Below, piece by piece: positions 1-24,000 of a DNA stretch of 24,000 bases. The stretch covers positions 14,759 to 38,758 of the forward strand of contig ASKX01000006.1 in the NCBI GenBank assembly GCA_000398025.1. Reading direction: 5' to 3'. The notes under the pieces are model-generated. The model was not told where the DNA came from, ran no database searches, and saw only the letters and a list, made by a program, of their open reading frames with translations. Every line of letters starts with the position of its first letter. Positions within the stretch are counted from its first letter, which is position 1. A program made the translations under genes and the position numbers. This DNA is from Candidatus Paceibacter normanii SCGC AAA255-P19 (GTDB taxonomy: Bacteria > Patescibacteriota > Minisyncoccia > Minisyncoccales > Paceibacteraceae).

Positions 1-1251
1 AAAGCTTATTACTGTTTTTGTTCTGAAGAAGAATTGGAGGATCAAAGACAATATCAAATGTCAATTGGAGAGACACCTCGATATTCCGGAAAATGTGCTA
101 ATTTACCCAAAGAAACAGTGAAAAAATATTTAGCCGAAGGAAAACCTTCAGTAATCAGATTTAGGGTACCAGTAAAAAAAATCTATTTTGATGATTTAAT
201 TCGGGGTAAATTGGAATTTGATACCGGTTTGATGGGGGACATAGCGATTGCTAAATCGATATCTACTCCTCTTTATAATTTTGCGGTAGTGATTGATGAT
301 TTTGAAATGAAAATAAGCCATGTCATCAGAGGAGAAGACCATATTTCCAATACCCCAAAACAAATATTAATCCAGCAGGTCCTAGGGCTTCCCCGGCCAA
401 AATATGCTCATTTACCATTAATTTTAGGCCCTGATAGAACCAAATTAAGCAAAAGACATGGATCTGTTTCTATTTCAGAATATAAAAAAGCAGGTTATCT
501 TCCCGAAGCTTTGATTAATTTTATGGCTTTTCTGGGCTGGAACCCAGGAACAGAAAGGGAAATTTATTCTTTACCTTCTTTAATCAAAGAATTTTCTTTA
601 GATAGAGTCCAAAAAGGAGGGGCAGTTTTCAATAATAAAAGATTGGATTATTTAAATGGATTCTATCTCCGCCGAAGATCAACTGAAAAATTGACTGAAA
701 TGTGTATTCCTTATTTGATTGAAGCCGGGCTGATTGAAAGGATAGAGAATAATCCCGGTAACCCCAAAAAAGAGAAGGGAGATTTAAAACTCTTTGAGGC
801 GGAGGAACCAGAATATAAAATTATAGAAACTGGAGAAGAGATTTCTTTTGAAACCTTAGGAAAAATTGTAGCTATGTATCAAGAAAGATTAAAAAAATTA
901 TCAGAAATTTCTGAGTTGACTGATTTTTTCTTTAAAGATAAGCTAAAATATAGTAAGGATTTGCTCCGCTGGGAAGAAATGTCAGATGCTGAACTTAAAA
1001 GTTCGCTTAAAATCTTAGGGGAAACTTTATCTGGAATGAAGCTAGAAGATTGGATTAAAGAAAACCTAGAAAAAAATTTATTATTAAAAGCAGAAGAAAT
1101 AGGGGATAGAGGAAAGCTTCTCTGGCCCCTAAGGGCAGCTTTAAGCGGAAAAGAGGCTTCGGCTGGCCCCTTCGAAATTGCTGAGATACTAGGCAAGGAA
1201 AAAACTTTAAAAAGGATAAAGGATGCGAAATTTCTAATTTCTAATTCCTAA
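1..1251 (+). CDS. gltX: glutamyl-tRNA synthetase, 5'-truncated by the window edge
   Basis: Frame 1 is open from base 1 (KAYYCFCSEEELEDQRQ...). It carries class I aaRS features, including the KMSKS-type KLSKRHG and the RGEDHISNTPKQ block. The stop is TAA at 1249-1251. The ORF-track start at 34 is an internal TTG. Confidence 0.95.
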   Translation, partial: KAYYCFCSEEELEDQRQYQMSIGETPRYSGKCANLPKETVKKYLAEGKPSVIRFRVPVKKIYFDDLIRGKLEFDTGLMGDIAIAKSISTPLYNFAVVIDDFEMKISHVIRGEDHISNTPKQILIQQVLGLPRPKYAHLPLILGPDRTKLSKRHGSVSISEYKKAGYLPEALINFMAFLGWNPGTEREIYSLPSLIKEFSLDRVQKGGAVFNNKRLDYLNGFYLRRRSTEKLTEMCIPYLIEAGLIERIENNPGNPKKEKGDLKLFEAEEPEYKIIETGEEISFETLGKIVAMYQERLKKLSEISELTDFFFKDKLKYSKDLLRWEEMSDAELKSSLKILGETLSGMKLEDWIKENLEKNLLLKAEEIGDRGKLLWPLRAALSGKEASAGPFEIAEILGKEKTLKRIKDAKFLISNS

Positions 1252-1258
1252 TTTCTAA
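1231..1258 (+). repeat. tandem heptamer TTTCTAA x4 (third unit TTCCTAA) spanning the gltX stop and the spacer
   Basis: Direct reading gives tttctaa tttctaa ttcctaa tttctaa, followed immediately by the ATG at 1258. Confidence 0.7.
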
Positions 1259-1710
1259 TGATAATTAAAAAAATAATTATAACTTTTGTTCTCTTGGGTT
1301 CAATGAATTTTTTATTCATTTCACCTTCGAGTTTAGTTTCACCAGTTTTTAGTTTGGCTCAGGAAACTCCTAAGGTAATTGAACCCCCGGAAACAATGGA
1401 AGAAGCCAAAGAATTGGGGGAGAAAGCCTTGGAAACCACCCAAAAAGAGCTTCCCGGAATTTTAGAAAAAATCTGGGAAGAGGACGTGCTACCGATTTGG
1501 CAAAAGATGTATGATTGGTTTTTAACTAATATCTGGCCCCAAATTAAAAGTTGGTTTAAAAAAGAAGTGGAGCCGAGAGTCAAAGAGGAAGTAGAAAAAA
1601 GAAAGCCGATAATTGAAGAAGAATTCGAAAAAGAAAAAGAAAAATTAAAAGAAGAGATTCCAGAGGTAAGTAAATCTCTCTGGGAAAAGCTCAATGAATT
1701 AATAAGATAA
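1258..1710 (+). CDS. hypothetical secreted/membrane-anchored protein, K/E/W-rich
   Basis: 150-aa ORF. It has a hydrophobic N-terminal signal-like segment (IIITFVLLGSMNFLFISPSSL...SLAQE), then a charged helical-looking region. No family was recognised. Confidence 0.7.
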   Translation: MIIKKIIITFVLLGSMNFLFISPSSLVSPVFSLAQETPKVIEPPETMEEAKELGEKALETTQKELPGILEKIWEEDVLPIWQKMYDWFLTNIWPQIKSWFKKEVEPRVKEEVEKRKPIIEEEFEKEKEKLKEEIPEVSKSLWEKLNELIR

Positions 1711-1721
1711 TTCATTTCGCC
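1693..1721 (+). repeat. hairpin-repeat family copy (AATGAA subfamily)
   Basis: AATGAATTA / ataaga / TAATTCATT is a 9-bp perfect stem followed by TCGCC. The stop codon at 1708-1710 lies in the 3' stem half. Confidence 0.6.
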
Positions 1722-1794
1722 TTCGAATTCAAAGAATCAATAAAGTATGCAGCCGTTAGGGTAGGGAACTCTGGCGGTTTTTTGTTTTTCCATA

Positions 1795-1822
1795 TTGACA
1801 CCAATTGTTGATAGATTATGAT
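1795..1822 (+). promoter_or_regulatory. sigma70-like promoter for the RNA gene
   Basis: TTGACA (1795-1800), a 16-nt spacer, then TATGAT (1817-1822). The predicted start is near G1829. Confidence 0.55.
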
Positions 1823-1828
1823 GAAATT

Positions 1829-2035
1829 GGGAAAAGGTTGGGTTGCGCAAACGAGGCGCTAGTCCGGTTGATGAGCCCGACAAGGAAGACACCTCCTGGT
1901 AGGGACCCGAGACGCCTGTGGTGGAACAATGCGTGAGGATTCGCAACGAAGAATGAGCCGGCTCATATGCGGGGGCTCACATAGAGGCATCAGCGCACCT
2001 CCTTTCAATACCAGAAGCAACCCAACCTTTCTCCC
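1829..2035 (+). ncRNA. structured ncRNA of unassigned class; ends base-paired; 6S-like rod is possible but unproven
   Basis: This is a GC-rich island (about 60% in a sampled line) in AT-rich DNA. AAAGGTTGGGTTGC at 1833-1846 is perfectly complementary to GCAACCCAACCTTT at 2017-2030. Nested helices are GAGGCGCT 1853-1860 with AGCGC(AC)CTC 1992-2001, and TGAGCCC 1872-1878 with GGGCTCA 1973-1979. There is a palindromic hairpin ATGAGCCGGCTCAT at 1953-1966. No plus-strand ORF is present. Confidence 0.6.
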
Positions 2036-2139
2036 GGCCGTCATTATAGTTCCTTCCTAATTTTAGCCCTTTGTCAATTATCCTCGGCACAATGTTGCCG
2101 TAATTAGTGATCAAGCAATTGATCATATATGTATGTTTC

Positions 2140-2174
2140 GAGACACGTCCCTCTGGCCGTGTCTCTGTTTTTTT
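2140..2174 (+). terminator. rho-independent terminator
   Basis: GAGACACG (2140-2147), loop tccctctggc, CGTGTCTC (2158-2165), then TGTTTTTTT. Confidence 0.7.
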
Positions 2175-2210
2175 ATAGAGATAGATAGAGATAGTACGTA
2201 AGGGGAGAAC

Positions 2211-2238
2211 TTGACAGGTCTTTTTGGCCTGTTATTAT
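2211..2238 (+). promoter_or_regulatory. sigma70-like promoter upstream of the recombinase gene
   Basis: TTGACA (2211-2216), a 16-nt spacer, then TATTAT (2233-2238). This leaves a ~125-nt leader that contains a hairpin-family copy. Confidence 0.5.
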
Positions 2239-2314
2239 GAATATAGATAATGTCGGACAATGTAGGTAAAGCGACACTTTATATAGAGAAAAAAACCACT
2301 CCCCTAAAATTACT

Positions 2315-2340
2315 AAATGAAGCTAAAGCTTCATTTCGAC
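2315..2340 (+). repeat. hairpin-repeat family copy (AATGAA subfamily)
   Basis: AAATGAAGCT / aa / AGCTTCATTT followed by CGAC. It shares CTTCATTTCGA with the copy at 17631-17655. Confidence 0.6.
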
Positions 2341-2369
2341 CTGCGTTTTTATAAATAAAAACTTGGTAT

Positions 2370-3326
2370 ATGAAGAAATCAAACATCCCTATCATTAAAC
2401 ATATCCCTGATTTTTTAGATTATTGTGAAGTTGAAAAAGGTTTAGCAGATAGAACTCAGGAAAATTACCAGCACTATCTCCAAAAGTTTGTCTCCTGGCT
2501 CAAAAAGACCAAAAAAGAGACCCTATTACCCCATGAGCTTACGGCTGAGGATATTTGGGCTTATAGGCTATATTTATCTCGTTATACAAACGAAAAAGGC
2601 CGTCCCTTGAAGAAAGTTACCCAGAACTACTACCTTATCGCTCTGAGAGCCCTTCTGAGCTATTTTACAGCCAAAGACATAGATTCGCTCCCTGCCGATA
2701 AAATAGCCCTCCCAAAGGCTGATAGAGCCGAAAAAACGGTCAAATTCCTTAATTTAGAGCAGATTGAACGGCTTTTACTGGCTCCAAATACAAAGATGTC
2801 CCAAGGGCTTAGAGATAGGGCTATTTTGGAGTCTCTTTTCTCAACCGGCCTTAGAATAGCTGAACTGGTAGCTCTTAACCGGGAACAGTTTACAAATATA
2901 AAAGACAAAAAAGATTTAGAGCTTGGGATTATTGGCAAAGGAAGCCACCCCAGAACAGTTTACTTTTCTGAAAGGGCTCTTTCCTGGATTAAGAAGTATC
3001 TTGATACCCGCAAAGACAAAGACAAGGCCCTGTTTATCCATTACAGGGTCCGGGAAGACGCTGAAGCCCGTCTTACAGCCCGCTCCATAGAAAGGATTGT
3101 CAAAAAATACGCCATCTTGGCCGGCGTTCCTATATTTACTACTCCTCACACTCTTCGCCACAGTATGGCTACTGATTTGTTAACCCAAGGAGTTGATTTG
3201 CGAACCATCCAGGAATTTTTGGGCCACCGAAATATCGTTACCACTCAAATTTATACTCACGTCACAAATAAACGTCTCCGCGACGTCCACCGCCAGTACC
3301 ACAGCGGAAAGAATCTAAAGGAATAA
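2370..3326 (+). CDS. tyrosine recombinase, XerC/XerD-like
   Basis: 318 aa. It has an N-terminal SAM-like core-binding region and catalytic motifs in the expected order: R in TGLRIAEL, GKGSHPR, HTLRHS, LGHRN and IYTH. Confidence 0.9.
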   Translation: MKKSNIPIIKHIPDFLDYCEVEKGLADRTQENYQHYLQKFVSWLKKTKKETLLPHELTAEDIWAYRLYLSRYTNEKGRPLKKVTQNYYLIALRALLSYFTAKDIDSLPADKIALPKADRAEKTVKFLNLEQIERLLLAPNTKMSQGLRDRAILESLFSTGLRIAELVALNREQFTNIKDKKDLELGIIGKGSHPRTVYFSERALSWIKKYLDTRKDKDKALFIHYRVREDAEARLTARSIERIVKKYAILAGVPIFTTPHTLRHSMATDLLTQGVDLRTIQEFLGHRNIVTTQIYTHVTNKRLRDVHRQYHSGKNLKE

Positions 3327-3329
3327 AAA

Positions 3330-3351
3330 AGTCCTACCTGGAGATAGGACT
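3330..3351. terminator. hairpin between convergent genes; the T-run is on the minus-strand side
   Basis: AGTCCTA / cctggaga / TAGGACT. AAAAA at 3325-3329 supplies a U-run for the minus-strand 186-aa gene. Confidence 0.5.
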
Positions 3352-3375
3352 TAGGTTGTCCGAGATCGAGGAAAT

Positions 3376-3936
3376 CTAGAAAAGCTTAACCTTAACTAAT
3401 TCAGGACAGATGCCGGGAGGCGTATCATATATTCGAAGAGCCCTTTGTATTACGGCTATAAAGACCAGCGGAGGGTATTTCATTATTGAGTGAGTCTCCG
3501 TAAATCTTTTCTCCTTCTCATACCATGACCTTATTTCTTCTATAGCCTCCTTGACTGTCTTGTATTTGTCCGGCTCTTTTCCCTCTTCAGGACCAACAAG
3601 CCAGACTTTCCTTAATGGCTCGCGGATCGAGACGTAATGAGGAGAAAATCCATCGCCTAAGCGGTAGACAATCGTCCAGCGGATAAACTGCCACATACGT
3701 TTTTCAGGAATTCGTCTGAGGGAAAATCGAGCATTCTCGAATTCCCTCATGTCGTGCACCCTGCTAACGGCAAGGTACTGGAAGCAACGATGAGGCGACT
3801 TATCTGACAAACCTACTGACAGGGCTCCTCTTAGCCAAGGATAATTTTCCAGCAACCTCTCAAACTTAACCTTTTTCAATTTCCCTCCTTCGCCATATAG
3901 GCTTTTTATTGGAGTGATGGTTTCGGGCACGTCCAT
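3376..3936 (-). CDS. hypothetical protein (orphan, 186 aa)
   Basis: Long ORF with an ATG start, a consensus promoter upstream and a terminator downstream. No family was recognised. It contains an RFTETH (Rx4H) motif near the C-terminus. Confidence 0.75.
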   Translation of the reverse strand: MDVPETITPIKSLYGEGGKLKKVKFERLLENYPWLRGALSVGLSDKSPHRCFQYLAVSRVHDMREFENARFSLRRIPEKRMWQFIRWTIVYRLGDGFSPHYVSIREPLRKVWLVGPEEGKEPDKYKTVKEAIEEIRSWYEKEKRFTETHSIMKYPPLVFIAVIQRALRIYDTPPGICPELVKVKLF

Positions 3937-3973
3937 CGAAACCCATTGCTATAGAATATTTAGCAATATATTT

Positions 3974-4002
3974 ATTATATATATTTCTTTTTATTTTGTC
4001 AA
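3974..4002 (-). promoter_or_regulatory. consensus sigma70 promoter for the 186-aa gene
   Basis: On the minus strand: TTGACA (4002-3997), a 17-nt spacer, then TATAAT (3979-3974). The leader contains the hairpin ATTGCTA (3945-3951) / TAGCAAT (3961-3967). Confidence 0.6.
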
Positions 4003-4014
4003 TCAATAGCAAAA

Positions 4015-4041
4015 AACCGTTAGTTCCCCTAACGGTTTTCT
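4015..4041. terminator. bidirectional terminator-like hairpin between divergent genes
   Basis: AACCGTTAG / ttccc / CTAACGGTT is a 9-bp perfect stem, flanked by an A6 run on the left and TTTTCTC on the right. Confidence 0.55.
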
Positions 4042-4049
4042 CTCACCGA

Positions 4050-4097
4050 GCTTCTATTTATAGAAGCGAAGGTGGAAAAGAGAATTTATTCTCTTTG
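4050..4097 (+). repeat. double hairpin carrying the family's GCGAAGGTG module
   Basis: GCTTCTA/ttta/TAGAAGC (4050-4067) overlaps AAGCGAAGGTG (4064-4074), which is followed by AAGAGAA/ttta/TTCTCTT (4078-4095). AGCGAAGGTG is identical to the copy at 10091. Confidence 0.5.
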
Positions 4098-4221
4098 ACT
4101 AATCTATCAAATGTCGCACAATATTAGTGTGCCTGGATTTTTCTGTTTGGTAAGTGAAATAATCATTGGTTTTCTTTAAAACAAGCTCATAACGCAATTT
4201 TATACAAATTTTTGTAGCATC

Positions 4222-4252
4222 TTGACATACAGGTATGGTTTGCTAATATAAT
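4222..4252 (+). promoter_or_regulatory. sigma70-like promoter for the ATPase/Toprim pair
   Basis: TTGACA (4222-4227), then TAATAT (4244-4249, 16-nt spacer) or TATAAT (4247-4252). Confidence 0.5.
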
Positions 4253-4287
4253 GATAGGGTGTGGAATAATTAAAACATATAAAACAT

Positions 4288-5499
4288 ATGATTCATTCAT
4301 TCTCGTGTAAAAACTTCTATTCTTTTAACGATCTTACAACTGTCAGTTTTGTTGTAAATGAAAAGGCCCCTCATAACGAAGGTTATTTCCGAACTGAGTC
4401 TGGAAATAGGCTTTCCAAGGTCGAAACCGTTATCGGCCCAAATGCTTCCGGTAAAACCAATCTACTAAAAGTTTTACCTTTCTTGAAATGGCTTATCACT
4501 GGTTCGTTCGATCTCAAACCCTCAGATTTATTACCATTTAAACCGTTCCTTTTTGCTAGCAATGATAACAAAACAACCGAAATTTCGGCCGATTTTGAAA
4601 TTAAGGGAGATGTTTTTACTTATAGTTTTAATGTGAGTAGAGAAAGAATCATTTCAGAAGAATTAAAGGTAAGGAATAAAACTAACGAAAAATTAACAAG
4701 TAAAAAAGTGTTTTCTCGCTATTGGAATAATAAAAATGAAAAATATGAATTAGATGATAACAGCTTTAATCTCCCTAAAGAATTTGAAAATTCAATGCGT
4801 GCCAACGCCAGTATCGTGAGCGTAGCTGTTCGGTTTAATCATAAAGAGAGCCAAAAGATCTTCGATTACTGGCAAAAAATAGAAACTAATGTGATAGAGG
4901 CTGGCTGGATTGGCGACAGTCTTTTGCCTAATGCAGTAAAACAGCTAATAGAAACATTTGATTTTTACAGTGAAAACGAAATTGTTAAAAAAGAAGTGGA
5001 TAAATTATTGTCACGTTTTGATCTTGGTTTGGAGTCGTTCGATATTAAAAAAGAAAAAAAAGGAGATGAATTTTCAATAAGTATAAATGGTATCCATACT
5101 TTTGGTGGACAAAAAGATTATCGTCTCCCGATACAATATGAATCATCTGGCACAAAACAGCTTTCCGTTTTATCTAAATCTATTCTTTTAGCATTAACCA
5201 ACGGAGGGATGGTTGTTGTTGATGAATTTGATGTTAATCTACATCCAGAAGTGGTATTGACTCTGGTTGAATTATTTATCCATCAAGAAACTAATCCACA
5301 TAATGCTCAATTGTTGTTTAGCGCCCACAGTCATCGAGTTTTAACTAGGTTGGATAAATACCAAATCGTACTTACTGAGAAAAACGAGAAAGGCGAAAGC
5401 GAAGCGTGGCGTTTGGATGATGTGTCAAATGTTAGAACTGACGATAATTATTACGAAAAATACATCACTGGCGCATATGGAGCCGTACCCAAGCTATAA
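4288..5499 (+). CDS. AAA_21/ABC-type ATPase (AbiLi / RloA-like)
   Basis: N-terminus MIHSFSCKNFYSFND. Walker A is GPNASGKTN, the signature-like region is ESSGTKQLS, Walker B is MVVVDEFDVNLHP, and the H-loop is FSAHSH. Confidence 0.85.
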   Translation: MIHSFSCKNFYSFNDLTTVSFVVNEKAPHNEGYFRTESGNRLSKVETVIGPNASGKTNLLKVLPFLKWLITGSFDLKPSDLLPFKPFLFASNDNKTTEISADFEIKGDVFTYSFNVSRERIISEELKVRNKTNEKLTSKKVFSRYWNNKNEKYELDDNSFNLPKEFENSMRANASIVSVAVRFNHKESQKIFDYWQKIETNVIEAGWIGDSLLPNAVKQLIETFDFYSENEIVKKEVDKLLSRFDLGLESFDIKKEKKGDEFSISINGIHTFGGQKDYRLPIQYESSGTKQLSVLSKSILLALTNGGMVVVDEFDVNLHPEVVLTLVELFIHQETNPHNAQLLFSAHSHRVLTRLDKYQIVLTEKNEKGESEAWRLDDVSNVRTDDNYYEKYITGAYGAVPKL

Positions 5500-6022
5500 T
5501 CGCCAAAAACAAAAGAAATATCGTAGTAAAAAAACTGTTTTTTTCTTCGGCGAGGGACCGGGAGAAACGTTTTTTTTGAAACATTTGCAATCTTTATATC
5601 ATTACTCTAAGTTAACATTCATAAGAATTGTAACTGGTAGAAGAGGTACTGCCGACGGAATCGTTATCGATGCAAGTAAAATGGGTAATTACGATAAGAA
5701 GGTTGTTATTCTGGATAATGACAAGCCGCAAAAAGAAATGGAAGAAGCAAGACGGGAAGCAAAAAATAGAAATATCGAGCTAATTGAGAATACTCCTTGT
5801 CTAGAACATATGCTGTTAACAATTTTGTCGGATGCAGATGGGAAAAATTTAAAAAGTTCAACACAGTATAAAAAAAATTTTGAATCCAAATATATGGATA
5901 GGAAAAAACGAAGGGAGTCAAGTGAATATACAAAGTTATTCCCAAAAAAATTACTAAATGAAAAGAGGGAAAAAGTTAAAAATTTAAATAGGATAATTTC
6001 AATAATGAAAAGTGGTAAATAG
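5477..6022 (+). CDS. RloB-like / Toprim-fold protein (AbiLii-like)
   Basis: VFFFGEGPGETFFLKHL (EG..E), VVILDNDKP (DxD) and NTPCLEHMLLTIL match the RloB pattern as I recall it. I chose the ATG at 5477, which overlaps the ATPase stop by 23 nt. The ORF-track start at 5417 is less likely. Confidence 0.8.
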   Translation: MEPYPSYNRQKQKKYRSKKTVFFFGEGPGETFFLKHLQSLYHYSKLTFIRIVTGRRGTADGIVIDASKMGNYDKKVVILDNDKPQKEMEEARREAKNRNIELIENTPCLEHMLLTILSDADGKNLKSSTQYKKNFESKYMDRKKRRESSEYTKLFPKKLLNEKREKVKNLNRIISIMKSGK

Positions 6023-6035
6023 TGCATTGTCCGAT

Positions 6036-6110
6036 AAAAAATAAAAACTGCCCAGCGATGGGCGTTTTATTATCCCCTACTCCGCACAATATGCCTTGTA
6101 GGACATTAAA
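6036..6110 (+). repeat. direct-repeat copy 1, containing the terminator hairpin GCCCA-gcga-TGGGC (6050-6063) plus a T-run
   Basis: aaaataaaaaCtgcccagcgatgggcGtttta ... tgtaggacattaaat. The partner copy is at 7226-7295. Confidence 0.7.
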
Positions 6111-6153
6111 TTAGGTTTCGAATCCTATCCCCAATTAGTTGAGATTAAAATGA

Positions 6154-7149
6154 TTACCACAAAGATATACTTTCTATAAAATTAAAATCTTCAACCTCTT
6201 TAAAATGCTCTGATAAACCTTCTGAGTTATGGTAAGTATATTTTGCCCCAAACTCATTATCGGCATTAAATAAATCAAGAAGATATCGCTGATCGCATGC
6301 CCAACACGATTTATCATCTATATTATATGAAACTATGTATGGTGTAGGATCATTGCTGATAATTTTGTATTCTATATAATTTCCGCAATTTATCTTGTAT
6401 TTTCTATTATCATGAAGGTTGATTATTTCTCTTTCTTGCGTTTGTCCACCCCAGTTATAATTAGCTATATTTAAATCGTGTTCTGTTAAATCATGTTTTG
6501 GCATAACCCATTTCACGTAATATCCGTTATCAAACCCTATTATAATTGGGTAAATCCAGACACAATGATTAAAATTACACACACTCCATTCTGTAATAAG
6601 TTCGTTTTTTCCGTCTGAGTCAATATCTCCTATATGTGCTTGGGTTAATAATAGAGGCGCCCTAAAAGATCCCTCTTCTTCTATGTAGGTTTGGTCCAAG
6701 GCCAAAGGGATAAGTTTATAGACTAATTCATAATCTCGAGTCGCGGGATTAAAGTCGTAAAAAAGAATTCCAGAATAGGTGTCTGGGAAAGTTTCGGGTT
6801 CTCTCGCACTAAACCACCCGGCATGTTCGAAATAATCAAAGTTTTGAATCAGAACTATCCTTGTTTCATATTCAGATCCGGTTAATTCTTTAGTTTTAAT
6901 TTCCTTCTCCTCTAACTCATTGGTTAAAAATTCATAGCGAAAAATTAAATCTCTGCTAAGCATTTTCTGATATTGCGAGTAATCCTTATAAAAATCCCAT
7001 ACAAAGTTAACAGAAAAACCAATCACTATACCAATAATAAGGGAAATTAAAATTTTATTGCTGAAAATTTTTTGAAATTTCATAATCCGTTCTTTTCCCT
7101 TTAAAAATATTTGCCTTACTTTAATTTTATATTTTGTAAAATCTTCCAT
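6154..7149 (-). CDS. hypothetical membrane-anchored protein with a DxDxDG (FG-GAP/VCBS-like) motif
   Basis: 331-aa ORF with an N-terminal TM segment (ILISLIIGIVIGFSVNFVW) and GDIDSDGKNELI. An alternative start at 7083 (MKFQKIF) is possible. The gene is AT-rich. Confidence 0.75.
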   Translation of the reverse strand: MEDFTKYKIKVRQIFLKGKERIMKFQKIFSNKILISLIIGIVIGFSVNFVWDFYKDYSQYQKMLSRDLIFRYEFLTNELEEKEIKTKELTGSEYETRIVLIQNFDYFEHAGWFSAREPETFPDTYSGILFYDFNPATRDYELVYKLIPLALDQTYIEEEGSFRAPLLLTQAHIGDIDSDGKNELITEWSVCNFNHCVWIYPIIIGFDNGYYVKWVMPKHDLTEHDLNIANYNWGGQTQEREIINLHDNRKYKINCGNYIEYKIISNDPTPYIVSYNIDDKSCWACDQRYLLDLFNADNEFGAKYTYHNSEGLSEHFKEVEDFNFIESISLW

Positions 7150-7225
7150 AAATTTTCTTCAACTTCGGGCTAAATTTTAGCTATTTCTACTTTCAGAATA
7201 GCCCCGATTTTTAGAAAATTCAAGG

Positions 7226-7295
7226 TAAAATAAAAATTGCCCAGCGATGGGCTTTTAGCATAAACGTCGCTTTACATAGACTGTAGGACCCAAAT
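7226..7295 (+). repeat. direct-repeat copy 2 (hairpin GCCCA-gcga-TGGGC at 7239-7252)
   Basis: aaaataaaaaTtgcccagcgatgggctttta ... tgtaggacccaaat. It has the same orientation and internal spacing as copy 1. Confidence 0.7.
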
Positions 7296-7330
7296 AAGCT
7301 TTTAACTCCTGAAGCTACGCAGTGCGACGT

Positions 7331-7357
7331 AAAAAACCGCCCTCTTAAGAAAACGGT
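7331..7357 (-). terminator. rho-independent terminator of the VIT gene
   Basis: The minus strand reads ACCGTTTTCTTAAGAGGGCGGT (a hairpin with G-U pairs) followed by TTTTTT. Confidence 0.55.
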
Positions 7358-7414
7358 CAGAACGAACTCCGCTGGCTGGACGATTTTAGATTTGAATAAA
7401 GAGTGTCGTTTTTA

Positions 7415-7897
7415 TTAACTAAGAGTCGCAACCCAATCACCAATACAACGAGTAATGATAACAACTAAAATAGCAATGGAAATGTGTTCTAAAATAACCC
7501 AGTGGGGCTTTTGCTGTTGTTGTCTAGCAATATAGAAACTAAAAATTCCAATTGAAAATAACCCCCATAATACGCTAATGATAATTGCCGTAGACAGCGG
7601 AAGAATTAAAATTGGTATGACAAAAGTTAAAGCAACGACAAATTTAGAAAGCAAAGTGGAAATAGTTGATTCCCAGATTTCCCTTTGAGTGCGTTTTTCC
7701 TCTGACTCCTGTGAAATATGAATCCCCAAAGCGTCAGAAAGCGCATCGGCGACTGCGATAAACAAAATACCTCCCATAACCACTATTTTTGAATGAGTGC
7801 CCGAATGTAATCCCACCATCAATCCCAAAGTAGTAATAATTCCTGAAGTTAAGCCGAAACTAAAGCCGATTTTAAATGACTGTTTGATATTGAGCAT
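7415..7897 (-). CDS. VIT1/CCC1-family (iron/manganese transporter-like) membrane protein
   Basis: 160 aa. GLTSGIITTLGLMVGL and AVADALSDALG blocks, a central acidic loop and C-terminal TM helices are typical of short VIT-family proteins. Confidence 0.8.
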   Translation of the reverse strand: MLNIKQSFKIGFSFGLTSGIITTLGLMVGLHSGTHSKIVVMGGILFIAVADALSDALGIHISQESEEKRTQREIWESTISTLLSKFVVALTFVIPILILPLSTAIIISVLWGLFSIGIFSFYIARQQQQKPHWVILEHISIAILVVIITRCIGDWVATLS

Positions 7898-7903
7898 TTT
7901 TCT

Positions 7904-7912
7904 ATTCTACCA
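7904..7912 (-). promoter_or_regulatory. extended -10 (TGgTAGAAT) six nt from the VIT ATG, implying a leaderless mRNA
   Basis: The minus strand reads TGGTAGAAT agaaaa ATG. Confidence 0.45.
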
Positions 7913-8015
7913 AAAAAACCGCCTAATTGGTAATTTTGTTACTCTTTGCGCCTCATTCATAGATTGGACGCCCATCGCCAGCTTCACGGCGGGAAAAACT
8001 TAATGAGCCTGCTGT

Positions 8016-8046
8016 TAATAAAAAGCAAGGGTCAAAAGGCCCTTGC
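8016..8046 (-). terminator. rho-independent terminator of the 77-aa gene
   Basis: The minus strand reads GCAAGGG ccttttga CCCTTGC followed by TTTTTATT. Confidence 0.65.
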
Positions 8047-8054
8047 CAAATGTG

Positions 8055-8288
8055 CTAATGTCCTCTCCCTCCACAGCATGAAAAACATAAAACACTTGCA
8101 CAGAACGCCGCATCTCTTTCGTTCGTAAAGGCAGCGTAATCAATACCTTCAGCAAATCCGCCACGCTTCGCAATTATAGGCTCACCTTGCAGAGTTGCCT
8201 GAAAAGTATCTTTACGCCACTCTTCTTCTGAAACCTGTGCTGGATGTACGTTGATTTCCGGCCCTCTATCAACAACAAAAATATTCAT
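8055..8288 (-). CDS. hypothetical small protein (77 aa) with a Cys-rich C-terminus
   Basis: ATG start preceded by AAGGAGG with a 9-nt spacing. It has its own promoter-like TTGACC-16-TAAACT (8353-8326) and its own terminator. Its GC is higher than its neighbours. The tail is CASVLCFSCCGGRGH. Confidence 0.65.
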   Translation of the reverse strand: MNIFVVDRGPEINVHPAQVSEEEWRKDTFQATLQGEPIIAKRGGFAEGIDYAAFTNERDAAFCASVLCFSCCGGRGH

Positions 8289-8373
8289 CCTGCCTATCCT
8301 CCTTGTCTTCTGTAAGATTAGTCTCAGTTTATCAATTTTAAAAGAGAGGTCAAGGATTTATTTCGGTATGTAA

Positions 8374-9219
8374 TTACCGAAAAAGTATACCAGCTTCTTC
8401 AATTAATGGATATAAGGATTTTTGAGATATTTTGAATTTTTTGGCGAATTTTTGAGGATCAATTTTTAATACGTCTTTGGCCAGCATTATTTTTTCTGAA
8501 ACAAAAATGTCTTTTAAGTATCCTTTTAGGGATGGTAAAATAGTTACAGGATAAAGCCCTTCTTTTTCTATTAAATTCTCCAGACCCTCTTTTTTGGGAT
8601 ATCTCCAGCCCAAAAGCTCAATTCCTGAACATCGAGAATAAGCAATAGCCCGATTGGTAAATTTTGTATTGGTAACCATAATGGTTTTAATCTGGGAATT
8701 CTGGTATTTCTTTGATTTGAGATATTTTCCTTTTAAGATGTCTTGGAAACGAGCCTGGTTAGCTAAGACTTCTTTGGAATGAACTCTTTCTCCTGGCAAA
8801 TTTCGGTATTTACACTCCCCTACATAAACTAGTTTATTCTTTTGGGCCAGGAAATCTGTTTCGTAGCTAGAAAGGCAAAAGCCTGGAAGATATTGATTAA
8901 TTTTCACTCGGAAACCTTGCTTTTTGAAGATTTCCCCAATATATTTTTCAAAAGGAAAGCCCGTCGGCCCCAATTTTCTCATTCCGGCTTTCAAAGAGAA
9001 CCTTAAAGCAGATTTTGGGGTTCTTCGGGAAAGTATTTTTTTGGCTTTTTTATAAATTTCAAAGGTTTTGATTCCAGGAAAAGCTTCATTGCTAATGATT
9101 TTGGCAATTTCTTTGGCTAAAGAGGGTTTAGCCCCAGCCCTTCTGGCTGAATTATATACCTTATCAAAAGAAAACGGCTCTTTCTCTCCCTTTGAGTTAA
9201 CTACATAAAGAGGGCTCAT
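8374..9219 (-). CDS. ATP-cone domain fused to a Mrr-like PD-(D/E)xK restriction-endonuclease-fold domain
   Basis: The N-terminus YVVNSKGEKEPFSFDKVYNSARRAG...TFEIYKKAKKIL fits the ATP-cone pattern. The central FEKYIGEIFKKQGFRV...ETDFLAQKNKLVYVGECKY fits a D...E-x-K nuclease core. Confidence 0.8.
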   Translation of the reverse strand: MSPLYVVNSKGEKEPFSFDKVYNSARRAGAKPSLAKEIAKIISNEAFPGIKTFEIYKKAKKILSRRTPKSALRFSLKAGMRKLGPTGFPFEKYIGEIFKKQGFRVKINQYLPGFCLSSYETDFLAQKNKLVYVGECKYRNLPGERVHSKEVLANQARFQDILKGKYLKSKKYQNSQIKTIMVTNTKFTNRAIAYSRCSGIELLGWRYPKKEGLENLIEKEGLYPVTILPSLKGYLKDIFVSEKIMLAKDVLKIDPQKFAKKFKISQKSLYPLIEEAGILFR

Positions 9220-9245
9220 TTTTTTTCTTTAACCTTATTATCCAT

Positions 9246-9267
9246 CCGATATGAGTACCGATATGAG
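9246..9267. repeat. tandem direct repeat CCGATATGAG-ta-CCGATATGAG in the nuclease gene's upstream region
   Basis: Direct reading. The repeat lies 27-48 nt upstream of the ATG at 9219 on the minus strand. Confidence 0.6.
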
Positions 9268-9337
9268 ACTATGTAACAAAACCTCTTAATAAACGTCATA
9301 ATTTTAAGGGAAGGAAACTAAAAGACGTGTCTTTTGT

Positions 9338-9376
9338 CCGCTCCAACATCCAATTAGGCAGGAGCGGTTTTTCTTT
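9338..9376. terminator. terminator-like hairpin just beyond the uppS stop
   Basis: CCGCTCC (9338-9344), a 16-nt loop, GGAGCGG (9361-9367), then TTTTTCTTT on the plus strand. On the minus strand a second small hairpin and a U-rich tract follow. Confidence 0.5.
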
Positions 9377-10070
9377 AGTGGCCAAATCTCCGGCTGCGCC
9401 GGTTATATTCTTCTATTGCTTCATCTAAATCCTTTTCGGTAAAGGCTGGCCAGTATTTTTTAGGAAAATAGAGTTCAGAATAAGCCCCTTGCCAAATAAC
9501 AAAATTAGAAAGCCGCCGCTCCCCGCCTGCCCGAATAATCAAATCTGGGTCGGGCAGGCCAGCAGTAGAAAGATGCTGACTAATTAAGTCTTCAGTAATT
9601 TTTGAGGCAGGGATTTTCTTTCTAACAATCTTTTGAACTGCCTGAGTAATATCCCACCTGCCACCATAACTTATGGCTAAGTTCAATTGAAGATCTTTAT
9701 TATTTTTAGTTAAGTTCTCAATCTTAACAATGGCTTTTTGGAGGGACTTGGGCAATCTTTTTTTTTGGCCAATTATCTTTACCTTAACTTGATATTTTTG
9801 GATGTCTTTGACATGCTTTTTGTCAGAAATGCCCCTTTCCAATAATTTCATTAAATAGATCACCTCTCTTTTTGTTCTATCCCAGTTCTCAGTTGAAAAC
9901 CCAAAAGCGGTCAAAACTTTCACTCCTCTTTTTTGGCACCACTGGCAAAATTTAAGTAAATTTTTATAACCTTCCCAATGGCCTTTTAAAGTTGGCAATC
10001 CCCTTTCTTTGGCCCAGCGCCGATTACCATCGGGAAATAAAACAATATGAATTGGAATTTGTTTCTTCAT
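9375..10070 (-). CDS. uppS: undecaprenyl-diphosphate synthase (cis-prenyltransferase)
   Basis: IVLFPDGNRRWAKERG, GFSTENW and IRAGGERRLSNF motifs. I chose the start at ATG 10070 (MKKQIPIH). An in-frame alternative ATG at 10121 lies inside a hairpin-repeat copy. The ORF-track start at 10187 is unlikely. Confidence 0.9.
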   Translation of the reverse strand: MKKQIPIHIVLFPDGNRRWAKERGLPTLKGHWEGYKNLLKFCQWCQKRGVKVLTAFGFSTENWDRTKREVIYLMKLLERGISDKKHVKDIQKYQVKVKIIGQKKRLPKSLQKAIVKIENLTKNNKDLQLNLAISYGGRWDITQAVQKIVRKKIPASKITEDLISQHLSTAGLPDPDLIIRAGGERRLSNFVIWQGAYSELYFPKKYWPAFTEKDLDEAIEEYNRRSRRFGH

Positions 10071-10275
10071 AAACCAAGCTTTTATAATGTGAAAGCGAAG
10101 GTGAAGATGAAGGAACTTCATCGCCTCCCCTTTCGACTCTAATTGGCGCCTTCTCTTGCTGCCGGGCCGTAATGAAACCGGCAGCAAAAGAAAGCAAAGA
10201 GATTAAAATAACTCCAATTAGTAAAATTATATCATCTAAATGGCATTGGACAAATTCTTTAATTTTTGCTAGCAT
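10024..10275 (-). CDS. possible small membrane protein whose C-terminus is encoded by a hairpin-repeat copy
   Basis: It has an ATG start and a strongly hydrophobic helix (IILLIGVILISLLSFAAGFI). The tail GGDEVPSSSPSLSH is the repeat read in frame. It overlaps the uppS 5' end by 47 nt. This call is weakly supported. Confidence 0.3.
   Translation of the reverse strand: MLAKIKEFVQCHLDDIILLIGVILISLLSFAAGFITARQQEKAPIRVERGGDEVPSSSPSLSHYKSLVYEETNSNSYCFISRW
10091..10125 (+). repeat. hairpin-repeat family copy (GATGAA subfamily, reference copy)
   Basis: GAAAGCGAAGGTGAA, then GATGAAG / gaa / CTTCATC, then GCC. Confidence 0.75.
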
Positions 10276-10282
10276 AATATAT

Positions 10283-10555
10283 ATGGCGAAGACAAAAGCA
10301 GCTGGTGCTACAAAATTAGGCAGAGACTCTCAACCAAAATATTTGGGTGTTAAGCTATTTGGGGGCCAGAAGGCTCTTGTTGGCCAGGTTTTAATTCGCC
10401 AGCGAGGAACTAAATTTCTTCCCGGAAGAAATGTCAAAAAAGGCAGCGATGACACTTTATACGCTTTGAAGAAAGGGGTAGTTCGCTTTCAAACCAAAAG
10501 AAAAAAAGGTTTTGATGGTTCTCAAAGAATAGCTAAAATTGTTAACGTCGAGTAG
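10283..10555 (+). CDS. rpmA: 50S ribosomal protein L27
   Basis: MAKTKAAGATKLGRDSQPKYLGVKLFGG...IRQRGTKF. The start at 10283 lies 7 nt after TGcTAGCAT and is probably leaderless. The ORF-track start at 10172 is rejected. Confidence 0.93.
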   Translation: MAKTKAAGATKLGRDSQPKYLGVKLFGGQKALVGQVLIRQRGTKFLPGRNVKKGSDDTLYALKKGVVRFQTKRKKGFDGSQRIAKIVNVE

Positions 10556-12164
10556 TAGCCACCCGGATAAACTCTCTGAATAATGGATGCGGCCTGAGGG
10601 GCCGCGATTTAAATTCGGGATGAAATTGAGTAGCCACAAAAAAGGGGTGTTTGGGGATTTCGATTATCTCAACAAGGTCTTTTTCTGGGTTTGTCCCGGC
10701 CATAACCATACCTTTAGCTCTCAGGGTCTCTCTAAACTCGTTATTTAGCTCGTAGCGGTGCCTATGACGCTCAGAGACATTAGAACGACCATAGACCCTA
10801 AAACTGGCTGTTTTGGGCCTAATTTGGCACTTGTAGGCACCTAACCTCATCGTTCCTCCGTATTTTTTCTCTTTTAGAAGGTTTTTTTGCTCGGGCATGA
10901 CATCAATCACCGGATATTTACAATCAGGAACAAACTCAGTAGAATTGGCCCCTTTCAACTTACAAACATTTCTGGCAAATTCTACTACTGCTAATTGCAT
11001 CCCTAAGCAAAGTCCCAAGTAAGGGATTTTTTGTTTTCGGCAAAATTCAATAGCTTTAATTTTGCCTTCCACTCCCCTGCTGCCAAAACCTCCAGGAACA
11101 ATTATCCCATCATATTTTTTTAGCTCTTTAAGCTTTTTGGGGTCTTTCTCATAATCTTCAGCTCCCAGCCAATAAATCTCGGGTTTTCTTTTATAAAACC
11201 AGGCAGCGTGTTTTATAGCTTCAATTACGGAAATATAAGAGTCCGCTAAAGTAAACTTGCCTGTCTCAAAATATTTTCCCACCATACCAATCTTAACTGG
11301 CTTTTTGGCCGTTTTAATTGTTTTGACCAATCTTTGCCAATCTTTTAAATTGTGTTTTCTTGTTTTCATTCCAAACTTTTTTAATATTCGGCTCCCTAAA
11401 TTTTCTTTTTCGAAATTAACCGGTATCTCATAAATTGATTCAATATCGGGAGCAGAAATAACGTTTTCTTTGGCCACATTACAAAAAACAGAAATTTTCC
11501 TTTTTCTAGGTTCATCTAAAGGAACCCGAGAACGACCCAAAATAATATCTGGCTGAATACCAGCCTCATTTAATAGTCTAACTGCTGTTTGGGTTGGTTT
11601 TGTTTTCATTTCGCCAATCATTTCCGGGATTGGCAAATAAGTAACCAAAATAAAAACAACATCTTTTGGTTTCTGCAATCTCAACATTCTGGCTGCTTCC
11701 AAAAAGAGGAGGTTTTGATACTCCCCAACTGTCCCGCCAATCTCAATTAAAACAAAATCAGCCTTAGTTTCCTTGGCTGCTTTATTAATTCTACTAATAA
11801 CTTCGTTGGGAATGTCGGGAACGACTTCCACACAACGACCCCCATATTCTAAATTTCTTTCCCGGTGAACCACGGTCTCATAAACTCGGCCGGTAGTCAT
11901 GTAATTTACTCGAGAAAGGTCTTCATCTAAAAATCTCTCGTAATTCCCGACGTCCTGGTCGCACTCATCTCCGTCATCAGTTACAAAAATTTCCCCATGT
12001 TCTATGGGGTTCATGGTTCCAGCGTCGACATTGATATAAGGGTCAATTTTTACTGCCGTGGCCCGAAACCCTTTACTTTTCAAAATTCTTCCAATGGAAG
12101 CCACCGCCACTCCTTTACCGATGCCGGACATTACGCCACCAGCAACAAATATATAACGTGCCAT
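10542..12164 (-). CDS. pyrG: CTP synthase
   Basis: 540 aa. N-terminus YIFVAGGVMSGIGKG, and a C-terminal glutamine amidotransferase domain with GLCLGMQ and HRHRYE. Confidence 0.97.
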   Translation of the reverse strand: MARYIFVAGGVMSGIGKGVAVASIGRILKSKGFRATAVKIDPYINVDAGTMNPIEHGEIFVTDDGDECDQDVGNYERFLDEDLSRVNYMTTGRVYETVVHRERNLEYGGRCVEVVPDIPNEVISRINKAAKETKADFVLIEIGGTVGEYQNLLFLEAARMLRLQKPKDVVFILVTYLPIPEMIGEMKTKPTQTAVRLLNEAGIQPDIILGRSRVPLDEPRKRKISVFCNVAKENVISAPDIESIYEIPVNFEKENLGSRILKKFGMKTRKHNLKDWQRLVKTIKTAKKPVKIGMVGKYFETGKFTLADSYISVIEAIKHAAWFYKRKPEIYWLGAEDYEKDPKKLKELKKYDGIIVPGGFGSRGVEGKIKAIEFCRKQKIPYLGLCLGMQLAVVEFARNVCKLKGANSTEFVPDCKYPVIDVMPEQKNLLKEKKYGGTMRLGAYKCQIRPKTASFRVYGRSNVSERHRHRYELNNEFRETLRAKGMVMAGTNPEKDLVEIIEIPKHPFFVATQFHPEFKSRPLRPHPLFREFIRVATTRR

Positions 12165-12177
12165 GTAATTCGGATTT

Positions 12178-12633
12178 TTATTGCTGTTCCTCTTCTTTGG
12201 TAATAATTAACCTGATTTCTGCTTCTAAATTGTGGTCAAGTTTAATTTTTACCGGAAATTCGCCGAGTTCCTTTATGGATTCTGGTAATTCAATTTGGCT
12301 TTTCTTTAAATCAAAACCGGCTTCCTTTAATTTTTCTGAAATTTTTTGAGAGGTGACTGACTCAAAGAGCTGGTCTTGCTCGCCAACCTTAACCGGGATG
12401 ATAATTTCTTGGTCGTCAATAGCCGAAGCCAACTCCTGGATTTTCTTCAAATCCTCTTCGGCTTTTTTGGCTTCTATTTCTTTTTGAGTCTCCAGCCAAA
12501 CTAAAGCCTCCCTAGTAGCTGGTTTAGCTAGACCCTTAGGAATTAAAAAATTTCTGGCGTGACCATTAGATACTTCTTTGACTTCGTGCTTCTTCCCTAG
12601 TTTTTCTATGTCTTGCAATAATATTACCCGCAT
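12178..12633 (-). CDS. rplI: 50S ribosomal protein L9
   Basis: MRVILLQDIEKLGKKHEVKEVSNGHARNFLIPKGLA is a canonical L9 N-terminus. Confidence 0.93.
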   Translation of the reverse strand: MRVILLQDIEKLGKKHEVKEVSNGHARNFLIPKGLAKPATREALVWLETQKEIEAKKAEEDLKKIQELASAIDDQEIIIPVKVGEQDQLFESVTSQKISEKLKEAGFDLKKSQIELPESIKELGEFPVKIKLDHNLEAEIRLIITKEEEQQ

Positions 12634-12660
12634 GAAATTTTTGTTTATTACTAAATTATA

Positions 12661-13839
12661 TTATAAATTTTTGATGATTTCAATGGCTTTGTCTAACTGA
12701 GGATCTCTATCTTCTTCATAATCTTCTTCGGTCATTTCTACTTTAATGTCTGGCTCCAAACCAACATCAGTAATAAGGTCACCTGTAGGAGTCAGCCATT
12801 TGGCTACGGTAATTTTTAGAGAGGATCCTCCTTTTAATTTTTCTAACTCTTGGACTGAACCTTTGCCAAAAGAGGTTTCCCCAATTATCTTTATACCACG
12901 ATTATCCCTTAAACTCCCAGCTAAAATCTCTGTTCCTGAGGCTGACCCCTGGTTAATCAATACCACCAAAGGATAATTCGCTAATCTGGCTGGTCCTTTG
13001 CTTTTGTAAATTTTCTGCTCTTTTTTTTCGCCAAAATCCTCAATGGCCACAATTTCTCCTTTCTCTAAAAACCAACCGGCAATATCTTGGGCCACCTCCA
13101 AATATCCGCCAGGATTATTCCTTAGGTCCAAAATTATTTTTTGAGCCGAGCTTTCTAAAATTTCAATTGCCGCTCCCTGGAAATCAAAACCAGCTTTTTC
13201 AGTAAAGTGGTAAAGTTTAAGATAAGCAATCTCCTCTTCTTTTGTTTCCCACTTTAAGGAAGGAATTTCAATTATTGCTCTTTCAATTTCAATTTCTTTG
13301 GTTCCCTCCCAATCATCTCGGTAAATGGTCAGAGTAACCTTACTGCCTTTGGGCCCCCGAATAAGGTTAACCGCCTCGTCAATGGTTAAATCAGCAGTTA
13401 AAGTATCGTCTACCTTTATAATTTTATCTCCAGCCCTTAGCCCAGCTTCTTGGGCCGGCGTCCCCTCTAGGGGAGCGATTACCTGAAGCTGTCCCAATCT
13501 TTGACCAATTTCCATCCCTACTCCTTCAAAGGACCCTTTAACGTCTTCCATAAACCTTTTGGCATCTTCAGGGTTTAAAAAGACAGTATAGGGGTCCTCC
13601 AAAGATTTTACCATCCCAGAAATAGCTCCGTAAATAATTTGCTGAGTATCGAGCTCTTTTTTATTTACAAATTTCTCTTGGAGTTTATTATATGCCTCCC
13701 AAAAAAGAGAAAAGTCGAGATCTTCTGACGGACAAACCTTACATTGAGTTTTGCCAAAATAAATTCCCAAACCAAAACTGGCCAAGATAACAAAAATTAA
13801 AAGAAATAAAGTATAAAATCTTCTTAGATTTTTAACCAT
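12661..13839 (-). CDS. S41-family carboxy-terminal processing protease with a PDZ domain
   Basis: TM anchor, PDZ domain (GVGMEI...GTPAQEAGLRAGDKIIKVD), and catalytic blocks GSASGTEI and TSFGKGSVQ. I set the start at ATG 13839, because the ORF-track N-terminus (VVGSSPTGG) is a read-through of the tRNA. Confidence 0.9.
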   Translation of the reverse strand: MVKNLRRFYTLFLLIFVILASFGLGIYFGKTQCKVCPSEDLDFSLFWEAYNKLQEKFVNKKELDTQQIIYGAISGMVKSLEDPYTVFLNPEDAKRFMEDVKGSFEGVGMEIGQRLGQLQVIAPLEGTPAQEAGLRAGDKIIKVDDTLTADLTIDEAVNLIRGPKGSKVTLTIYRDDWEGTKEIEIERAIIEIPSLKWETKEEEIAYLKLYHFTEKAGFDFQGAAIEILESSAQKIILDLRNNPGGYLEVAQDIAGWFLEKGEIVAIEDFGEKKEQKIYKSKGPARLANYPLVVLINQGSASGTEILAGSLRDNRGIKIIGETSFGKGSVQELEKLKGGSSLKITVAKWLTPTGDLITDVGLEPDIKVEMTEEDYEEDRDPQLDKAIEIIKNL

Positions 13840-13853
13840 AAAATAAAGTTTAG

Positions 13854-13926
13854 TGCCCCCTGTAGGACTCGAACCTACAACCTTGTCCTTAAAAGGGACC
13901 TGCTCTACCAATTGAGCTAAAGGGGC
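13854..13926 (-). tRNA. tRNA-Lys (anticodon UUU), no encoded CCA
   Basis: The minus strand folds as GCCCCTT TA GCTC AATTGGTA GAGC A GGTCC CTTTTAA GGACA AGGTT GTAGG TTCGAGT CCTAC AGGGGGC A. This is a full cloverleaf with a 7-bp acceptor stem (one G-U pair). Confidence 0.9.
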
Positions 13927-13929
13927 AAC

Positions 13930-15012
13930 TTAAATGTCTTCTTCTCTCAGTTTTTCTAATAGCTCTTTTTGTTTTTTTGTCAACCTCTTGGGGATTTTTA
14001 TTACCAACTCTACATACATGTCTCCCCGCCCATAACCCGAAAAGTGAGGAATCCCCTTTCCCGAAATCCGTAAAATCTTACCAGATTCTGTGCCGGCGGG
14101 AACTTTAAGCAAAATTTTAGTCCCAGACAAAGTAGAGGTTTCAATTTCATCTCCTAAAACTGCTTGTGAGAAAGAAACGGGAACCTTTACATGCAAATCA
14201 TCTCCTTTTCTCTTAAAAGCCGGGTGGGGCTTAACAAATATCCTTACATACAAATCTCCTGGTCTTCCTCCTCGCTTTCCGGCTTCTCCCTTCTCTTCAA
14301 TTTTTATCACTTGGTTACCGTCTACTCCAGCTGGAATAAAAATTTTAATTTTTTCCTCTCCTTTAGCTCTTCCTTCGCCCTGGCAAACATTACAAGGTTT
14401 TTCTGGCCGAAACCCTTCGCCGCCACATTCTGGACAGGTAACATAATGAGTAAAAGAGCCAAAAGGTGTTTTTTTAATTTGCTGAACTTGACCAGTTCCT
14501 CGACAGGAAAAGCATTCTTTAATGGACGTGCTTGGTTCAGCTCCAGTTCCTTGACAGCGAGAACAGATAATTGGTTTAGATAAAGAAATTTCTTTCTCTT
14601 TTCCTTGTAAAACATCTTCTAAAGAAACTTCCATTCCCACTTCAATATTTTTCCCCCGACGGAGGTCTTTTTTTCTTCGGGGAGTCCCAAAACCAAAAAT
14701 TTCTTCCATCACATCTCCCAAGTCCTCGAAGTCAAAATCAAAGCCCATCTCAGGCCTTCCCCAGGCCCATTGAAAATCAGAACCAGGATCTGCTCCTACT
14801 CCTCCTTCAAAAACTCGACCAAATCTGTCGTATTGGGATCTCTTTTCTTTGTCAGAAAGAATCTGATAAGCCTCGTTTATCTCTTTGAACTTTTTTTCAT
14901 CACCTCCTTTGTCTGGATGATGTTTATGAGCCAGCTTCCGATAGGCCTTTCTTACCTCGTCTGGGGAGGCGTCTCTAGAAATGCCTAAAATTTGATAAAA
15001 ATCCTTATTCAT
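13930..15012 (-). CDS. dnaJ: molecular chaperone DnaJ
   Basis: J-domain (DFYQILGI...HHPDK), a G/F region and four CxxCxGxG zinc-finger repeats. The start at 15012 (MNKDFY) is preferred over the ORF-track start at 15033. Confidence 0.95.
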   Translation of the reverse strand: MNKDFYQILGISRDASPDEVRKAYRKLAHKHHPDKGGDEKKFKEINEAYQILSDKEKRSQYDRFGRVFEGGVGADPGSDFQWAWGRPEMGFDFDFEDLGDVMEEIFGFGTPRRKKDLRRGKNIEVGMEVSLEDVLQGKEKEISLSKPIICSRCQGTGAEPSTSIKECFSCRGTGQVQQIKKTPFGSFTHYVTCPECGGEGFRPEKPCNVCQGEGRAKGEEKIKIFIPAGVDGNQVIKIEEKGEAGKRGGRPGDLYVRIFVKPHPAFKRKGDDLHVKVPVSFSQAVLGDEIETSTLSGTKILLKVPAGTESGKILRISGKGIPHFSGYGRGDMYVELVIKIPKRLTKKQKELLEKLREEDI

Positions 15013-15046
15013 CGAGCTTTCATTCTTTAACATTAATAATATATGC

Positions 15047-15102
15047 GAAAGCGAAGATAAAGATGAAGGGAAACCCCGCGGGGGGGGGCAAACTTCATCG
15101 CT
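15047..15102 (+). repeat. hairpin-repeat family copy with an expanded loop and a G9 tract
   Basis: GAAAGCGAAGATAAA, then GATGAAG (15062-15068), a 24-nt loop containing CCCCGCGGGG and G x9 (15080-15088), then CTTCATC (15093-15099) and GCT. Confidence 0.7.
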
Positions 15103-15105
15103 TAA

Positions 15106-16977
15106 CTATTTTTCTTTGTACTCTCCTTCTTCTGGGCCTTTCCCTTCTTCGTCTTGCGGCTTCTCTTTTTCTTGCGCCGTCTTGTATAGTTCGGCTCCTA
15201 CTTTCTGAATAGTTTGGGAGAGCTCTGAGGTTTTGCTCTTTATTTCTTCTATGTTATCGGTGTCCTTTACTTTTTTCAAGGCCTCAACCTTTTCTTCAAT
15301 TTCCTTTTTTACGTCGGGAGAAACCTTGTCTCCAGCTTCTCTTAAGGTCTTTTCAGTGGTGTAAATTAAGTTGTCAGCCATATTTTTTGTCTCAACTAAC
15401 TCTTGTTTTTTTCTATCTTCGTTAACGTGTAGCTCGGCTTCTTTTTTCATTTGTTCTACTTCCTCTTTGGAAATACCGGTAGAGGCCTCAATCCTAATCG
15501 ATTGGCTCTTGTCAGTGGCTTTATCCTTAGCTGTAACATTTAAAATACCATTGGCGTCGATATCGAAGGTTACCTCAATTTGAGGAATTCCCCGGGGAGC
15601 TGGCGGAAGACCATCTAAAATGAACTTGCCCAGGGTTTTGTTGTCAGTTGCCATTGGCCGCTCACCCTGTAAAACATGGACTTCAACAGAAGTTTGATTC
15701 TCGGCAGCCGTAGAAAATATCTGGGTTTTAGCCGTGGGAATGGTAGTGTTTTTAGGGATTAAGATAGTGTTAACTTCGCCTAAGGTTTCTATCCCCAAAG
15801 AAAGCGGGGTTACATCTAAAAGCAAAACGTCTTTTACTTCCCCTTGCATAATCCCAGCTTGAACAGCTGCTCCAATGGCCACCACTTCATCGGGATTAAT
15901 GGATCTGTTAGCTTCTTTGCCAAAAATATTTTTAATCTCAGTTTGAATTTTAGGTGTTCTGGTTTGGCCGCCAACCAAAACAACTTCATCAATATCTTTG
16001 GGCTCCAGTTTTGCTTCTTTTAAGGTTTGCTTAACTAATTCAATGGATTGGGAAATATAATCTGAAACTAAATCTTCAAGCTTGGCTCTAGTTAATTTGT
16101 AATAAAGATGTTTGGGACCAGCCGTGTCAGAAGTGATGAAGGGCAGGTTAATTTCTGTTTCCAAAGTAGTCGATAGTTCAATTTTGGCTCGCTCAGCAGC
16201 TTCCTTTAATCTTTGGAGGGCCAGTTGGTCTTTTGACAAATCAATTCCCTGATCTTTTTTGAATTCAGAAACCAGCCAGCCCATAATCCTTTGATCAAAA
16301 TCGTCACCACCCAAGTGGGTATCGCCACCAGTGGCTTTTACCTCTACCGTATCTTCAGAAACATCAAGAATAGAAATATCAAAAGTTCCACCGCCAAAAT
16401 CATAAACCACAATTTTCCTTTCGCCTTTCCTAGTTAAGCCATAAGCTAGGGCGGCGGCCGTGGGTTCATTTATCACTCTTTTTACTTCAAACCCGGCGAT
16501 TTCGCCAGCCACTTTAGTAGCTTTTCTTTGGCTGTCATCAAAGTAAGCTGGGCAGGTAATAATGGCTTCGTTAATTTTTTCTCCCAGTTTTTCTTCGGCA
16601 TCCTGTTTTAATTTCTGTAAAATCATGGCTGAAATTTCGGGGGGTGTGTGCCATTTGTCTCCCATCTTAACTTCCACTCCGCCATCTTGTCTTTCTCGAA
16701 TTTCGTAAGGTAAAAGTTTTTTATCTCGCTGGACTTCGGCATCAGAAAATCTTCTTCCCATTAGCCGCTTAATAGAATAAATAGTGTTTTGATGATTGGT
16801 AATTTGTTGCCTTCTGGCCGTAATTCCCACTAATCTTTCACTGTTTTTAGTTAAAGCCACCACCGAGGGCGTGGTTCTGGCTCCTTCTTTGTTCTCAATA
16901 ATTTTGGGCTCACCGGCTTCCACCACGGCCATGGCGGAAAAGGTAGTCCCCAAATCAATACCTAAAATCTTTGGCAT
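15106..16977 (-). CDS. dnaK: molecular chaperone DnaK (Hsp70)
   Basis: 623 aa with [17 protein letters not shown] and VLVGGQTR signatures. The stop is TAG. Confidence 0.98.
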
Positions 16978-16997
16978 ATTATTTATTCTTTATGTTT

Positions 16998-17543
16998 TTA
17001 ATCTTTATTCCACTTCGTGACCTTGACTTTAGCAGGGCGTAAAACCTTGCCTTGAATAGTATAGCCCCTTTGAGTCTCTTCTAAAACCGTTCCTGGTTCT
17101 ACCTCTCCTTCTTCAACCATCTCCACTGCTTCTTGAAAATTAGGGTCAAACTTTTTTCCAACTGATTTTATTTCCTCTACTCCTTGGTTTTTTAGAAAAT
17201 CTTGGAGCTGAGTTTTAATCTGTAAAAGTCCCTTTACCTGTTCGTCATCTTTCAAATCTTCGGACAACTTTTTCTCCACAAGTTCAAAATTATCTAAGAT
17301 TGGCAGAATTTTCAAGATTAATTCCTCTCCGGCATACTTTAAAAATTCAGAAATCCTCTCAATTTCCTCTTTTTTATAGTTCAGGAAATCGGCCCGAGCT
17401 CTCTGCCAGCCAGCCAAATATTCTTCGGTTTTCTTCTGGCATTCTTCCAACTCCCGAGATATATCGACGGGGGAAGATGAATCTTTAGATTCATCGCCCT
17501 CTTTCTTAAATTCCTCTGGAGTTAGCTCCTTTTGGGTCTCCAT
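16998..17543 (-). CDS. grpE: nucleotide exchange factor GrpE
   Basis: RARADFLNYKKE and FDPNFQEAV motifs, and a position upstream of dnaK in the same orientation. Confidence 0.95.
   Translation of the reverse strand: METQKELTPEEFKKEGDESKDSSSPVDISRELEECQKKTEEYLAGWQRARADFLNYKKEEIERISEFLKYAGEELILKILPILDNFELVEKKLSEDLKDDEQVKGLLQIKTQLQDFLKNQGVEEIKSVGKKFDPNFQEAVEMVEEGEVEPGTVLEETQRGYTIQGKVLRPAKVKVTKWNKD
17465..17498 (+). repeat. hairpin-repeat family copy embedded in the grpE coding sequence
   Basis: CGACGGGGGAA, then GATGAATC / ttta / GATTCATC, then GCC. grpE reads it as EGDESKDSSSPV. Confidence 0.65.
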
Positions 17544-17551
17544 ATCTAACT

Positions 17552-17580
17552 ATTATACTAAAAATCTGATTAGGAATCAA
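17552..17580 (-). promoter_or_regulatory. sigma70-like promoter of grpE-dnaK-dnaJ, giving a near-leaderless start
   Basis: On the minus strand: TTGATT (17580-17575), a 17-nt spacer, TATAAT (17557-17552), then 8 nt to the ATG at 17543. Confidence 0.55.
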
Positions 17581-17630
17581 TGCCTCCTATGTTTTCAAAG
17601 ACGAATTTGCTAAAATAGTATAATATGCTC

Positions 17631-17655
17631 AATGAGTCTTCGCTTCATTTCGATC
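17631..17655 (+). repeat. hairpin-repeat family copy (AATGAA subfamily, weaker)
   Basis: AATGAG / tcttcgc / TTCATT followed by TCGATC. It lies in the corA leader. Confidence 0.45.
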
Positions 17656-17680
17656 TTCAATAAATTTTCAATTTATTTCG

Positions 17681-18592
17681 ATGCGTAATGTCATTAAGGG
17701 ACCAAAAGTAACCTGGGTCGACATTCAAGATCCTACTGAAAAAGATATCAAATATTTAAAAAGGAACTTTAACCTCCATCCTTTAGTTTTGGGCGAGTTG
17801 ATTCCTCCTGGTCATCGGCCAAAAGTGGAGCATTACAAAAACTATCTCTTTATGATTTTTTATTACCCGGTTTATAGCAAAGAGGAAAGGGAAACCAGAC
17901 CCAGAGAACTGGATATCATTGTCACCAAAAATGTTTTAATCACCAGCCACTACAAATCAATCCTTCCTTTAAAATCTCTTTTTGATGCTTGTAATCTTTA
18001 CCAAGAAACTCAACAAAGATATTTAGCCCGGAGCGCAGGCTATCTTCTTTTCCATTTACTGAGTAGGTTTTGGAAAAGTTGCTTAACTAAATTAGACCGA
18101 ATCGATGCCAAAATAGAAACCATTGAAAAAGAAATTTTTCAAGGGAAAGAAAAAGAAATGGTCTGGGAAATTTCTTTAGTCAAAACTGATATCATTAATT
18201 TTTGGCGAATTGTTGAACCGCAAGCAGAAATCTTAGAATCTCTTTCCAAAGAAGGGCCGGCTTTCTTTGGGCAAAAACTTGCTCCTTATTTTATTGACAT
18301 CATCGGTACCTGTGGAAAGGCCTGTAACAGTTTAATAACCTACAAGGAAACAATCTTAGCCCTAGAAGATACTAATCAATCTTTGCTTTCCACCAAAACT
18401 AACGAAATTATCAGGATTTTAACTGTCTTTTCAATAGTTCTTTTACCCTTAACTCTTTTAGCTTCAATCTGGGGAATGAACGTTTTTCTTCCCTTCGCTG
18501 ATTCCTCAAGTGGTTTCTGGATAATTTTACTGATAATGGTGGGTTTAATGGGCTTTTTAATTGCTTATTTTAGAAAAAAACGATGGCTCTAA
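17681..18592 (+). CDS. corA: CorA-family magnesium/cobalt transporter
   Basis: 303 aa with two C-terminal TM helices and the GMN signature (IWGMNVFLPF). Confidence 0.9.
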   Translation: MRNVIKGPKVTWVDIQDPTEKDIKYLKRNFNLHPLVLGELIPPGHRPKVEHYKNYLFMIFYYPVYSKEERETRPRELDIIVTKNVLITSHYKSILPLKSLFDACNLYQETQQRYLARSAGYLLFHLLSRFWKSCLTKLDRIDAKIETIEKEIFQGKEKEMVWEISLVKTDIINFWRIVEPQAEILESLSKEGPAFFGQKLAPYFIDIIGTCGKACNSLITYKETILALEDTNQSLLSTKTNEIIRILTVFSIVLLPLTLLASIWGMNVFLPFADSSSGFWIILLIMVGLMGFLIAYFRKKRWL

Positions 18593-20301
18593 ACAACCGC
18601 ACCACAAATGTTCTGGCTGGAGTATTGCTTTTTTTAATGCTGGCTCTAGCTGTTGGCAGCATCAGAAATGACTCTTTGACTATGGACGAATTAGCCCACC
18701 TGCCAGCCGGCTATAGCTATTTAACCCAGCAAGACATGAGGCTCAATCCTGAACACCCTCCTTTGATCAAAGATTTAGCTGCCCTGCCTTTGCTTTTCAT
18801 CAAAGATATAAAATTCCCTTCAGAAATAAAGGCCTGGCAAGAAGATATTAACGGCCAGTGGGAATTTGGCTCTCATTTCCTTTATCAAAGTGACAACCCG
18901 GCAGAGAAAATGATTTTTTGGGGAAGAATTCCCATGATCTTAATTTTAATTTTGCTGGGCTTTTATATCTTCAAATGGGCCCGAGAACTATTTGGAAACA
19001 AAGCTGCCTTGCTGGCTTTATTTTTCTTTTCTTTTTCGCCAACCTTCTTAGCTCATGGTCGGTTAGTCACCACTGACGTGGGAGCGGCCGCCGGCGTGTT
19101 TATTGCTACTTATTATTTTATTAAAGCCTTAAAATGGCCCAATAAAAGAAATATTATTTTAGCTGGAGTAGCTTTGGGAATAGCTGAACTTTGTAAATTT
19201 TCAGTAATTCTTTTACTTCCTTTTTTTGTTTTTTTGGCGCTGGCTTGGTGGCTGGTTAAATTAGGAAGTTGGAAACGAACCCTTAAGATTTTAGTCTTAA
19301 TTCTAGTTATCGGTTATCTCCTAATTTGGCCGGTTTATCAATATCATGTCTGGGGATATCCTGAAGAAAGACAAGTTAACGATGCCCAAGATTTTCTAGC
19401 CGCTTACCCCGATTTAATTAAACAACCCATCATTTGGGCGGCTGACAAACCAATCTTGAGGCCTTACGCCCAATACTTAACTGGTTTATTTATGGTCTTC
19501 CATCGAGCCTCCTTCGGTCACACTACTTATTTTCTAGGAGAAGTCTCAAATTTGGGCTGGAAAAATTATTTTCCAGTTGTTTATTCGATAAAAGTGCCTC
19601 TGGCCTTTCATCTTCTCACTCTAATTGCCCTCCTCTATGCCGCCTATCAAATTAAAAGACCTCTTTGGCTAAGAAACCATTTCCCAGAATTTGCTATGTT
19701 GGTTTTTATCGGAATCTATTGGCTAACCAGCCTGACCAGCAGTCTTAACATTGGCGTTCGCCATCTTCTGCCGGTCTTTCCTTTTGCTTTTCTTTTGGTC
19801 AGCGGAATGGTTATTAATTTTACAGGAAAGGCGCCATTCTCAAAATTGAAATATGTTGGACTAGCCCTCTTACTCCTTTGGCAGGTAGCTTCAGTGGCTT
19901 CAATTTACCCTCATTTTCTGGCTTATTTTAACGAATTAGTTGGCGGGCCAGATCGAGGATATGTCTATACTGTAGATTCTAATCTTGATTGGGGTCAAGA
20001 TTTAAAAAGATTAAAAAGCTGGGTAGAGAAAAAAGGAATTGATAAAGTTTACGTTGATTATTTCGGCGGAAGTAGTCCTGAATACTATCTGAAAGAAAAA
20101 TTTTCCCCTTGGCAGGGGCAAAGAGATCCAGCTGAATTTCCCAAAGGAAATTATTTAGCTATCTCGGCTACTTTTCTTCAAGGAGGGCGAGGTAAACCAG
20201 CTCCGGGATTTGACCAACCCACCGGGTGTTATCAATGGTTAGATGATTATCAACCGGTAGCTAAAATTGGTTACTCAATCTTTGTTTTCCGTATTGACTA
20301 A
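18583..20301 (+). CDS. GT39/ArnT-PMT-like polytopic glycosyltransferase
   Basis: 572 aa with many TM helices and an N-terminal loop motif SLTMDELAHLPAGYSY (DE...H), typical of lipid-carrier-dependent glycosyltransferases. Its ATG overlaps the corA stop by 10 nt. Confidence 0.8.
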   Translation: MALNNRTTNVLAGVLLFLMLALAVGSIRNDSLTMDELAHLPAGYSYLTQQDMRLNPEHPPLIKDLAALPLLFIKDIKFPSEIKAWQEDINGQWEFGSHFLYQSDNPAEKMIFWGRIPMILILILLGFYIFKWARELFGNKAALLALFFFSFSPTFLAHGRLVTTDVGAAAGVFIATYYFIKALKWPNKRNIILAGVALGIAELCKFSVILLLPFFVFLALAWWLVKLGSWKRTLKILVLILVIGYLLIWPVYQYHVWGYPEERQVNDAQDFLAAYPDLIKQPIIWAADKPILRPYAQYLTGLFMVFHRASFGHTTYFLGEVSNLGWKNYFPVVYSIKVPLAFHLLTLIALLYAAYQIKRPLWLRNHFPEFAMLVFIGIYWLTSLTSSLNIGVRHLLPVFPFAFLLVSGMVINFTGKAPFSKLKYVGLALLLLWQVASVASIYPHFLAYFNELVGGPDRGYVYTVDSNLDWGQDLKRLKSWVEKKGIDKVYVDYFGGSSPEYYLKEKFSPWQGQRDPAEFPKGNYLAISATFLQGGRGKPAPGFDQPTGCYQWLDDYQPVAKIGYSIFVFRID

Positions 20302-21105
20302 CTCTGGCTGTTTGTATTTGTAGGGAGCGAAATTGCCAAACCTTAACTCAATATGCTCCAAATCTTTCCTCCTCTCTGGAGGAATTTCTTTTTCTAAAAC
20401 CAAATTGAGTTTGGTTAACTGCCAATCTAAATCTTCTTGGGGACTAAAATAAATCTCCCAGCCTTCTAGAGTTTTAGCACGAAATTCATCTGAAAAAACG
20501 AGTATTTCTTCAACTTCTATTTTTAACTCGTTTATCAATCTTCTCTGAGCTTCTAAAATCTCCTCAAGATAATCTTTTTTAATTACTTCTTTTCCTAGCT
20601 CTAAAGGCGGCTTATTTTTCTTATCTATCATTTTAGCTAACTCTTCTTTGGGAGGACTTTCTTCAAAAATCACTCCTTCATTATCAAGCAAAAAACACTT
20701 TTCCTCCTGGCACCAAATTGCCAACTCCAATCTCTCCACTAATAAAAGGTGGAGGGCATCAGGGAACCCCCGCTTGATTTCTATTTCAGCTGCTTGGGGA
20801 AATTTATCTAAAATTTCTTCCCTTAAGGTTTTAGTGTTAACCAAGAAAATGCTTTTTGTTTTTAAAAATAAGATTTCGTTTTCTAATTTATTTTCGACTA
20901 ATGACTTAAGTTCTTCGTTAGAAACTCGCTTTTCGCCAGTGATGACAATTTTTTTAACCTGGAAGGTTTCCAAAAAGAAAAGTGAATAAAAAATAGCTCC
21001 AGCAAGAATCAGAGTTAAAATTACCAACCAAAAAGGACGACTGCGGAAAATTGATTTTTTCTTCTTTATCCGATAAGGTTTGCGAAAAGTTTTCTTCATT
21101 GGCAC
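20275..21105 (-). CDS. ftsQ: cell division protein FtsQ/DivIB-like (POTRA domain)
   Basis: Basic N-terminus, a single TM segment, then POTRA-like VKKIVITGEKRVSNEELKSLV. The ORF-track start at 21105 is GTG; ATG at 21099 is an alternative. Confidence 0.8.
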   Translation of the reverse strand: MPMKKTFRKPYRIKKKKSIFRSRPFWLVILTLILAGAIFYSLFFLETFQVKKIVITGEKRVSNEELKSLVENKLENEILFLKTKSIFLVNTKTLREEILDKFPQAAEIEIKRGFPDALHLLLVERLELAIWCQEEKCFLLDNEGVIFEESPPKEELAKMIDKKNKPPLELGKEVIKKDYLEEILEAQRRLINELKIEVEEILVFSDEFRAKTLEGWEIYFSPQEDLDWQLTKLNLVLEKEIPPERRKDLEHIELRFGNFAPYKYKQPELVNTENKD

Positions 21106-22113
21106 CTAAAGGCCCCTTTTTATACTTCTGGCCTTTTCAAAACCATAAACCAACCAATACCTTCGGGAAAATGGCAAATCTTGGGTTTTAACATATTGAT
21201 AGGCCCGACCTCCAAAGCCCATCTTAAAAAGAGTTGGGCCAGCCCAGGGATGACGAGGATTCTCCCAAGGATCAACATATCCCCAAAAATCGTATAAATT
21301 ACATCCTCGTCTTTTGGCTTCTTTGATTGCTTCCCAGGAAAGCAAGTAAGGAATTGAGAATTTGGCATATTTTGAGTTGGAAGCTGCTTGGTGATAAAAA
21401 CCTATTCCCGACCAATAAATAATTAGGGCTGTGGCTGCCGTTTCTCCTTTGTATTTTCCAAACAACAATAAGGCCTGGCCATCTTTAGAGAAAACATCAA
21501 ATTCATTTTTAATATATTCGAAAGGGAAAGACACAAACTTCTGCCTTTGGGCTACTTGGGTATTAAGCTTTTGGTAAGTTTCAATGTCATCTAACATTTC
21601 GCTTTTCCCCACTGTAATGTCTTGATTTTTTAAAGCCTGACGGATTAAATAACGGGTAGTTTTTCTCATATTCATTAAAAGCTCTTCTTTTGACGGGCTA
21701 AGGTTAAGCTTCCAGGTAGCCTCGTAAGCTGAAGCATGCATTGGCGCTTCTCTAAATCCCAACTCTTTAAGGAATTTTCTATTATTTCCGTTTCTATCAA
21801 GAAGTGGAGCCATTCTAATAAAACTTGCTTTTTCTTCTTTGGCAAGTTTCTTTAACTCCTTCAATAATGCTTCCAAGCCATTTCCAACTGGTCCATGTTG
21901 GATTAACAAAAATGTTCCTCTTTTAGCAACAACTTTCGTCACTAAGGCCACCCCAACTAATTTATCGCCTTGGAATACTCCAAATCGCCAAATTTTATTT
22001 CCCATTCTTTTTTGAAATTCTCCCCAATTCCAAGACTGCAAGAAAGTTTTTTCTTCACATTCTAAAAGAAAATCTTCCCAAACATTTTTATCAGCTATTT
22101 CCTTAATCTCCAT
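21106..22113 (-). CDS. FemAB-family peptidoglycan interpeptide-bridge aminoacyltransferase
   Basis: 335 aa. FLQSWNWGEFQKRMGN and the GFYHQAASN...YLLSWEAIKEAKRRGCNLYDFWG blocks are typical of the FemA/FemB/MurM family. Confidence 0.85.
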   Translation of the reverse strand: MEIKEIADKNVWEDFLLECEEKTFLQSWNWGEFQKRMGNKIWRFGVFQGDKLVGVALVTKVVAKRGTFLLIQHGPVGNGLEALLKELKKLAKEEKASFIRMAPLLDRNGNNRKFLKELGFREAPMHASAYEATWKLNLSPSKEELLMNMRKTTRYLIRQALKNQDITVGKSEMLDDIETYQKLNTQVAQRQKFVSFPFEYIKNEFDVFSKDGQALLLFGKYKGETAATALIIYWSGIGFYHQAASNSKYAKFSIPYLLSWEAIKEAKRRGCNLYDFWGYVDPWENPRHPWAGPTLFKMGFGGRAYQYVKTQDLPFSRRYWLVYGFEKARSIKRGL

Positions 22114-23446
22114 ATGTCTTTAGAAAATTAACAACTCTTTTGGCGTCATCTTGAGAGATGTTAATGTGAGTTGGCAGGTTCAAAATGCTTTTAGCTACTT
22201 TTTCTGCTCGGGGACAACTACCCAAAAGGTATTGCATCTTCTCAATATCAGTATCTGGCGGAACCACTGGGCTTTTCCTCCAGCCATCATCCAAATAAAT
22301 TTTCCTTTTTCTGGCTGCTTTTAAAACGTCACTAGTATTAAGATTGGTTAAAACAGGATAGCGCATAAAAATCGGCTGTCTGGCGCCCCAAGGCTTAGGC
22401 GATGAACTTCGTTCATCTTCACCCTTCGCTAACGCTCGGGTAGCTAAAGGTAAATAAAAGTTTATTAGTTCTCTTTCGTAAAATTTGGCAATCTCCCTTC
22501 GGTGTTCATTAAATCTCTCTAATTTTTTAAATTGATTTAAACCTAGAATGGCTAGGGCATTGGGAAGAAATTTGGGAAAATGCTGGGGAATTTTTCCCTT
22601 TTTCTCTTTCTTATAGACTGCTTTAGAAAGAATTAAAAGTTTATGGAAAACCCCAATAATCACTCTTCCCAGGGTTGAGTTTACTCCATAAGCTGGCAGA
22701 ATTAAATAATTCATTAAAATGGGATGCCAAAGTTGCTGACAAATCCAGAAACTGGAAGGAAAAAACAACCCAGCTTGAAATCTCTTTAGCCCCTCCCCTA
22801 TTTTTTCATTATTAGTAACTGCCAGGCCGCCAAAAACCGAAGAAATTATTTTGTCTCTACCAAAACTAAAGAAAGCGACATCTCCGAAGGTACCGCAAGG
22901 TCTTCCTTCATATTTTGCTCCCAAAGAATGAGCACAATCCTCTATCAGGTATAAATTGTTCTCCCTGGCGATTTTTAAAATTTCTTCTATTTTAGCTGGC
23001 CAGCCAAAATTATGCTGTATCATTATGGCCTTTGGAGCTCGCCCTGAGTTTATCGAATGGGTAATTTTTCTTTTGAGGTCTACCGGGTCAAGATTTAAAG
23101 TATCATCAATATCCACATAAACTGGCTTAGCTCCTCTTTCTAAAATAGGATTAACAGCTGAATTGCAAGTGAAGGCCTGCAACAAAACCTCATCTCCATT
23201 TTTTATTTCCAGGGCATCCAAAATTGCCATCAAAGCTGACCTGCCGCTATTAAAAGAAATAGCATATTTTACTCCCAAATATCTTTTGAATTCTTCCTCT
23301 AATTCTACTGTCGGAGGTCGGGACTCCGAAGGTTGTTCCTTTTGCCAACGCCAAGGCTGAAAAAGTAATTTCAAAGCTAAAAAGACATCATCTTTTTCGG
23401 TATTGGGTGATAAAGATATAGAAATGGGCCGAAAGAAATTCATCAT
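22103..23446 (-). CDS. DegT/DnrJ/EryC1/StrS-family PLP-dependent aminotransferase-like protein
   Basis: FNSGRSALMAIL, EDCAHSLGA and FSFGRDKIISS (putative PLP lysine). It contains an in-frame hairpin-repeat copy (KGEDERSSSPKP). Confidence 0.85.
   Translation of the reverse strand: MMNFFRPISISLSPNTEKDDVFLALKLLFQPWRWQKEQPSESRPPTVELEEEFKRYLGVKYAISFNSGRSALMAILDALEIKNGDEVLLQAFTCNSAVNPILERGAKPVYVDIDDTLNLDPVDLKRKITHSINSGRAPKAIMIQHNFGWPAKIEEILKIARENNLYLIEDCAHSLGAKYEGRPCGTFGDVAFFSFGRDKIISSVFGGLAVTNNEKIGEGLKRFQAGLFFPSSFWICQQLWHPILMNYLILPAYGVNSTLGRVIIGVFHKLLILSKAVYKKEKKGKIPQHFPKFLPNALAILGLNQFKKLERFNEHRREIAKFYERELINFYLPLATRALAKGEDERSSSPKPWGARQPIFMRYPVLTNLNTSDVLKAARKRKIYLDDGWRKSPVVPPDTDIEKMQYLLGSCPRAEKVAKSILNLPTHINISQDDAKRVVNFLKTYGD
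22399..22435 (-). repeat. hairpin-repeat family copy, inverted, inside the aminotransferase coding sequence
   Basis: The plus strand reads GGCGATGAAC ttc GTTCATC TTCACCCTTCGCTAAC. This is near-identical to the reverse complement of 10091-10125, with a compensated G:C to C:G stem pair. Confidence 0.75.
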
Positions 23447-24000
23447 TGATTATTGATCACTAATTTTCTTAATAGCTCTGGAGGCACTCGGCTTTCCAAA
23501 AGCATTGTGTCTCCTTCTTTGCAAAAATTTTTAATTTTCTCCAAAATTTCTTTTGGCTTCTCGAGAAATATAGCTTTATCGCCTGCTCCCTCCTTGATTT
23601 CTTTAAATCTATCTTTGGTGGTAATAATGGCTAAATCACAGACCTCTCCAATCTTCTTTCCTATCTTTTGATGAACTGCCTTTGAGGCTCTGCCCAATTC
23701 AATCAAACAAGGCATAACAATAACTTTCCTGCCAGGAAGGGCTTTCAGATATTCCAGATGAGAAATTACGCCAGTAGGATTAGCAGAATAAGTAGCGTCA
23801 ATGATTTTAAAGCCGCCAATCCCCTGTTTTACCTGAATCCCCGGTATTTTATTCTCAATTTTGTCTAAAGCTTTGGAGATTTCTTCTTCGGTCATTCCTA
23901 ACTCACTGGCTACAGCCATAGCTCCCAAAATATTTTCTTCCCCAGTAAAGGTAGCTCTTTCGCCATAAAGTTTTTTCTTGATCTTAGTCTTTTCGTAAAG
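23443..24000 (-). CDS. murF: UDP-MurNAc-tripeptide--D-Ala-D-Ala ligase, C-terminal part (5' end beyond the window)
   Basis: The frame is open to base 24000 (LYEKTKIKKKLYGERATFTGEENILGAMAVASELG...). IIDATYSANP and MPCLIELGRASKAVHQKIG match MurF C-domain motifs. The stop is TGA, overlapping the next gene's ATG. Confidence 0.9.
   Translation of the reverse strand, partial: LYEKTKIKKKLYGERATFTGEENILGAMAVASELGMTEEEISKALDKIENKIPGIQVKQGIGGFKIIDATYSANPTGVISHLEYLKALPGRKVIVMPCLIELGRASKAVHQKIGKKIGEVCDLAIITTKDRFKEIKEGAGDKAIFLEKPKEILEKIKNFCKEGDTMLLESRVPPELLRKLVINNQ

Follow-up and report, generated by a model that had tools for sequence, protein, structure and literature searches.

In the 24,000-nt stretch of DNA that we analysed (the window), a GC-rich island just 5′ of a tyrosine recombinase gene is, judged from its sequence, a genuine gene for a non-coding RNA, transcribed separately and equipped with promoter and terminator. 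We hold with fair confidence that this gene is derived from an rRNA (rrn) operon and carries a boxA tail. To the fuller reading, in which a stand-alone RNA gene descended from an rRNA operon would encode a mini pre-16S RNA, we give only slightly better than an even chance. The features of the locus and its immediate context are as follows.

1751-1779, plus strand: terminator hairpin of the upstream 150-aa gene (context), its sequence kept in relatives, with loop GGGUAGGGAAC
1795-1822, plus strand: sigma-70-type promoter of the RNA gene, with a predicted start near G1829
1829-1846, plus strand: purine-rich 5′ strand of the closing helix, from folding and family covariation; positional counterpart of the 16S leader strand
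1847-2016, plus strand: GC-rich interior, hypervariable across the family, with two CACCUCCU motifs and the inner helices proposed earlier
2017-2035, plus strand: pyrimidine-rich 3′ strand of the closing helix, from folding and family covariation; counterpart of the trailer strand
2047-2060, plus strand: boxA-like motif copy 1, UAGUUCCUUCCUAA, the more degenerate copy
2064-2077, plus strand: boxA-like motif copy 2, UAGCCCUUUGUCAA, with G2, C5, U6, U7 and U8 as in rrn boxA
2085-2100, plus strand: hairpin H2, CGGCA-CAAUGU-UGCCG, at a set distance 3′ of boxA, in the order of lambda boxA-boxB
2108-2125, plus strand: hairpin H3, UGAUCAA-GCAA-UUGAUCA, common to the subfamily nearest the window
2140-2174, plus strand: intrinsic terminator, an 8-bp GC-rich stem and a 10-nt loop with CCUCUG, then a U-run
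2211-2275, plus strand: xer's own promoter (2211-2238) and a dif-like imperfect palindrome (2251-2275) (context)
2370-3326, plus strand: XerC/D-like tyrosine recombinase gene (context)

A sequence-only reading of this DNA had described a GC island with a promoter of its own, and both descriptions held. The promoter scan recovered TTGACA-16-TATGAT at 1795-1822 as a sigma-70-type promoter with 11 of 12 consensus matches, and 100-nt windows peaked at a GC fraction of 0.59 at 1851-2000, flanked by values of 0.21-0.53 upstream of 1750 and 0.26-0.37 in 2101-2450. The only ORFs of at least 50 aa in the RNA gene are the two overlapping minus-strand ones already listed by that reading, at 1737-1946 and 1859-2044. 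Its view of them as artefacts was borne out: the ORFs vary in frame, length and sequence between family members, L029 has none, the 61-aa ORF had no homologue among 5.8 billion proteins, and there was no Pfam match.

The window is part of a Patescibacteria chromosome of Nealsonbacteria-like character. Among 103 related loci, at least 28, with 24 distinct sequences between them, hold the RNA gene in the same slot, between a conserved gene of 137-150 aa and the housekeeping xer with its dif site; carriers include the genomes behind MNWE01000011, CAYWKA010000005, JAQUAA010000008 and CAZYNZ010000065. It is missing from roughly 70% of these loci, in which xer adjoins the 137-150 aa gene without it, and in L002 the slot is occupied by a defence reverse transcriptase. 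The gene order murC-ftsW-murG-gltX-hyp137-[RNA]-xer is kept in the three loci with called genes, and the arrangement hyp137-[gap]-xer was seen repeatedly among the further loci collected. In all members found, the RNA gene lies directly 5′ of xer and in the same direction. Conserved across the family are the promoter, the 5′/3′ closing helix, one or two boxA-like motifs, a covarying hairpin and the terminator. The first 12 members collected carry TTGACA and a TATAAT-like −10 element 5-9 nt before the helix; promoters are near consensus in most of the further members, with weaker −10 hexamers in L015 and L029. Family interiors are GC-rich throughout (0.48-0.66). With a conserved family, covarying helices, and promoter and terminator in place, the earlier call of a non-coding RNA gene stands. 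G-U pair counts did not discriminate between the two strands, and the gene was assigned to the plus strand because of the orientation of promoter, boxA and terminator.

The terminal pairing noticed at first sight is present as described. Positions 1833-1846 form 14 perfect base pairs with 2017-2030, each with a probability of 0.9-1.0 in ViennaRNA, and pairing reaches 1829/2034 across an A-C mismatch at 1832/2031 to give an 18-bp helix. The 206-nt fold of the window copy barely beats shuffles (z = −1.95, 3/200), so that the helix is placed above chance by cognate-strand pairing in the family and not by this single fold: cognate strands gave a duplex energy of −25.3 kcal/mol versus −16.1 kcal/mol for non-cognate strands, a result matched by none of 10,000 permutations. 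Because a full-length MAFFT alignment puts the 5′ ends out of register, covariation was measured by these duplex energies and by a structure-guided table, in which most positions of the closing helix show at least two Watson-Crick pair types. RNAalifold, run on the poorly registered alignment, found double changes in 5 of 9 pairs. Covariation in relatives had been proposed as a check, and compensatory changes were found in both the closing helix and H2, whose arms gave −6.9 kcal/mol for cognate versus −2.3 kcal/mol for non-cognate combinations (0/10,000 permutations match).

The interior enclosed by the helix is hypervariable among members, at about 40-200 nt, within a core of 74-239 nt. The inner helices proposed earlier fared unevenly. 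Watson-Crick pairing is possible at 1853-1860/1992-2001 and 1872-1878/1973-1979, but each of these helices has a ViennaRNA probability of only about 0.1, and a fold enforcing the inner helices (−71.6 kcal/mol) lies above the minimum free energy of −77.4 kcal/mol; the palindrome at 1953-1966 has a pair probability of about 0.6. Both CACCUCCU motifs match the 16S 3′ end; one lies at 1890-1897, the other at 1996-2003, where it forms part of CACCUCCUUUC (1996-2006). BLASTN against all loci collected detected no relatives of the window interior; over the last ~40 nt the window copy is 83-89% identical to L004 and L006. The window copy's membership in the family rests on this identity together with synteny, promoter, closing helix and the matrix score of its tail.

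Just 3′ of the closing helix, the members carry one or two copies of the motif YAGYUCYUUNACAA, in which G, C, UU and A are invariant (tail motif alignment A6). The motif matches E. coli rrnH boxA, ACTGCTCTTTAACAATTTATCAG; L101, with TGCTCTTTGACAATTTCTCG, is identical to it at 17 of 20 positions by hand count. G2, C5 and C6/U6 of boxA play significant roles in NusB-NusE recognition (PMC3177189), and the tail motif agrees with boxA at these positions. At its key positions the tail sequence agrees with boxA, which in rRNA operons is the antitermination signal for NusB/S10. With at most one mismatch, the gamma-proteobacterial consensus GYTCTTTAANA (PMC5725501) occurs in 8 of 21 tails, and with at most two in 16 of 21, a 32-fold enrichment over the remainder of the loci; the window copies have three mismatches each (hand count), and the search returned no match within two for the window. 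When a family weight matrix was built with the window left out, copy 2 (2064) ranked first and copy 1 (2047) 11th among 47,974 window positions. Folding predicts the boxA region to be single-stranded.

The hairpins and terminator that had been read downstream were all predicted by folding. H2 lies 11-13 nt from boxA, counted from U8, in most members and occurs with 14 distinct 5′ arms, while H3 has homologues in L004, L005, L006, L023 and L066. The terminator, with its stem at 2140-2147/2158-2165 and a U-run to 2174, has equivalents in the family members inspected; a consensus terminator scan missed it, that scan allowing loops of 3-8 nt where the loop here has 10.

Evidence for descent from 16S comes from individual members and from the family as a whole, the 16S and trailer comparisons being made against the E. 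coli sequence. The alignment of L012 with E. coli 16S covers 1484-1540 and runs on through the trailer as far as UCACACAG (scores 49 and 75), and L005 can be aligned with 16S 7-66; neither result was matched in 300 shuffles. L007 holds an exact AUCACCUCCUUA. When scores were summed over the family, the 16S 3′-terminal window was the best of 76 windows (z = 3.9). The E. coli trailer CACACAGATTGTCTGAT pairs with the leader, as read in rrnH, and L012 has CACACAG immediately 5′ of the 3′ strand of its closing helix. In the window copy, the CACCUCCUUUC region matches GAUCACCUCCUUUCU at 12 of 15 positions, equalled by 1 of 500 shuffles, while longer alignments of the interior with the E. coli 16S 3′ end are weak (equalled by 29/300 and 78/300 shuffles). 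The place of the 16S-like pyrimidine motif is not fixed in all members, and in most it is individually non-significant. Typical rrn operons have a leader-trailer helix exceeding 17 bp and carry a second set of boxA elements 5′ of 23S (PMC10250234). No rRNA genes were found in any related locus collected. Of the mini pre-16S reading, what has been demonstrated is the anatomy and its conservation, the covarying helices, the likeness to boxA and the homology of L012, L005 and L007 with 16S and its trailer. What counts against that reading is where boxA lies: 3′ of the structured domain, with a strong terminator only about 90 nt farther on, it has no obvious part to play in antitermination.

The absence of a known RNA class, suspected from the start, was upheld, as the window RNA had no Rfam match. 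RNase P RNA was considered because of two look-alike strings, GAGGCGCUAGUCCGG at 1853-1867 and ACGAAGAAUGAGCCGGCUCAU at 1946-1966. The P4 strands of RNase P RNA have the consensus GAGGAAAGUCCGG in CR-I and ACAGAANCCGGCUUA in CR-V. The idea was dropped because the strings are not conserved in L004 and L001, L004 having AUCCAGU where the window carries the RNase P-like string, and because of the lack of an Rfam match. SRP RNA and tmRNA gave no match to covariance models or ARAGORN, and Y RNA no model match, with no TROVE/Ro domain among the Pfam matches of window ORFs of at least ~125 aa. A perfect AGGAGG-N7-ATG on the minus strand at about 2003-1987 raised the possibility of a type I toxin or other small ORF, which we rejected since the ORFs are unconserved. 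GTTRRRY/RYYYAAC-like strings occur in the wrong order for an attC-like inverted repeat, and the orientation of promoter, boxA and terminator indicates an RNA rather than such a DNA-level element. TTGACA/TTTACA-like words within boxA are not followed by a correctly spaced −10 element in any member, which argues against a second promoter in the tail. A viral-contig scan for the helix and boxA pattern returned 10 matches, none with the family architecture, and a phage origin was set aside.

How might such a gene work? The strong sigma-70 promoter would give a transcript of ~345 nt, from 1829 to about 2174, whose first ~207 nt would be closed by the 18-bp helix, by position the counterpart of the 16S leader-trailer helix processed by RNase III. 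The 16S body would have been lost, leaving inside the helix a GC-rich, fast-evolving stub that in several members appears to retain ~30 nt from the start of 16S and ~55 nt from its end, AUCACCUCCU among them. After the helix would follow two single-stranded boxA copies, the nut-like covarying hairpin at fixed spacing, the second hairpin and the intrinsic terminator. NusB-S10 may bind the boxA copies on the emerging RNA, the closing helix may serve as an RNase III-type substrate, and the abundant product could imitate nascent pre-16S rRNA, as a decoy or a regulator, titrating antitermination and 16S-end maturation factors and so buffering ribosome synthesis. We offer this decoy mechanism tentatively. 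It is conceivable, if on balance doubtful, that an ultra-small Patescibacteria clade has kept a ghost rRNA operon as a regulator that sequesters NusB-S10 and RNase III together with the factors that mature the 16S ends; such an RNA could perhaps set the rate or the quality control of ribosome production, a suggestion we make with equal caution.

We think it unlikely, if worth serious attention, that the locus is instead what is left of a second rRNA operon, decaying and without function, whose flanks would look conserved only for want of time to diverge or through concerted evolution, with gene conversion from the functional rrn repeatedly writing selected sequence into them. An interior hypervariable in length and sequence, 16S remnants that differ between members, the lack of the element in about 70% of related loci and the reverse transcriptase in the L002 slot would all suit decay. 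Promoters, however, are near consensus in nearly all members despite divergence beyond BLAST detection, and compensatory changes occur in closing helix and H2 alike, two observations for which gene conversion could account; in addition, interiors keep a GC fraction of 0.48-0.66 against mostly 0.2-0.5 in the DNA flanking the window copy, and these genomes measure ~0.65 Mb, reduced genomes tending to lose dead DNA. We lean towards maintenance by selection acting on the locus itself. A cis-acting leader, in which the boxA/nut-like site would load Nus factors and allow partial read-through into dif and xer for conditional xer expression, is improbable. Its appeal lies in the position of every member directly 5′ of xer in the same orientation, and in the succession of boxA, hairpin, terminator and gene, the classic layout of processive antitermination (lambda nutR; PMC10250234). 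AGGGGAG at 2201-2207, which would be present only in read-through RNA, is also complementary to CUCCCCU at 2299-2305 in the xer 5′ region. Yet xer has a strongly conserved promoter of its own and occurs without the RNA gene in most relatives, and the large closing-helix domain is left unexplained. The terminator of the RNA gene is moreover strong and conserved; real rrn operons finish at intrinsic terminators, so that such a signal would be expected to work even on a polymerase with an rrn-type antitermination complex.

Still less probable is a trans-acting sRNA whose exposed CCUCC or CACCUCCU would pair with mRNA Shine-Dalgarno sequences and repress translation, as the C-rich sRNAs of Gram-positive bacteria do. 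CACCUCCU occurs twice in the window RNA and three times in the whole 24-kb window versus 0.36 expected, and similar motifs occur in many members; but its position is not conserved, its presence is not universal (L004 and L006 carry CUUCC or UUUCC), it is partly paired in predicted folds of the window RNA, and the model makes no use of the best-conserved parts, the helix and the boxA tail. Least credible of all are the suggestions of the sequence-only reading that the RNA is a 6S-like rod, an integration target or a partner RNA of the neighbouring tyrosine recombinase, which had been prompted by the paired ends, the ~200-nt size of the window copy and the adjoining recombinase, and to which the variability of the slot near dif could be added. 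These are largely refuted. For 6S, covariance models gave no match at E ≤ 10 in the window or at E ≤ 1 in 12 member loci, and neither the 74-239-nt core with its hypervariable interior nor the lack of a conserved central bubble suits such a rod. The recombinase is a housekeeping XerC/D-like enzyme with a dif-like site and not the integrase of a mobile module. A search of window positions 1600-12000 found 1790-2180 nowhere directly repeated, which argues against an att-like duplication of the RNA 3′ end, and xer is syntenic in relatives lacking the RNA. Co-occurrence of RNA and Xer, a further check that had been suggested, fails in that xer lacks the RNA in ~70% of loci. Nor did RNA and dif show genome-specific complementarity: the longest common substring was 5.67 for self and 5.73 for cross comparisons, and duplex energies were −15.9 and −16.5 kcal/mol, respectively. 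A recombinase guide of the bridge-RNA kind was rejected on the same grounds, dif matches being equal in self and cross comparisons and xer often standing without the RNA.

Should the mini pre-16S reading hold, the locus would represent a new RNA family with no entry in Rfam 15 and no description in the literature searched, made wholly of recognisable rRNA-operon parts while the rRNA itself has been lost. It would provide a natural minimal substrate for the action of leader-trailer helix and boxA alone, and would bring the candidate phyla radiation, as well as a non-coding RNA, into the field of boxA/Nus biology; the boxA survey explicitly excluded non-coding RNAs (PMC5725501). It also suggests the testable idea that organisms with a single rrn may regulate ribosome synthesis by an RNA decoy. 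Were the locus only a relic, it would record an ancestral rrn operon beside dif and would counsel caution in automated ncRNA discovery from GC-rich islands of AT-rich genomes.

Compared with known systems, the RNA gene most resembles the flanks of an rrn operon: it has a strong promoter, a helix of at least 17 bp around the position of 16S, in several members a AUCACCUCCU-type 16S 3′ end that directly precedes the trailer strand, boxA past the trailer, where rrn operons carry it ahead of 23S, and an intrinsic terminator last. Unlike an rrn operon, it has no 16S body (~40-200 nt in place of ~1500), no 23S, 5S or tRNA, and no boxA that we noticed, in an unsystematic look, between promoter and helix; its boxA is often in tandem duplicate, dif/xer adjoins it, and its flanks are conserved around a variable interior, the reverse of a real operon. 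In common with lambda nut, it has a single-stranded boxA and, a short fixed distance 3′ of it, a small hairpin, with a terminator farther downstream. In lambda the spacer between boxA and the boxB hairpin is 8-9 nt, compared with 11-13 nt from U8 here, and since the H2 sequence is unconserved there is no GNRA-like boxB loop; no N-like protein gene lies near the RNA gene, and the host is not a phage, the viral scan having been negative. Intervening sequences of fragmented 23S rRNA are hypervariable, GC-rich inserts of ~100-200 nt that are closed by a long 5′/3′ helix and cut by RNase III. The RNA gene has a similar hypervariable, GC-rich stretch closed by a long helix, but such inserts lie inside a functional 23S, whereas it is separate and has promoter, boxA and terminator. 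Rcd is a small RNA encoded beside the Xer site of ColE1 cer and is made in plasmid dimers, from a promoter inside cer. The RNA gene is likewise encoded next to an Xer recombination site; Rcd, however, has no rRNA-like features, and here a terminator and a second promoter separate the RNA gene from dif, with no link to Xer. To 6S the likeness would be one of working only, as an abundant, promoter-driven rod RNA that mimics and titrates a substrate of the transcription machinery. It differs from 6S in sequence and structure, in its variable size and in having no conserved central bubble, and the object mimicked would be nascent pre-rRNA and not open promoter DNA. By analogy, and as a possibility we would not put high, the ghost-operon RNA might be to the rRNA machinery what 6S RNA is to the RNA polymerase holoenzyme.

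The RNA gene lies in the window among these genes:

gltX, on the upstream side
Gene for a 150-aa protein of unknown function, upstream of the RNA gene
~1829-2174, plus strand, RNA gene
2370-3326, plus strand, xer, encoding a XerC/D-like tyrosine recombinase

The remaining window is ordinary chromosome (dnaK/dnaJ/grpE, pyrG, L9, L27, uppS, ftsQ and mur genes). Proteins homologous to the 150-aa one belong to Patescibacteria, several of these being labelled Candidatus Nealsonbacteria, and the gene order murC-ftsW-murG-gltX-hyp137-xer, in which hyp137 encodes the 137-150 aa protein, was found in all three relatives with called genes. xer is thus a housekeeping gene in conserved synteny rather than part of a mobile module. 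Its start-codon surroundings (2355-2378) are 92% alike to those of the minus-strand uppS ORF 9375-10187 (10062-10085; ATAAAAACTTGGTATATGAAGAAA), a 5' end common to the two genes; as the ORF is listed with a TTG start about 100 nt farther upstream, uppS may truly start at the ATG in this copy. Intergenic DNA is dotted with short REP/MITE-like palindromes (TTCATTTCGCCTTCGAATTCAAAGAATCAAT; AAATGAAGCTAAAGCTTCATTTCGACC; window 1711-1741 and 2316-2342), one of which lies as an insertion in the 5' region of xer, and copies also occur in the related loci L004, L015, L017, L020, and L022. Across relatives, the 150-aa gene keeps the sequence of its terminator hairpin (1751-1779), whose loop contains GGGTAGGG; this string matches the E. 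coli KOPS consensus GGGNAGGG and points toward dif.

Analysis of the RNA gene itself located the reported promoter, TTGACA-16-TATGAT, at 1795-1822 and verified the GC island (0.59 GC at 1851-2000 vs. 0.21-0.53 in windows upstream of 1750 and 0.26-0.37 at 2101-2450). The terminal pairing described for 1833-1846 with 2017-2030 consists of 14 perfect bp and can be extended to 1829/2034, and folding recovered both downstream hairpins and the terminator. All three inner complementary stretches are likewise present in the sequence; the two nested inner helices have predicted pair probabilities near 0.1, and the fold considered alone is only marginally better than shuffles (z = -1.95). The only ORFs of at least 50 aa at the locus are, as reported, two on the minus strand. 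Their dismissal as artefacts agrees with our finding of no conserved ORF on either strand of family members and no homologue of the 61-aa minus-strand ORF among 5.8 billion proteins. Rfam assigned the RNA to no known family: scanning the window at gathering thresholds yielded only a tRNA-Lys (13854-13926; 13853-13926 by ARAGORN), a permissive scan of 1700-2300 gave no relevant match, and 12 member loci gave no hit at E <= 1. Two strings, GAGGCGCUAGUCCGG (1853-1867) and ACGAAGAAUGAGCCGGCUCAU (1946-1966), resemble the P4 strands CR-I and CR-V of RNase P RNA; they are not conserved in relatives, and we therefore regard the resemblance as coincidental.

Through the 137-150 aa protein, we gathered 103 related loci (handles L001 and so on), at least 28 of which carry the RNA gene in the same slot between hyp137 and xer, giving 24 distinct sequences including that of the window. 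In many others, the gap is just 90-160 nt. All members inspected share a near-consensus promoter, a purine-rich 5' end pairing over 10-19 bp with a pyrimidine-rich 3' end, a tail in which YAGYUCYUUNACAA occurs once or twice, a small hairpin 3' of this motif, and an intrinsic terminator. The interior spans roughly 40-200 nt, depending on the member, and cannot be aligned between subfamilies; that of the window has no counterpart in any related locus. In L007 (3760-3950), L056 (~2000-2030), and L089 (866-929), an extra 5' domain closed by its own GGGAGGGA.../...UCUCUCCU-type helix precedes the main closing helix and looks like a tandem duplication of the helix module. In L015 (2886-3067) and L020 (~2960-3140), the 137-aa gene and the RNA gene are separated by an inserted small ORF that has two CxxC pairs (MEESNNETYKKISVECAVCKTKFELW...CPVCKILEELEK) and is possibly a zinc ribbon.

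Both helices covary. Cognate strands of the closing helix pair at a mean of -25.3 kcal/mol vs. -16.1 for non-cognate strands, and those of the hairpin 3' of the tail motif (window 2085-2100), which has 14 different 5' arms at near-constant distance, at -6.9 vs. -2.3 kcal/mol; none of 10000 permutations was as good in either case. A structure-guided table has A-U/G-C exchanges at most closing-helix positions. G-U pairs did not tell the strands apart; it is the promoter, tail motif, and terminator that place the gene on the plus strand.

The tail motif is, by sequence, a boxA: its invariant G, C, UU, and A and one nearly invariant C (family alignment A6) coincide with the rRNA-operon boxA, for which E. 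coli rrnH has ACTGCTCTTTAACAATTTATCAG in its leader and TTTGCTCTTTAAAAATCTGG ahead of 23S. By our count, TGCTCTTTGACAATTTCTCG in L101 is identical to the rrnH leader boxA at 17 of 20 positions. The family motif also fits the NusB-NusE-BoxA structure, in which 8 nt are recognised with significant roles for G2, C5, and C6/U6, and the Aquifex boxA GGCUCCUUGGCA (PMC3177189). Of 21 tails, 16 match the gamma-proteobacterial consensus GYTCTTTAANA (PMC5725501) with no more than two mismatches, so that such sites are enriched 32-fold relative to the other 840 kb, scanned on both strands. When a weight matrix derived from the other members was used to score the window, positions 2064 and 2047 ranked 1st and 11th of 47,974.

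The closing helix, in turn, occupies the position of a 16S leader-trailer helix. The E. coli leader sequence ATCAGACAATCTGTGTG has its complement, CACACAGATTGTCTGAT, in the trailer that comes after the 16S 3' end. Such helices flank rRNAs and need >17 bp, and 23S is preceded by a second boxB-boxA-boxC set (PMC10250234). Several family interiors seem to retain 16S termini: L012 aligns to E. coli 16S 1484-1540 and onward into the trailer up to UCACACAG (scores 49 and 75), L005 aligns to 16S 7-66 (0/300 shuffles as good for each), and L007 contains an exact AUCACCUCCUUA. When scores were summed across the family for each of 76 16S windows, the 3'-terminal window was highest (z = 3.9). The window copy makes a weak case for direct 16S similarity: CACCUCCUUUC at 1996-2006 gives 12/15 matches to the 16S end (1/500 shuffles as good), a second CACCUCCU lies at 1890-1897, and the longer alignment, against the 16S 3' region, does not reach significance (29/300 shuffles as good).

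Directly 3' of the xer promoter, about half of the related loci have a conserved imperfect palindrome, TGTCGGACAATGTAGGTAAAGCGAC (window 2251-2275), whose central 6 nt differ between genomes. It resembles a dif site located beside its recombinase gene, an arrangement known from the XerS/difSL and XerH/difH systems. The RNA gene had been suggested as a possible integration target and, more speculatively, as a partner of the recombinase. No copy of its 3' end marks an island border within 1600-12000 of the window, its interior is neither similar nor complementary to dif in a genome-specific way, and most relatives have xer and the dif-like site without the RNA gene. As far as sequence can show, it is neither target nor partner of this region. 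The dif/xer neighbourhood is variable, since in L002 (4557-7191; CP061210, a complete Nealsonbacteria genome) the slot is taken, in place of the RNA gene, by a reverse transcriptase associated with defence (UG21, E = 5e-89) together with a PDC-S42-like protein, and the window has an AbiL-type defence pair downstream of xer (4288-6022; AbiLi, E = 1e-71, and AbiLii; Pfam AAA_21 and RloB) and a second, degenerate, inverted dif-like site at 7266-7289. The latter is 79% complementary to 2252-2275, with an exactly matching right arm (TAAAGCGAC); the two sites bracket xer, a 186-aa ORF, the AbiL pair, and a 331-aa ORF and might mark an old inversion or insertion boundary. In eight loci (L001, L007, L008, L012, L015, L020, L023, and L047), and not in the window, an inverted left dif arm (ATTGTGCGACAT) sits just after the upstream gene, 5' of the conserved terminator hairpin, so that the variable slot there is flanked by inverted Xer-arm-like sequences. 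AGGGGAG (2201-2207, upstream of the xer -35) is complementary to CUCCCCU (2299-2305, xer 5' region), a pair that changes in step in some relatives (GGAGGGG/CCCTCCCC in L012). The downstream arm in relatives also faces a AGGAGGUG Shine-Dalgarno sequence (GGAGGUGAAACCACUCCCCC in L005), and the pair may thus be a translational switch.

Promoter, helix, 16S-end remnants, boxA, hairpin, and terminator occur in that order, for which an rRNA operon with a reduced 16S is the simplest account. We consider it probable that the gene derives from an rrn operon that lost its downstream genes and kept no more than the ends of its 16S gene, becoming a mini pre-16S RNA gene. Three things speak for continuing selection on it: both helices evolve in a compensatory way, promoters stay near consensus, and the interior is GC-rich within AT-rich, strongly reduced genomes. 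Gene conversion from a real rrn operon could mimic the helix compensation and promoter conservation, and that the gene is a relic is unlikely, if somewhat less so than the remaining alternatives. A cis-acting antitermination leader feeding xer, which would accord with the boxA upstream of that gene, is improbable; each inspected member ends in a terminator, and xer has a promoter of its own. An anti-Shine-Dalgarno sRNA is very improbable. Least credible are the earlier readings of a 6S-like RNA, which the Rfam scans of window and members failed to match, or a recombinase-linked one.

For the rrn-derived gene, we tentatively propose, as a possibility that we rate below even, a decoy function. 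The RNA would be produced abundantly, its tandem boxA copies would be loaded by NusB-S10, and its closing helix would be an RNase III-type substrate; the product would imitate nascent pre-16S rRNA and titrate antitermination and 16S-end maturation factors. Literature searches found no description of such an element. Its parts are known ones, namely an rrn promoter, a leader-trailer helix, and boxA, and the order of boxA, short spacer, and hairpin in the family tail is that of lambda nutL and nutR.

Follow-up and report, generated by a model that had tools for sequence, protein, structure and literature searches.

What is the hairpin-bearing segment that ends a single nucleotide ahead of the uppS start codon, and why do similar segments recur, on both strands, across the window, that is, the whole 24,000-nucleotide stretch of DNA analysed here? 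The original prediction, made from the letters alone, took this locus for one of eight copies of a dispersed hairpin repeat that propagates in the manner of REP or Rickettsia palindromic elements (RPE), even in frame within genes. The window encodes gltX, a xerC-like recombinase, uppS, L27, pyrG, L9, a C-terminal protease, tRNA-Lys, dnaJ, dnaK, grpE, corA, a PMT-type glycosyltransferase, ftsQ, femAB, a DegT-like aminotransferase and murF, has a G+C content of 34-44%, and shows a Shine-Dalgarno sequence at none of its 18 gene starts. The closest relatives of its GrpE and DegT proteins carry the names Candidatus Nealsonbacteria, Parcubacteria or Patescibacteria, and the host is an ultra-small Nealsonbacteria-like (CPR) bacterium. 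The genomes of CPR/Patescibacteria are among the smallest known for cells. The answer that we favour, with a probability of roughly 0.78, is that the window holds copies of a mobile DNA element family of Nealsonbacteria/Parcubacteria, the members of which are very small (45-60 nt), non-autonomous and of the hairpin-based REP/RPE kind.

Read on the strand that starts with GGCGA, the convention adopted for all copies, the unit is 45-60 nt long and consists, from 5' to 3', of GGCGA, a hairpin denoted P1, the linker TCTTCACC, and a second hairpin (ACC / TTC / variable stem / TC / GGT). GGCGA lies directly 5' of P1 in about 70-90% of the copies. P1 comprises some 8 bp closed by a TAAA or TTC loop, with the consensus GATGAAGC-TAAA-GCTTCATC and variants such as GAAGAGGA... 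and AAAGAGA..., and the linker that separates it from the second hairpin is single-stranded. In the latter, ACC(C) pairs with (G)GGT to form the outer stem, TTC and TC face each other in an internal loop, and the inner stem, P2b, is unconstrained in sequence; P2b spans 6-8 bp in the long forms (52-60 nt) and is shrunk to GC-NNNN-GC in the short forms (45-48 nt). The same two helices are given, independently, by RNAalifold from the alignment alone, and the two-hairpin structure is also recovered by single-sequence folding, under DNA and RNA parameters, of the window copies near uppS and xerC, of those in grpE and the DegT-like gene, and of the one at 4044-4099. The hairpins proposed originally are present, except that their coordinates take in just about the first half of this two-hairpin unit; the accompanying 'CG tail' is in fact the reverse complement of the conserved 5' GGCGA; and what had been taken for two subfamilies is better described as the long form, with a full second hairpin, and the short form of a single architecture. 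The copies align well past the ATGAA/TTCAT core on which they had been recognised, over about 56 model positions that include both helices. The ATAAAT loop of the second hairpin, seen in three window copies, was considered as a -10 box and rejected given that other genomes are GC-rich there and that canonical promoters lie farther upstream of xerC and hrcA.

A covariance model, R1, trained on 20 copies of which just two come from the window, was used to scan the window with filters off. All eight sequences listed in the original prediction are found where it placed them; R1 matches seven of these copies, with E-values from 1e-18 to 4e-5, and does not support the eighth, at 1693. The seven are split four to three between the strands, GGCGA coming first on the minus strand for the hairpins at 10091, 15047, 17465 and 4064 and on the plus strand for those at 22399, 2315 and 17631. 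Three are long forms, apart from the degenerate one described below. The best-scoring one (4044-4099, minus strand, 65.4 bits) is intergenic, within an island of about 6 kb, and folds with z-scores of -5.0 as DNA and -4.6 as RNA; a terminator-like hairpin at 4011-4041 comes after it. The copy that raised the question (10072-10125, minus strand, 60.7 bits) occupies the interval between a small membrane-protein ORF and uppS, its 3' end falling 1 nt ahead of the uppS ATG at 10070, and its minimum-free-energy fold is the two-hairpin model. The third (2313-2368, plus strand, 51.5 bits), which was outside the training set, is located in the 5' leader of the xerC-like gene, where it likewise ends 1 nt ahead of an ATG, at 2370. 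Two short forms are intragenic, namely one of 48 nt in grpE (17451-17498, minus strand, 39.6 bits for the match 17452-17498) and one of 45 nt that is antisense to the DegT-like aminotransferase gene (22398-22442, plus strand, 33.1 bits). A degenerate long form in the corA leader (17628-17683, plus strand, 28 bits, E = 3e-7) overlaps the corA ATG at 17681 and folds no better than its shuffles. The copy in the dnaK-dnaJ spacer (15010-15102, minus strand), the 3' end of which adjoins the dnaJ ATG at 15012, scores 21 bits with filters off (match 15010-15080) and 42 bits under default filters (15010-15102); its P1 loop holds a 24-nt GC-rich insert and its P2 loop measures 25 nt, and what had been noted earlier as a 24-nt 'loop' (15047-15102) has the appearance of another small palindrome, rich in G+C, that is nested within the loop.

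The unsupported sequence, originally placed at 1693-1721 and here delimited as 1690-1739 (plus strand), is a P1-like hairpin that lies over the stop codon of ORF 1258-1710; with R1 it reaches 10 bits (E = 0.14, not significant) and may be a relic. Inside the same ORF there is a borderline ninth candidate (1299-1338, plus strand, 13.8 bits, E = 0.009), which reads AATGAAT/tttt/ATTCATT followed by TCACCTTC. In total, R1 matches make up 1.7% of the window. Simple pattern counts, too, are above chance: ATGAA-N3-28-TTCAT occurs eight times, compared with 1.8 +/- 1.3 in shuffled sequences, 0 of 100 of which reach eight, and TTCATCTTYMYC(N0-2)TCG, common to four copies that had been ranked as strong, occurs four times against an expectation of 0.00. 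A repeat search that was not prompted with any of these sequences paired 10100-10126 with 22397-22423 (27 nt, 93%) and 2309-2367 with 4045-4103 (59 nt, 71%).

The compensated stem changes that had been noticed in the window are borne out on a much larger scale. In the set of 20 hand-picked copies, 97.5% of the stem cells are paired, and changes on both sides affect 13 of the 18 pairs and 75 cells, whereas no more than 47% of the cells pair when the partner columns are slid by 1-3 positions. Among 145 distinct copies, in an alignment that was made with the covariance model and hence leans towards it, 96.5% of the stem cells are paired, with 567 double-changed cells, a value that 0 of 500 shuffles equal; over both sets, slid-partner controls leave at most 56% of the cells paired. 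Is it then RNA or DNA that folds? An excess of C.A mispairs in the small alignment had hinted at one strand folding as RNA; this excess is gone from the 145-sequence set, in which the two kinds of mispair are similarly rare (32 G.T versus 42 C.A among 2307 cells, p = 0.3). Since the two are equally rare, neither strand shows RNA-like tolerance of wobble pairs, and the constraint on the stems looks like plain Watson-Crick complementarity in DNA. The presence of copies that run antisense to transcription likewise favours DNA over RNA. When Rfam covariance models were run on the window, tRNA-Lys alone scored over its gathering threshold, and the element sites never gave E < 2.

How widely is this unit distributed? 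A pattern scan over 185,579 species genomes returned at least 118 loci. Among the matches listed, about 50 are in CPR records, each with the full two-hairpin unit; the remaining ones, all non-CPR, are chance matches that lack the hairpin, and no family member was seen outside CPR records among the matches listed. Among the carriers are CP179888.1, a complete Nealsonbacteria chromosome of 639,534 bp, and the syntenic relative Parcubacteria CG1_02_39_15. In 425 kb of CPR loci, R1 finds 193 matches (E < 1e-3), whereas in 504 kb of non-CPR loci the maximum is 28.2 bits and every match falls at a seeded pattern site, so the copy number exceeds the controls by a wide margin. The metagenome loci yield 285 matches in 581 kb, and 96 contigs contain the exact 29-mer consensus; in viral contigs, there is a single chance match, with neither the hairpin nor the 3' module. 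The copy density in the sampled loci is about one per 3-5 kb, and the matches cover 1.9% of the sampled CPR loci, a figure that is biased upward, these loci having been picked for a copy. The copies within a single genome are diverse, unlike the products of a recent burst, a point that speaks against the favoured explanation. No relevant description of such a CPR repeat was found in the literature, and the 45-60-base two-hairpin unit is apparently undescribed.

The most direct evidence on the nature of the repeat comes from the comparison of orthologous sites, of which ten-odd are precisely filled in one genome and empty in another. The 15 residues (45 nt) contributed by the copy in the DegT-like gene are missing from all 24 aligned homologues, and a search of metagenomes for the exact empty site gave no match. 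At the grpE site, loci L123 and L124 carry an empty allele, in which the DNA reads ...AGGAAA joined directly to GAGCTGGAG...; at the protein level, the GrpE homologues P0008, P0018, P0023 and P0031 are without the motif, P0011 has a copy at a second position, and P0003 (locus L004) has three motifs, encoded as exact 48-nt tandem units with a different, fully compensated P1, the motif being single in others. The xerC leader holds its copy in the window but is empty in L093, a syntenic relative that keeps the promoter-like site found upstream (2211-2238), and L093 in turn has a 48-nt copy, at 656-703, where the window is empty. The dnaK-dnaJ spacer is short in L004 and empty in L002, where the two genes are contiguous (dnaK TAA-AAT-ATG dnaJ, 3 nt apart). 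A flank-based survey added further empty sites with a gap of 0 (L001/L004, L008/L040, L052/L040 and L084/L073). Copies are also nested: in L025, one sits inverted inside another, the orthologous site of L051 being uninterrupted, and comparable cases occur in L066 and L081/L042. Head-to-tail arrays of 2-4 units are common, and there are inverted doublets, sharing or facing (L012 4851-4939, L001 9193-9289). From this precise gain and loss, we have to conclude that the repeat moves. The three checks to which the original prediction was open, namely alignment beyond the core, copy number above controls in the sampled loci, and filled and empty orthologous sites together with hairpin-preserving substitutions, all support the view of a propagated hairpin element that resembles REP and RPE and also inserts in frame within genes.

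The element has no terminal inverted repeats, the 5' end GGCGATGAAG failing to match the reverse complement of the 3' end, TACCCGAGC; palindromy is internal and resides in the two separate hairpins. Identical flanking dinucleotides were counted in 22 of 116 copies, compared with 15.8 +/- 3.1 in shuffles, and filled/empty junctions have an ambiguous overlap of 0-3 nt (none for L008 versus L040), so no consistent target duplication accompanies insertion. A strict TA duplication, as in IS630-like elements, would fit three junctions and was rejected on the overall counts and the L008/L040 junction. On the 3' side, positions +2 to +4 of the flank are T in 70%, G in 64% and A in 86% of the copies, and unoccupied sites already bear NN-TGA(A/W)G, as in L040 (G^TTTGAAG), in the window (CA^ATTGATC) and for the nested insertion (GG^TGAAG); this motif therefore reflects a target preference and is not a part of the element, which goes in two bases ahead of a TGA(A)G that was there beforehand. 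This choice of target explains the close association with start codons. In 18 of 138 copies, an ORF of 60 codons or more has its ATG at one exact offset, one base past the end of the model, whereas such a start falls anywhere in an 18-nt window at 4.9% of random positions and a mirror test at the other end of the element gave 5. In the window, uppS and xerC have their ATG at the exact offset, and dnaJ and corA overlap the last bases of the element. Genes in these AT-rich genomes, which are devoid of Shine-Dalgarno sequences, frequently start with ATGAAR, and many copies end one base before ATGAAG starts because insertion takes place two bases upstream of TGA(A)G. A different reading, in which the tail 'TTCATCGCC' would serve as a ribosome-binding site followed by an ATG on the minus strand (GGAGGCGATGAA), was rejected: no window gene has a Shine-Dalgarno sequence, and the string recurs inside genes and in antisense orientation.

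The linker contains CTTCA, which is complementary to the target TGAAG, and the target of the nested insertion in L025 is the reverse complement of the linker, a single observation that may point to guidance by base pairing between the linker and the target but has no support from covariation: neither the P1 sequence nor the linker sequence covaries with the target, the flanks staying TGAA for every P1 type. A comparable correspondence in grpE, TCTTCC versus GGAAGA, comes from one orthologous site.

Copies inside genes are a sizeable minority. About 70% of the copies lie outside long ORFs, even though ORFs account for about 86% of the sequence, and 41-56 of some 140 copies fall within long ORFs, including grpE, the DegT-like gene, murD, aspS, mraY-neighbouring genes and a D-Ala-D-Ala carboxypeptidase gene; no transposase was detected near the carrier genes. 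Within ORFs, sense copies outnumber antisense ones by 30 to 11. The short-form consensus is free of stops in two sense frames and in one antisense frame, and 23 of 26 sense copies are read in frame 0 (GDEAKASSSPFAxARV), frame 1 being equally open but hydrophobic, which points to filtering of the frame at the protein level. In the window, grpE reads its copy in sense and in frame as GDESKDSSSPVDISRE, and the DegT-like gene reads its own as TRALAKGEDERSSSP.

Once in place, the copies have diverse fates. Several orthologous resident copies are 94-98% identical with 240-nt flanks that are only 65-81% identical; the locus-specific P2b is also conserved among them, and between the uppS copy and its orthologue in L093 one P1 pair has changed from A:T to G:C in a compensatory manner. 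At the other extreme, the copy in the corA leader is 72% identical to its L003 orthologue within flanks that are 95-100% identical and, by this comparison, is apparently decaying; the copies of the L025/L079 pair are 71% identical. The conservation of the former group is more than inert insertions should show and points to selection, gene conversion or drive, with the qualification that these pairs were found via the model score, so that ascertainment may explain part of it; another part may be due to selection on structure or to gene conversion.

It is chiefly this excess of conservation over the flanks that leaves some weight to two functional explanations. The repeat could be a host cis-regulatory RNA module whose 5'-leader hairpins control translation initiation or mRNA stability, the intragenic copies being by-products. 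The fixed offset of the start codon in 18 of 138 copies would be accounted for in this way, as would the location of copies between a conserved promoter and the ATG at xerC and downstream of a CIRCE-like promoter at hrcA (L001), the compensatory change that maintains P1 in the orthologous uppS copy, the conservation of resident copies beyond that of their flanks, and the mild preference for the sense orientation between co-directional genes (25 versus 14). However, TGA occupies the 3' flank also where no gene starts (TTGA, CTGA) and in empty sites, so that the phasing with start codons follows from the choice of target. Furthermore, about 30% of the copies are intragenic, including 11-15 in antisense orientation, and 14 intergenic ones run against the direction of both flanking genes; G.U pairs are tolerated no more than C.A mispairs; the xerC and dnaJ orthologues can dispense with the element; and Rfam has no matching family. 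On balance, a regulatory RNA appears unlikely.

Strict Watson-Crick complementarity of the stems, on both strands, and occurrence regardless of orientation would be expected if, instead, the repeat acted as a signal at the DNA level that either the host or molecular drive maintains, for instance by binding a protein that organises or replicates the chromosome or by favouring the uptake of DNA in natural transformation, with insertion merely seeding the sites. The nucleotide conservation of some resident copies, which exceeds that of host coding sequence, and a consensus that is near-identical over many species and 96 metagenome contigs are compatible with this possibility too. CPR bacteria have competence genes and need to import nucleotides and DNA, which might favour an uptake signal. 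Yet known uptake signals are 9-12 nt long and arise by point mutation, unlike insertions of 45-60 nt with two hairpins, and copies such as those at corA (72% identity within flanks of 95-100%) and in the L025/L079 pair (71%) are allowed to decay; we regard this explanation as quite improbable. There might, finally, be no element at all, only a recurrent low-complexity peptide (G-D/E-E-x-K-x-SSSP) selected in proteins along with chance AT-rich palindromes. The recurrence of the motif in GrpE, the DegT-like enzyme and other proteins is what speaks for such a peptide, but some 70% of the copies are intergenic, the DegT copy, although it runs antisense to the model strand, is the same DNA, synonymous positions are conserved, and the stems covary to an extent reached by 0 of 500 shuffled controls, which leaves this last explanation with hardly any credibility.

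Returning to the mobile element, the facts would fit the following scheme. Gain and loss, nesting, arrays, an oriented target, the lack of terminal repeats and of target duplication, and the hairpins themselves are hallmarks of elements that are handled as folded single strands, and it seems plausible that an enzyme supplied in trans would recognise the hairpins, together with their conserved single-stranded flanks, as single-stranded DNA in folded form, as in the REP/RAYT or IS200/IS605 systems. The target would possibly be read through pairing of CTTCA in the linker with TGAAG; insertion two bases 5' of TGA(A)G would often leave the element one base before a start codon; and intragenic insertions would survive solely in stop-free frames, overwhelmingly in the hydrophilic one that reads GDEAKASSSP. 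No transposase or HUH gene was detected in 434 kb of scattered loci by a heuristic tblastn search with an IS200 TnpA probe (best E = 1.4), a weak negative result that speaks against the scheme. A bolder and more doubtful version of the scheme, which we put forward tentatively, is that CPR bacteria harbour, in this repeat, a hitherto unnoticed type of minimal mobile DNA, about 50 nt long and guided by hairpins, in which the CTTCA linker pairs with NN-TGAAG, the enzyme is unlike known transposases, and resident copies have been adopted by the host. Were this the case, the adopted copies would, for instance, constitute the 5' boundary of start codons in genomes that lack Shine-Dalgarno sequences, or flexible protein linkers, which would explain conservation above that of host genes.

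How does the repeat compare with known small elements? The definition of a MITE rests on terminal inverted repeats and on target-site duplications that result from the action of a DDE transposase. The suggestion that the repeat is MITE-like does not hold in this respect: it is small, non-coding, dispersed, foldable and sometimes intragenic, like the classical MITEs (Correia/NEMIS, ERIC, RUP), but it has neither terminal inverted repeats nor a consistent target-site duplication. Elements derived from IS200/IS605 (PATE-type), by contrast, lack inverted terminal repeats and duplication, possess sub-terminal hairpins at either end and insert in a fixed orientation directed by a short target. The CPR repeat shares all of this, that is, no repeats, no duplication, two hairpins and an oriented target; it differs in that those elements usually exceed 100 bp, and they insert immediately 3' of a target of four or five nucleotides, which adjoins the left end, whereas the CPR target motif is located 2 nt beyond the GGT end. 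REPs are short, high-copy imperfect palindromes (PMC2817692), and the CPR unit is likewise a short palindromic sequence with a conserved unpaired head present in high copy. Further points in common with REP/BIME (REPIN) are the conserved single-stranded motif at the foot of a hairpin, the lack of terminal inverted repeats and the inverted doublets. REPs, by definition, lie outside genes, while about 30% of the CPR copies are intragenic, and the CPR unit has a GGCGA head in place of a GTAG-type one and two different hairpins instead of one. No RAYT gene was seen in the 434 kb of loci searched. In anatomy, then, the CPR repeat is closest to the REP and IS200/IS605-type hairpin elements.

In behaviour, the closest analogy is with the Rickettsia palindromic elements, which are dispersed palindromic repeats that occur both between genes and, unusually often, in frame within unrelated housekeeping genes, to which they add a conserved peptide (PMC10969869). 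The CPR repeat, too, has no coding capacity, is found in intergenic positions as well as in frame in housekeeping genes, and contributes a family peptide; the in-frame additions are evident from the comparison of the 48-nt grpE and 45-nt DegT copies with homologues. Both kinds of element reside in very small, host-dependent genomes. What sets them apart is size, RPE measuring about 100-150 bp and the CPR unit 45-60 nt, together with the host, Alphaproteobacteria in one case and CPR in the other, and the NN-TGA(A)G target and start-codon adjacency of the CPR repeat; any relatedness in sequence would be unexpected. MITEs have also been described as small, dispersed and foldable, at times intragenic or affecting the expression of neighbouring genes (PMC10969869).

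A single repeat makes up about 2% of the sampled DNA in spite of the tiny size of these genomes, one carrier being a complete chromosome of 640 kb. The repeat rewrites the sequence immediately 5' of start codons and adds hydrophilic segments of 15-18 residues, some of them in variable tandem arrays, to essential proteins that include GrpE, MurD and a PLP-dependent aminotransferase, and these start-site and in-gene insertions are therefore a source of variation in protein length and leaders between close CPR lineages; they also confound gene calling and the alignment of CPR proteins. The repeat is a second, independent case of Rickettsia-like in-frame insertion, in a distant phylum, and its clean target, covarying hairpins, and freedom from terminal repeats and duplications make it a tractable system for finding out how minimal elements move without an evident transposase. 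At least four other recurrent insertion peptides were encountered in the alignments, and the insertion phenomenon is probably broader than this single family.

Upstream of uppS, copy c1 of the element (10072-10125, minus strand) lies within a small ORF (10024-10275, minus strand) that encodes a one-helix membrane protein, overlaps the uppS start and is conserved in the syntenic relative L093. This ORF reads through c1 in frame 0, the stop-free hydrophilic frame of the element (...ERGGDEVPSSSPSLSHYKSLV...), and it is possible that the arrival of c1 reshaped the C-terminus of the membrane protein. In L093, the distance between xerC and uppS is only about 750 nt, and a block of approximately 6 kb (3319-9246) is missing from a locus that is otherwise syntenic with the window. 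This block, which encompasses a hypothetical gene, an AAA ATPase, an RloB-like protein, a second hypothetical gene, a VIT-family protein and an ATP-cone/endonuclease-like protein, looks like a defence-type island.

The terminator-like hairpins at 6038-6067 and 7227-7256, each 30 nt long (AAAATAAAAAyTGCCCAGCGATGGGCkTTT), are 93% identical to each other and flank the gene at 6154-7149. Two further terminator-like hairpins, at 1751-1779 and 4011-4041, have a common core, CCGTTAGGG...CGGTTTTTT, and are located 10-40 nt downstream of, respectively, the possible relic c7 and the intergenic copy c5; together with the hairpin at 4011-4041, c5 could form a stand-alone short transcript.

The dnaK-dnaJ spacer, which harbours copy c2, probably contains a further small repeat. 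Inside the loop of the first hairpin (P1) of c2, there is a GC-rich mini-palindrome, CCCCGCGGGG within GGGAAACCCCGCGGGGGGGGGCAAAC (15071-15094), which most likely represents a tiny repeat of another kind that is nested within c2. The related locus L001 has a comparable string, CCCGCGGGG, near 18050. In other relatives, the space between dnaK and dnaJ is occupied by yet another short repeat, consisting of ATTCGCA/TGCGAAT units (13826-13916 in L001 and 2872-2955 in L123), so small repeats have landed in this spacer repeatedly. Short insertion peptides, namely HS.(N/G)SGR.P, DYNPPAT..SHSP.GERAP, FAKASAG and AERENHPAPSLEGAGSSTFQPRYASGK, also recur at varied positions in unrelated CPR proteins (P0122, P0155, P0196, P0219, P0200, P0149, P0186, P0189, P0237, P0013, P0019 and P0044). 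The first of these is also encoded in the window, within its DegT-like gene (23033-23059, minus strand), and DYNPPAT-encoding DNA is also found in an intergenic position in L001 (~18050-18100, minus strand). These peptides probably represent further families of small insertions.

Upstream of grpE, the window contains neither hrcA nor a CIRCE element, unlike L001, where hrcA is present and a CIRCE-like inverted repeat lies across its promoter. The promoter-like site of grpE, TTGATT-17-TATAAT (17552-17580), ends 8 nt before the ATG (17541-17543), so that the transcript would have little or no leader. Finally, L123, a locus from a relative, carries a bAvd (accessory variability determinant) gene (8872-9258) adjoining very large ORFs, and components of diversity-generating retroelements therefore occur in these genomes.

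Follow-up and report, generated by a model that had tools for sequence, protein, structure and literature searches.

Analysis of a 24-kb stretch of DNA (24,000 nucleotides, referred to here as the window) from genome G000, that of an ultra-small Nealsonbacteria (CPR) bacterium, revealed that a member of a dispersed repeat family has indeed been inserted in frame, at 22397-22441, into a gene encoding a DegT-like aminotransferase. The inserted sequence is very probably a short non-coding repeat composed of two hairpins, of the REP, RPE or very small MITE-like kind, and the enzyme encoded by the host gene most likely still works. The features on which this reading is based are collected in Table 1.

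Table 1. Features of the window, and Pfam-recognised genes elsewhere in genome G000 that carry in-frame copies of the repeat
Feature	Position	Strand	Basis
Host gene, 447-aa DegT/DnrJ/EryC1-type PLP sugar aminotransferase	22103-23446	minus	ORF, translation, Pfam, structural model
Inserted 15 codons, 45 nt, TRALAKGEDERSSSP = residues 336-350	22397-22441	minus	gap in all orthologs and homolog clusters
43-nt repeat core in family-model orientation	22398-22440	plus (antisense to host gene)	sequence, covariance model
Hairpin 1: 7-bp stem GATGAAC/GTTCATC, 3-nt loop	22401-22417	plus	folding, covariation
Hairpin 2: outer 4-bp stem ACCC/GGGT around conserved CTTCGCT...GCTCG interior	22421-22441	plus	folding
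Intergenic family copy	10081-10126	minus	covariance-model match, 48.8 bits
Undecaprenyl-diphosphate synthase gene (uppS), downstream of intergenic copy	9375-10070	minus	Pfam Prenyltransf, 276 bits
Third, more divergent copy with extended hairpin 1	15037-15103	minus	covariance model (G000:C6:29795-29861), 28.2 bits, E 5e-5
PNPase (2 copies), topoisomerase I, SerRS, CysRS, KsgA/RsmA			Pfam
Enolase, inositol-1-phosphate synthase (C-terminal end), SpoIIM-like			Pfam
Ribosomal protein S6, three tandem units, 45-nt period			Pfam

The assignment of the host gene to the DegT-like group, as made in the initial annotation, was borne out by several lines of evidence. The translated protein matched PF01041 (DegT_DnrJ_EryC1) with a score of 215 bits (E 2e-63; cut-off 19.8), and a sequence search against the sugar aminotransferases of the PDB returned a best E value of 1.6e-37. 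Comparison of the predicted fold using Foldseek identified GDP-perosamine synthase 3bn1 as the best match (E 6e-21, target TM-score 0.79). The protein is hence a DegT/DnrJ/EryC1/StrS aminotransferase with, as judged from the model, the fold-type I structure of sugar aminotransferases. Every invariant column of a 51-sequence alignment is retained, including K199 within FSFGRDKIISS (the FGRDK motif), which we take to be the PLP-binding lysine. The neighbouring genes recognised by Pfam, comprising a Mur ligase upstream and FemAB-like and FtsQ-like genes downstream, constitute a cell-wall cluster, and Mur ligase and FemAB neighbours are likewise present at the locus of one DegT homolog.

The reading frame of the host gene continues through the insert (...PLATRALAKGEDERSSSPKPWGARQPIFMRYPVL...) with neither stop codon nor frameshift, as had been proposed initially for the minus-strand gene. 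The 15 residues TRALAKGEDERSSSP are missing from all 11 orthologs from related genomes, which are 51-71% identical to the host protein, and from all 119 of the further homolog clusters (63-72% identity) drawn from a collection of 5.8 billion proteins. The homologs span the site with PLA followed directly by K(P/S)W, and removal of the insert rejoins the flanks of the host gene as PLA followed by KPW, or GCT followed by AAG at the codon level; these flanks are collinear with the orthologs on either side. The initial annotation held that a repeat had been absorbed into the gene as a short hydrophilic insertion, and proposed that alignment to homologs might reveal it as lineage-specific, both of which were supported by the present results. 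The situation that it had set against its own reading, namely homologs bearing the same segment without similarity to the repeat, was seen neither among the orthologs nor among the clusters. The dinucleotide TA, or possibly CTA, is present at both borders of the insert (22396-22397 and 22441-22442), such that the exact junction is ambiguous by 2-3 nt. The nearest DegT homolog is 72% identical to the host protein, and estimates of the recency of the insertion, as well as of the exact junction, are founded on comparison between species. A search of metagenome contigs for strain-level alleles with the empty or the occupied DegT junction found neither.

The DegT ortholog of the congener G001 carries its own copy of the repeat, situated about 20 codons downstream of the site described above, in the sense orientation and again 15 codons in length (L003:2538-2584, 32 bits). 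This copy represents an independent second insertion into DegT, at another site and in the opposite orientation. Separately, other DegT homologs were observed to have unrelated GC-rich hairpins inserted elsewhere, likewise in loops.

Next, the position of the insert within the protein was considered. Alignment to solved structures covers the N-terminal domain only, and placement of the loop was therefore based on an AlphaFold2 model of the host protein, built on 51 homologs and with a pTM of 0.81. Residues 337-351 are modelled as coil with pLDDT values below 50, making this one of four segments below that value, and the insert lies between a long helix (residues 296-326) and the short FMRY strand. 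The model thus places the insert in a surface loop of the C-terminal domain that connects the long helix with the first strand there, in keeping with the loop position suggested in the initial annotation.

The repeat family itself was characterised by searching the whole 553-kb assembly of G000, a draft of 29 contigs that is 78% complete. BLAST and nhmmer searches located relatives of the DegT copy on five other contigs, with 95-98% identity over 42-44 nt. When aligned copies were used to construct a covariance model, with matches accepted at E<=0.01, it detected 69 family copies in the genome, among which the near-consensus DegT copy ranks third (match at 22397-22443, 72.3 bits). Alignment of 17 copies yielded a consensus of 47 columns with two hairpins, an invariant AG(T/G)CGATGA head and a GGGTAA tail. 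Across these copies 97.5% of the cells in hairpin 1 are paired, with double-sided changes at three of its seven pairs, whereas 79% of those in the outer stem of hairpin 2 are paired, with one pair changed from C-G to G-C in 6 of the 17. Both stems of the family covary, the covariation score of 0.191 exceeding those of all 500 shuffles and of all slid registers. Conservation is stronger in the unpaired linker and the hairpin 2 interior than in the stems. The predicted folding energy is -17.9 kcal/mol in the mRNA sense (z -2.0) and about -7 to -8 kcal/mol as DNA. No family in Rfam matches the element.

These data modify the extent of the repeat as first described. The initial annotation recognised a single 36-nt hairpin at 22399-22435; the sequence that it quoted is indeed present, but its GGCGATG begins at 22398, and the repeat that it reported is real, but the unit is 45 nt in length, comprises two hairpins and extends to approximately 22441-22443. 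The differences that it listed with respect to the intergenic copy in the window, namely a compensated stem pair (C-G versus G-C), an extra C and a divergent 3' part, could all be confirmed. Similarly, its expectation that either orientation of the palindromic stem would yield D-E...S-S peptides is realised in other genes of G000, where sense copies encode GDE(L/A)(R/K)(S/A)SS..FA.AR and antisense copies encode TRA.AKGEDE(R/Q)SSS.

Two further copies of the repeat are located within the window. The intergenic copy precedes uppS, terminating some 10 nt before the start codon of that gene (ATG, 10070), and has a compensated pair in hairpin 1 and a 3' half that has decayed into an AT-rich stretch. 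A 26-nt pattern in which the compensated stem pair was left free matched only the DegT and intergenic copies within the window, against an expectation of 0.00 from 100 shuffles, while a repeat search identified the same two copies as a pair, 93% complementary over 27 nt (intergenic part at 10100-10126). The third copy sits between minus-strand ORFs at 13930-15033 and 15106-16977.

Insertion in frame is not peculiar to the DegT-like gene. At least 14 in-frame copies are present in 10 Pfam-recognised genes of G000, these being DegT together with at least 13 copies in nine others (Table 1), with seven in the sense and seven in the antisense orientation; the equal counts argue against a function at the RNA level. 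The SerRS, enolase, TopA and PNPase genes were compared with orthologs from two genomes of the same genus and three other carrier genomes, amounting to four or five orthologs per gene, and the copies were missing from all of these, indicating that they are specific to G000. In the SerRS of G001, the region that holds the copy in G000 is occupied by a different insert. For enolase the orthologs are 83-85% identical, which renders the empty site visible at the DNA level: the insert is 48 nt in length and TTT is repeated at the junction. Of all 69 copies, 27 (39%) fall entirely within ORFs of 150 aa or more, compared with 87% of the genome, indicating that copies are under-represented in reading frames yet far from excluded, a pattern read as a filter by selection.

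The dominant size classes of the insert are 45 and 48 nt. Matches to the model of 47, 50, 56, 59 or 62 nt, which correspond to inserts whose length is a multiple of three, account for 21 of the top 30 matches in G000 and for 76 of 116 in five other genomes. Such lengths hint at selection for frame neutrality, although the excess is only suggestive since the copies share descent and two abundant subfamilies (47 and 50 nt) dominate; when the bias was counted by length class, no excess of multiple-of-three classes was apparent.

Examination of 41 related genomes of one order revealed the repeat in 12 of them at E<=0.01, six with 40-69 copies and six with 1-7, the remaining 29 having no match at this threshold. 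The six rich carriers comprise the three genomes of this genus and three from other GTDB families. The master sequence hardly varies between these families, and this holds for the CCC/GGG as well as the CGC/GCG variant of hairpin 2. An exact search for a 30-nt core found 16 stretches in a collection of genomes from 185,579 species; those records that name a lineage give Nealsonbacteria or Parcubacteria, and several others are entered as 'uncultured Candidatus Saccharibacteria' or plain 'bacterium'. The patchy occurrence and the identical master copies would fit horizontal spread with bursts of activity, and a strongly constrained recognition sequence would fit them also.

The presence of the repeat in the DegT-like gene is best explained in simple terms, in which a copy of a probably selfish and mobile element entered the gene after the lineage had split from its sequenced congeners. 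Four features probably explain why the insertion has been tolerated: the inserted length is exactly 45 nt, or 15 codons; the strand that is read in the DegT gene offers a stop-free frame; that frame encodes a hydrophilic and probably disordered peptide; and the site falls, in the model, in the surface loop leading from the long helix to the first strand of the C-terminal domain. Taken together, these four features make it most likely that a functional enzyme, enlarged by a loop of 15 residues, is still produced from the gene, the peptide presumably being translated and the DegT-like protein active.

Several other explanations were weighed against this one. The segment might be an ancestral part of an aminotransferase subfamily that resembles the repeat by chance, an idea that deserves practically no credence given that the ortholog alignments refute it, the segment being absent from all of the other homologs examined, and that the chance expectation is 0.00 while copies with 95-98% identity exist elsewhere in the genome. 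That the repeat marks a chimeric join in the assembly, or that the gene is a pseudogene, is scarcely more credible: the genome is admittedly a draft in 29 contigs and is 78% complete, but the flanks are collinear with those of the orthologs around an insert of exactly 15 codons, the ORF is not truncated and retains every invariant residue, the repeat behaves in the same way in independently assembled genomes, one of which is complete, and 45 nt of repeat would probably not suffice to cause a misassembly. The insert could conceivably be missing from the mature protein, either because it is removed from the mRNA or because ribosomes skip it, as happens in T4 gene 60 and with the 'byp' elements of mitochondria. 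Its size of 45 nt and its hairpins would recall bypassed elements, and the RNA folding energy is -17.9 kcal/mol. However, bypass would be needless given that the frame continues through the insert without a stop, the codons that might serve for take-off and landing are not the same (GCT and CCT), and neither a stop nor a rare codon follows the take-off position, so that this explanation too appears highly improbable.

A somewhat better case, though still a poor one, can be made for the repeat as a functional module selected by the host, either as an mRNA structure or as a site bound by a protein involved in the nucleoid, in replication or in repair, with the copies in genes being kept for that function. 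The master sequence is nearly identical across GTDB families between which protein identity is only 55-70%, the linker and hairpin 2 interior are conserved above the stems, and many copies abut start codons. Against this, the positions of the copies are not conserved between congeners, both orientations occur within genes, 29 of the 41 related genomes are devoid of matches at E<=0.01, and Rfam contains nothing similar. On balance, a host-selected role is considered very unlikely, and insertion of a dispersed repeat into a gene that still specifies a working enzyme is retained as the preferred reading.

The means by which the repeat might be mobilised was examined also. One proposal, which is compatible with the preferred reading, is that the Y1 HUH (IS200/RAYT-like) transposase of the genome uses the repeat as a REP-like substrate and moves it in the form of single-stranded hairpin DNA. 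G000 has a single Y1_Tnp gene (G000:C12:9396-10115), which scored 37.6 bits when the genome was searched and 36.5 bits at the protein level and which has the HUH motif NHFHLL and the tyrosine motif YINVLNP. One copy of the family is located 105 nt past the 3' end of this gene, and the typical substrates of Y1-type enzymes are hairpins with a conserved 5' tag (PMC3733652). However, the probability of finding one copy within 500 nt by chance at the observed copy density is about 12%. Moreover, two identical 21-nt palindromes, one on either side of the gene, bear no relation to the repeat and are found nowhere else in the genome, and with these private palindromes the gene has the appearance of a self-contained mini-IS. 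A Y1 match is absent from the carriers G002 (46 copies, 96% complete) and G020 (66 copies, 100% complete) but present in 16 of the 29 genomes without the repeat, such that there is no co-occurrence across the 41 genomes, and the Y1 loci examined in G001, G028 and G032 (the last a complete genome, CP179888.1, with 68 copies) have no family copy directly adjoining them, the nearest being approximately 700 nt away. Movement by the Y1 enzyme is thus judged unlikely, and on account of the private palindromes, the lack of co-occurrence and the lack of flanking copies in other carriers it was rejected as the preferred mechanism.

Other routes were sought in the same manner. Searches of the 78% complete G000 assembly, in which Y1_Tnp was the only other family included, detected neither GIY-YIG nor IS630-type DDE (DDE_3) domains, and no parent IS for the repeat was found with the DDE_3, GIY-YIG and Y1_Tnp profiles. 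A repeat of 2-3 nt is possible at the DegT and enolase junctions, and the flanks of other copies show no consistent duplication, in a comparison of target sites that relied on ancestral sequences that were inferred or diverged. The ends of the repeat share at most TA..CGA. A broader proposal is that the family is adapted to life inside the genes of a gene-dense, reduced genome and has spread horizontally by means of an undescribed, non-RAYT mobilising activity. The 45- and 48-nt classes, the stop-free frame available on each strand for a hydrophilic, disordered peptide and the master copy shared across Nealsonbacteria families would together imply spread of this non-RAYT kind, and the proposal is put forward tentatively, as possible but rather doubtful.

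Should that proposal be true, repeats of this type would continually supply essential CPR proteins with new surface loops, extending even to catalytic loops, as in enolase. CPR bacteria have tiny, streamlined genomes that are usually thought to be poor in repetitive or selfish DNA. The repeat is present in dozens of copies per 0.55 Mb, is translatable, and lies within genes for the cell wall, glycolysis, translation and DNA topology. It would account for many of the short, unexplained insertions in alignments of CPR proteins, and annotation and phylogenomic pipelines should expect such insertions. The copies in genes amount to natural loop-insertion experiments, which may indicate the sites at which essential enzymes tolerate 15-20 extra residues; in the present case the DegT-like enzyme is probably intact and, according to the structural model, carries a lineage-specific disordered loop. 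The repeat is also of mechanistic interest, since none of the transposase types searched for (Y1_Tnp, GIY-YIG and DDE_3) could be linked to it.

The repeat bears comparison with several known systems. Bacterial MITEs, including Correia, ERIC, BOX and RUP elements, have been reviewed (PMC10969869). They resemble the present family in being non-autonomous, structured and dispersed, and in that in-frame fusions with host ORFs are possible. MITEs end in inverted repeats, duplicate a target site of defined length and have an autonomous IS as a relative. Here the ends have at most TA..CGA in common, a duplication of 2-3 nt is possible at the DegT and enolase junctions, and the search for a parent IS with the three profiles found none. 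The bypassed inserts of yeast mitochondria ('byps') and T4 gene 60 are short, hairpin-rich and located within coding sequence; unlike the in-frame, stop-free DegT insert, they break the frame and need ribosome hopping.

The REP and REPIN elements are palindromes tagged with GTAG or CGTC, some of which are intragenic (PMC3733652). The likeness is considerable, for the present family also consists of short hairpins (20-60 nt) in which a covarying stem adjoins an unpaired, conserved tag, with copies that are single, in tandem or in inverted pairs, that are in some cases intragenic and that are patchy among relatives. Nevertheless, it has no GTAG or CGTC tag, its 5' tag being AG(T/G)CGATGA and the GTAG within the DegT copy being accidental. 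Equally, no RAYT association was found for the Nealsonbacteria repeat, and a far larger share of its copies (27 of 69) lies in reading frames.

A parallel in behaviour exists also with the Rickettsia palindromic elements (RPEs), palindromes that have been inserted in frame into numerous housekeeping genes (PMC10969869). In both cases a palindromic repeat is dispersed in a small, gene-dense genome, with in-frame, lineage-specific copies in unrelated housekeeping genes, and the insert can be read as an extra peptide compatible with the host fold. The RPEs, which are found in Rickettsia and range from RPE-1 to RPE-10, are about 100-150 bp in length, whereas the inserts described here are 45-60 nt with two small hairpins, and the exact 30-nt core was found only in genomes of the Nealsonbacteria/Parcubacteria type; the two are set apart by size and occurrence as opposed to sequence comparison. 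The Nealsonbacteria repeat behaves like the RPEs and intragenic REPs while being a member of neither group, its unit having a third of the length of an RPE, no GTAG or CGTC tag and no RAYT association that could be found. A literature search on palindromic, REP or MITE elements in CPR, Patescibacteria or Parcubacteria returned no relevant paper, and the repeat would seem to constitute an apparently unpublished CPR family of the RPE/REP-like kind, representing a phenomenon for which there is clear precedent.

The two-hairpin repeat family of the source genome (G000) was also found within the enolase gene, where a 48-nt copy lying between the GG(L)H and (F)QEFM motifs lengthens the protein by 16 residues (see the table for coordinates). 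The insert is missing from the enolases of two congeners, which are 83-85% identical to this one, and from that of PDB 4g7f. The motifs on either side of it border a catalytic loop, so the insertion site is far less obviously permissive than the loop that carries the copy in the DegT-like sugar aminotransferase. Additionally, the ribosomal protein S6 ORF reads in frame through three tandem units of the family in its N-terminal portion, the two best units being near-identical and the third diverged.

Locations of the features described in this part of the analysis (C, contig; L, locus; window, the stretch under study)
Feature	Location	Strand	Position in gene or composition
Enolase copy	G000:C4:28004-28053 (L053)		enolase residues 160-176; 48 nt
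S6 tandem copies	G000:C15:8702-8838 (L055)		S6 ORF residues 30-75; three units, 45-nt period
Copies abutting an ATG (examples)	G000:C3:41342-41399, C16:8148-8202, C5:27916-27971, C3:42476-42532, C1:33845-33892
Copies ending ORFs (examples)	G000:C6:14294-14338, C1:58634-58689, C6:50300-50356, C1:25206-25250
DegT homologs P0081, P0052, with other inserts	L077, gene 211-1563; L078, gene 301-1602
Second small insert of DegT gene	window 23036-23059	-	DegT residues 130-137, HSINSGRA
G001 DegT ortholog	L003 = G001:C34:4263-8573		open frame 939-958 aa
Y1 HUH transposase unit	G000:C12:9370-10170 (L033:1220-2020)		single 239-aa gene and two palindromes

Many family copies in the source genome stop 0-5 nt short of an ATG with which the downstream ORF begins (...CTCGGTnTATGAA...), and these copies occupy the position usual for a Shine-Dalgarno sequence; either the true gene start lies further downstream, or the element is the source of the 5' leader. 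Several copies lie at the extreme 3' end of long ORFs with no codons remaining downstream, so that the element itself seems to provide the gene's final residues as well as its stop codon. On the complete 639,534-bp genome of a related organism (G032; CP179888.1), 25 of the best 33 copies listed fall between 350 and 640 kb, with 17 of these 25 on the plus strand, a distribution possibly due to clustering within that region or to a replication-strand bias.

The DegT gene family is subject to repeated insertion by several repeat families. Homologs of the Nealsonbacteria type carry different in-frame inserts, GC-rich and hairpin-forming, which comprise a YNPP...AP family at two different positions and a TPHQNKFGT palindrome, and further rare inserts (KSGLPAEALA, HPVKS...) were detected in other homologs at the protein level only. 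The second small insert of the DegT gene in the window is lineage-restricted, being common to only ∼7 homolog clusters (as HSTSSGRA and one longer variant), and corresponds to a 6-residue gap relative to PDB 7b0m. No clear hairpin was seen in the DNA encoding this segment, which may be an older, decayed insertion. The DegT ortholog of the congener G001 lies within a long open frame that is apparently stop-free through to the upstream gene, with a like arrangement in the related genome G038 (948 aa); both may represent gene fusion or read-through.

The Y1 transposase gene of the source genome, weighed as a mover of the family, has a 21-nt perfect palindrome (GTGCTTAACCCGGTTAAGCAC) on either side; the two copies are identical, share one orientation and have no counterpart elsewhere in that genome. 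Together, the gene and its palindromes resemble a minimal unit of the IS200-like or 'TIRtron'-like kind, with no relation to the two-hairpin family.
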